NCBI RefSeq assembly: GCF_004010195.1
Contig: NC_057718.1
Span: 41,263,208 to 41,327,207, forward strand
Origin: Chiloscyllium plagiosum
Taxonomy: Eukaryota
Reading direction: 5' to 3'
Length of the DNA stretch: 64,000 nucleotides
In this document: piece after piece, positions 1-64,000 of the stretch
Layout: each line of letters starts with the position of its first letter
Position numbering within the stretch: the first letter of the stretch is position 1
Position numbers and translations under genes: made by a program
The notes under the pieces: generated by a model
Databases searched by the model: none
Told to the model about the DNA's origin: nothing
What the model saw: only the letters and a program-made list of their open reading frames with translations

Positions 1-387
1 TCCATTACCTCTAAACTACCCAACAGAACTCTTCAGCTTTCCTCTACTAAGCTTGAAGCTGCCTCTCTTATCCTGAACTCCATTACAATTTCCCTGTATT
101 ACTACCTTCACCCTGCTCCCAGGTCTATGTGCATCTGAATGACCACTCTGACCCTGAACCCTCCAGTTATCCTCCTCCTTGCTTTTGATTGCTACTGTGT
201 CCCATTCCATAAAACCTTTGAATATCCAAACCTAAATCCAGATCTATCCCTCTGAAATTAGCTACCTCCGCTGACTGTTCATTCTGCCACCTACCACCCT
301 CACTCAATCCACATGTTGTAAATATTGACTGCAAAATCCCTTCCCTTTAGGCCTGACACTCATCTAGTATCCCTTCTTGGCATTTCA

Positions 388-830
388 CTGGTATGGAGGG
401 AAGGTCTTATGAGGAAAGGCTGAGGGACTTGAGGCTGTTTTTGCTGGAGAGAAGAAGGTTGAGAGGTGACTTAATAGAGACATTATAAGATAATCAGAGG
501 GTTAGATAGGGTGGACAGAGAGAGCCTTTTTCCAAGTATGGTGACGGTGACCACAAGGGGGCATAGCTTTAAATTGAGGGGTGATAGATATAGGACAGAT
601 GTCAGAGGTAGTTTCTTTACTCAGAGAGTAGTAAGGGTATGGAATGCTTTGCCTGCAACGGTAGTAGATTCGCCAACTTTAAGTACATTTAAGGCGTCAT
701 TGGACAAGCATATGGGTGTACATGGAATAGTGTAGGTTAGATTGGCTTCAGATTGGTATGACAGGTCAGCGCAACATCGAGGGCTGAAGGGCCTGTACTG
801 CGCTGTAATGTTCTATGTTCTATGTTCTAT
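388..830 (+). mobile_element. CR1-clade LINE, 5'-truncated 3' end
   Basis: Encodes the CR1 ORF2 C-terminus (SYEERL..LERRRLRGDL; TRGHSFKL..FFTQRVVRVWNALP) and ends in a (TTCTATG)n tail at about 811-830. Confidence 0.9.
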
Positions 831-889
831 TATTATCACACATAATCTGGTGATGTACCACATAAGAAGATATTCACAGACATTTGGCC

Positions 890-1015
890 AATAAGGTAGA
901 TTTTATAACGAATTATAAAGGCAGAGCAGGAGAGAAGTAGAGGTTGTGAGGTTTAGGGAGGGAATTTCATATCTCAGGCCTATGCAGCTGATGGTACAAA
1001 TGCCAATGGTGGAAA
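890..1015 (-). mobile_element. Degenerate L2-like LINE fragment
   Basis: The 'gaggtttagggagggaatt' motif recurs near 26770; resembles old L2-type 3' sequence (pattern recognition only). Confidence 0.35.
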
Positions 1016-2789
1016 GATTCAGAGAGATTGTTTTGTTGGGGCCGTTTTGATCAGCAAGGTGTATATCCATAATTTATTTCAAGAAAACCTATTGGATAGA
1101 GTGTTGTCAACTTGAAGATAAAGAACAGGGTATTGTGGTAAGTTTAGATGGGTACTGTAGAGAACAGCAAAAGGTCCAGCTGGGGTGAAGTAAATTACAT
1201 ATAACAAAACAATCTTTGCTTCTTTAACATCATGCATGCAAGGGTCATTTCAAAACTCAAAAATAAGCAGTGCAAGATATATTACTTGTCTGGGGGGAAG
1301 CAACACTTTTGACCAAGAAATTCAGCATTTAAAAATTGACTGTAGTGAAAATAATAATTTTACTTTGTTAAACAATTGGGAGCATTTTTACATTCTCAGC
1401 ACAGAAGAAACACCATACAATCCAAGTAAGGTGACACCTGTGAAAATCACATCAGTTAAAGGTGGAAAGAGGATGTGGAAAGGTGGATAGAAAGAGACTG
1501 ATCACTGGGAGGAAGGAATTAAGCAGGTGGAAGTGGATGGACAAATTCAGATACATGGAGTGAAGCCAAGAACCATACACAATTAGAGGTTAGGAGGGGA
1601 GACAAAATCTATAGTACAATATTTGGATATACAGGTATGAATACTTGAAGCACCAAGGACAAGTTAGCAGTCTTAACTGACGACCTCAACATTGTATTGT
1701 CATAATCCCTGTATAGACTGTTAAATTTAGAAGGGAAGAATATTGAACTTGCAGTTGATAGCTGAAAGGATGACACAACAGGATTTCATGGCTCAAGACT
1801 TTTTTCTGTACCAATTGAATGAATTGAATTATTCTCATATTGAAGAGACAGTATTTCTGTAGCTCACTTATACTTTAAACTGCAGAATATTCTTTTTCCT
1901 TTGCACATTTCACACAACTGAAAGCTTTACTTTTCAGGGTACAGTCTCCCTTTATTAAAAATTGAATTCTTCTGAATCTGTCCAAAGTGATTCTTAGCTC
2001 CTTTGGGTTTACTTCTGTTCCTTCTTTTTCCCAGCCTTGCACATTTTAATACCAGAACTGTCTTCCAAGGTAAAGTTGGGCCTGGGGATTCAATAGTGAC
2101 ATTAAATAGTGACCTTGCAACTTTGTTTCAAATTGTTATTGATTTGGTGTCTGTAATCCAAGAGTGAGTCCCCATATACCTTCTTACACAGTGAACCTTA
2201 GAAACTTTCACTATCAAGCTGCTCTCTCGCTCCTAGATCCAGGGTGTCTGTCTGTCAAAGCCCATCTCTATGGAGATATGAATCACATGGTCCTCATATC
2301 TGGACAGAGATGTTGATTAACTGTCTTAAGAAGTAATGGGCTGATTAAAACATAACTGTTTGCAGCCCAATATTCTCAACAAATTCCTATGAAGTTGGAG
2401 ACCAGCAGATTAACCAGCTTAAAAACAAATGCTGCTGCCATGTGTGAATAACATACACCTTCTTTATAGCAAAAGAATGCAGGCCTCTCTTTCAGCTTTG
2501 ACAGCCACTTCACCCAGACCTGATATTAAGGGAATTTTAGAACAGATGATTCCCTTCATATGTCCCATTGTCATTGATCAATAAGCCTTTAAAAGCCACG
2601 TTCATGATATCATCACTGCATCATGGCATGTGACATGAGAGCATAAAGATCTCATTTTCCATCTAATCTTCGAACACTTTAAACCTGACACTTTACTAAT
2701 AGCATGTTGCTCTTTTGCAACATTTTAGCGTAACACTAGCCCGGACACTTATGTGCGTGATGAATTTAATATTTGCATTTCATATTTAA

Positions 2790-2960
2790 ATGTAAAGTAG
2801 TCACCATAGTCTTACCAGACCGTATGGCTGCTCTCTGATTAGAGAGAGCTGACTAGCAGTGGTTTAATCTGAGGACCACCAAAGGTGAGGGGAGATGTTA
2901 TGAAGGGAAATCCATCATGGTAAACTGAGCTGGTGCAGGAACTGAACCAATGCTTCTGAT
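2790..2960 (-). mobile_element. Degenerate tRNA-derived SINE fragment
   Basis: Reverse-strand B-box-like GGTTCAGTTCC at about 2938-2948 followed by a short body ending in T-rich sequence. Confidence 0.4.
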
Positions 2961-2989
2961 GTGACTCTAATAAATGTTTGCTTCATTCT

Positions 2990-5250
2990 TCAATACAACA
3001 ATGTCCACAATGAGTTTCCTATATTACAGATGTTAAACACTGCTACATCAGATAAAACACCCTGTTCAAAGGTAACCCATTCTATTGAAACATGATCTGT
3101 AACCACATGACCTGGCATATTCCCCACTCTATCATGACCATCAAACCAAGGCATCAGCCAATGAAACGTCCAGGAGGGCGTATCAGGAGCTGTGCCAGGC
3201 GTACCTAAAATACTGAGAGTCAACTTGGTGAAGACAAAGGACTACTTGTATGCCAACAGCATCAACAGCAAGTGATAGACACGAATATGTGATTCCACAA
3301 CCAATTCTTCAGATCTAAGCTCTGCAGTGCGGCAATTGTGAATGATAGTGGACAATTCAACAACTCACTGGAGGTGGAGACGCTGCAAATATTCCCATCC
3401 TCAATGATGGGGGAGATCAGCACATTAGTGCATAAGGTAAGGCTGAACCAGGTACTGCAATATTCAGCCAGAAGTTCTGAGTGAATGATCCACCTCATCT
3501 ACTTCTCTGGAGGTCCCTAGTATCACAGATGCCAGTCTTACTAATTCAACTCACTCCGTAAGATGTAGTGAATCAGCTGAGACAAAGGCTGGTAGATCCT
3601 GACAACATTCTGGCGATAATATTGAATACTGGTACTCAAGAACTTTCCACACCATTGACCATGCTGTTTCGGAACACTGGCATCTGTTTGACAATGTGAA
3701 AAATTTCCCAGCTCTGCTCTGTATCTTAAAAACAAAAGGACAAATCCAACTTGGTCAATTACCATCTCCTTAGTTGACTCTCAATCATCAATAAAGTTTA
3801 GATTAGATTAGATTACATTACAGTGTGGAAACAGGCCCTTCGGCCCAACAAGTCAACACCGCCCCGCCGAACCGCAACCCACCCATACCCCTACGGACAA
3901 TTTAGCATGGCCAATTCACCTGACCTGCACATCTTTGGACTGTGGGAGGAAACCGGAGCACCCGGAGGAAACCCACGCAGACACGGGGAGAACGTGCAAA
4001 CTCCACACAGTCAGTCGCCTGAGGCGGGAACTGAACCCGGGTCTCTGGCGCTGTGAGGCAGCAGTGCTAACCACTGTGCCACCGTGCCGCCCAAAGTGAT
4101 GGAATGGGCCATCAACAGTGTTATCAATGTTACTTAACAATAACTTGCTCACTGATACTCGCTTCAGCTGGCCATGGCCATTCAGCTCTTGACCTCATTA
4201 CGGCCCTAATTCAAATGTGGACAAATGAACTGAACTCCAGTGGGCGATAAAAATGACTGCCTTGACAACAAGGCCGAATTTGATCAAGGGAGGCGAAGAG
4301 GAACCTCAGCAAAACCAGAGTCAATGGGAATCAGGAATAAATCTCTCCACAGATTGAGTCATATCTGGCCTCAAAGGTTGTCATCTGTGACTGTCAGTCA
4401 TCTCAGCTTCAGCAAACCGTTGCAGGAGTTCCTCAGGATAGTGAGGTGAATCCAATCATCTCCAGTTTCTTCATCAATGACCTTTGCTCCATCATAAGGT
4501 CAGACCTGGAGACATTCACTGATGATTGCACAATGTTCAGCATCATTCATAACTCCTCAGATATTGAGGCAGTCCACGTCCAAATGCAGCAAGACCTGGA
4601 CAATAACTAACTTCCTTGGCAAGTGGCAAGTAACATTTATGCCATTCATGTGCCAGGCAATGACCATAGCCAGCAAAAGAGAATCTAACCATTGTCCCAT
4701 GAACTTCAAAACCATTGCTAATGTTGAAACCAGCACCATCACCATTCTGGAGTTTATCATTGATCAGAAACAGAACTGGGCTAGCCATGTAAATACCATG
4801 GCTGCAAGAGCCAACCAGAGACTAGGAATTCTGCAGTGAGTAACTCATTTCTTGACTCTCCAAAGCCTGTCCACCATCTACAAGGCACAAATCAGGAGTG
4901 CGATGAAATATTTCCTACTTGCCTGGATGTGTGCAGCTTGACACCATCAGTTGGTATCATCTGCAAGGAATGTTACAGAAATTCCCTCAAGCTCCTTAGA
5001 GAGCCTTCCAAACACCTTCCAAACCTACAACTATGACCACATAATGAAGAAGGGTATCAGATGCATGAGAATAACACCACCTGCAAGTCCCCCTCAAAAC
5101 AGCACACTATCCTGAATTGGAAACATATCACCTTCCCTTCAGTGCCGCTGGGTCAAATTTCTGGAACACCCTCCCTGACAACATTGTAGGAATATTTACA
5201 CAAAATGGACTGCAGTGATTCAAGAAGGCAGCTCACTACCACACTCTCCA
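2990..5250 (+). mobile_element. Degenerate CR1/L2-group LINE with reverse-transcriptase remnants, interrupted by a SINE
   Basis: About 4420-4530 reads GVPQDS...FINDL...FTDDC (decayed QGS and FADD motifs); downstream KWQVTF and ARANQRLGIL. The same family occurs on the minus strand at 37455-38155. Confidence 0.8.
3798..4092 (-). mobile_element. HE1-type V-SINE, near full length
   Basis: Reverse strand starts GGGCGGCACGGTGGCACAGTGGTTAGCAC (A box), has B box GGTTCAGTTCC, V-domain core GGGTTTCCTCCGGGTGCTCCGGTTTCCTCCC and a (TAATC)n tail; AAAGT duplicated at 3793-3797 and 4093-4097. Confidence 0.92.
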
Positions 5251-7644
5251 AAAGCATTAGCCTAGCTCTACAAGTCTACTTCAGTGGCATTACCACTACA
5301 TCACTGTCTTTCCCTTTAGTAAGAGAAATCGAGACCTTAGGACCTTTGGCTGAAGGAGCCATTGTGGAGCAGAGGATGCACAAGTGTACAGACTTGGAGA
5401 GATTCAGAGGTCTGAGCCTGTTTGAAGGCTGGGGGAGTTCAAAGAGATAGCTTACAAGACCCCAAGAGAGATTTAAACAGAAAAGGATAAGAAATATATA
5501 GCCAAGGAATTTGTGGAGTATGGTTCAGTGTAGATGAACAGATGCAGAAATAATGGGTGAGAGGGAGTAGAATAAGGTGATGCAGGTTCCAACTGGTTGA
5601 ATGCAAACTGATCAAGTAGTTCTTCACACACTGTAATTAATGATTGAAATGGGTTCCTGGATGGAGTTAAGGAGAAAACAACTTTGGTAACACTGAAGAA
5701 TCAATATAGTATCACAATTGGATATGGTGATGGGGACGGCATTTACTGGACACATGACCTAAATTGATTTAGTTGGCTGGTTTTAAAACTATTTACATTA
5801 TAATTTTGCAAAGGGAATTTCTTCACTTGTGTTCCTAGTGATTACCTCAAGCATGATATCGGCAGAGACCAAGGGAACGATTTTCATGTCAGAGACAGAA
5901 ATCAGGAATGAATGATCTCCATTATGATCCCACCTCGGTCTCGAGGCTGCTGATTGGTTTGATCTTTTGAGGTGGATTGGTGGTAGGTGATGTCAGTGGC
6001 AGAAATGGGACAGGGCATCCCAGAATCAGCAGGTCCAATGATCTCTTCCATTCTCAAAAATCCTCTGTCTGGTTCTTCCCATGCAATCTCCAGCTTTTCT
6101 ATGTTCAGTTAAAACTTTTGAATCCCTCTTCAAACTTTACCCTCATACCTCCCTTAACTCCTCACCCTCATCCTCCCATGGCTCTCAATCATTAACCACT
6201 AAATGAACAGAACACACTGTGTATAATCAACAATTAGAAGCTGTTGAATAGCCTGCAAAACTCCTGAGTAAACAAATAAGATTCTTTCAATCAACTGTGT
6301 AGCAGTTGGATTTCAGCAAACAACCCATAAAACTCAGAGTAAACAGTTTTCAGAACCACTAGCTCAACAGATGTCTAAAAGCAATGGGGAAAGTCTAAAC
6401 ATTTACACCTGAAACACTCCTTTCCTCATCCCATTGAAAAATGGCTGAAGATGGGAATGGAAGCAGGGATTCTGATCATTGAGCTTTGTTGCCACCTTTA
6501 CTGGACATTGAGTGCACTCTCTGGCTACTAATTGGCTGGGACAAAACACAGTGAGTGACTGTTTCCCACATAGTTTAAGCTTTTGATCACACTTGATCCT
6601 GATAATGGGGTTCAGAAGCCCACAGGGAAATCCTGCCCCAAAGTGTAGCTCACCCTTTCAGGCACATTTGACGTATGGATCTGGAGGAGAAAAGGTGGGT
6701 TAAGGGTGGAGTTAACTTGGTGAAAAAAAATAGCAAATTCCCTGTGTAAAAACTGTTTCCAATACGGAAAGCCAAAAACATAATTTGAGCTCGGTTTCCA
6801 GAGATCAAAAGCAGCTTTGTACTTCTCCGACTAAAATACCTGAAAAATATTACGACTATAAAAGCCAGTATGACCACAAAATGTTCCAGACTCTTTGGAG
6901 GTGTCTGAATGACAAACCAGTCAAATCTGTTTATGCAATTTAGAGAGTGAGGGTGGGGGGCTTCAAGCCACAGAGATGATTAGCAAAGTGGAGTCTTAGA
7001 CCCAGTAAATAGGTGAGAGTCTGGGCTAATGGGGCCAGTTTCAGGGGAAGTTCTGAGATTAAAGAATTAATATTACAGAGTTGTCTCACAACATTTTGAT
7101 TTAAAAAAACAGTCCTGCCTCTATTTGGGTATTCAGATTCTGTTTAAAAGCTAGATTTTCTGTAAATAATTGCCTTACACTTGCAAATAACATTATCCAG
7201 GTCATATTTTAGGGGTTTCAACATTTGGCTGGAGTGTTTCAGAGAATCAGAATTTTGAAACGCTGCTTTTCATTGAGCATCAGATCAAACATTTCAGGAA
7301 GATATATTTTCAAAGGAACTCTGTCTTCATGAAACAAAAATAAACAGAAAAAGCCAGAAGAGCTAAAAGTTCCTGTATATTAGTCGTGGTAGTGCACAGT
7401 TTTAAAGCAATTTAAGTTATTAGGTGGTGTGCTTGTAACAAAGTCTGTAAGGTACATCTTCATGAAGGTGATGAAATACCTAAAATACCTGGTATCATTT
7501 CTGGATGCAATAGTTTGCCTGTCGCAGCTTATTTAAAACTCCACTGGACTGACCAACCAGGAGGCAGTTCCAAAATGTGCCACATGAAAAGATTTTGAAA
7601 ATGTTTCAATCCAGTTTCCGATTGCCACGAACACACATTACACA

Positions 7645-7781
7645 ATAAAAACTGAAAGAACTGCGGATGCTGTAAATCAGAAACAAAACAGAAATTGTTG
7701 GATAAGCTCAGCAGGTCTGGCAGCATCTGTGGAGAGAAATTGGAGTTAATGTTTCGGGTCGCGTAACCCTTCCTCAGAACT
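7645..7781 (-). mobile_element. Solo Penelope-like terminal repeat (pLTR) fragment with hammerhead core
   Basis: Reverse strand reads CTGAGGA-AGGGT-TACGCG-ACCC-GAAAC (7751-7777), then GATGCTGCCAGACCTGCTG as in the other PLE ends. Confidence 0.75.
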
Positions 7782-8019
7782 ATCCCTAATTCAGCATCAG
7801 TTGATAATCTCAAGTAGGAGTGGGAACTGAACAAACTGGGAATCCCAAACTGTGAAGTGGCAAGATCTGGATTTTGGGGAACTCTGACTAATTTCTGACT
7901 ACTTGCATTTTTCGTAGTTAGGTCTGGCCTAACAGATGGCTCTTTGAGGCCTAGTTGCCTCTGCTGCTGCTGGAAGGACCTATAGAAAGGTAGGTCTTCA
8001 TTATTTTTCTGTAGAAAAC

Positions 8020-8560
8020 CTATAGTCAGGATCGTAATGCATGAATAATCATGATCCTACTGCAGTAATAATCAGAATTGTAGTGCTTCAATCATTAGGA
8101 GTATTGCTTCAATGCTCAGAGTTCTATGACATAAATAATCAGGGTCCTAATACATTCATAATCAGAGTTATATTGTATTAAGATTTGGATACTACTATGT
8201 TCATAATTAGGAAGTTATTACATTAACAGTCTCATGCCTGGTGCATTAAGGATCAGGGTTTTATTGCATATATAAATCAGTGTCCTATTGCATAAAGAAT
8301 CAAGATCTAATTACATTAATTACATAGTTTTTGAAATTGTCAGCTGCCTTATGATTCAACAATCAGGAAGTTATTGCATTAATAATCAGCACGGAAGCAC
8401 ACTAACAATCAGAATTATTTCAATTAATATTCAGCATCTTGTTGTATCAATTATCAAGAGCCAATTGCATTAAAATCATTTACCAATTGCATTAATAATC
8501 AAGGTCTTGCAAGATTAATTATCACAACACTATTATATTAATAATCAGAATCCAAATACT
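8020..8560. repeat. Degenerate AT-rich minisatellite, about 21-23-bp unit (TTGCATTAATAATCAG core)
   Basis: Recurring taataatcag / ttgcattaa motifs at roughly regular spacing. Confidence 0.6.
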
Positions 8561-9234
8561 ATCGTAATGAGTTAATAGTCACCCCCAAAGCATAATAGCT
8601 GAAACCACATTCATAACCAGTCCCTTCCCCCCAATAGAACCTAATAGAAGGCAGAACTCTCACGTGAATGTGATGGGAATGACAAGGTGGCTGACAGGCA
8701 TTGTGGAATTCATTGCTGCAGGTGTACAGCACCAATTCCCAGCACCGAGGTAAGTAATGAGGTGAGGTGTCCCAAAGCAATCATGGTCAGAAAAGGCATG
8801 AGAAACCCAGCTCCAGTATTTCCTTGTGGGACCTGGAGATTTCCCCTATTTATTAAAACCAGCTTTTACTGACCGAAAGCCCATATCAGTATTGCAAACC
8901 AATAAGTAGTTACAGGGGTCCACTAACCTGTGCTCTCTGAACAAAGTCTATTAGCACTATGCTGATCAGATATCCAGGTCCCCCGCAGTGATGTTACACT
9001 GGAGGCATTGTTAAATATTTCAGTGTGTGATTTCTTTCCTCTTTAGTAATATGGTGACCTGCCTTGCAGAGTGTTATGTTTTGTGGCTGCATCCAGTGGT
9101 ACCATCTGAGATGCCTGGGGTCGATTCACAACGACCAGTTCTTCTTATTAATATTAGTCTAAGTTATTAATATCAAGTGGGAAAGGATGCCCACATGAAG
9201 TCTTTGGCTGAAAGAGTCGTTCAATCTTGTGACA

Positions 9235-9348
9235 TCATGGTAGTGGCACAATAATAGTGTGCCTACTTCTGAGCTAGGCAATTTGGATTCAAGTCTTACC
9301 TACTCCAGCGATGTGTAACACCATCTCTGAACAGGCTGATTAGGAAAT
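9235..9348 (+). mobile_element. Short degenerate tRNA-derived SINE
   Basis: A-box-like TGGCACAATAATAG and B-box-like GGATTCAAGTC; ends gctgattaggaaat; a related copy lies at about 20753-20880. Confidence 0.45.
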
Positions 9349-10030
9349 GTCTACATTGAGGGCATTCTCAGCATGCATACGTTTTTGAGTGGTGTACCAT
9401 GCAATTCCCTGTCAAAAGGTTGCAGTTTTATTTTCTTCAACTAAAGGTTTTTTTTCTCGCTTCAGTTAATACTGTGACCTTTGCTCCAGTGTCAATGAAT
9501 TGGATGGTTGAGTCTCTCTCAGAACTGGCTCAGAAAAGTCACCTTGGAATAATTGAGTTGCATCTTCTAAAGGTATTATCTCATCATATAATCATAGGTG
9601 TTATATAATGACATGTCTTGGTAGTTTGGGATTTCTTCCAAAATTGCTTGTGTTAACCTTATTGTGCAAGTAAGCATTATTAGTTCTGTGATTCAAAGAT
9701 TATTTTTGATTCTTTTCATGTTCTCTGAAAAAGTCTCATTTTCTCAGAAAGATTGCATTGGTATGGTAAAGCTGGATGTTGTTTCTCATTATATGATTTT
9801 TTAAGTTCTCATCTAAAACATGAGGTAGAACCTCCCCAGCCCCTGAATTATGGAGACATTGGGAAAATAGGGTGAAATCGGCAGAAATGAGACTCTTGGC
9901 ATAAAGAATAGAAAGTCAAATTCTTCAACCAAGTTTTAAACAGCAAAGCAAACATCTTCCTAGTTTCTGAATCACTTAACCTTGCTGCATTAGTATGCAG
10001 TTTCCCATGCTTCTGATTGAAACTAGATAA

Positions 10031-11631
10031 TGACCAAATTTGCACCCCAATATGCCAACATTTTTATGCACAGGTTCGAACAAGACTTCTTCTCTATGCA
10101 GGATCTCCAACCAACATTGTACACCAGGTACATTGACGACATTTTCTTCCTCTGGACCCATGGCGAGGAGTCACTGTTAAAACTACACAGTGATATCAAC
10201 AAGTTTCATCCTACCATCAAACTCACCATGGACTACTCTCGACTATCTGTCTCATTCTTGGACACATGCGTCTCCATCAAGGATGGACACCTCAGCACCA
10301 CACTCTACCGCAAACCCACAGACAACCTCACAATGCTACACTTTCCAGCTTCCACCCAAAACATATTAGAACAGCCATCCCCTATGGATAAGCCCTACGC
10401 ATACACCGGATCTGCTCAGATGAGAAGGAACGTGACGTACACCTTGAAGTACTCAAGGATGCCCTCACAAGAACGGGTACGATGCTCAACTCTTTGACCG
10501 CCACTTCCGACGTGCCACAGCAAGGAACCGTAATGACCTCCTCAGGAGACAGACACGTGCTGCAACTGACAGGGTACCCTTCGTTGTTCAGTACTTCCCA
10601 GGAACTGAAAAATTACGCCATGTTCTTCGTGATCTGCAACACATTATCATTGAGGATGAGCACCTCACCAAGACCTTCTCCACACCTCCACTACTTGCCT
10701 TTAAACAACCGCCAAACCTCAAACAGATCATTGTTCGTAGCAAACTGCCCGGCTCTCAGGACAACTCCATACAACCCTGTCACGGTGGACGCTGCAAGAC
10801 GTGTCAGATTGTGGACATAGATACCACTATTACGTGTGGGAACACCTCCCATCTTGTATATGGCATGTACTCATGTGACTCAGCCAACGTTGTCTATCTT
10901 ATATGTTGCAGGCAAGGATGCCCGGAGGCATGGTACATTGGGAAAACCGAGCAAAGGCTACGACAACGGATGAATGGGCACCACACAACAATCAACAGAC
11001 AGGAGGGTTCCCTCCCAGTTGGGGAACACTTCAGTGGTCCAGGATATTCTAGCTTTCGGAGCGACGCTCCTTCATCAGGTGATTGTGGAGGGCTCGATCG
11101 TAACACAGAATTTATAGCAAACGTTTGCAGTGTGATGTAACTGAAATTATATATTGAAGAATTGATTGTCTGTTAAGCCTTTCATCTGTTAGAATACAGT
11201 GATAGTTTCACTTCTTTCATGTGTAAATCACAAAACCTTTTTTTTTAAAGTTGCATTCTCGGGTTAGCTGTTAACAATGGTGATAGCTAGACAATATTTT
11301 GAAGGTGTGGGCCCACACCTTCAACATATTGTCTAGCTATCACCATTGTTAACAGCTAACCCAAGAATGCAACTTTTTTTAAAAAAAGTTTTTGTGATTT
11401 ACACATGAAAGAAGTGAAACTATCACTGTATTCTAACAGATGAAAGGCTTAACAGACAATCAATTTTTCAATGTATAATTTCAGTTACATCACACTGTAA
11501 ATTTTTGCCATAAATTCTGTGTTATGATCGAGCCCTCCACTATCACCTGATGAAGGACCGACGCTCCGAAAGCTAGTGTGTTTCCAATTAAACCTGTTGG
11601 ACTATAACCTGGTGTTGTGTGATTTTTAACT
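10031..11631 (+). mobile_element. Penelope-like retroelement (Neptune-type), 5'-truncated, with fold-back 3' region
   Basis: RT motifs APQYANIFM, RYIDDIF, FLD and LYRKPT; Cys linker CHGGRCKTC; GIY-YIG NVVYLICC..WYIGKT..LRQRMNGH; frameshifted. Hammerhead cores at 11053-11078 (-) and 11547-11572 (+). Confidence 0.93.
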
Positions 11632-12464
11632 AACTATAAGTCAGTATGGATACTTAACAACACCTTGCTGCTTCTTAGGTCTCCACTTTGACAGCAGTCA
11701 CCAATATCTCAGGGTTTGCTCCATGCCCAGCAAGCGCCTGCAATCTTCAACTCCGGAGGTCGGCTACAGTCAGGTACTGGCCTCAGAGTATGATTTGTTG
11801 TGGTATGCTCTGCCAATCTCCTGCCTGCACCATTTTCCAGCAGCTTACATGGCAAGAACATAACATGTGTTTCAACCAAATGGCCATGTCTCAAGGTCTA
11901 AGGCATGAAGTCCTCAGTCAGGCCAAAGAAGAAAGCATTCAGGCAGAGGGTCCTGGCACAGTCAATCAAGTGCATTATCTAATATCAGTCCAAGGGCTTG
12001 GACATGTTCAGTTGTCCAATCTGGCTATCGTGGGAAGTCAGTTTAGGAGCTGGACAGAGATCAGTCAGGAATGTGGTCAGTCATGAGTGCGAGGTGTCCA
12101 TTTATGTTAGTCACAGTCAATCCTGGGATTCACTGGAAGCGTGATCAATGGATTTAGCTATACAGTAGTAGGGGTTGTTTTACTATAGCTGCAGTGCTGT
12201 GAAAGCACAGAGAAATGGAAGAGGGAGATATGCAGCAACAGCCCAGGGCCTGCACAAACCGCCAGCCTTTACGTGAATGCATCACAGTCCTAGAGGTGTG
12301 GAGGAGATACAGGAGACCCAGGAGCTATCATCCTCAGTAACAGTTCCTTTCAATGAGTGAGGTACACTGTTGCCACAGACTGAGGATGTCATGGGACACT
12401 GTCATAGAACTTTGATGGCTGCACACAAATGTATTTACAATTGCACACTTGTCTTTACCAATTA

Positions 12465-13015
12465 TGATGTGGAGGAGCTGATGTTGAACTGGGGTGGACA
12501 AAGATAAAAATCAGAGTCGAGTGTGGTGCTGGAAAGGCACAGCAGGTCAGGCAGCATCTGAGGAGCAGGAGAATCGACGTTTCGGGCAAGAGCCCTTCTT
12601 CAGGGATGAGGCTTGTGGGCCAAAGAGATAAATGGGTAGGACTGGGGCTGGGGGGGGAAGGTAGCTGGCAATGTGATAGGTAGATGAAGGTGGGAGGGAA
12701 AGGCGATAGATTGGAAAGGAGAGTTAGGCGGAAAGGTGGTAAGAAAGATAGACAGGTTAAGAAGGCTGTGCCAAGTTGGAGGCTGGGTACTGTGATAAGG
12801 TGTGGGGAGGGATGAAGGGCTTATGCCCAAAACGTCGATTCTCCTGCTTCTTAGATGCTGCCTGACCTGCTGTGCTTTTCCGGCACCACACTCTCCACTC
12901 TGATATCCAGCATCTGCAGTCCTCACTTTCTCCAAAGTTAAAAATCACACAACATCAGGTTAGAGTCCAACAGGTTTATTTGGAAGTACTAGCTTTCGGA
13001 GCGATGCTCCATCAT
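12465..13015. mobile_element. Nested PLE remnants: an inverted-pLTR insertion (12514-12933) inside an older pLTR fragment
   Basis: AAAGATAAAAATCA (12500-12513) and AAAGTTAAAAATCA (12934-12947) flank a unit with inverted pLTR ends; hammerhead core at 12579-12603 (-). Confidence 0.75.
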
Positions 13016-14521
13016 TATGTGCCATGAGAAAGGTTTATTTTTGGTTCCTCTCCTACTACGACCACAGTGAAGGGCAATGTGCACCATGAGCTGGCACCAT
13101 GTGACCTGGTTCACCAGGAATTCTGGGAGGACCCAGCAGTGGCAAGTATTCCTGAGAGGGAAAATTGAAGAAACTGTAACTCTAACCACTCAGATGTAAT
13201 ATCCATTCTCACTGTATTTTACTGCTGTTACTTCTCTTCCTTAAATGGTTCATTTGAATTTTGTTGAAGGAAGATTTCGTTGTTTGTCAATGCAGTTGAT
13301 TACACTGCTCAGTGTTTTGAATTGTGCAGTGACCTTAATTTTATTGAATGTTGAATCTTTAGCGAGTTTGCAAAATTTAATTGTTACTTTTTGTCATTGT
13401 ACTTCATTAATTGCAAGATAATGAAGGTGAATTGTTACTAAAGGTTTATCATTGGGAAGATTGTTGATTTAAGTAAAATTTTTAACTTCTGTTTTCTTAA
13501 ATTCCTTCCAGAATTTTAAATTATGCTTTGTTAATTAATCTTGAAAATACTCAATAAGTTTCAGAATTATACTTCTGTTTCTGTGGAAAACTTATTTTCA
13601 TACATTTAAAGCTCACTGAAAGGTTTTAAAATCAAAAAAAAATCTGTCTTTATATGCTATCAAAATGAAGGAAACGATTGTAAATTTTTACCTTTTCCCT
13701 TCTTCCTCTTAGTGACTATCATGCCCCTTTTAACAATATGGATATTTCAAACTCCTCCATGGGATTTGTGCCTTTTTAAACCAAAATAAGGTGTGTTATT
13801 TTCTGCCGTTACAATTATTTTCAGTTGCACAATAAAAATTCATTTTTACTACAAAACTGTGATTTTTAATGAATTCTTATGGTATCTTCAACTTTATCAT
13901 ACTTTGCCATACTTTTTAAATGTATGCTTCACAATTTTCTCGACAAGTATCCTTTTATTATTAAAGATGTCTTTTGCCGATTTTGCATATAAATTGTAAA
14001 GGATTGTAATGATCCTCATTTACTAAATGTAATGATTTAAGTCATCCTTTAGCTTCACAGCCTAGACTGTTTTCTTTAATGTAAGGCTTTTCACCCTTCC
14101 TCAAAAGGGCCTTAACTTATTTCAGGTGTTTGATATCAACATCTTTTTCCCAGGTTTATGAATCAGATTTTTCACCTTTTTTTGCAATACTCTTAGTAGT
14201 CTTCTGAAGAGTTTTCAGTTTACTTCACTTTTTCCAGCTGTTTTGAGCTTCTGTATGTAGGCTTAACACTATTGCTATTTCTGCAACCTTTTGAATTATT
14301 GGTTACTGCTTTCATAGACCATGACTGGCTCTGTTTGCTTTTAAGCTGCTAAAGATTTAAAGATGCACATTGTTTTCTGACTGGCATTTATTCTTCTTTA
14401 TTCTCTTAGGATAGCTTTTGGAGAGCTCAGGATTTCTTCAGGACAATGCCACGGTCAGCATGTTATATGAGTCAGCAAAGCTCACCTACTACCATAATAT
14501 AGCATAATATAGTATAGTATT

Positions 14522-14678
14522 GACAGAAGTCAGACGACACCTGCTTATAGTCCAACAGGTTTATTTGAAACCGCAAATTTTCAGAGCTTGTGATTTCAAA
14601 TACACCTGTTGGATTATAACCTGGTGCCATCCTTCTTCTGACTTTGTCCATCCCAGTCCAACACTGGCTCCTCCACAA
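14522..14678. mobile_element. Fold-back PLE pLTR remnant
   Basis: ttatagtccaacaggtttatttgaaa ... tttcaaatacacctgttggattataa form inverted arms; same sequence family as 11580-11631. Confidence 0.65.
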
Positions 14679-14773
14679 TATATGTTGTTGTATCCATCGA
14701 TGCCATCTGTGATACATTGGGCAGATTCACTGTCAGCAATCCTCCTTATTGATATTAGTCTAAGTTACTATTT

Positions 14774-15030
14774 GGGCGGCACTGCTGCCTCACAGCGCCA
14801 GGGCGCCGGGTTCAATTCCCAACTTGGGCAACTGTCTGTGTGGAATTTGCACATTCTCCCCGTGTCTGTGTGGGTTTTCTCCAGGTGCTCCGGTTTCCTC
14901 CCACAGTCCAAAAATGTGCAGGTTAGGCGAATTGGCCATGCTAAATTGCGTTAGGTGCATTAGTTAGGGAAATGGGTCTGGTTTGTTGGGCCGAAGAGCC
15001 TGTTTCCACACTGTAGGGAATCTAATCTAA
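14774..15030 (+). mobile_element. HE1-type V-SINE with internal deletions
   Basis: GGGCGGCAC start with the A-box region deleted; B box GGTTCAATTCC, V core and AATCT tail present. Confidence 0.88.
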
Positions 15031-16942
15031 TATTACGGATACCAAATATGGAAAGATGTCCTCTCAAAGCCATCGATAGAAGCAATGCTGACTCTTGCTG
15101 AATAGAGGTTTAAAGATTGGGGGAGATTCCAATGCTACGGGTGACCTCCATTGAAGGCATCTCCTGCTCACCTCAGAAACCTGAGCCTCTTTGTCCACCT
15201 TACTTTTGCCTTCTTGTACTGCATATAGTACAGCAGCAGCAGCAGAAATGGATTGAGGTCCTTCAATGATCATTTAATGGCCTGTTAAATCACTCAATAG
15301 GCCCAAGGCAGACTGTCTGTCCACTGTAATTTGGGACTCATGTCAGGGGAGGGTAGGAATACACTGGGCAGGCCGCTCATTTGGTTTTGCTAGTTTCCCC
15401 ACCTTAAAAGACATCAGCGGAGGAGTCGGGAGTGCCCTGAGATTCACCCCCATTCACCCCTGTGGGCTGAATTTTGTTGAGGAATTCAGCAGGAAGTGGT
15501 GGAATATCGCATTTTTAGATCAAATACAGAATTGGCTGTTGGAGGAAAGGGAGTGAGTGAGTCCCTCATGAGGTTTTAGCTTAACTGGGGTCCAGTAAAA
15601 CATGTCTGTTCCTCGCAGACCAACGGAGGAAGTGAAAAGAACGTACCTGTTGTCTGAGCTATATCTGGACCCAAGCCTCTGTTCCATGCTCTGGCTTAAA
15701 GGCCACAGCAACATTTCCAACTTAGGCAGAAGTCCTCAATGCCTTGCATGGACAGAGGCTAAAATCAGGAAGACTCAGCACCCATCAGCATTGAGGGTGG
15801 GCAGGAACTGATATAATTTGAACTGCTCACCAGTTCCCATCAGGCAGGTCATCTTAAAATGACCCTTCCTGATTTTAAAAATAGGGTTGATCGGTGTTTG
15901 AAGGAGAAGGGGTTAAAGAGACATAGGAGAAAAGCAAGCTGATGAGATGAACTGTTCAAATAAAAGTTAAACATTACCAGTAATTGGATGGCCCACTGAG
16001 TGCTTGTTCCTATATTGTAATTGCTGCTTAATGAGATGAGACAACATGACTGTGGAAAAAAAACATTGAAATCCCCTCGGGTGGAGTTGGCATGAGCAAG
16101 AATGAATTATTAGGATCATCTGCAAATCATATACAAAGCTAAGTATCTGTCCACCTGAGTTATATGTACGGCACATCTTGAAAACAGTGGATGGAAGTGC
16201 TCCATTACTGATGAAAAATTGCATTGAGGTATTTGAAGTATTGCATTGAAGTATCTGTCCAATACTCTAAAACAAAGATCAGAATATGAGAAGCACTGTG
16301 ACACACAGGGCTCTCTGATGATCAAACATCATTTAATAGTGATTTTGAGTGGGAAGAAAAATCAGGTTCACATTACAGGACAGCTGCAGCTAGTGGGACA
16401 TAAAGTTCACCTGGCTGAAATTTTGCGTGAGTTTTCTTGGTAATGCAATCATGGAAAATATAGTTTACTACCACGGTAATGCCAGTTGTTAGTGAGTTTA
16501 ACAGCATTTTATAGCAATTTCTAATAAATAGTTAGACAATAAATTTACGTATATTTGAATGCGTAAATTTGACTCAATATTCCACAATGTGTTGAAACTG
16601 TTATGGAGCATGACAATGATTTAATTTTAAGCATGATCAAAGGGCTCACAAAGAATGGAGTCAGGATCCGAGTAGGGTCAGGGTCTGATATTTTTGGGTT
16701 GTAGAGTTCAGATCAAGTTACAAACGCTATGCTTCTGCGATAACAGGTTCTCACTCTCACAGTACTCCCTGAGGAGTGACAATCAGTTATAAGCATCAAA
16801 ACGGGGTTACCGTGAGAAAACAATTGTGGAATGTCTGTGTGGAGTTTTCTAACCTAAACCAAGGACTCACAAAGGGAAATGAGAATTGCTGACAACCCTT
16901 CCCCATTGTCAATTAAAAGGGTTCTCATTTCAGATCACTGAA

Positions 16943-19010
16943 TCAGAGCTCCCACCCCTGACCCCGGTTCAGACAGAGCTCCCATCCCTGACCCCAGTTC
17001 AGACAGAGCTCCCACCCCTGACCCCGGTTCAGACAGAGCTCCCACCCCTGACCCCGGTTCAGAGAGAGCGCCCCACGACCCTGGCTCAGACAGAGCTCCC
17101 ACCCCTGACCCCGGATCAGCGGTCCAGACAGAGCTCCCATCCCTGACCCCGACTCAGACAGAGCTCCAAACCCTGACCCCGGTTCAGACAGAGCTCCCAC
17201 CCCTGACCCCGGTCCAGACAGAGCTCCCATCCCTGACCCCGACTCAGACAGAGCTCCCACCCCTGACCCCAGTTCAGACAGAGCTCCCACCCCTGACCCC
17301 GGTCCAGACAGAGCTCCCATCCCTGACCCCGACTCAGACAGAGCTCCAAACCCTGACCCCGGTTCAGACAGAGCTCCCACCCCTGACCCCGGTTCAGACA
17401 GAGCTCCCACCCCTGAGCGTGACTCAGACAGAGCTCCAACCCCTGACCCCGACTCAGACAGAGCTCCCAACCCTGAGCGTGACTCAGACAGAGCTCCCAC
17501 CCCTTACCCGGTTCAGACATAGCTCCCACCCCTTATCCTGGTTCAGACAGAGCTCCAACCCCTGACCCCAGTTCAGACAGAGCTCCCACCTCTGACCCCA
17601 GTTCAGACAGAGCTCCCATCTTGACCCCGGCTCAGACTGAGGTCTCACCCCTAACCCCGGTTCAGACACAGCTCCCACCCCTGACCCCGACTCAGACAGA
17701 CCACCCACCACAGACCCCGGATCAGACAGAGCACCCACCCTTGACCCCTGTTCAGACAGAGCTCACACCCCTGATCCCGACTCAGACAGAGCTCCCACTC
17801 CTGACTCCGGTTCAGACAGACGTTTTTATTTTTATTTTTATTATAGAGTCAGAGATGTACAGCACAGAAACAGACCCTTTGATCCAACCTGTCCATGCCA
17901 ACCAGGTATCCTAAATTTATCTAGTCCCATTTGCCAGCATTTGACCCATATCTCTCTAAACCATTCCATTCATGTACCCATCCACATGCCTTTTAAATGT
18001 TATAATTGTACCCGCCTCCACCACTTCCTCTGGCAGCTCATTCTATACACTTTTCACCCCTGACCCTGGTTCAGACAGAGCTACCACTCCTGACCCCGGT
18101 TCAGAGAGAGCTCCCACGCCTGACCCCGGTTCAGAGAGAGCTTCCACGCCTGACCCCGGTTCAGAGAGAGCGCCTCCCGACCCTGGCTCAGACAGAGCTC
18201 CCACCTCTGACCCCAGTTCAGACAGAGCTCCCACCTCTGACCCCAGTTCAGACAGAGCTCCCATCCTTGACCCCGGCTCAGACTGAGGTCTCACCCCTAA
18301 CCCCGGTTCAGACACAGCTCCCACCCCTGACCCCGACTCAGACAGACCACCCACCACAGACCCTGGATCAAACAGAGCACCCACCCTTGACCCCTGTTCA
18401 GACAGAGCTCACACCCCTGACCCCGGTTCAGACAGAGCTCCCCAGCTGACGCCAGGTCAGTCAGAGCACCCACCCTTGACCTCGACTCAGACAGAGTTCT
18501 CACTCCCAACCCCGGTTCAGACAGAACTCCCAGCCCTGACTCCGGTTCAGACAGAGCTCCCACCCCCGACTCCGATCCTTACACAGCTCCCACACCTGAC
18601 CCTGGTTCAGACAGAGCTCCCACCCCTGACCCCAATCCAGACAGAGCTCCCACCGACCCCGATCCGGACACAGCACCCACCCCTGACCCCGATCCAGACA
18701 CAGCTCCCACCCCTGAGTGCGACTCAGACAGAGCTCCCACCCCTGACCCCAATCCAGACACAGCTCCCACCCCTGATCCCAGTTCAGACAGAGCTCCCAC
18801 CCCTGATCCCAGTTCAGACAGTGTTCCCGCTCTTGACCCCGACTTAGACACAGCTCCCACCCCTGACCCCGGTTCAGACAGAGCTCCCACCCCTGAACCC
18901 GGTTCAGACAGAGCTCCCCACCTGACCCTGGCTCAGACAGAGCTCCCACCCCTGACCCCAGTTCAGACAGAGCTCCCACCCTGGACCACGGTTCAGACAG
19001 AACTCCCACG
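16943..19010. repeat. 30-bp GC-rich minisatellite (consensus CAGACAGAGCTCCCACCCCTGACCCCGGTT), interrupted at about 17821-18055
   Basis: Dozens of tandem units are directly visible; they generate the repetitive ORFs (PPLTPVQTEL / GSGVGALSEP). Confidence 0.97.
17841..18052 (-). mobile_element. CR1 3'-end fragment inside the minisatellite
   Basis: Reverse complement matches the CR1 3' end at about 24950-25170 (gaatgagctgccagaggaagtggtggagg). Confidence 0.85.
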
Positions 19011-20752
19011 TGTCATCCTTGTTTGGAATCCCTGTTGGAAAGTAACTACGGTAGATATCTTGTTAGGGCTGGATAGGTTTTACTTGGATTAACTTCAGCA
19101 AACATTGAAGTCTCACATGTCACAGCAGTCAATTAAGGAGAGAGAAGAGGACTGTGAGCACTTGTGGAATCCTGCCCTATAACAATCAATAGATTGAGTA
19201 AGTAAAAGGAGAAAATTGAATGGTTAGTGCAAACGAGGTGCAACCTTTCCAGTAGCTGCCAGGATTAAACTTTTCATTAAAATATTGTTTATCGCAATTC
19301 AAACATGTCGATTCAGTTACACCACTGAATAAAGAAAAATCCTTTCAAAAGTAATTAAAAAGTAATTTCCTGTTCCCTTTCTTCCTTTTTGGGTGATTAT
19401 CAAAAAGAATGAGTTATTAAATGTCATGGTCCTGCAATTTGACCTAAATCACATGATAGGATAATGCTTTGTTAGTTCTCCCCTTCGTAAAGAATAAGAA
19501 ATGCAGAATAAGAATTTCTCCCTGTGGTCTGTTGAATTAGTTTATCCAGAGTAAATTAACAATGGATTTATGTTTAACTACCTTAAAATGTTAATCAAAA
19601 TCTTGAAAATATAGTAAACAATGGTTAACCCTACAGCCCATTGTATGTGGTTATAAAATGATACTCTTCAGTCATTACATAAAATAATAATGATGTCATC
19701 TCACACTCATGAAAATTGCTAGAGCAGATTAGCTCTGTAATGCCCTTATTTGTCCTGTTCTTGGAATGTCTAAGTGACTGCATAGTTGTGTGGTCCATCT
19801 TATCAGTAGTTCTTCATCCCACACGTTTGCAGATATTTGTTGGGTGCGGCCCTTTTCCACACATTATTGCTTAGGGAATAGGCAGTCAGCCCTCTCAGAC
19901 CCTTACTAGTAACTGTTCTTTTATGGCTTGATAAAGACAAAGGAATGGAATCACAATGGTCGCATGGTATGTAAAAATCTGACTCTTACACAAATATTTC
20001 TCTAATTGCTTATATTATTGCCATAAAGAAGCCTATTTATGTCAGGAATCCATTAATGACAGGAAGAGACATTGCCTACCAATTCATACATGCAAAAATA
20101 TTTCAGCACAATCAATCCTTATTGCTCCTGATTATGTGGAATGTGGAATTCTAAAGGCATTAAACAATCTTGAAAGATGAAATTATTCACATTACTCTTG
20201 ACCAAGTTTACAATTTTGCTTCAAAACTGAAATCAGAATAGACATAATTAGTGTTCCTGCAGATGTTATTGTGGAAATGATGAGAAGCTGTGTATTAAAT
20301 TTGTCAGAGAAACATTGCTTACAGACTTCAGGCGAGGTAGCTGAACAGATTGCAAAATATGGAGGCAAAATCCTATCACTACCATGCATAAATTCAGCAG
20401 CAAAAATTCTACACTTTATAGGATGCCCTTGAATGATACAAATTTATACTAAAGCATTTTACCAGATGGCCGTAGATTATTTTCTTCTCCACAAAATGTC
20501 AAAGGCAACCTATAATAATGACACTCAGGGCATCTTGAAAAACATTAACTCTGCTGAAATTACTCATAACCCCACAGCCAACATTCTATGACAGGGATGA
20601 AATTCAAGAATTGTCTTCAATTACTCAGGGAGAAACTTAACAGTGTGAGAGCAGAGAAGCTGAGTAATTCAGTATTAAGAATATAACTCTTAAAAGGACA
20701 AGGAAACCAGACTCCCAAAGGCTGTGTTTATACCCAGGTACTTCCATCATGT

Positions 20753-20880
20753 GGGTGGTCTGATGGTGCAGTGGGTGTGTCCCTGCCTCTGAGTCAAGCT
20801 CTAGATTTAAGACCCAGCCCAAGACATTGTAGCCAAGAAAGATGCATTCACAATGCTGCCAAAGAGGTTGATTGAAATCC
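20753..20880 (+). mobile_element. Short degenerate tRNA-derived SINE
   Basis: A-box-like TGGTGCAGTGG, then ctgcctctgag ... gttgattgaaat; similar layout to 9235-9348. Confidence 0.4.
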
Positions 20881-21103
20881 TGCAAATCCTTACAATTTTG
20901 GCCAATAGTGGGCAATATGAGTGGGTGAGATTATTAGTCAGCCATGTAATGGGAAGGCATTTGGAGCCACTACCATGACATGAGACTACAACCCGCATAG
21001 AAAAATCCAAACTCCATTGTTATAATCCCATTTGTTGGTAATACTGGACAAGACTGATCCCAGAGTCAAATGTAGCTCAATAGATAATAAATTTAAATGT
21101 ATT

Positions 21104-21315
21104 ACAACCAAAACAGAAATTGCTAGAAAAGCTCAGCAGATCTGGAAGCGTCTGTGGAAAGAAATCAGAGTTAATGTTTCAGGTCGAGTGACCCTTCCTC
21201 AAAATGGGTCACTCAACCGAAACATTAACTGTAATTTCTTTCCACAGATGCTGCCAGACCTTGTGAGCTTTTCCAGCAATTTCTGTACAAGTTCCTGATT
21301 TTTTCAGTTTTTATT
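21104..21315. mobile_element. Fold-back mini PLE (two inverted pLTR halves)
   Basis: cagaaattgctagaaaagctcagcagatctgg...gtgaccc pairs with gggtcac...ccagaccttgtgagcttttccagcaatttctg. Confidence 0.75.
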
Positions 21316-23489
21316 TAAACGTTTTGGTTGGTTACTATGATAGTTAGCCACCAAACATGTTCAGACAACACTGCCAATGTGCTTTAATAAAAGAACGCAA
21401 GTTTATTACACAAAGAAAGCAAACAAAGCTATACATATGACAAATTATGAAGAGTTTAACATAAACAACTCAACAAAGTTTCAACCTGTTTCACACAAAT
21501 ATCTCACAGAGACACACAGTCTCAGTGAACTGTCACTCCTGTCCTCTTTAATTTCTTACTTTACTGACTCTATCCAGTTTGATGGTTAGATCTTGCCAGT
21601 TCTAATGGTTTAAATCACTTTTCAGTACTAACAGCTTGGAAGGGTCCCCACAAACTCTCACAGCTTGGAGACCTCAAAGTAAAAACCTGTTGCCAGTGTG
21701 AAACTGTTCACCTCAACTGAAATCTGATTCTGAACTGAAACTTAGTAATGATGTCTGGATAATTTTCTCAGTATGCCATTGAAGTTCAACTTTGTAAACA
21801 CTTTATCAGCTAATGCCACAGGTACCCTTGCAAGGTACCTAACTAAATCATATGCTGTCTTGGAAATGTCGAGCCTGATTTTCTGAGGAGTAGCAAATGT
21901 CATCAGTCTATCACCCTGCTCCTACTTGTTTTCAATTAAGGAAGAACTCGTCATTTCTGTCAGCAGATTCCAATCACAGTGGCTTCAGAAGTGTGGATGT
22001 ACCTGAAGTCTGATGGTGCAGGATAGTTGGGGCAAGTCAAAACTCACCCTCTTTTGTCAGAATCAGTGTGTCGTATTCTGAGAGTTAAATGCACACTACT
22101 GCAACCAGACACTTTGACAACTGCTGTGAAATACCAAGAAGGTAAGATATGCATGGAGTTATGGTTGCAGTTCTTGAGGGGTTAGGGTGCCAGGTGTAGG
22201 ATGCCAGGTGGTTGAGTGTCAGTCCCTTGGTAGATTTTCAGGTAAGTGATGAAATGCTTAGGGTTGATTCGCAAGGGAGCGGAAGTGTGGGTTCAGGCTA
22301 TTGTGGCAGAAGGAATTGTCCAAGCTGGTTGGCAAAGGGATTGTTGGGACTAGTAGGCAAAGGGGTGACTTGTTGGAGGTTTTCAGGACTGAAGGGTGAT
22401 GTGGGTGGATGGAATGGGATTTGTTGGCTCTGAAGAGCAAGGAGGTTGCTGTCTGACCTGCTGTGCTTTTCCAGCACCACACTCACGACTCTGATCTCCA
22501 GCATCTACAGTCTACACTTGGTGCTAGTGGTAAAGGAGCAGGTGGGTGAGGGGAGTGACCGTTGGGAGGGGGCTGTTGAGCCAGCAAAGGAGGGTATTGG
22601 GGACAGGGGGTGAGGAGGTGGCCAGAGAGGGGGTGAGTGCTGAGACTGCAAAGTGAGGGAATGATTGGCGTAGATGAATGGAGGATGTCAGGGATGGTGG
22701 AAGTCCCAAGGGTTTGAGCAGTGGCTGAAGCTAGGTGCTGGGCCCAGGGGGTGTGTTAGAATTGTGCTGGGTTGGTATGGTCTGGTTAGGGGCTATAATT
22801 GTCAAAAGTTCTAAAGGTTTACATAAACGGGGAGCTAAGTTTGGGAGTTAGCTTGATCATTAATCAAGAGTTACCCAGGACTAGATTTTTAATCATTGAA
22901 TCTTTGCTGGGTAAATATGAATTTGCCAGAGGTAGAAACCTCCAGATTCTACAAATTTAAGATTTTTTTAAAGTGTTCAAGATGCAGGGGAATTGCACTT
23001 TGGAAATTTCAATTTTACAGGCAATTCTCATGGAATCAGCTCCATCCGAGATTCTGCAGAGTCATGACCATTTGGCTATTGGAATATTTGGGCCAATGTC
23101 TTTAATTCACTGTTCCAAGTGACTTTCTGACCACTTACAAAAAAAAAAGACTTTTATCTATTCAGCACTGAAACTGCACATCTCCTTTGCAACCCAAACT
23201 CCCAAAATGATATTAATATTTTGCACATCTCTATCACACCATGTTGCCAAATCAACACAGTCCCTGCTCGATCTCTGATGTGCCATCTCCACTTCCATCA
23301 CTTCAAGGTAGATTCAGACTAAATATGGCCTTCAGTCTACATAATCGTATCTGTCCAGAATAGCACCTTTACTATGCTCTCATTATGGAATCTAATTTTT
23401 TCTACTTTCTTAGTTTCAAAGAATGATTATAACAATTGATTTAAGGTGTTGAGTAACGTCTTAACAAATGATTCATTTTCAAGGAAAGG

Positions 23490-23769
23490 TGGGCACTGCA
23501 GGGAGTAGAGTGTATTATTTCCCCCTCCAATTGTATTTTGATTTGATCCCTGCCCTCCCCCTCACTGTTTGATCATGCAGCATTACCCACTAAGAAGGGC
23601 ACTGCTTTTCACTGGCCATTTGGGAGTTTTCTTTCTTCCTGGTGGTGGAAATTGAATAAAGATTTGTACACCTGTTGTCTTTCACTGTGTCTTACGCCTG
23701 CACACACACAACATGTTTATTGGGGAAAATATAAGCACTACCGCAGTTAGGAAAAAAAGAAAAAAAAAC
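23490..23769 (+). mobile_element. Probable 3' end of a poly(A)-tailed non-LTR retroelement (L1/Tx1-like?)
   Basis: AATAAA at about 23655 and an A-rich tail at about 23752-23768; the family assignment is a guess. Confidence 0.35.
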
Positions 23770-24149
23770 AATGATTCATTTTTTTTTCCTGTGATATGAG
23801 CATATTTGAAAATATTAATTTTACCCATGATGCCTCACTCTCTTACTCCCCCTAGTGATCCAACCCGCCAGACTGATACTGGGGATACTTTACAATTGGG
23901 ATTGATTGCAGTCTCAGCAGGGATTAACACTCTAGAGGACCCGATAGAAATGCAGAACTTCCAGCCATTTGATTGTTTGGCAGCTCTTGAAGCCAGGACT
24001 TTGACCTCAGTTGGGAGCAATAGGCCTGGTTTGGACCAATTAGTGGTTCGCCAAGCATGTGTAGGTTGGTCGCACCAACATTTTCACTAGGAATGTGGGA
24101 TCTCTAGCACAGCATAAAATTCCACCTTGATATCAGGCTATTTCAGGTT

Positions 24150-24265
24150 TCTGATGAAGGGTCCAAAATCTGAATAGGTACTGTCTATAGATATTGCCTG
24201 ACTTACTATTCCCAGCATTTTCTGTTTATATTTCAGATTTCCAACATCTGCAGTTTTGTACTTTT
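24150..24265 (+). mobile_element. Degenerate pLTR fragment
   Basis: CTGATGAAGGG... followed by tttcagatttccaacatctgcag, as in PLE ends. Confidence 0.55.
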
Positions 24266-24476
24266 GTGCTGGTGTACCTCTTTAGCGAGATACTAGGTGG
24301 CTGCCATCACCCGTGAAATGGTATCCTTATGTGAGGCATTCTTTTCATGAGCAGAATGGAGGAAATGGAGCAAGAGAAAAATCTCAACACTTTGAAAACA
24401 ATTGCTTTTGATCATTTTAGCATTGGTCTAATTGGATCAGAATCCTGACAAGACCAGGTAAGGCAAGATGCCCGAT

Positions 24477-25176
24477 CCCCTTGAAAGTGGAGTCGCAGGT
24501 AGATAGGGTAGTGAAGCAGGGGTTTGGTATGCTTTCCTTTATTGGTCAGAGTATTAAGTACAGGAGTTGGAAGGTCATGTTGTGACTGTACAGGACATTG
24601 CTTAGGCCACTTTTGGAATATTGTGTGCAATTCTAGTCTCCTTCCTATCAGAAGGATGTTGTGAAACTTGAAAGGGTTCAGAAAAGATTTACAAGGATGT
24701 TGCCATGGTTGGAGGATTTAAGCTAGTGGGAGAGGTTGAATAGGCTAGGGCTGTTTTCCCTGGAACATCGGAGGCTGAGGGGCAACCTTATAGAGGCCTA
24801 TAAAGTCATGAGGGGCATGGATAGGATAAATAGACAAAGTCTCTTCCCTGGGGTCGGGGAGTCCAGAACTAGAGGGCATAAGCTTAGGGTGAGAAGGGAA
24901 AGGTATAAAAGTGACCTGAGGAGCAACTTTTTCATGTAGAGGGTGGTATGTGTATGGAATGAGCTGCCAGAGGAAGTGGTGGAGGCTAGTACAATTGCAA
25001 CATTTAAAAGGCATCTGGATGGGCATATGAGTAGGAAGGGTTTGGAGGAATATGGGCCAGGTGCTGGCAGGTGGGACTAGATTGGGTTGGGATATCTGGT
25101 TGGCATGGATGTGTTGGACTGAAGGGTCTGTTTCCATGCTGTACATCTCTATGACTCTGTGACTCTATGACTCTAT
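24477..25176 (+). mobile_element. CR1 LINE 3' portion
   Basis: RPLLEYCVQF, LFSLEHRRLRGNL, RTRGHKL and VWNELP motifs; (CTATGACT)n tail. Confidence 0.92.
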
Positions 25177-26699
25177 CTCTGTGCTGCTCTGACGATGACA
25201 TCCTTGGAAGTGAGATGATCGCTGGGAGTGGCAGTCAAATCGAGTACTTTGCCAGAAACACCATGCCTACATTCTCCTGTCTCCTGTATTCTGTTGTGTT
25301 ACTAGCACTGGAGCTCATCCTTGGGCTAATTGAGGCCTTCAAGAGATTGTTGCAGGCTGTCTTTCCATCTGGCCCCAGCAAGACCCTGAACTTGCCTTAT
25401 CCTGGGCCCCTGGCTCCTCATTGTTAGGAGACTCAATATAGTCCCAGCACCAGCAGAGGTCACCACTCTATTTAATTGACCAGCAACTCCAGTGGTGGAA
25501 AGAACTTTACTTCATACCAATTAATGACACCCCACATTTGGGGTAAATTTCAACACTAAATCATGAAGCGATAGAAAATGAACCTATCCCTTCCTGTTGT
25601 TAACCTAAGTGTTGAAAAAAAATGTTGATGAAAATAGATCATTCCACGCTGGAATCGTATTGGCACTTAGACTGTGAATAGTCGGGGTGATCATGTTTAC
25701 AATTTGTGAAGAAGCACTTGAAGAAATTTTGGTGACTGCTGTGCACAAGGAAAACTTAGTGATAAGCGAGTGGACTGAAACTAAAACCACAATGGAAAAG
25801 AAAATTAATGATGGAAAACGATAGGGAAGGTACTTGTAGGTGGCTGTGATCAGAACCCTCCCTTCCTCCACAAATACGCCCTCGCTGAATTCCACAGTGA
25901 CTAAATTAACCACAATCTGTTCCGGGGTGGAAAATCTAACTTTGCAACAAATTGCATTGTTTGAGATTCCTGCCAGATTATGAGGTAATGCTTCAGAATG
26001 TGATGCAAAAACAAGTTGCCAGACAGGAATCTTTATGCTGCCCATGCACATTGGGTTGAAACAGCACTGTGATACAGTCCACCTGTTTTAGCTACACACA
26101 TTGCAAAGATAAAGGATATTTCAATGGTATCTTTGATTATAATTCTTATGTTCTCACCCTCATACAAACAGAAAAACTGAGTTATTATAGTCATAACTAT
26201 TTTGAGTGATTTAAAGAATGGCATTACATTTCATATATGATGTATTGTGTTCTCAAGTCTCCTGTAATTTTCTTTTAGCAATGCCAAATCAATTATCTTA
26301 TTATTATCCTATGCCTTTCATGACAACATTATTCACAAGGTTCTGTATCATAATAACCAGGCTGTGCAAACCAGGGGCTTGTGTATTATTTTAAATTATT
26401 GTATAAATACTGTAAGTTGACCAGATAAGGCTGTTTTCCATTTTGTGTGCAGCATGGAACTTCAACAATATTATTAAGTGAAAATTAATGGCATCTAGAA
26501 GGTCTGAGTTCCAGTTTATTAGCCATGGCTGGTATTGGACATATCCCCAATGCTGACAGTGGCAACAATATCAATAGAGAAGGCAGAATGATTGATATGA
26601 AATTGGGTTTGATGAGCTTTAAACACTTGTCTCATTGTTCAATCCAGGAAAAGAAGCCACAGCTATATAAGAAAATACTAGATCAGACAACTAAAAGCA

Positions 26700-27152
26700 T
26701 GGTCCACAGAGGTTTGTTTTTTAAGAGTGTCTTTGGCAACAAAAATTAAATAGACAGGCAGAGGGGCATAGGGAGGGAATTCTAGAAATTCAAGACAATG
26801 GAATTCAACGAGCATAGATGCCTCAGAGAGTTGTAGGGCTAGAGGATATTAACCACAGGTTATAGATGAATGGAAACTGGGTGTAGGGAAAGACATGGGA
26901 AGCAGTTTTGAAGGCTAGAGTGTGAGGGTGAACCAGGAGTGTGTTGGAATAACTGACATCACTGAAGATTTCAGCAGCTAGTATGCTATAGTAGGTGTGA
27001 AGTCATTGAAGGTGATAGTAGGTCTTTCCATGACATGAATGTGAGTTTGCAAGCTCATCTTGGATTCATAACCAAGGCAGCAAAGAGGCTTAAAGAGGCT
27101 TAACGCCAGACTGTTGCCAGAGTAAACTGACTGATAACCACTGCTCCAAGCC
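26700..27152 (-). mobile_element. Degenerate L2-like LINE fragment; appears to continue after the PLE to about 28880
   Basis: tagggagggaattctag and gttgtagggctagagg motifs shared with other old LINE pieces in the window. Confidence 0.4.
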
Positions 27153-27165
27153 AGTATCAACTCTT

Positions 27166-28546
27166 CCAAACCAAAGGAGTAGCCATGGGTACCCGCATGG
27201 GCCCCAGATATGCCTGCCTCTTCGTAAGATATGTGGAACAGTCCATCTTCTGCAGCTACACTGGCACCCCCCCCCCCCCACCCCGCACCTTTTCCTCCGC
27301 TACCTCGATGACTATATCGGCGCCCGCACCTTTTCCTCCGCTACCTCGATGACTATATCGGCGCTGCCTTGTGCTCCCACGAGGGGGTTGAACAGTTCAT
27401 CCACTTTACTAACACCTTCCACCCTGACCTCAAATTTACTTGGACCGTCTCAGACTCCTCCCTCCCCTTCCTAGACCTCTCCATTTCTATCTCGGATAAC
27501 CGAATCAACACGGACATTTACTATACACCGACCGACTCCCATAGCTACCTAGTCTACACCTCCTCCCACCCTGCCCCCTGTAAAAACACCATCCCACATT
27601 CCCAATTCCTTCGTCTCTGCCGCATCTGCTCCCAGGAGGACCAGTTCCAATACCGAACAACCCAGATGGCATCTTTCTTCAAAGACCGCAAATTCCCCCC
27701 AGACGTGGTCGACGATGCTCTCCACCACATCTCCTCCACTTCCCGCTCCTCTGCCCTTGAGCCACGCTCCTCCAATCACCACCAGGACAGAACCCCACTG
27801 GTCCTCACCTACCACCCCACCAACCTCCATATACATCGTATCATCCGTCGTCATTTCCGCCACCTCCAAACGGACCCCACCACCAGGGATATATTTCNNN
27901 NNNNNNNNNNNNNNNNNNNNNNNNNNNNNNNNNNNNNNNNNNNNNNNNNNNNNNNNNNNNNNNNNNNNNNNNNNNNNNNNNNNNNNNNNNNNNNNNNNNN
28001 NNNNNNNNNNNNNNNNNNNNNNNNNNNNNNNNNNNNNNNNNNNNNNNNNNNNNNNNNNNNNNNNNNNNNNNNNNNNNNNNNNNNNNNNNNNNNNNNNNNN
28101 NNNNNNNNNNNNNNNNNNNNNNNNNNNNNNNNNNNNNNNNNNNNNNNNNNNNNNNNNNNNNNNNNNNNNNNNNNNNNNNNNNNNNNNNNNNNNNNNNNNN
28201 NNNNNNNNNNNNNNNNNNNNNNNNNNNNNNNNNNNNNNNNNNNNNNNNNNNNNNNNNNNNNNNNNNNNNNNNNNNNNNNNNNNNNNNNNNNNNNNNNNNN
28301 NNNNNNNNNNNNNNNNNNNNNNTATCACCCTCACCTTAACCTCCTTCCACCTATCGCATTTCTCCCAAGTCCCTCCTCCCTACCTTTTATCTTAGCCTGC
28401 TTGGCACACTTTCCTCATTCCTGAAGAAGGGCTCATGCCCGAAACATCGATTCTCCTGCTCCTTGGATGCTGCCTGACCTGCTGCGCTTTTCCAGCAACA
28501 CATTTTCAGCTCTGATCTCTGGCATCTGCAGTCCTCACTTTCTCCT
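27166..28546 (+). mobile_element. Penelope-like element spanning the assembly gap
   Basis: RT motifs QTKGVAMGTRMGP, RYLDD, LPFLDL, IPHSQFLRL; 3' pLTR with hammerhead core at 28421-28445; flanked by AGTATCAACTCTT (27153-27165) and AGTGTCAACTCTT (28547-28559). Confidence 0.92.
27898..28322. other. Assembly gap (425 N)
   Basis: Run of N. Confidence 1.
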
Positions 28547-29149
28547 AGTGTCAACTCTTTCCAAATCAGGAAAGCCAACTGTCAACAACCAGGATTGACA
28601 GTTACCAAACGGTACTGAATCCCAGTGACAACTGTTTGAACGAGTCCAATCACCAACTATGGAGGGATGGGTGTTTGATCAGACGTGGGGGTTGGTAGGG
28701 AGTGATCCCTGATACTGTAGCAAGGGTAATGTCTGATCCCAAACCCTGACAACATTTTAGTGATGGCATTACCATGGGCATCAGGTGTAAATGCTATAGA
28801 AAATGTGCAGAGTTGGCTGATTATGAGTAGATAGCAAGTATGGCTGATATGACTATATTGATACAATTATTCATATAGCATAAGGAAAGGCAAAATCTCC
28901 AACCCCAGCCCTGCTCCAACAGCATTACATTTAAAGGATCATCAACAAACTGCTTGATAGTTCCTGACTGATTTCAACTGATTCTTACTGATGGAAGTTT
29001 TGGAAGTTTTTGAATGCTATTTCAATTTGGTAAATTCTTTAGTGAGCGGTCTTCAAATTGTGAAGAACTTGACAAAGCAAAGATGAACAAGCTGTTCAAA
29101 GACAGAAGGGACAGAGTAGTTCTCAGAAAGTAGTTTTATCCAGTGACAA

Positions 29150-29240
29150 ACACAGTGAACGTTGGAGAACTCAGCAGGTCTGACAGTATGTGTGGAGAAC
29201 CAGAGGTAACGTTTCGAATCTGCTATGGCTATTCTTCAGG
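29150..29240 (-). mobile_element. Degenerate pLTR fragment
   Basis: ctcagcaggtctgacagtatgtgtggaga...gtttcgaatc...tcttcag; the reverse strand gives CTGAAGA...CGAAAC. Confidence 0.55.
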
Positions 29241-32200
29241 CTTGTTGCAAGAGCCAGTGTGACGTTGAACACTGATCTCCACTGCCATGGTAGCAGAAAG
29301 CTTGAACATGTAGGACAGCAACCTGGATTTATTTTTGCAATGAAGTCCAACAACCTCTCAAGTTTAAATATCTCCCTTTAAGAAGAACAGGCTTTCCCTA
29401 AGTAATGCAAGCCACTTCGAGATTTTGCACACACTATTCAGCCATGCAGCAAATCAACAAGTCAACAATCAGCTTAATTTGGCTGCCTGTTGCAATTATT
29501 TATATGAGCAAGCAACACAAAGTTTGAATGGATTTGCATCACCTAAGGTTTAAAATAATTTATTTTATTGTTTCAGCCATACATATTCAATGTGCAAAAT
29601 ATTTTACTTAGAATTAAAATTCTCAACTTGTTCCAGTAATGTAGTTTTTAAGGCTTGTTTTCAAAATTGTTTAAAATAGCAAAAATAAGCATTAGCTATT
29701 TTAAAGTGTTATTGCAGCAACATTACTATGCATTTTATAAACTAGGTGTGAGGTGATTCTAAATTTTTCATTCTATTTTGTATTTTGCCTTTTGTGGGAA
29801 AATTTGTCTTTTTTTTCTAAATTTTTTGTCCAAACGAGGCCAAGTAAACTGAAGGGCTACTTTCATTCAAGATAATACCATAGTTTAGATAAGTTGAGAA
29901 AACATTGAATAACAAAAATATGTTGTTGAACCAATGCCTGCCATTCAGAATTTATCATGCGTTATGATCTTAGTAGACACTGATAACTTGTAGAAAGAGA
30001 TTTGAACGTCCAGTTACTGGTTGAAAGAATGATATAGCAAGATTGCAAGATTTTAAAATACTTGTTGTAACGAATGCACGATTGACGAAAAGCTCCATTG
30101 ACTAAACACTTTGGGCCGTATTTTCCCAAAGGAATGGTTAAATGTGAATTCTGTGAAGTTTTATGGAGGTTTTCTCTCTGTAAACTCCCATGACTTACGC
30201 AATTCTCTGCAGCTCAGCTCATTATGTATGTACTACACCTCCACCACCTCACTCTTGCGTTGTCTTGTACTCAACAGTGCATGCTGGGCTGGGACCTTCA
30301 GCGTAATATTTAAAGTCCTGCTGTGCACCAGGTTCCACATTGCAAGCCAGGAATTGCCTTTTACAAAGGATGTAATGACAAGAATTGTTGCTGGAGATAG
30401 CCAACTGGGGTAGGTTGGCACCTCGATTTGCTGACAGGGGCCAGGGGATCCAAATGGATATGATAGAGAGGAGGGTCATCATCTTTCTTTGGGACTGTCA
30501 GTTGAGCCCACGGCATCGGACTTAGCCAGCCTGTCTTGAAGTTGTCACCCAAGTCAATGCTGTGTCTGTGGACTGCAGGGACGACCAGCAGAGCAGGAAG
30601 AAGTTTAATCACCTTCTACACTCCATAAGGGTAAATGCCACCATCTTGTCTCAGCTATCTGATACTCACTCGATCTTTGCTACTGCACACAACTCCCACC
30701 AAGTCTCACCATTGACTGCATCTTCCTTCACTCATGCTAACCCACCCCATCCTCCCAATTACTAACCTGGGGTAAGGAACTTGATCTCACTCCAAGTGGC
30801 CCTATCTTACAGTGAGACTGGGTAATGCCAGTAGGAACCCAGCTGGAGGGTAAAGCACATACAGCCTACCCAGAACTCTCCTCACAGAACTTAGCAAAGC
30901 TGTTTGCCTCTTCACCTTGAGTGAAATCTCAAACACTGTGGAAGTTCCAGTCGGGGAGCGTGACACTGTGCCTGAATAGGGCACAGTCAGGATGTCTGCG
31001 CCTTCTAGCCACAGATGCTGTCATGGTCTCTTACCCAAAACTCCAAGGAAAGCAGATTCCACTATAGGGAAAGCTTCCTCCACTCCTGCTGCATACTCCA
31101 TGACCATACCTGGATGTAGTGGGAGTGAAAAGAAAACTTTCTGAGAGCACATAGTTGGAATGAGTGTATCTTCATTATGAATACATAATTGCATCTGAAT
31201 ATATGTTCAGTTTTCATTAACTGCTGTATGAGCTAGTGCCATTTTAGCTTCAGTTTAAAGAATGAAGCTATATAGGTTAGCAATCCTTAGTGTCCCATAA
31301 TGTTTGAACCTTATCTGAAGGATAACCGTCAGCATTGAATGACAGACAATCAGATTTTGCAATGGCTTCCATTAGTTTGTAACTATTCAACAATAGTAAA
31401 AGTGTGAAAAGATTAAACAGTAAGTTGCATTTGCGTTTGGGAGTAAACAGGGGATGCTAGTCTCTGCATTATGGAAATATCTGCAGATAGAGAAAGATGA
31501 CTTCACCCAACTCAGTTCCATTGAAAATGGTTGACAAAGGAGCCCAGTCAGGGTTTGCTGTGCTATTGCTGCTGGATCAAGATGAACATCCTTATATCCT
31601 TACTCAGTGAACTCCTGCAGCTCTCACAGATCCTCATTGTTCATCTCATACATTCAGCATGTCCTCCACTTGTCCAGGACAGAGCATGTAAGGGTTAACC
31701 AGCTTTTTTTCTCTCTCTCTCTCGCTTTCTCTCTCTCTCTCTCTGTACTCTCCTCCAATGAATCCCCATAACATGGCAAGCTTCAGAAATTAATGTTGAG
31801 AAGATATCTTATCGCTCTTGTTAGGCCTGTGGAAGAATGAGTTGCATTGCATATACATAGGGGATTATGATATGATTGTCCATACGGAGTACTGCACCAC
31901 TGCCTGTCTCTTATCTGCACAGCATTTCATGGAAAGTGAATGACTGTTGGTGAGTCCACTTTTGCCTTGTTATGTGGGCATCCTTGACTGGAGACTGCGA
32001 ATTAGGAGGCAACTCCACATCACTGAATTGTTTCTGGCCCTGGGCTTCAGACGCATCTGTTCCTCATCAATTTCTGTGGACACGTTTAGTGCAGCAAACA
32101 CAAACTCAGCAGCTGCTTCTGCGCCTGGATGAATTCGGATCTGGTCCAATGAACCTATATGGACAATATCAGAAATACAACACCTCCTCAGAAATGGGAT

Positions 32201-32276
32201 CATTTAGCAGCCATGGCACACACAAATTCAGTTTAAGTAGTGTCCTCAAGACATTCGGATATGGGAGGCCTCCAAC

Positions 32277-32423
32277 AATAGAGTCATGGAGTTGTACAGC
32301 ATGGAAACAGACCCTTTGGCCCAACTTGTCAATGCTGACTAGTTATTCCCAAACTTAACTGGTCCCATTTGTCTGTGTTAGTCCATATCCGTATAAACCT
32401 TTCCTATTCTGGTGCCTGTCCAA
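32277..32423 (-). mobile_element. CR1 3'-end fragment
   Basis: atagagtcatggagttgtacagcatggaaacagaccc is the reverse complement of the CR1 tail at about 25120-25170. Confidence 0.75.
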
Positions 32424-34049
32424 ATAAAAAGGGCAATAGACTATCAACATGGCCCTTTCACATTGTTGCCTTGATTCAGATGTTCAAGCCATTTGACGCA
32501 CATACAGTAAGAGATTGAATGTGCGGCAGGAGGAGAACTTCTTACCCAACCCTCACCTCCAACCTCCTTTATTCCAAAAACAGTAGCATTGCATATAGAA
32601 TAATGGTGTGGACATTTCATAACCCAAGCTGTGAGGTGAGTTGCTCCTGAATCTGGTGCAGGTATAAAACAATAGTATTTGTCTGTGAATTGTGGGACTT
32701 GTGTAAAAAAATGACCAGTGACCTGTCATTACTTCTGCTTCACAGCAATTGCTAGGATTAATTTGGAATGTTCATTGACATTGTCTAGATTTTTTGTGGC
32801 AAGGACTTTTTGTTGACGCAGTTTGCTCAATCCATGATGTTCACATGCAGAATTCCATGATAACAGATACAATTACCTTGCACTGTGTAAGTGCCTGACT
32901 AATGCTATTGCCCCTTGAAGGGTCTCGCATCACTCATAAATAGAGTCCATGTCCTCTGAAATTTAAGAAAGAACACCCATTCTAGAGATTTTCCATTTCC
33001 GTGGCCAATTGACAATTTGGATGAGGGTGGAAGGTAACACAGGTAACATTTCATAGGATCAGTTGCAGGCTCAGCTTGTCAAACCACCCCAAACCTTCAC
33101 CTTCCTTCCTTGCATTCCTTGTCAACCCCATCAGATTTGAACTTCCTCATCTTCCCACATAACCCTTTAACTGCTCGTTTCTCTATTTAACCTCCGGGTC
33201 CCAGGCATCCAGCTTAGTTTTGCTAAACATTGTTATGCTCTGCCCCTCATTGAAACCAGGATAATGGTAATTGATGATGTCAACCCTCTGAGTACTTCAT
33301 GTTCTGCTGTACTCTAATGTCTCCTATGCTTATACATTGCCTACACCTCCCAATCACAATTATTTCCTCTGCATCCCAGCATGCTGCTCCAACCCCCAAT
33401 ATTGCTTTCTCTAAATTGCTCACCACAGCAGTGGCCTCTTATAAACCGTCTCCCCTCCATTTTCACTGAACAAACCCTCTGGGGTGACTGCGGGTATCCC
33501 TCCCCACCACACCAACCAATTTGGAATGACAAATGACAAGAGCCCTGAATGATATCTGTGCAGTTCCTCAGCTGATTTACTGGACAGGTTGCACTGGACC
33601 TGTAAGACTGTAATGATATGCATCCCTTGACTCTGATCAGTGTAGGCACCCTAATGACTGTGTGAAAATCACTGGGCTGAGATTAGATGATGCCCTTGAC
33701 TAATTGTGGTGGGATCCCGTAACTGACAATAGTTGTCCTAGATTCAGTTAAAGACTACTACCATTAGACATTGAGGCATGGCAATTTGGTTGAAGAATAT
33801 ACAGTGTGTTTGTCACTCATGGTGCTGGTGTGATATTGTTGTAATATAGCGTCATACAGCTACATGTCTGGTCTCTTGCCTGATCAATGTTGACAACCTG
33901 CCAGACTTTGTGTCTGTGCTAAACAGGACAACAAAACTGCTATGAGTCTGTAAGTTCTGAATGAGGCAGCAGAACAACACAAAAAGTCAAGATGGAGACT
34001 GTGAGCATCCAGGTCAGTGCAAAGACGGTGGGCACCAAGAAAGCAAACT

Positions 34050-35395
34050 TAGCAAATGAAGTTTAATGTAGATAAATGTGAGGCTATCCACTTTCATACC
34101 AAAAATGGAAATGCAGATGATTACCTGAGTAGCAATTAATTGGGAAAGAAGGAGGTATAATAAGACCTGGGTTTGTTTGTACACCTGCCTCTGAAAATAA
34201 GCAGGTAGGTGCAGCAGCCATAAAGAAGCCAATCAGTGTATTGGCTTTCATAGCGAGAGGATTCAAGTACAGGAACAGTGATGTCAGAGCAAATTACTGC
34301 AGTTGGGATTCTGTACTGGAAACAACAAATGCTAGAGATCACAGTGGATCAGACAGCATCCATGGAGAGAGAGAGAGAGAGAGCAAGTTTGAGTTTCGAG
34401 TCTTGATGACTCTTCATCAGAGCTGATGTGAAGTGGAGAGGCGGACAACATTTATGCTATAATTACAGGGCAGGTGTGGTGGTGATGGGGTGTAGAGTGC
34501 TGGTGGAGAAAATATATTAATAGTTCAGATTAAATGATTGAAATGTGAGAATGGCAGAACAATGCAGTGTGTAACTGCCAGATTTGAAAGAGAAGACAGT
34601 CCCACTGGTGTGTGGTGGCATGTTCCCTAGTGGGACTGCTTCTTCTTTGAGGTCTGGCAGTTAGACAAACCACGATTCTGCCATTCTCCCATTCCAATCA
34701 CTTAATCTGAACTGTCAACAGCTTTTCTCCACCACTTGAGTCCCAACTATAGCAAAAATGTTGTCCCCCTCCACACTTCATCTAGACTCGAAACGTTAGC
34801 TATTTCTGTCTCCATGGATGCTGCCGGGCTCACTGTGATCTCTGCCATTTGTTGTTTTCAGTGTAGGAGTAATGTTGCCTTGCTGAAATTGTACAGGTCC
34901 TTGGTGAGACCACGTCCAGAGTATTGTGTGCAGTTTTGGTCTCCTTATCTGAGGAAACTTGTTCTGGCTATGGAAGGAGTGCAACAAATGTTCACCAATA
35001 TGTTTCCTGAGTTAGCAGAACTGATGCATGGAGAGACATGGATCATAATATTATATTCACTGGAGTTTTGAAGAACGAGTTGGGAAGGATCACATGGAAA
35101 CCTATAAAATTCTAACAGGATAACACAGGAAAAATGTTCTCAATGACAATGGATTCCAGAGCAGGGTCACAGTCTAGGGATTGGGGTTAGGCCAATTAGG
35201 GTTGAGATAAGAATATCTTCACCCAGAGAGTGATGAGCCTGTGGAGTTTTCTGCCACAGAAAGTGGAAGAGGCAAAAATAGCAAATGTTTTCAAGAAGGA
35301 GTTAGATGTAGATCTTGGGTCTAAATGGATCAAAGGGTATGGGGAGAAAACCGGAAAAATGGACTGAATTGGATGATCAATCATGATCATATTAA
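34050..35395 (+). mobile_element. Degenerate CR1 LINE interrupted by a fold-back PLE
   Basis: QMKFNVDKCEAIHF, AFIARGFKY, LYRSLVRPRPEYCVQFWSP and FTQRVMSLW motifs. Confidence 0.85.
34286..34865. mobile_element. Fold-back PLE 3'-end insertion
   Basis: Arms invert around about 34618 (cagtcccactgg ... ctagtgggactg); hammerhead core CTGATGA-AGAGTC-ATCAA-GACTC-GAAAC at 34393-34420 (-); same family as the 3' end of 47490-49300. Confidence 0.75.
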
Positions 35396-35912
35396 AGCCT
35401 AGATACAATGGTGAAGTGGTGACTGTATTATGAGTGAATCTGAGATGTGCTATGATAATGTTGTGTGACTGGACCTTGTCAGATGCTAACCTTCTTGGAT
35501 GATCACTGGGTGGTCACTGCCTTTGGAGCATGCCCTGAGATTTTGGGGTGGGGACAAGGAAGAAGCTGGAGAGGGCATCGGTGGCTGAGTGACCAGGTAC
35601 CTGCATAGATTTTCATGTTGGGAACTGTTACAGTCTAGTGTTTGTATACTATGAAAATAGAAAATTGCTATGAACAAGGCAAGATTAACATGAAAACCTT
35701 ATTTGCAAATCTTTTCCTAACATTTAGAATCTCATTCTCCTGTTTTGCCGTATTTTCCCAACTCCCTCATCAATGCTCAAGACATTCTGGGTCTGGGAAG
35801 TTCCCACACTATTTTCATGTTGTAGGCCATTGATTCTTTAAAGCTCAGAGAGGAAATTTCCCCTTTTATGGTTATCATACATCATATTCTCCATGGAATT
35901 AAAGTCCTTACA

Positions 35913-36513
35913 GTAGACAATAGGTGCAGGAGTAGGCCATTCTGCCCTTCGAGCCTGCACCACCATTCAATATGATCATGGCTGATCATCCTTAATCAGT
36001 ATCCTGTTCCTGCCTTATCTCCATAACCCTTGATTCCACAATCCTTGAGAGCTCTAACCAACTCTTTCTTAAATAAATCCAGAGATTGGGCCTCCACTGC
36101 CCTCTGGGGCAGAGCATTCCACACAGCCACCACTCTCTGGGTGAAGAAGTTTCTCCTCATCTCTGTCCTAAATGGTTTACCCCGTATTTCTAAGCTGTGT
36201 CCTCTGGTTCGGTACTCACCCATCAGTGGAAAATGTTTCCTGCCTCCAGAGAGTCCAATCCTTTAATAATCTTATATGTCTCAATCAGATCCCCTCTCAG
36301 TCTTCTAAACTCAAGGTTATACAAGCCCAGTCACTCCAGTCTTTCAGCGTAAGGTAGTCCCGCCATTCCAGGAATTGACCTCGTGAACCTACGCTGCACT
36401 CCCTCAATAGCCAGAATGTCTTTCCTCAAATTTGGAGACCAGAACTGCACACAATACTCCAGGTGCGGTCTCACCAGGGCCCTGTACAGCTGCAGAAGGA
36501 CCTCTTTGCTTCT
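35913..36513 (-). mobile_element. CR1 LINE 3' portion (relatively young)
   Basis: LYRALVRPHLEYCVQFWSP, RTRGHSL and FFTQRVVAVWNALP on the minus strand. Confidence 0.92.
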
Positions 36514-37454
36514 AGAACAGCTGCAGAAGATCCTCTTTGCTTCTTAACAATGCACAGTTCTTCCTAGCTCTTAGTGGGCTCCAATATCCCCAATTTTATG
36601 AGTAATAATTATTAAGCGACCATCTTCAGATGCATTCCTCAGTTTTTAGAAAGTTCCTAAAATCCTCTGCCAACTATGAAGTCCAATAATTATTTATTTC
36701 CCAGACATGTCAGAATGAATCTCCCAGAACCTTTTGATGTCTGCAGGATGCTTCTCTTTCACAAGAGACCACTTCCCTCCAGCATTTGGCTATAGTTGTT
36801 CACAACCTAAAGCAGTGTCTTCTTTCTGCTGGCTATGTTATGTTCATTGATATCTGGGGAAAATTGTAAACTCATCTCAAAAATGATCATCTCTTCCCTC
36901 TTGCTGATCTCAATGCAAAGCAATTACCAGGTAGAATAGTTCATCAGTTATTCTTCCATCCTCTTTCATTTTAACTTAGAAGTAAATGGACAGTTTAACA
37001 GCAGAACTATTGTTATGATCCAAAAATAGATTGCTACATTTATGTCACAATCTGGCTAGGCACCAGTATCTTTTTACTTTAAAATAGACAAAGATCTAGT
37101 TACTTACTTCAAGTGAAGCCACAAGATTCCATGTTTCTGAACAAATGAGCAAAATGTTTATTTACAAAGTTAGAACAGTAACAAAATCTACTGGAGGAAT
37201 ACAAATTATGTTCTGACATTGAGAATTAACATGAGGTAAATTTGGGTAACAGGCCTGCTGTGGTTAAATATCCCATAGAGCTTTTCAAATAACAAATACA
37301 ATCAAGACAGATCTCATGGATTCCTCAGCAACCCCTGGACATTAGTAACAGTGTGGATGATCAAGGTTCATTCAAACATTACAAGGGATTCCATTTTCTT
37401 CTCTATTAACTTTGAAAGTCCCTCAAAAGTCATTCCATTATCAACTTTGGTATT

Positions 37455-38155
37455 CATTCATGGGATGTGGGCTTTGCTGGCTAGCCAGCATTTATTGCCC
37501 ACCCCTTGCTGCTCTTAAGAAGGTGGTGGTGAGCTGCTACATGGTGTAGGTTGCACCACAATGCCCTTAGAGAGGGAAATCCAGAATTTTGTCTTAATGA
37601 TAGTGAAGGAACAATGATATATTTCCAAGTCAGGATGGTGAGTGGCTTAGTGTGGAATTTGTATGTGGTAATGTTCCCATTTATCTGCTGCCTTTATCCT
37701 TCTAGATTAAAATTGTCATGGGTGTGGAAGATTCTATCTAAGGATCTTTCTGAGTGCATCTTGTAGATGAAAGAAGTGGATGTTTGTGGATGTGGTGCCA
37801 ATCAACTGGGCTTCTTTGTCCTAGGTGGTGTCAAGCCTTTTGTGTCATTGGAGATACACCCATCCAGGCAAATTGGGAGTATTCCATCACACTCCTGACT
37901 TGTGCCTTGTGGACAGACTTTGGGGAGTCAGGAGGTGAGTTACTCGTTGCTGTACTCCCAGTCTCTGAACTGCTCTTGTACTCACTGTGTTTATGTGGTG
38001 AGTTAATTTGAACTTCTGGTCAATGGCAATCTCAGGATGTTGATTGTGGAGGATTCAGTGATGATAACACCATTGCATATTAATAGGCAGTGGCTAGATT
38101 GTCTCTTATTGAAGATGATCATTGCCTGGCATTTGTATGACATGAATGTTACTAC
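37455..38155 (-). mobile_element. CR1/L2-group LINE 3' fragment, same family as 2990-5250
   Basis: Reverse complement matches about 4630-5250 (caaagtctgtccacaaggcacaagtcaggagtgtgatggaata); (TGAA)n tail at about 37455. Confidence 0.8.
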
Positions 38156-39299
38156 CTCAACAATTACTCATATTCCAGTACTTCGCTCTCCTTCACTCCA
38201 CCAAATCCTGGATTCTGAACCTACTTATCAAATCTTATTTGTAGACACAACAGTTTTACACAGACAGCTAGCTGCTTCAAGTAAATGCTGCTTGTGAGCT
38301 TTGCCATTTCCATCTCAGCTGCACCATAATTTTAATTGCTCGTAGGATCCTTCTGACCCCCTCTCAGATTTTCTGAGCTGTAACTCCAACACTTAGCTGC
38401 ATTACTATGTTCTAGCACTTCCTGACTCCAATTCTGTCTATTCATTGTTAATCCAGAGGTTGATGCTGATGTCTGCAAGCGTAAGTGTCTTACACCTCAA
38501 TCTGCATAAAATAATCTAAGCCTTCTTTTGGTCTCTAACCATCAAACCACTCAGTCTTACTGTCAGGAAGACAGTAGAACAGACCCCATAATCTCTGCAT
38601 TTACTCTAAATTAGAAGCTAAAATATTCTAAAATATAAATTCTATAAATGCAATTTGAATTTGTTCATGTAATCATGGTATTATATTGCACAAGAGGCTA
38701 CTTAGTCCACGTCATTGTAGTTTATCCAAATAATTCTGCTCCTTGGCCCTTTCCCCACACTTTTTAATGACCTATTTCTTTTTGATTTTCTATCCACTTC
38801 TCTTTGAAAATGTACTATACATTTTACCTCCATTACTGGAAGAGTTTTCTTGTCCTTCCTACTACTTACATTAAAAATATTTTCATGATACATCCACTTG
38901 ATTTTTTTTTAAAGTAATGATCTTAAATGTATCAGCTCCAGCTCCCAAATAGCAGGAACTGTTTCATTTAAATGGCTTTATCAAATCACTTTGGCATTTT
39001 GAACACTTCTGCCAGCTCTCAATCTTCTTTGTTATTCCATTTACCCAACTTACCCAAAGTCTCTCATCCATCACTCTTGTAAACCTTTTTAAAATCCTCT
39101 TTATAATTTTGACATAGTTCCTGAAGCCAGCTGTCTAAAACTGGATGCCATTGTCTTACTGTGGTCTAATCACATACCAAGAGAAGTATATGGTGTTATG
39201 TTGCATGGTAGCATCTCCAGGATGCTATCGAGATAACAAGTAAGAATAAGATAAATCAACCATCATATTTTGAAATGATAACAATTGGCCTTTGTATTA

Positions 39300-41510
39300 C
39301 AGTCATAGAGTCATCCAGCACAGAAACTGACCCTTCGGTCCAACCAGTTCATGCCGACCATAATCCCAAACTAAACTAGTCCCACCTGCCTGTGCTTGGA
39401 CCATATCGTTCTAACCATTTCCTATTCATGTACATATTCAAATGTCTTTTAAGCATTGTAACTGTGCGCACACCCACCACATCCTCTGAAAGTTCATTCC
39501 ACATAGGAACCACACTGTGTAAAAGGTTGCCCCTCATGTCTTCTTAAAATCTTTCTCCTCTCACCTTAAAAATATACTCACTATCCTTGAAATCCCCTAC
39601 CTTAGGGAAAAGACACCTGCCATTCACCTTATCTAAACCCTCATGATTTTATAAACCTCTATAAGGTCACTCCTCAATCTCCTTTGTTCTAGTGAAAAAG
39701 GTCCCTGCCTTTTCTTATAACTCAAACTTTCCATTCCCAGCAACATCTTGGTAAATCGTTTCTGAACCCTCTCTAACTTAATAATATCCTTCCTATGTCA
39801 GGCCAACCAGAACGGAACACGATACTCCAGAAGAGACCTCTCCAACATCCTGTACAATCACAACATGATGTCCCAACGCCCATACGCAAAGGTCTAAGCA
39901 ATAAGGCAAGTGTGCTAAACACCTTCTTAACCACCCTGTCTACATGTGAAGCAAACTTCAAATAATTATGTACATGATACTAGATCTGTCTTTTCTACAG
40001 CACTACTCAAGGTCCTACTTTTAATTGAATATGTCCTGCCCTTATTTGTTTTACGAAAATGCAATACGTCACATTTATTCAAATTAAACTCCTGCTGCCA
40101 CGCCTCAACCCAATGATCCAATTGACCAAGATCTCTTTGTAATCTTAAATATCCATCTTCGCTGTCCAATATTCCAAAAAATTTAGTGTAATCTGCAAAT
40201 GTACTAACCTTCTATATTCTCATCTCAATAATTTATATAAACAACAAACAAAAGTTGACACAACACTGATCCCTGTGGAACACAGTTGTTAATCGGCCTC
40301 CAGGCAGAAAACCACCATTCACCACCACCGTCCGTCTCCTGCCATTAAGCTAATTTTGTATCCAATTGCAAAGCTCACCGAACCCCATGTGATCTAACTT
40401 TACTAATTAGTCTACCATGTGGAACCTTTTCAAAGGCTTTCCCTAAGGTCCAAGTAAACAATATCCACTGCTTTGCCCTCATAAATCTTCCTGGTTACTT
40501 ACTGAAAAAACTCAATTAAGTTTGTGAGACACAATTTATCTTGCACAAAACCATGCTGACTATCCTTAATTCTTCCTCGCCTCTCCAAGTGCATAGAAAA
40601 CCTAAATTTCAGAATCATCTCCAACAACTTATCCACCACTGAAGTCAGACTCACAGATCTTTCATAACCAGATGTCTCCTTACATCCCTTCTTCAATAAA
40701 GACACAACATTAGCCACTCTCCAGTCACCTCACCCATAGTTATAGATGACAAAATATTTTTGTTAGGGGCCCCACAATGTCCTTCCTAACTTCCCACAAC
40801 AGCTTGAGATACATTAGATCAGGTGCCGGAGATTTATCCACTTTTATATTTCCTAAGACCTTCAACAGTTCCTCTTGAGTAATGTGAACTGTTTTCATAA
40901 CCTCAATACTAATTCCCCTGAGTTCTATAGCTTTCATTTCTTTCTCCACAGTAAAAACTGATGCGATATACTCGTTTAATATCTCTCCCATCTCCTGAAG
41001 TTCAAGATAATTTCTTTAGTCTTTAAGGGGCCCAACTTTCTCTCTAGTTGCTCTCTTGCTCTTAATGTACTTGTAGAAACTCTTCAGGTTATCCTTAACC
41101 TTATCTGTCAAATTTATCTCATATCCCCTTTCCCTTCCTGACCTCCCTCTTAAGAACGTCCCTACACTCTCTATACTGTTAAGAGATTCATTTGAACCCG
41201 GTTGTCTACAGAGGAACCTCGATTATCTGAAGGACATGGGCGGGAGTATTTTGTTTGGTTAATCGAATGCTGGATAATCGAATGCCGGATAACGATTTTG
41301 CCTGTCCTCGGATGCTGCCTGAATTGCTGTGCTCTTCCAGCACCACTGATCCAGGATAACATAGTGTAGCCAAGTATTAGGACCTTGCGATTTTGTTCAG
41401 GTCATCCAAAATTTGGATAATCAAATGTTGGATAATTGAGGTTCCTCTGTATATCTCATAGGTAATTCTTTTTTATCCTTGACTAGAGCACAAAATTTTT
41501 ATTAATCCAA
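39300..41510 (-). mobile_element. CR1 LINE, about 2-kb degenerate ORF2 fragment
   Basis: ILNEYIASVFT, KVDKSPAPD, ANVVSLLKKG..VSLTSVV..SQHGF..CLTNLIEFF, LQRDLGQL..FNLNKC; tail at about 39300. Confidence 0.9.
41209..41449. mobile_element. Tc1/mariner-superfamily (Tigger/pogo-like) MITE
   Basis: TIRs CAGAGGAACCTCGATTATC / GATAATTGAGGTTCCTCTG with TA on both sides (41207-41208, 41450-41451); carries a pLTR-like fragment at about 41306-41354. Confidence 0.85.
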
Positions 41511-42392
41511 CTGGGTTTCCAAAAATAATCTCTGATGATATGTCCATGACATTCACTTGCATATTTTAAACTGCAAGATTTTGTTTTTATATTATATCAA
41601 ATATGTACTGACAGATAATATATTGTACTACATTGTAAATCTATTGCTTTTCCCAGTGTCGGAAGTGGTATTTTCAGGTTACTGTTTACTTTAAAAAATC
41701 AAAATTGGAAGAGCAAAAGTAATAACCTGAAAGAGAACGCCCAAAGTGGCAGAGCTGAAATGAGAACTATTAAAGAACTTATGCTGGAATGAGACTGTAC
41801 ATTTGTCCACAGAGGCTGTTTGTGGCTGTCAGTTGTGCCAAATTTCATTCACTTTACTTACAGAAGTCTGATGACATTTTCACTTGCAGCATAATCATTT
41901 CCTTCTTTTAAAACAACCAAAACAGCATAGACTACAGGATCCCTCTGACAGCAATATATTACGTCTATCACTTGTCATCGACCAGATGAACATATTGTCA
42001 GACCTTCTGTTCCTCGTTTGTCAATGTTGCTTTTAAGTTGGGATTTTGATTCAAGTAGCTTTGTAGGTATTTTGTCCTGTAATCTTTTCCATAGAATAAA
42101 AAAAACTATCCTGAAATTTATGAATGCTAAACTAACCTCTAAATGGATTAGTGTAGGGTAGAACATTTAGTTTTTGTTAAGCAACATACAATATAACTAG
42201 AGTTCAGAATATATTGATGGAATAGAGAACGGGAAGAGGAATAATTATTTAAATATAGCCAACGCCAGAGATACTCATTTCTATGCTTTCAAAATAGAAG
42301 ACTCCATCCTCTTGAGCCATGATACATTTGTATTACTGGAAACTTAGCTTCATAATTCTATTCTGCTGGAGAGTTTGGCAGCATCAAATAGA

Positions 42393-43352
42393 GCTGAAAA
42401 TGTGTTGCTGGAACAGCGCAGCAGGTCAGGCAGCATCCAGAGAACAGGAGAATCGACGTTTCGGGCAAAAGCCCTTCTTCAGGAATGAGGAAAGTGTGTC
42501 CAGCAGGCTAAGATAAAAGGTAAGGAGGAGGGAGTGGCGCAAGTCTTGCACCTCCTGCGGTTGCAGGGGAAGGTGGCGCAAGTCTTGCACCTCCTGCGGT
42601 TGCAGGGGAAGGTGGCGCAAGTCTTGCACCTCCTGCGGTTGCAGGGGAAGGTGGCGCAAGTCTTGCACCTCCTGCGGTTGCAGGGGAAGGTGGCGCAAGT
42701 CTTGCACCTCCTGCGGTTGCAGGGGAAGGTGGCGCAAGTCTTGCACCTCCTGCGGTTGCAGGGGAAGGTGGCGCAAGTCTTGCACCTCCTGCGGTTGCAG
42801 GGGAAGGTGGCGCAAGTCTTGCACCTCCTGCGGTTGCAGGGGAAGGTGCGGGGAGTGGAGGTTGGGTTGGTGGGGGGTGTGGATCTGATGAGGGAGTCAC
42901 GGAGGGAGTGGTCTTTACGGAATGCTGATGGGGAGGGGAGGGAAATATATCCTTGGTGCTGGGGTCTGTTTGGAGGTGGCGGAAGTGACGGCGGATGATG
43001 CGCTGTACATGGAGATTGGTGGGGTGGTAGGTGAGGACCAGTGGGGTTCTGTCCTGGTGGCGGTTGGAGGGGTGGGGCTCAAGGGCGGAGGAGCGGGAAG
43101 TGGAAGAGATGCGGAGGAGGGCATCGTCGACCACGTCGGGGGGGAAATTGCGGTCCTTGAAGAAGGAGGCCATCTGGGTTGTACGTTTTTGGAACTGGTC
43201 CTCCTGGGACACACTTTCCTCATTCCTGAAGAAGGGCTTATGCCCGAAACGTTGATTCTCCTGTTCCCTGAATGCTGCCTGACCTGCTGCGCTGTTCCAG
43301 CAACACATTTTCAGCTCTGATCTCCAGCATCTGCAGACCTCACTTTCTCCTC
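42393..43352 (-). mobile_element. Penelope-like insertion with inverted pLTR ends and internal tandem array
   Basis: TSD CAGCATCAAATAGA at 42379-42392 and 43353-43366; RT-thumb region closely matches 27630-27897; hammerhead cores at 42458-42482 (-) and 43226-43250 (+). Confidence 0.92.
42534..42845. repeat. 8 identical copies of a 39-bp tandem repeat
   Basis: Unit GTGGCGCAAGTCTTGCACCTCCTGCGGTTGCAGGGGAAG; the minus frame reads TFPCNRRRCKTCA. Confidence 0.97.
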
Positions 43353-45006
43353 CAGCATCAAATAGATACTACTGTATACTTGCAACTTTTTGCCATTACC
43401 TGCCCATTTGTGTGAAAGTCCACAAACATGTTGATGGAATAATTCTGGTGGAGTTCAATGTGCAACTAAAAACCATATTCCAATATGCTTATGAGAAGTA
43501 ATCATGCTCAGTATGTTCAAGTCCTTAGGTAACCTTTTCAGTATTAGATCAATAACAGGATGTCGATGACACACCCAGCTAATCTATTCTGAATGTCAAG
43601 TTGATATGTCAACATGAATACAACAGTAAGAACAAATATTGTATGTAAAAATGAACAGACACTGCTTTGTTCTTCTTCAGAGAACAAAATATTCCACCAA
43701 ATTATTTCTTGTGGCTACAGATATGTCTAGGCAAAGATTTTAATTTGATCGCATAAAGACCTTTCCAAAACTGAATCTTAGATGAGGCCATCAACCATAT
43801 TGAAGGCTTTCTTTGACATTGAGTTTGACTATGAGAACTATAGTGCCACAGACTGGAAGCATGGAGCTTATGAGGATTTAAAAGTAGAATTTTGGAAGAA
43901 TAATATGGGTGTGGGATAGGATTAGTTTGAGCAGTAAGTTATATAGGAGAAATATAATTGTTCTGTCTGAGATCCAGCAGTGAGTCATATAGACATTAAT
44001 GGCAATCCTTACTGCCAATGCACAACTGAAAAAGGGATTATTCTAAAATGTCTTATTTATATTTTCAGAAGGAATGGGGTGGCATTTTTGAATATTTTGA
44101 CTGCTTCCATTCCAGTTTGATTTGTTTTGGACAAATATATTGTTAGCAGTCCAAAAATAGCAACAAAGAACTAACGGCTTTGTCACTCTTTCTTTTACCA
44201 GAATGAACCTTTGAATATATTTAAGTTGCATTTTTTTTGCCAAAGAAAATTCTGTTTCTTGAATCTATTCAATGCCTCTTTCTCACAGAATGTAATAAAG
44301 TATTACTGGGAGGCTTTGAAAATGTGTATTGCTGTGCTGTTTTGTCCCAATCTGCCACTGTTCTGGCATGGACTGAACTTTGTAAAAAGAATCAAGAAAC
44401 CCAGGAATCAGGAGACCGTGAGGACATTCTCTCAAAAAGCCATAATATAAAGTATACCATAATATCCTCTTTCACTATGAAGGATGAATAGAATTTTAAG
44501 AAAGTACCTGTTTTTTTTATCTTAATGACCACTACCTTGTCTTTTACCAATAGCTTCTGGGTACATTTGATAGACAAAATACATATTGTAGTTCTTCCAG
44601 CATTTATTAAAATATCATAGCCATGAAAGGCATTTGGCTTATTGTTCAAAAGCTAGTCACAGATATGGAAACAATCTAATGTGTAACAATTGTGACTTGC
44701 ACTGATTACATGTGGAAAGACGACATTCAACAATGTTTTTATTTATTGTCCTTTTTCATGATTTCCTAGATTTTTAGCCTAAAAGACCTCTAATTTCCAT
44801 GTTATCCTCATTGGGAAGGAAGCTATGCTGGGACAGGACATGCAATGTCAATTCTCTTAGTAATGAAGCCAGGTTTACACTGTCGTAATTACAATGCTCC
44901 ACTTCTACAGCATGTGAACAGAAATGAGAGGTTATACAATGTTATGCCCTCAAGAGAACCACAAACCTTCTTCACACATCTTTGTTTATAGAATCTCATA
45001 GAATTC

Positions 45007-45308
45007 TGGGGCACTACAATGGCTCAGTGCTTAGCACTGCTGTCTCACAATGCCAAAAACCCAGCATCGGGCGACTGTCTATGTGGAGTTTACACATTTT
45101 CCCCGTATTTGCATGGGTTTCCTCCCAAAGACCAAAGATGAACAGGTTAGGTTGAATGGCCATGCTAAAATGCCCATAGTGTCCAGGGATGTGTAGGTTA
45201 GGTGGATTAGCTGGATTATGTAGGATTGCAAGGATGGGTTGGGGTGGAATGTCAGTGTGGACACAATGGGCTGAATGGCCTGCTTCCACACTGTAGGGGG
45301 TCTATGAT
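45007..45308 (+). mobile_element. HE1-type V-SINE, degenerate
   Basis: TGGCTCAGTGCTTAGCACTGCTGTCTCAC head, V core, ttccacactgtaggg..ctatgatt tail. Confidence 0.85.
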
Positions 45309-47489
45309 TTTTAATTATGCTCAGGAACAAAGTTGTTATATGACACAATATCTCATTGCTGCTACAACTCTTCATGTCTCAAAAGTCAAGTGACATTTCT
45401 TCCCAACATTCTCAGTTTCCCTTTCTTAACCTACACCTTGCCCATTTTTACCCATTTTTCTGTTTCTCCTGTGTTTTTTTTCTAATCCTCTCTATCTGTG
45501 TTGTCTCTCAAGGTCTTTATTGAATTTTTTGTCTTCTTCCACCCCCTCCCACACCCCAGGGGCTCTCCTTTGGCTTTCTTCCTTCCTCCTAATATTAAGG
45601 TCAAACTCACAGCTTGCAACTCAATTATGGCTATGTGCTGTGTTTACAAACTTGTGGCAATCAAAAGTGAAACCAAAACCAATAAAATAATACATCCAAA
45701 AAAAGGACAGTTTTTTTGCACTTTAGATGTCCTTTAGCAAAGATATTATGCCATTTCTGCTATGTTGCAATTTACTTCACAATGAAATATTAGAACAAAA
45801 AGACATAACACCTGCAAGTGTAATGTTCTAAGTATTGAAAAGTTCACAGAAGCAGGTGAAATTCAATACATTGTACAAATATTCTACATGGGTCCACAGA
45901 AATATTCTCTGTGGTACTATTGTGTGTGTGTGTGTGTGAGATATATGTAGCTGGCTTCTGAACAAATTTGAAATGAAAACTACTTGTGTTAGAGGACCCA
46001 TGTCGGTTAATTTGGAAATCTAAATTCATGAAAACATAATAACTCTGAAATGCTGATACCTTCAAAAGGCTCTCATTTCTAAGACTACAAAATGGAAAAA
46101 GGAGAGAATAGAAAATTTGATGAGCAAGAGAGGTGGGTGAGATGGGGTGAGGGGCAAGCTCAGATCCTTAGTCCATTCCATTAGTTTCAAATGAAGATTT
46201 TAGCATACCTGAAGATACTCCCAGGCTGCCCCTTAGTCTTTGTCCACTGCGCCCTGGTAGGCCCAGCAGAACTTGCACCCACTGAAATCTGGCATGGTCA
46301 CTCCTAGTGGCCTTCTGAAAGTAGGGAGGTCAGGTAAGATGGCAAGGTTGAGGGTGTTCACTATTAAAATTAGGTATAACAGTTTATCCAGAGAAAGAGA
46401 TTTAGGGTTGGCAGTGATGTAGTGGAATTACAGAACAGTGAATTGAGATGAAGTCTGAATTCATTGAAGGTGACCCAGGATTTATCCACCAAAAGGGCAA
46501 AAACCTTAAGTGCAATCCTTTGGAAAACTCTAGACTCACAACATGTACATAGGGCAAAGCAGTCAGCAAAAAAAGTCTGGGTTGGTTTTCTACTTTTTTC
46601 CTTATGATTAGTTCACGATTACAGGAATTGTCTGGTAATACTTCCAATTATTTGAATGGAAGTTACATTTGATGGTTTTGATAACATGTGATTGATTTAT
46701 AACACTAGCCTTAATAGCTGCAGAATTGAATATCTACCTCCTCCATTCAAATAAAACTGTGTTGCTTGGTATTAATAGGCTGGATTACCAGGGTTCATAG
46801 GCCACAATCTGGATCCTCCAGCCAACAAAACAAAAGTCACATACTTTATCAGCTGTATTCAATTTAAAGCAACAGCCAAGAGACAAAAACAAATTGTAAC
46901 CCAGTCTTCTGCTTTTCCATTATTTTTCCTTCACCAGTTGTCTTTCCTTATTGCTATTTGTAGATCGGATAGCATAATTAATTTAAAAAGTGTGATGAAT
47001 CAAATACTGTAATCATGTATTGAGCCTCTGTTAATTCAGTTCTCTTTTCAATGCACCTCCAGTTGCTGATGTATTTCCGAAATTTCTTCTGAAATTTTTC
47101 CAGAGGTTCTGTATCTGTTACACTCACAGCCAAGTATCCGGAAAAACATGCCAGTTAGTCCTAGACAGTGTTTGATTTCCTGCTTCTTTGTCTGTTATTA
47201 ATGTGAATGTATCTTTCCTATATTCTGTTCCACTCACTGGGTGGAATTTGCTGTGTGTCTGTTCCACTTGTAGCTAACATAGTGCTGCCTACTTTTATGG
47301 AAACTTACTATTTGAGTCTGGTAATGACAGCCATAAGTTTGGTAACATTCTTTCATTCCAGTCTAAAGTACAGTTCTGTGAACTGGAAATTATTTCAGTT
47401 GTGCAATCCTAAGGCCTCATAGCCATTTATTAATATTAAATTTGCAGATTATTTATTAAAAATTTCCCACTTAAACCATATTAGCAATT

Positions 47490-49300
47490 TACCCACTCAC
47501 CTTGACTCCATCCTCTCCACTTGCACAGACCTTCCCACCTACATCCTCTGATGCCCTCGCCATAATAAAAATTTCCAGTTCTTTGGCCCTAACTGCCTCC
47601 AATTCACCATGGATATCCAATCCCTCTATACCTCCATTCCCCACCAGGATGGTCTGAGAGCTCTCAGCTTCTTCCTTGACCTGAGGTCTGAACAATCGCC
47701 AACCACCCCCACTCTCCTCTGCCTGGCTGAACTTGTTTTCTCACTGAACATTTTCTCCGTTAATTCATCTCACTTCTGCCAAGTCAAAGGAGTGGCTATT
47801 GGCACCCAAATGAGTGCCAGTTATTCGTTGCCACTTTATGGTGTATATAGAATGATCCTTGTCCAATCTTACACTGGGCCCCTCCCATAACTCTTTTCTT
47901 GGTACATCAAAGACTGCTTCGGTGCTGCTTCATGTACCAGCCAGGACCTTGAAAACTTCATTCATTTTGTCTCTAGTTCCCACCCCTCTATTACTTTCAA
48001 ATCATCCTTTTCCAACACTTCCCTTCCTTTCCTTGATCTCTCTGTCTCCATTTTGGGGAATACACTGCTATCCACTACAATGCCACGGACTCCCATAGCT
48101 ACCTTCATTACAGCTTGTCACATCCCATGTCGTGCAAGGACTCCATTCCATTCTCCCAGTTCCTTCACGTGCATTGCATCTGTTCAGATGATGTCACTTT
48201 GCAAAATAGCACTGCTGTCATGGCTTCCTTCTTCTATAACCTTGGTTTCCCACCCACTGTGGTTGACAGGGCCCTCAACCGCACCATGCCTCCTCCCTTG
48301 CCCCTTTCCATCACTCACAACGTGATCGTGTTCCCCTTGTCCTCACCTTTCATCCCACCAGCCTCTGCATTCAAGGATTCATTCTCTGCCATGACAGACA
48401 ACTCCAGCACAATGCCACCACCAAACACATCTTCACCTCACTCTCCCATCTGCATTTCACAGGGATCGTTCCCTTCCGGACACCCTAATGCATTCTGCAA
48501 GCGCCAACACCATCTTCTCCTCTCCAAGGACCTTCCCATGTAAGGCAGAAGGTGCAACACCTGCCCTTTCACCTCCTCCCTGCTCACCATCCAAGAGCCT
48601 AAACAGTCTTTCCAGGTGAAGCAGCATTTCACCTGCAACTCCTCTGATCTTGTGTATTGTATCTGCTGCACCCAATATGGCCTACTCTACATTGGAGAAA
48701 CCAAACACAGACTGAGTGATCATTTTGTGGAACACCTTCAGTCAGTGCACAAGCATGACCCCAACCTTCCTGTAGCCAATCATTTTAACAAAGCATCCTG
48801 CTCACATGCTCACATTCGGTCCTCAGCATGCTGCAGTGTTCCAGTGAGTCACAGTGCAAACTGGAGGAACAACATCTCCTCTTCAAAAAACACACTTTAC
48901 ATCCTTCTGGATTTAATATTGAGTTCAACACCTTTAAATCGTGAACCAACTTCCATTTCTTCCCTTTCTTTTAGCTTGTTGTCAGATCCTCCACTGCACC
49001 CTCCCCTGGAACCACCACCACTTCCTGTCCTTTCAAGTCTGGTGGAAGACACACCATTGTTCTGCCATTCTCATACTGTGATCAATTAATCTGACCTACC
49101 AACGCCTTTTCTCCACTAGCACCCTACACCCATTACCCCCACCCCACCACACCCCCCAGACTATACATAAATGTTGTCCCGCTCCACACTTCTTTTCAGC
49201 TCTGATGACGAGTCACCTAGACTCGAAAGTTAGCTCGCTCTGTCTCCATGGATGCTGTCTGACCTGCTGTGATCGTCACCATTTGTTGTTTTCCGTTCAC
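47490..49300 (+). mobile_element. Degenerate Penelope-like element (RT, GIY-YIG and pLTR)
   Basis: MDIQSLYTSIPH, QVKGVAIGTQM, SIPFSQFL, LVYCICC..LYIGETKHRLSDHFVEH; hammerhead core at 49202-49228. Confidence 0.9.
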
Positions 49301-50256
49301 TGTCAATTTATTAGATGTTTTAGCTTGACAATCAACTTTTTTACTGACTACACCTTCATTTTCATGTATCATTTAAATGGAATTATAAATATCATATAAA
49401 AGAATGCCTTTGCCCCTTTCTTTCCTGTTTATTACCATGAGGGTCAGAAATTCCTTTATTAACAAGAGTCGGAGGATGCCTGTTTTATTCAGTGATTAAG
49501 AACCCTTTAATACAATTCAAAGTTGCAAAGTCACACACTCTTGCAGTATTGTTAGTGGCTCATTATTTCCAGAGAAAACAGGGAGTTTCCCATTTTTTAT
49601 AAAACTGGGAGTACCACCTGCTCTTTCTAAGTAGCACCTCGGCTTCTTCATCTTCACTCCTATGCCTTTGTGTTTTTTTCATTTTGTGTATCAGGTTGGT
49701 GTTAAAGACAATTCATCATACAATAAACATATTAAAAGCTGTTCTAGGTTTGACCACTGCAATGCTTTAAAAAGCATAAACTTTTGTTCTGAACATTTTT
49801 AACCCCATGTATTGTAGTGTTATGGTATCATCATATATCACCTCTCTATTCCAACTCAATGATAAAGTAGGTTACTGTAAGTTCAAGAAGGGAATGAATA
49901 ACTCATAAAATTGGTATAATAAAGGTAATTATTGAAACGTTTTAAATATATATTTAATTATACCCATGGTGTCCTGTCTGACAGGCAGAAACTAGGTAAA
50001 ATGAAGACCAATGTAGTAGGGTGACAACCTATACCTTAATTAGGACCAAGTGATGATTGACGTAAAATTGAATGTCTCAGTCAACCAAGACTGCCACTTT
50101 CAACATGCTCTTGATCTATTCAATATGTTAATTAAGGTTCCAAAATCTGTTGTCAGACCTGTCTGGGAAACTAGGCTGCACTATGTAGACATTGGGCCTA
50201 TTTCACTAAGATTTCAAAGATGTAATGAAGACTAACCGACAGTTGCCACCAAGGGG

Positions 50257-50472
50257 TAAAGTTTAAAATCACATCATGCCAGGTTATTGACCAACAGGTT
50301 TATTTGGAAGCACAAGCTTTCGGAACACTGTTCCTTCATCAGGTAGCTATTTGATGATGGAGCAGCAGTCGGACAGCTTATGCTTCCAAATAAACCTGTT
50401 GGACTCTAACCTGGCGTTGTGCGATTTTTAACTTTGTCCACCCCAGTCCAGCACTGGCTCCTTCACATCATG
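50257..50472. mobile_element. Fold-back mini PLE
   Basis: Inverted pLTR halves; hammerhead core at 50317-50342 (-); ACCAAGGGG repeated at 50248-50256 and 50473-50481. Confidence 0.8.
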
Positions 50473-52176
50473 ACCAAGGGGCAAGTTTATATACATATAC
50501 TTACTTTTAAAAATTACTTTGGTGTTAAGTTGGAATGTTCTTTTAAGATTCAAACACTGTTGAAGGCTTTGATCAAATCCTCTCTCACTGCCCTTTCTAC
50601 CTGGAACTTGACTACAGAGGCCACTAGTGCAGATGCAAAGGATATAAAATTTGATTTTCCAGTCGAACAAGCAGAGGGTGCAACAAATACTGGCAGCTCA
50701 TGCGATTGCTTAGCTGCTGCTCGAGGCAAATATTTCTTGAGATCCTCAGGCTTTCATCTTCATGCACGAAGCTAAATCATTGCAGGTAATGAGCATCTGA
50801 AAATTGACCGAAATGAATTTCCAGTATCTAGCATTAATAGGGCACAACGTTATGTGTCACAAAGCTGGTCCTTTTCTCTAAAAGCTGGTTTCTCAAGGAT
50901 ACTGTGTCTTTGGTTTTTTTCAGAGGGGCCGTAAAACAGGCCGGGCTCCGAAACGACTGGTTTGGCACAGAGATGAAAAGGGTGTTGTAAGGCCTTTTTG
51001 TTTAAACATAAACAGATGAAACTTTAGGCCAAAGTTTTCCCGATTTAGAAGTGACCTGTATCATGAAAGGCAAGTGGTCAGTTCTGGCAGCTGAATTCTT
51101 GTTGTTAGTCAGTTCAGTTCAGCAGTGGGCTGTGTGGAAAAAGGCTGCTAGATTCTCTCACCTTCTGCCCTCCTAACTTTGACCTGTAAGCCTCTATTTC
51201 AGTTTTACTCAATGTTTAAGAGGTTTGTTTATTGGGACTGTTGTGTATTTTTGGAACAGCATAATTAAGTCTAGTTTGGATAGACTGAGTTCTGTGGATG
51301 AGGTAAAAACAATGACTGCAGATGCTGGAAACCAGATTCTGGATTAGTGGTGCTGGAAGAGCACGGCAGTTCAGGCAGCATCCAAGGAGCTTCGAAATCA
51401 ACGTTTCGGGCAAAAGCCCTTCATCAGGAATAAAGGCAGTGAGCCTGGAGCGTGGAGAGATAAGCTAGAGGAGGGGCCCTAAAGGAGCCTTCCACATCCA
51501 TCAAAGTTTTACTTGCACATCCACTATAACCATTTATTGTATCCGTTGCTCCCGATGCGGTCTCCTCTACATTGGGGAGATTAGGCGCCTCCTAGCAGAG
51601 CGCTTTAGGAACACCTCCGGGACACCCACACCAATCAACCACACCGCCCCGTGGCCCAACATTTCAACTCCCCCTCCCACTCTGCCGAGGACATGGAGGT
51701 CCTGGGCCTCCTTCACCGCCGCTCCCTCACCACCAGACGCCTGGAGGAAGAACACCTCATCTTCCGCCTCGGAACACTTCAACCCCAGGGCAACAATCTG
51801 AACTTCAACAGCTACCACATTTCCCCTTCCCCCACCTCATCCTAGCTTCTAACCTCCAGAAACTCGATCCCCTGACCTGTCCGGACTTGTCCGGCCTGCC
51901 CAGCTCCTTTTCCACCTATCCACTCCACCCTCTCCTCCCTGACCTATCACCTACATCCCCTCCCCCACTCACCCATTGTACTCTATGCCCAGTGATAAGG
52001 GCAGTGTCCTGCTCCTCAGAGCCTCAGGCAGATGCAGTAAGGGATCACCTCCCCAGGGACAGAGCCCAAGAAGTACTATCCACTCTATGCACAGAGCTCC
52101 AACATAAAGTACATCCATACAGGTTAACCTGTTCCGGGAATACCTTTGCATTAAGATATAATGCCCTCTGTCCTAC

Positions 52177-52292
52177 CTGTTCTCCTCCCATGTTGACTAA
52201 AAGCTCAGTCCCATCAGGGTTGAAGGCTACATAGGTGGCTACAAGCACACGGAGGCGATTGTTATAATCAGGCTGTTTCACTGGGAGATGAC
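52177..52292 (-). CDS. WDTC1: WDTC1 exon, 116 nt (GHLPVKQPDYNNRLRVLVATYVAFNPDGTELLVNMGGEQ)
   Basis: Peptide closely matches vertebrate WDTC1 as recalled; cag acceptor after a pyrimidine tract, gtagga donor; phase 1 to 0. Confidence 0.93.
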
Positions 52293-52720
52293 CTGCAGCG
52301 AGGGCGGGGGGGGGGAAAAGAGAGAGAGAGAATTAGTCAGAAACTACAGAATACTGAAATGTCTTTATAGCCAGAGAATCTCAATTAAGCTGAATCTAGT
52401 CAGTGACAATACTTAACTGCAAGAGAAGCTATTCAACTATAAGAGGATTAAATAGCCTCTTTCAAGATCCAAACATGTATTTTCTGGCACAAATATTGTT
52501 GAAGTGATCACAGAAATGGAGAATTAGGGTCATGGATATCTCTGTTCAGAACAGATAGTTACACATTTCCCCAGCGGTTCAAGTTTCAACCATAACTTTG
52601 ATATAAATGTGATGAAAAATCTTTAAAGATACATAGCAGAAGAATGTAGTATGATCAGACACAAAGGGGCATTTCTGTTGGATTAACAGATTAGCTGAAG
52701 GCTTTATCTTTTAGTGATAC

Positions 52721-52854
52721 TGGTACACATTGCACATCCTCTCAGTTACCTTTCACTGGTACCACTAACAAACCCATGAGCAAATCCCTGCTCTAATAAT
52801 AGCCTGTTCAAGAAAACAATTAGCATCTTGTAAAGATGACCTATACACAATGGT
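52721..52854. repeat. 134-bp dispersed direct repeat, copy 1
   Basis: Aligns without gaps to 54448-54581 with 10 mismatches (hand count). Confidence 0.9.
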
Positions 52855-53567
52855 TAGCACAAATGTTTGTCTTCTATATATTCTCACACACAAAAATCCC
52901 AATAAATCTCTATCCTTTAAGAATTAAAAACCCATGACTTTTGACTACTCAATCCCTGGCACCTGCTTATCATGTGTTCCTTATACAATCTGAGAAACAT
53001 TAGGGGAAATATACTATTAAAGATGCATTATGAAGTTTTCATTCAAGACTCATTTTAATCAAAATCTAACCATGGAATGAGTTACAAGTAGTGTGTGCGT
53101 TTTGGACATTGGGGACACTGATGAGAACAGAAATAGAAACTATTGGAAAAACTCTGCAGGTCTGGCAACATCTGTAGAGAGAAAAACACAATTAACGTTT
53201 CATGTCCAGTGATCCTTTCACTTGACAAAGCTTCACATCAGATTTTATGAAGGCAATTCAATCACAAGTGTTGAAACTGCCTGAGTATCACAGACCTCAA
53301 TTTCTATAATGAAGAACATACCATCTCTCCATTGTCTACACCCTTAATCAGTTCAGTTCAAAGCCAGAAACTTGATTTTGTTCTGGATTGGGTGAGGATT
53401 CCACAATGTACATTATCAGAATCCAGCAGATACATGACAAAGGCTGCTAACACAACATGAGCAATTAAGAGAAAAAAAAAATCACAAACTTGTAAAATAG
53501 AAGTGGCCAAATCTTTGAGGCCTGTAAACATATCTGAGCACATGCATCAAAACAGAACACTGCATAC

Positions 53568-53662
53568 CTGCCACATAATACTGAACAGCTCCATCCGGCA
53601 CAGATTTGTACCTGTCACAAAATGTGTGCAATCCAGGAGTTGAGTTCTGCTTTGCTGCTTTT
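53568..53662 (-). CDS. WDTC1: WDTC1 exon, 95 nt (KAAKQNSTPGLHTFCDRYKSVPDGAVQYYVA)
   Basis: Matches WDTC1 HTFCDR..PDGA.QYYVAG; tag acceptor, gtatgc donor; phase 2 to 1 fits both neighbouring exons. Confidence 0.9.
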
Positions 53663-54447
53663 CTATCAAAAAGCAAAGTAATAAATGGTTACACATAACC
53701 TAGGCCAAAAACTTCAGGCAACAATGAGAACAAATTAGTTAAAAGAAACTGCAGCAATCCTCCATTCAGTTGAGAAAAATTGCTTTAACCTGAATCTTAC
53801 TTTATGCAAATCTACTGATCATGAACTGTGTGATTTGAATACTGTAGTGTGACATGGCCTTATATGCTGATGATAAATAGAAGGGAGCAGATCTGTCCAT
53901 GATACCAGAGTGCAATACCCTCTGACAACCAGAACATAGGAGATGGCAATGACGTCAGACACAAAAGAGAGAGAGAACAAGATGAACTATTTCACGGTTT
54001 CTCTTGCTCGTGACCCTCTACCCTCCATGCTTGAAGCCAACCTAGGATATATTTTCTTTCTCATCAAGTCAGACCTGAAGAACAACCAATCCAAATGTTA
54101 ATGTGGCATTCATTAATTTCACCATCGTCAAACAGTTTTGGGGCTTCAGTGTGGTAGTAGCTGCAGAATTTGTTTTGTAGCTGTGAATGACAGATTCAAC
54201 ACAAGTTTAAGGATTCACATCCCAACCCAGGACTAAGTAGCTTGCCTGTGATAACTGGTTTAAACGTTCTGGGTCAAGAAGAACAGAAAATTGTTAAAGG
54301 TCTTCAGTGAGACAAGCCCTGGGCTCAAAGTATAAAGTCCTAGTAAGATACTGTGCCAACACTCACTTTCTTGGCATATATACAAATAATTACATTAGAG
54401 TGAGGCAAGTGCAGCCAATGTCTCAAGAAGCGAAAGCCAAGAAACAT

Positions 54448-54581
54448 TGGTACACATTGCACATCCTCTCATTTACCTTTCACTGGTATCACAAACAAAC
54501 CCATAAGCACATCCCTGTTCTAATAATAGCCTGTTCGAGAAAACAATTAGCACCTTATAAAGATGACCTATACATAATGGT
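54448..54581. repeat. 134-bp dispersed direct repeat, copy 2
   Basis: See 52721-52854; lies in the adjacent WDTC1 intron. Confidence 0.9.
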
Positions 54582-55044
54582 CATTAGGAAATTAGAAATA
54601 GGGCTGTTACAAATTTAAAGAAAGGAGACAAAGGTAGTCTGCACAACAGGGAATTCAGTTTACATATTTAATGAGCATAATCCAGAATTTTGTCCACCTA
54701 AAAACACATAGGCAGACACGCTGTAGTGGTTCTCTGAATATGGCTCGAGGATCAACTGTCAAAGCAGCAGACACAGTCTTCTGAGCTTTATAATAGAAGT
54801 AATTCACTGTCCAAACCAGACAGGCCAAACTTGTGCTGGCTGTCGAAGTGAGATTTGAGGCACTGCACTTACAATTACTGCAATAATGGGTTCTCCAATA
54901 CTCTGCCTGGTGGGACAAATTTATAAAGTGTAAAATTATGACATTTCTAAATTACAATTGCTGGGTGAAAGAGCACTTTCTGAATGGAATATTCTGGACA
55001 GCTTGCATACATTGCTGTCACTGTACCAGCAGCTTCCACCCTAC

Positions 55045-55227
55045 CTGTGATTATGAATCATACGAATGTCATAAACCCGCACAAAGGGACCACTTGCCCC
55101 GACAGCAAGATAATTATTGTTCTGAGGATTAATGGCTAGGCATTTCGCTTCCACGTGCTGCCCACAATATTCAGTGAGGTCCACCAGTACCTGTGAGCGC
55201 TTACTGCTCTCTCTCAGGTCATACTGC
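55045..55227 (-). CDS. WDTC1: WDTC1 exon, 183 nt (QYDLRESSKRSQVLVDLTEYCGQHVEAKCLAINPQNNNYLAVGASGPFVRVYDIRMIHNH)
   Basis: Own translation of the minus strand matches a WDTC1 WD40 segment; cag acceptor, gtaggg donor; phase 2 to 2. Confidence 0.93.
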
Positions 55228-55276
55228 CTGCAACAGGAAAGGAAAGATGATACATTAACAGAACTGAAGGCAAGTA

Positions 55277-55500
55277 CGCAGAGGATGGTGCATGTGTGGA
55301 ATGAGCTGCCAGAGGAAGTGGTGGAGGCTGGTACAATTGCAACATTTAAAAGGCATCTGAATGTGTGTATGAATAGGAAGGGTTTGGAGGGATATGGGCC
55401 AGATGCTGACAGTTGGGACTAGATTGGGTTGGGATATCTGGTTGGCATGGACGAGTTGGACCGAAGGGTCTGTTTCCATGCTGCGTATCTCTATGACTAT
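55277..55500 (+). mobile_element. CR1 3'-end fragment in a WDTC1 intron
   Basis: QRMVHVWNELPEEVVEAGTIATFKRHL and ctatgactat tail. Confidence 0.88.
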
Positions 55501-56181
55501 GTAAATGGTGGGCCTCTGGGCTTGGGGGAGGAACAGATGACCAGTAATGAAAGTCTGGTACAAAGACAAAACAAATCTAATACACAGTCTTAAAATTCAA
55601 GATGGAGTGATGTGAATATCAAAGACATTGATGACAAGTTGAGGGGTGTGGATGTCTCCCCCACACTATATAGTGTTGCAATGAGTGGCCATTGAGTTAC
55701 TACTAATAAACTGCACCTCCTCCCTCACCTCTATCCAAGGCCGCAAAGGAGCTTTCCACATCCATCAAAGTTTTACCTGCACATCCACTAATATCATTTA
55801 TTGTATCCGTTGCTCCTGATGCGGTCTCCTCTACATTGGGGAGACTGGGCGCCTCCTAGCAGAGCACTTTTGGGAACATCTCTGGGACACCCGCACCAAT
55901 CAACCAAACCACCCCGCGGCCAACATTTCAACTCCCCCTCCCACTCTGCCGGGGACATGGAGGTCCTGGGCCTCCTTCACTGCCGCTCCCTCATCACCAG
56001 ACGCCTGGAGGAAGAACGCCTCATCTTCCGCCTCGGAACACTTCAACCCCAGGGCATCAATGTGGACTTCAACAGTTTCCTCATTTCCCCTTCCCCCACC
56101 TCACCCTTGTTCTAAACCTCCAGCTCAGCACTGTCCCCATGACGTGTCCGGACTTGACCTACCTGCCTATCTCCTTTTCCA

Positions 56182-56378
56182 GGAGAAAGTGAGGGCTGCA
56201 GATGCTGGAGATCAGAGCTGAAAATGTGTTGCTGGAAAAGCGCAGCAGATCAGGCAACATCCAAGGAACAGGAGAATCAACGTTTCAGGCATAAGCCCTT
56301 CTTCAGGAATTTCAGGGTTTCCTGAAGAAGGGCTAATGCCCGAAATGTCAAATCTCCTGTTCCTTGGATGCTGCCTGA
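56182..56378. mobile_element. 197-bp fold-back mini PLE nested in a PLE body
   Basis: 16-bp TSD CCTATCTCCTTTTCCA at 56166-56181 and 56379-56394; two inverted pLTRs around a spacer of about 9 nt. Confidence 0.88.
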
Positions 56379-56535
56379 CCTATCTCCTTTTCCACCTATC
56401 CACTCTACCCTCTCCTCCTTGACCTATCACCTTCATACCCTCCCCCACTCACCCATTGTACTCTATGCTACTTTCTCTCCACCCCCACCCTCCTCTAGCT
56501 TATCTCTCCACGCTCCAGGCTCACTGCCTTTATTC

Positions 56536-56563
56536 CTGATGAAGGGCTTTTGCCCGAAACGTC
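56536..56563 (+). ncRNA. Minimal type I hammerhead ribozyme motif in a PLE pLTR (representative copy)
   Basis: CTGATGA-AGGGC-TTTT-GCCC-GAAA-CGTC; palindromic ACGT in place of stem III, as described for PLE minimal hammerheads. Confidence 0.75.
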
Positions 56564-57265
56564 GATTTCGAAGCTCCTCGGATGCTGCCTGAACTGCTGT
56601 GCTCTTCCAGCACCACTAATCCAGAAATGAGTTCTGTGGATATTCTATATTCTATTCTTTGGATTTCACTCCTTACTTTTGTGAATAAGTTTTTGTCTAT
56701 TTTAAAACCTGGTAGTCAACCTAGCTAACTTACTCTGTGTATTTTTCGCTGCATATTTACCGAAACAAATAGCGAAGTTACGGTCTGGGCTGCCCACTTA
56801 AGAATGTTTTGAGTGATCTGGCCTGGTCCATAACATATGGATCATACAGTTCAAGGTGCTGGTCAAAAGAAATGGTCAAAATGACTTTGATGGGGCCTGG
56901 ATGCACCACTGCAATCTACAAAAGTATGCTGAGCCACTGGCCTCCTGGGCTGCCATCACTGGCCTCACCACAACAATGGCCACTACCTCACTTTGGACTC
57001 ACATTGGGTGACCTCAAGATTTGTTGCACCTGCAAATTGTTAAATAAATGTAGAACATAGGCACAGAATGTGTTCTCTGCTATGAGCACACAAATATTAA
57101 TTAGCATTGTGAAATTATTTTATTCATAACTTTAATACAGGCAGGTAAGCAGAGTAAAAGTAGGACATATTTACATGTTAGTTTTGCGAGTAATACAAAG
57201 ATTGTTGGATTTTAAGTCAATTGTATGGGTTGCTATGCCAGCTGTCTGCCCACATATCACCCTAA

Positions 57266-57458
57266 ATAAAAACCGAAATAACTGCAGGTGCTGTAAATCA
57301 GAGACATAAATAGAAATTGCTGGTAAAGCTCTGGCAGCATCTGTGGAGAGCAATCAGAGTTAAAATTTCAGGTCAAGTGAAGCATTAACTCTGATTTCTC
57401 TCCATAAATGCTGTCAGACCTGCTGAGCTTTTCCAGCAATTTCTATTTTTGTTTTAAG
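57266..57458. mobile_element. Fold-back mini PLE
   Basis: TSD TATCACCCTAA at 57255-57265 and 57459-57469; inverted pLTR halves. Confidence 0.82.
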
Positions 57459-58091
57459 TATCACCCTAATTTTGTTTTGAATAATTTTGATCGATCCAGG
57501 TAGTGCAAATCGGTTAGTGGAAAATACATGTATTAGGAAAAAAATTATTTTCTATAATTTCTGTCTTTTAACACAGTTTCCATTGTTCACCTCTCTAAAT
57601 TGAGAATTCAGAGTTGCCAAGCTGTAAGCTGTCCATGGAATGAAGTTTAAAGAATGCCAAATTGTCAGGTACTCCTCAACTATTTTCTTTTAGTTCCTCT
57701 GTTCTCATTCAGATTTGTTAAAACCTTTCTGACAACTGTTGCTTCTATTGGTTAACTGGTTCAGGAGAGCTATGTTGGGTTTTCCATGAGGTTCCTCCTA
57801 TGTTGCTATTTCTTAGAAGAAGGAAAACAGAGCTCGACATCACACAGCACCAGCACTGCACTTACTGGCATTTTGTAAATGTAGCCAAAATTTTATTTTA
57901 TGATCTTTGCTTCCTGTACACTTGGCCACCTGAATTTTAAAATCTAACCTCATCAGCCTTGTGTTTGAAAGAAGCATACGTTTTTCCCCAAATTTCTGTG
58001 ACTTTTACAAATCCAATAATTGGTTAAAATCATCTCTTATGTTGCACTCGATTGGAAATTGGATGAAAATCTTTGCTTGAGCTTTGAGCTT

Positions 58092-58217
58092 GAACAACAG
58101 GAAGGGTTCTGAGGGACATGGGCCAAATGCTGACAAACAGGACGAGATTCATTTAGAATATCAGGTTGGCATGGACGTGTTGGACTGAAAGGTTGTTTCC
58201 GTCCTGTATGACTCTAA
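58092..58217 (+). mobile_element. CR1 3'-end fragment
   Basis: ggttggcatggacgtgttggactgaa...ctgtatgactcta, like the CR1 tail at about 25100-25160. Confidence 0.7.
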
Positions 58218-61200
58218 AGGAAGATATCAGTTGTTTGTTTTACATATTTACAGACATTGGATTGACTTGTGTTGCCAATTGTGCTCATTGGTCCTGAAAT
58301 GATGCTAAAGCATGGAAGTTCAGAAAGGTTTTAAACTTGATGGTGACTCCTTGAGGTGTTTGAACTGGGGACTGGTGTGGGTAGTCAGTGGCTTGCGAGC
58401 CTGGCCAGACCACGTGTGGAAGCTCCTTGTGCTGATTTACTAAAAGATTGTAATGCTTATTTTTTTTAACTTTATTCTCATTTTTTAACTTATACCATGA
58501 ACACCTATAAGTAATGTCACTTTTCTTCCTTTCTTTTTCCCTTTATTTCTGTATTTCGCATCTAAGACCTAGGTACTTTGCACCTAAGTGATGCCATATG
58601 GGGCGACATTGCAAACTTTTCACTGTACTCCAGTACTTCCGTACTTGAGTGCATGTGACAACAAAGGATATTCTAAAATTCAAAAAAATCACGTCCAATC
58701 AGTAACAGGTCTGGCTTGAACATGCGTCATAGCTCAGTCACCCTTGTACTGCTGTTTCTCTGTCCAATAGTGTATCCTAGTTTGCAAGTTCTATTGTCAC
58801 ATTACCTGTGAAAGGATAGAACGTACCTATGGTGCAACCTGTTCTACATAATATCACTCCAGTGGTCCTGTTTTCCTTCCTCTAAGAAGTGACAACATGC
58901 GAGGACCCTCATGTAAAACCCATTATAACTCTCCTGAAACAGTTAACCAGTTGAACTGACAATTGTCAGAGAGGTTTCTGCAAATCTGAACGAGAACCAA
59001 GGAAACAAAAAGAAAATGATTGAGGAATATCTGACAATTTGTTACTCTGCATTCTATGGGCAGCTTAGTGCTTCGCAACTCTGACTGCTCTATTTAGAGA
59101 GGTGGACAATGGAAGCTATGTTAAAAGGTATTAAATATTGCTGTAAGACATGCATTAACTGGTGTGCACTACCTGGATTGACCAAAATGGTTCTGAAAAA
59201 TTATTAGGATGATATGTGAGCAGGCAACTGGCATAGCAACCCATATAATTGACTTAAAACCCAATAATCAGATGCTGTCAAATGTAAATGCAAAATACGC
59301 ATTTATCCTACTTTTACTGGTTTCCTGCTTCTACAAAAGTTAGAGAAAAAATAATTTCACAGTGCTAATTAATATTTCTGTGTTAATAGCATAGAAAAAA
59401 TATCGTGCTATGTTCTACGTTTATTCAACAATTTCCAGGGAATCCAACCTTAAGGATATGTTATGTTATAAGCTACAGGGTAACATTGTTGATGTTTTTC
59501 ATTTCAGAATTTTCACAATGTAGGGTTTCTTTACTGAATGGTTCCATTTTCAATGTTTCTCCTCACTTGTAACTCTCATTGAATGTTAATTGAGTTGAGA
59601 ATCCAAAACGTAAAAGGCAACGTAATCTTTCCAAGCTTGGTTTTTATAATTATTAGCACATCATTCACAGACTTGCAGATGCAACCGAAAGCATTCTTTT
59701 AATTTAGCATTTGATGACTGAGGAGCTTTAACAAGCATTGGAATTTGGGCGCGGAATGGAATAATTACTAAAATATAATTGCCGCTTGAACAGAGAAACA
59801 CTGTTTAGCTGTTTAATCATTAATCCAGTTGATAAGAAAAATCCCCATTTGACCTGTTTTCATATAGATGGCAGTGGCTCATTTCTCATCGGGTCTCGGG
59901 CTATAAATATTTTGGCATGCTTCAGCAAATTTACAAAGACTGGAAGCTGCTAAAATGCAGTGCCCACAAAATGTCTTTACACCAGCACCTCTGGCAATGT
60001 ACACCGTAGATCACTTAGTGGCAGCAGTGTCTGCTTGGCAAGAGTCCTGTAAAAAATATTTGAAAGGATGTGTGAACTTCCCAAACTCTTGCTCATTGGG
60101 TCACAACCATCAAAGAGGCCAAAGATTGCTGAACCCAAGCAGGAATGGAATCCGTATACGTTTAAATAGAACATGCATTTCATCCATGGGAACACATACT
60201 TTACCTAGTAGCATCATTCTTAAGTGGCAGAAGTTAAATGTTGCTAGTCCCAAAAGAACTATAAATGGGAAGAGGAGCACATAGCTCTGGTGTTCAGATA
60301 TAGAAAATAAATGAAAGGAATTTTGGGAAAAGATAAATGTAAATACTTCTCAAACAAGTTGGAAATTTTATTTTTGTCGTCAATCTTTTTTTTCTCTAAG
60401 ATTTACAGTCAATATTCTTGCCATCCCTTTTAAGTAAAAAACGTATCCCTAAATTTCGTGGGGGTGCTGACAGTGCTATTGCCTGTGTGACTGGAGGTAT
60501 TTTCAAAAGCTCCTAATTTTGAATTCTTTTTCCCTCTGTTTGACTGATATCTGATGCATGATGGAAATCCATCTTAATGAGATGGGGTTTTAAAGTTTGA
60601 TTCTCTCATTTGAAAGTTGTCATGGCTATGGATCACAACCTCAGATCACCTATGGTCATATTGAGCTTTAAGTAGAATATGTGATTTTTTTTTCAAAACA
60701 AAGGAGATGCAGCTAATAACTTGACTCAATAGAAATTCAGAATCTATCTGAAGACAGAGAATGTTGCAACTGACAAAAGTATTGAAGAAGCTTCAAAGGA
60801 CAAAAATGTATGACAAACTGTATTTGCGATCTGTTGGGAGTACCTAAGATGGTGAACATGATAGTTATAAAAGAAGACAGCAGTCTGGGTAAGAGACATT
60901 TTGCATTCCCTTAATTTCAAGGATACAAAGAGACTGAGGTTAAAAACGAGCTTCAAGCTTCATTCGTAGATGTTAGAGGGTTGACATTTTAGTATGTGGG
61001 GTATTGTGCTGGGAGATTCACAGCTCTGATAACAGCTCTGATAATACCTCTGCACAGTAGTTAAAAGTAAGGAAACAATACCCCCTCACACTCTGAGTGC
61101 TGACAGTCACCTACTATCAAAAGGAATCAGGATAAGAGTTCCAATACGCAAACAAAGCCAAAGAATTTCAAAATTAATGATTTGACCACCAAAGTCAACA

Positions 61201-61286
61201 CTACCAGTAACACCCATTGTTAGCAGTAATATTTTTAGCAGTACTGCTATTATTTGCAGTAATAGCCGTAACAGCAGCAATATTGT

Positions 61287-61624
61287 GGGTGGTACAGTGG
61301 CTCAGTGGTTAGCACTGATGTCTCAGAGCACCCGGAACGCATTCAAATTCCACTCTCAGGCAACTGCCTGCGTGGACTTTGCACATTCTCCCTGTGTCTG
61401 CATAGGTTTCCTTTGAATGCTCCGGTTTCCTCCCATAGTCCAACATTTTGCGGGTTTGGTGGATTGGCAATGCTAAATTGCCCATAGTGTCCAGGGATGT
61501 GTAGGCCAGGTGGATTACCCATGGTGAAATGGAGGGTTAGAGGGATGAGGTGGGTCTGGATGGGATGCTCTTTAGAGGACCGATATAGATTCGAATGTTT
61601 CCACACTGTAGAGGTTCTATGATT
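61287..61624 (+). mobile_element. HE1-type V-SINE
   Basis: GGGTGGTACAGTGGCTCAGTGGTTAGCAC head, V core, ttctatgatt tail. Confidence 0.88.
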
Positions 61625-61627
61625 TTA

Positions 61628-62540
61628 GCAAGTTTTGAGAAGATTTGAGCTCACGTTGAGGTCTTAGATGTAGGTTTGCTCGCTGAGCTGGAAGGTTCAT
61701 TTCCAGATGTTTTGTTATCCTACTAGGTAACATCTTCAGTGGGCCTCAGGCAAAGCAATGCTGAAAATTCCTGCTTTCTATTTATATGTTTGGGTTTCTT
61801 TGGGTTGGTGATGTCATTTCCTGTGGTGGTGTTATTTCCTGTGGTGAAGTCACTTCCTGTTCCTTTTCTCAGGGGTGATAGATGGGGTCTAATTCGATGT
61901 GTTTGTTGATAGAGTTCTGGTTGGAATGGCATGCTGCTAGGGATTCTCCTGCATGATTTTGTTTGGCTTGTCGTAGGATGGATGTGTTCTCCCAGTCGAA
62001 GTGATGCCCTTCTTCATCCGTATGTAAGGATACTAGTGAGAGTGGGTCATATCTTTTTGTGGCTAGTCGGTGTTCATGTATCCTGGTGGCTAGTTTTCTG
62101 ACTGTTTGTCCAATGTAGTGTTTGCTACAGTCCTTGCACCATATTTTGTAAATGACATTAGTTTTGCTCATTGTCTGTATCGGGTCTTCCAAGTTCATTA
62201 TCTGCTATTTTAGTGTGTTGGTGGTGAGTTTGTGGGCTACCATGATGCCAAGGGGTCTGAGTAGTCTGGCAATCATTTCCGAGATATCTTTGATGGAGGG
62301 GAGAGTGGCTAGGGTTTCTGGAAGTGTTTGTCTGCTTGTTTGGGTTTGTTGCTGAGAAATCGGCGGACTGTGTTCACTGGGTACCCATTCTTTTTGAATA
62401 CACGGTATAGGTGATTTTCCTCTGCTCTGTGTAGTTTCTCTATGCTGCAGTGTGTGTTGGTTTGTTGAAATAATGTTCTGATGCAGCTTTGTTTGCGGAT
62501 GTTGGGATGATTTCTTCTGTAGTTCAGTATTTGGTCCCTA
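61628..62540 (-). mobile_element. Penelope-like element (Poseidon-type) 3' portion
   Basis: KTNVIYKIWCKDCSKHYIGQTVRKLATRIHEH (GIY-YIG) with no Cys linker upstream; decayed hammerhead core CTGAAGA-TGTTACC...GGATAACA-AAAC at about 61708-61739. Confidence 0.88.
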
Positions 62541-64000
62541 TGTGTTATTTTCCTGAAGACGCTGGTTTGAAGTTCCCCATTGGCTGTTCGCTCTATTTGA
62601 CATTTAGGAATGGCAGTTTGTTGTTGTTTTCCTCCTCTTTATTGTACTTATATACTTATATAGTTAAGAATGCTGCAATTTGAAACATTTTCCATTGCTG
62701 GCACTGTGAGGATAGCACTCTTGGGTACAGCATGATTAAATATAAAACTCCCACTGCAATGACCCAACAGTGTACCTCAACCTCAGATTAGCAATGCATT
62801 CCCTCATGATTGTTGTATGTTGACAATTCCCACACCAGTCTGTGTAAGAATGGCAGCTCAGTGGAAATATTGCTAAGTCTTTTTTTCCTGTGGGCCCATG
62901 CCCACTCAAGACTGGATTCAAATGATTCAAGCTTATTTGATGCAGCCATTTTGGGAGGTTTCCTTAAAAGAAAGGTTGCAGTTACTTTGACAAGTGTTCT
63001 TCATTAATGGATGGCACCAAGGCCAAATATCAAATTATATCACAGTTTAATTTAGGAGAACATGGTTCTGAAATGGATATTTCTATCATTTGCCCGTGCA
63101 CCAGTCTTCTCAAAGATACACCAAGAGTCAAGGCCAGGTGGAAATCGATAAGTAGTTTCATTTCAGATCACGTAAACAAACAGAAAAACAATTAAGTTTG
63201 GACCCACATAACTTGCATTTATTAATGTCTCTGCTGGATGCTGTATTTGGTCATGAGCACCACTGTAAGACACTTTCTGCTGCCGTGGCGATAGCTGGGC
63301 TCAGCCATTCTCACCCGAGAGTCTACAACTCTCGGCAAAAGGTGCCACTCTGACTTTCTGATTACCCAATCCTTTTAGATAACCATTTATTTTAAACAAA
63401 GGAAAGCACACAATTCTTAATTTTATAATGATATTGTATAATCAACAGGTTTGAATTTGGCAAACCCAATTGGAAATTGGAGCAGAGACTAACTCCAGAA
63501 GCTGCCTGTGGGGAAGTAAGCTGCTTGACAGACATCCAAATTCCACCAATTAGGTAAGAATCATTGCAACCTCCGAATGCCTTGCAAGACACAGTCCAGA
63601 TGGAGAGAGCTGATCTTTATTGAACTGCTTAATGGACCAGATATTAACAAAACTGGTATAACTATCACATGCAGTAGCAAAGGCAATAGCATAATTAGTG
63701 AAGAAATCATTCAGATACCATCAAATTCTTGATCAGATTGGCTGATCGAGCAAAGAAGGCAGAGTCTTCAAAGTCGAACAAGACTATGTTCATATGGAAT
63801 GTCCAAAGGGTCTGATCAGCATTTCTGATGCAGGCTTGTTCAAAATTGCATCTTTTATACAGCGTTGATTTATGTTCAAATCAATGGGAAGCATTTGTGC
63901 AAACTCAGAGAATTTCTTTCTCTCCTTAGGTTGGTTAAATTATGGGCCCTTTTTATTCAGTCATTAAAGATTAAATAGAATTTGGCCAAGCCCTGAACAA

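Follow-up and report, generated by a model that had tools for sequence, protein, structure and literature searches.

The three-exon copy of WDTC1 that stands inside a Penelope-like element (PLE) unit on C9 of this shark assembly most likely arose through faulty gap filling during assembly and not through carriage of a gene piece by the PLE. We consider it highly probable that a real PLE insertion had its central gap filled, along repeat homology, with sequence from the WDTC1 gene on C27. The observations behind this reading include the following: the inserted WDTC1 stretch (hereafter the cargo) has no divergence from its donor, the frame that surrounds it is aged, the right joint lies within a PLE resident in the donor gene, and the left joint falls at a point where the assembly stops elsewhere. 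The C9 PLE frame itself is an ordinary Penelope-type insertion with nothing unusual about it. The features are listed in Table 1 with positions in the window, which is the whole stretch of 64,000 nucleotides that was analysed.

Table 1. Features of the C9 unit and of the repeat that it interrupts
Feature	Position	Strand	Remarks
Target duplication of the LTR-like repeat (TATG, 4 bp)	50851..50854 (left copy); 56836-56839 (right copy)		
LTR-like repeat (TG...CA, dispersed, ~640 nt), left part	50855..51299	+	82-87% to 39 other copies scored
Target duplication of the PLE unit (14 bp)	51286..51299 (left copy); 56628..56641 (right copy)		14-mer exactly twice in the window
One-sided PLE tail, 37 nt	51300..51336	-	Tail concept as described in PMC8557442
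Inverted pLTR arm	51337..51475	-	3 differences in 139 nt from right pLTR, all CpG-type
Locus-specific PLE body piece (putative GIY-YIG start)	51476..51642	+	3 private variants; 17/167 positions unlike right body
PLE stretch identical at unrelated loci, likely gap-filler path	51643..51986	+	Ends at the base where other loci enter N
Cargo, 3,756 nt	51987..55742	-	Exact copy of G000:C27:14026657-14030412; likely mis-filled
WDTC1 exon, 116 nt	52177..52292	-	Phase 1-0
WDTC1 exon, 95 nt	53568..53662	-	Phase 2-1
WDTC1 exon, 183 nt	55045..55227	-	Phase 2-2; residues about 160-221
Right PLE body (putative, broken GIY-YIG end, 3' UTR, pLTR)	55743..56627	+	Not the donor's copy: 16 differences/196, 8/165
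Fold-back of another PLE-like family, nested in right body	56182..56378	.	Not seen in 39 other copies scored
LTR-like repeat, right part	56628..56835	+	TATG then adjoins

The cargo comprises WDTC1 introns, three exons, one half of the 13-bp duplication of a PLE in the donor gene and the first 29 nt of that PLE. As the original prediction had stated, all three exons have intact splice sites (AG/GT ends on the minus strand); together they cover residues 160-292, and the region 55044-55229 is 100% identical to the shark WDTC1 protein P0001. A complete WDTC1 that includes the cargo exons was found on C27, as 14 aligned segments covering residues 17-672 in order, which rules out orphan exons or a split gene. 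No further WDTC1 segment occurs in 124 kb of C9 (the window extended by 20 kb at its start and 40 kb at its end), in line with the prediction that no other exon lies nearby, and the proposal that the exons were not there before the LTR-like repeat is supported. The cargo differs from the C27 gene at 0 of 3,756 nt. Only two copies of it were found, in the C9 unit and in the C27 gene, which gives no hint of a mobile composite family. The three-exon block (394 nt) begins in phase 2 and finishes in phase 0 and would therefore also make a poor exon-shuffling module.

The donor WDTC1 intron on C27 holds a PLE of its own that has a duplication of 13 bp and shares the 5' end, and the identity between C9 and C27 ends 29 nt into this PLE (the perfect 29-nt match at 55714-55742). 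The right body is unlike the donor's PLE past these 29 nt, which rules out a simple 5' transduction. At the left joint, the cargo shares a 2-nt match (GC) with the PLE family sequence. The 344 nt that precede this joint (51643-51986) are identical to a locus on C32 (L067), and C32 enters N exactly at 51986. Over 51643-51893, 0 of 251 positions differ among the window, C32, C41, C6 and C19, while on either side of this stretch they diverge by about 5-10% or more, which rules out a young PLE subfamily as the cause of the identical 344 nt. The 25-nt motif that ends at 51986 occurs 41 times, of which 37 continue as the family, three stop at N there and one, that of the window, enters the cargo; the queries used to collect the loci for these comparisons ended at 51986-51988, a choice that favours gaps located there or further on.

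The cargo and its frame differ in age. Compared with 47-57 copies, the frame has 12 variants of its own in 961 nt (a private change of about 1.2% per copy), and these variants, the CpG differences between the arms and a nested insertion with its own duplication mark it as aged. Given the arm divergence (3/139), 81 differences would be expected in the cargo (95% range 17-237), and none was observed (P = 4.5e-5); with CpG sites alone, the mismatch gives P = 0.007. For comparison, two individuals of the same species (X5 and X8) have 5 differences each from the cargo/donor sequence over the whole stretch, and the sister species diverges from it by about 2.5% (34 in 1,314). A fragment transduced by a PLE is expected to be as old as the frame that carries it, and here 0/3,756 stands against 3/139 and 12/961. 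One event means one age; a single capture-and-insertion event is thus disfavoured.

The nested anatomy originally described (a TG...CA repeat with 4-bp flanks, PLE arms and bodies, and WDTC1 exons) is borne out in the assembled sequence, with TATG on both sides, the 14-mer in two copies and inverted arms (51337-51475 and 56488-56626) that are 98% complementary. Combined, the two parts of the split repeat have the termini TGT...ACA. They are contiguous in 14 of the 14 other copies fetched, with an implied overlap of 14 nt in 11 and of 18-25 nt in three, and the 14-mer is present once in uninterrupted repeats; the original claim that an older LTR-like repeat was split by the PLE unit stands. These 14 copies are 610-646 nt long, and an exact 4-bp flank duplication is found in four of them as well as in the window. 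The split repeat has solo-LTR anatomy, judged from its TG...CA ends, its short duplication and its dispersed copies of one length. Within it, the C9 unit shows structural hallmarks of an EN+ PLE insertion: an inverted pLTR, a one-sided tail within the 30-40-nt range and a target duplication.

Complex insertions of EN+ PLEs are described as containing an inverted 5'-truncated copy, a partial tandem and a 30-40-nt tail (PMC8557442, PMC3846280), and such structures often break short-read assemblies (PMC8557442). The C9 unit resembles them in its inverted arm, 37-nt tail, putative C-terminal GIY-YIG remnant and 14-bp duplication, and seven sister insertions in the genome share this frame; it departs from them in that its centre is unique DNA identical to another locus. 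The sister insertions were found among 20 gap-selected stretches, where seven consisted of an inverted arm, an N gap of 1.0-2.0 kb and a pLTR; candidate duplications of 11-16 bp flank six of the seven, and the gaps are shorter than the 4.1 kb at the C9 unit.

Sites of gap closing have high mis-assembly rates in short-read assemblies (PMC9575681). The C9 unit shows marks of a gap-filling false duplication, namely exact identity to a unique locus and joints that lie in repeat homology or at contig stops. Like such duplications, it contains a 100% identical copy of unique sequence entered via a repeat, beside a reused filler path and in a family that is often gapped. No second case was found at base 51986: foreign sequence followed in 0 of the 30 pattern matches examined out of 40. 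All 30 continue as the family, 29 of them bearing a substitution or a small insertion and one a short deletion. N runs occur in 18 of these 30 family loci.

The joints were compared with assembled contigs of four public runs, which drop rare variants and cannot show absence. At the left joint, contigs of three of the four runs (three samples from three studies, one of them the sister species) cease to match at 51987 and extend 845-956 letters unbroken past it; the fourth run is without coverage there. At the right joint, a 288-nt contig in two runs ends one unmatched letter past 55742. From the end points of these matches, we infer that the public-run contigs carry the donor form at both joints; the window's form was not among the contigs listed. 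Donor-form contigs cross both joints in a run flagged as a possible source of the assembly. In X1, contig depth, which is not copy number, was ambiguous, at 7.7-11 over the cargo and 4.9 for one flank contig (9-9.4 when summed at two places). In X11 (the sister species), a 92-nt contig covers 56628-56706 plus 13 letters before it, such as an uninterrupted repeat would give.

These data suggest how the error may have arisen. A PLE unit, carrying an inverted arm and flanked by its 14-bp duplication, sits in the older LTR-like repeat, and its centre was probably a gap, as in the sister insertions. Extension from the left would have run from locus-specific PLE sequence into the commonly used PLE path (51643-51986), halting where other extensions halt. 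Extension from the right would have proceeded leftward through the PLE body, switched at the 29-nt match (55714-55742) onto the C27 intron PLE and continued through 3.7 kb of unique WDTC1 introns and exons until nothing of the gap was left, after which the two ends would have been butted together. The likeliest true content of 51642-55743 is more PLE sequence (a partial tandem). The left and right bodies (17 differences in 167) derive from different templates, so the true centre is no simple single copy. An assembly chimera through PLE repeats had been named as what would overturn the original prediction, on the expectation that the main locus would lack exactly these exons; the chimera is favoured by our data and the expected loss is not, since C27 keeps the exons and the chimera is a duplicating one.

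The original prediction was that a Pack-like PLE unit took up unspliced WDTC1 and inserted it as one event, giving the 14-bp duplication. The frame of inverted arm, tail and duplication is truly in the sequence, and a precedent exists in a rotifer, in which an intron-bearing NRPS gene is enclosed by pLTRs, has an 8-bp duplication and is matched by an empty allele (2013, PMC3846280). C9 likewise has intron-bearing host sequence between pLTRs with a flanking target duplication. In the rotifer, the empty allele was demonstrated and the cargo itself counts as a separate member of its family, whereas the C9 cargo is an internal fragment identical to its source in every letter, its joints match assembly stops and a donor-resident PLE, and the window's form of these joints is in none of the contigs listed. 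A single event would also require the template to change twice, among three different PLE copies, its left joint coincides with an assembly stop, and its cargo was found in two copies only. Above all, a frame with about 1.2% private change and a later nested insertion holds a cargo at 0/3,756, and this age mismatch largely refutes the single event. Together with the non-donor right body and the donor-form contigs, it makes capture and carriage by the PLE very improbable. An older, diverged WDTC1 duplicate that truly lies at C9 and was overwritten by donor reads during assembly would reconcile the aged frame with the identical cargo; no second allele set was seen over the cargo in X1, and X5 and X8 had scattered differences only, among the letters and positions listed, and we regard this as the most far-fetched of the readings.

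A very recent, real capture into the older PLE unit, private or rare, would account for the zero divergence, the homologous right joint and the GC match at the left. A break in the C9 unit might have invaded the C27 intron PLE, with copying of the next 3.7 kb and rejoining through the 2-nt match, or the PLE reverse transcriptase might have switched at the same homology onto antisense WDTC1 RNA; introns would survive since the cargo runs antisense to the PLE strand, or was copied from DNA. It is compatible with contigs, which may miss a rare form, and with a cargo depth in X1 about twice that of one flank contig. It leaves unexplained why an unrelated locus has the same 344 nt, letter for letter, and enters N at the same base, and why there are three gaps at 51986. 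The possible source run has contigs that cross both joints in the donor form, and in X1 the all-cargo contig (depth 8.1) is no deeper than a contig that is 45% donor-only (11). Such a capture is therefore unlikely in our estimation. Equally doubtful is the broader notion that dispersed Penelope copies act as interchromosomal homology bridges, with the 3.7 kb of intron-bearing WDTC1 as an unfixed, mutation-free copy from C27 to C9. In Pack-MULE-type capture and in templated insertion by one-sided ectopic repair, the cargo ages with its frame or is supported by reads. The C9 case resembles these in its unspliced fragment and in having one homologous and one microhomology joint, and differs in that its cargo has neither aged with the frame nor gained read support.

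If the cargo is a gap-filling product, it is a warning that PLE copies in this assembly contain many gaps, some of them filled with sequence that is reused or foreign, and other calls of host DNA captured in Penelope elements here need a check of donor divergence and read support. A recent capture would instead add a new case, in a vertebrate, of exons moved with their introns via PLE homology, and a homology bridge would be a route, caught in the act, by which unspliced exons move in a living shark population. Among the titles and abstract openings listed in literature searches, PLE gene capture is represented by rotifers and by no shark case.

As to the surroundings, no host gene was detected around the C9 unit by Pfam in the 29 of 56 long frames scanned, a search that short exons would escape, and no look-alike stretch of the unit was found among the other genomes scanned. 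Among the 39 other copies scored for each, there was no exact source for the right body or the left 167 nt. The nested fold-back is flanked by its own 16-bp duplication (56166-56181 and 56379-56394) and gave weak hairpin matches only in Rfam. None of nine weak Rfam matches was to a hammerhead ribozyme family, and minimal hammerheads may escape Rfam. The putative C-terminal GIY-YIG remnant reads ...IYCIRCSRCGLLYIGE... in frame, with a Pfam GIY-YIG match on 44 aa (E = 0.19) that is below the cut-off. The upstream part of L153 matched none of the other family copies tested. Longer family copies extend upstream into frames that appear RT-like, a part absent from the C9 copy, and a DKG-coding stretch is readable ahead of gaps in L148, L149 and L151. 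The duplication-bounded copy L147 is 3,584 nt long, and the family unit is thus at least 3,584 nt.

The nested arrangement described in the original prediction is present in the window sequence, with a duplication, an LTR-like repeat, Penelope-like element (PLE) arms and exons. A TGT...ACA repeat, with TATG on either side, encloses a 14-bp duplication. Between the two duplicate copies, a 37-nt tail and then an inverted arm lead into a first PLE body, which 3.7 kb of non-repeat DNA separates from a second body and the pLTR; the right end is 98% complementary to the inverted arm. By reading, the bodies are the end of a GIY-YIG frame (weak Pfam match, E 0.19). The halves of the LTR-like repeat are contiguous in 14/14 other copies fetched (610–646 nt). 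This frame is of a known kind: passages of PMC8557442 describe PLE insertions with partial tandems, an inverted copy alongside and a tail of 30–40 nt. It is also ordinary in this genome, since 7 of 20 stretches, picked mostly for a gap preceding a PLE copy, combine an inverted arm with an N gap (1,017–1,994 nt) and a direct end; the centre is often unassembled. Six of these seven carry 11–16-bp duplication candidates, and another duplication-bounded PLE copy spans 3,584 nt.

Features of the window and of related stretches of the shark genome (G000)
Feature	Position	Description
14-bp duplication	51286-51299; 56628-56641	only occurrences in the window
Reused PLE stretch	51643-51986	344 nt identical to the copy on C32 (L067)
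Core of the reused stretch	51643-51893	0/251 differences among window, C32, C41, C6 and C19; flanking divergence about 5-10% or more
WDTC1 cargo	51987-55742	exact match to C27, 3,756 nt
PLE in donor intron	G000:C27:14026217-14026686 (L001 1030-1497)	about 60 nt from upstream WDTC1 exon
WDTC1 fragment on C16	G000:C16:53965500-53970000 (L166), 2181-2406, minus strand	old, lacking introns; covers residues about 296-375 and spans exon borders
30-nt unit array	16944-19009	2 kb
Tandem duplication	27282-27364	exact, 41 nt, in PLE reverse-transcriptase fragment
39-nt unit array	42534-42848	8.1 copies, 100% identical
Large old inverted repeat	57029-59439	shortly downstream of PLE unit; arms 78-91% alike, several blocks

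The three cargo exons encode WDTC1 residues 160–292, have AG/GT ends and phases 2-2, 2-1 and 1-0, and one is 100% identical to a shark WDTC1 protein. They stand alone in 124 kb of C9, the contig holding the window, and a full WDTC1 gene lies elsewhere, on contig C27 (14 aligned segments in order, residues 17–672); a genome-wide WDTC1 search, with a stricter first look, likewise placed the full gene there. The only further cargo copy found by searching the genome is that on C27, 100% identical. The fragment on C16, which contains a stop and matches one donor exon at about 82% of nucleotides, is a processed retrocopy, unlike the unspliced cargo.

The frame and the cargo differ in age. The arms differ from each other at 3/139 positions, all CpG-type. 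Private variants (relative to 47–57 other copies) number 12 in 961 nt of locus-specific PLE sequence and 4 in 362 nt of the donor PLE; some of them may be inherited from an unsampled source copy. Nested in the right body is a further insertion, flanked by a 16-bp duplication and absent from the 39 other copies scored. Between cargo and donor, 0 differences were observed against 81 expected at the arms' rate (range 17–237; P 4.5e-5; CpG sites alone, P 0.007). Because the frame has aged and the cargo has not diverged, the two cannot stem from one insertion event, and the predicted single-event, Pack-like capture by the PLE unit was not borne out; we regard it as very improbable. Even a true capture would belong to, or vary, a known kind, as an intron-bearing gene truly mobilised by a PLE, with the empty allele demonstrated, is already described in Adineta vaga (passages of PMC3846280).

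The left PLE body is a mosaic, whose first 167 nt match no tested copy exactly. The copy on C32 runs into an N gap exactly at 51986, one base ahead of the cargo, and exact matches on C6 and C19 begin at the same start base, 51643. A 25-nt motif ending at 51986 occurs 41 times: 37 occurrences go on in family sequence, three halt at N there and one, in the window, enters WDTC1. The motif loci were fetched with queries ending at 51986–51988, which biases them toward gaps from that base onward; the C32 case, however, had come to light before base 51986 was chosen. We infer that 51643–51986 is a gap-filling path used at several loci and always halting at one base. No second chimera at this base was found in the 30 pattern matches examined out of 40; N runs occur in 18 of these 30 loci. 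The identical 251–344 nt recur within otherwise diverged copies (L067, L069, L078 and L090, on C32, C6, C19 and C41), and such stretches skew repeat-age estimates from this assembly toward young ages. On the right, the donor intron bears a PLE copy of its own, which has a 13-bp duplication and is interrupted by a gap of 77 N. The window reproduces the junction of the donor PLE and 29 nt of its start before another copy takes over (past that point, 16 of 196 nt and 8 of 165 differ), which places the right joint within PLE homology.

Contigs of four public runs were aligned to window 50400–57300, with X1 flagged as a possible source and X11 being a sister species. At the left joint, which X8 does not cover, contigs of X1, X5 and X11 match from 51987 and extend into 845–956 letters absent from the window; at the right, a 288-nt contig in X1 and X8 stops one unmatched letter past 55742. 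Among the contigs listed, which lose rare variants, those at both inner joints thus appear to fit the donor form. An X11 contig departs from the window at 55715 for 2,072 other letters; the sister species therefore probably lacks the donor PLE. Another X11 contig, of 92 nt over 56628–56706 plus 13 additional letters, is as expected of an empty LTR-like repeat. X1 depth (7.7–11 for cargo contigs, 4.9 for one flank contig) is ambiguous as a guide to copy number.

The frame, the C27 identity, both joint positions, the 344-nt reuse, the same-base gaps and the gapped sister insertions are direct observations. We consider it highly probable that they reflect gap filling: extension would have proceeded into a gap in the centre of the PLE unit from its two edges. 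Coming from the right, it would have used the 29 nt of perfect PLE match to cross onto the C27 intron and then traversed unique C27 sequence up to the point where the left extension had stalled. Such PLE structures often trouble short-read assemblies, and gap-closing sites are prone to high mis-assembly rates (passages of PMC8557442 and PMC9575681, respectively). A very recent, rare ectopic copying of WDTC1 into the older C9 unit via the same PLE homology would account for the zero divergence but leaves the coincidence with assembly stop points unexplained, and we hold it improbable. The window sequence is as described, and the WDTC1 cargo within the PLE is most likely absent from the animal. 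No published account of this locus was found, judged from titles and abstract openings.

Further repeats were also observed. The 41-nt tandem duplication follows a C run, 530 nt from a 425-N gap, and may be another filling slip. The 39-nt array may be a genuine minisatellite of recent origin or the product of a filling loop. In L153, the gap preceding a PLE end is itself preceded by tandem units of several hundred nt, which belong to a different repeat containing T-rich stretches.
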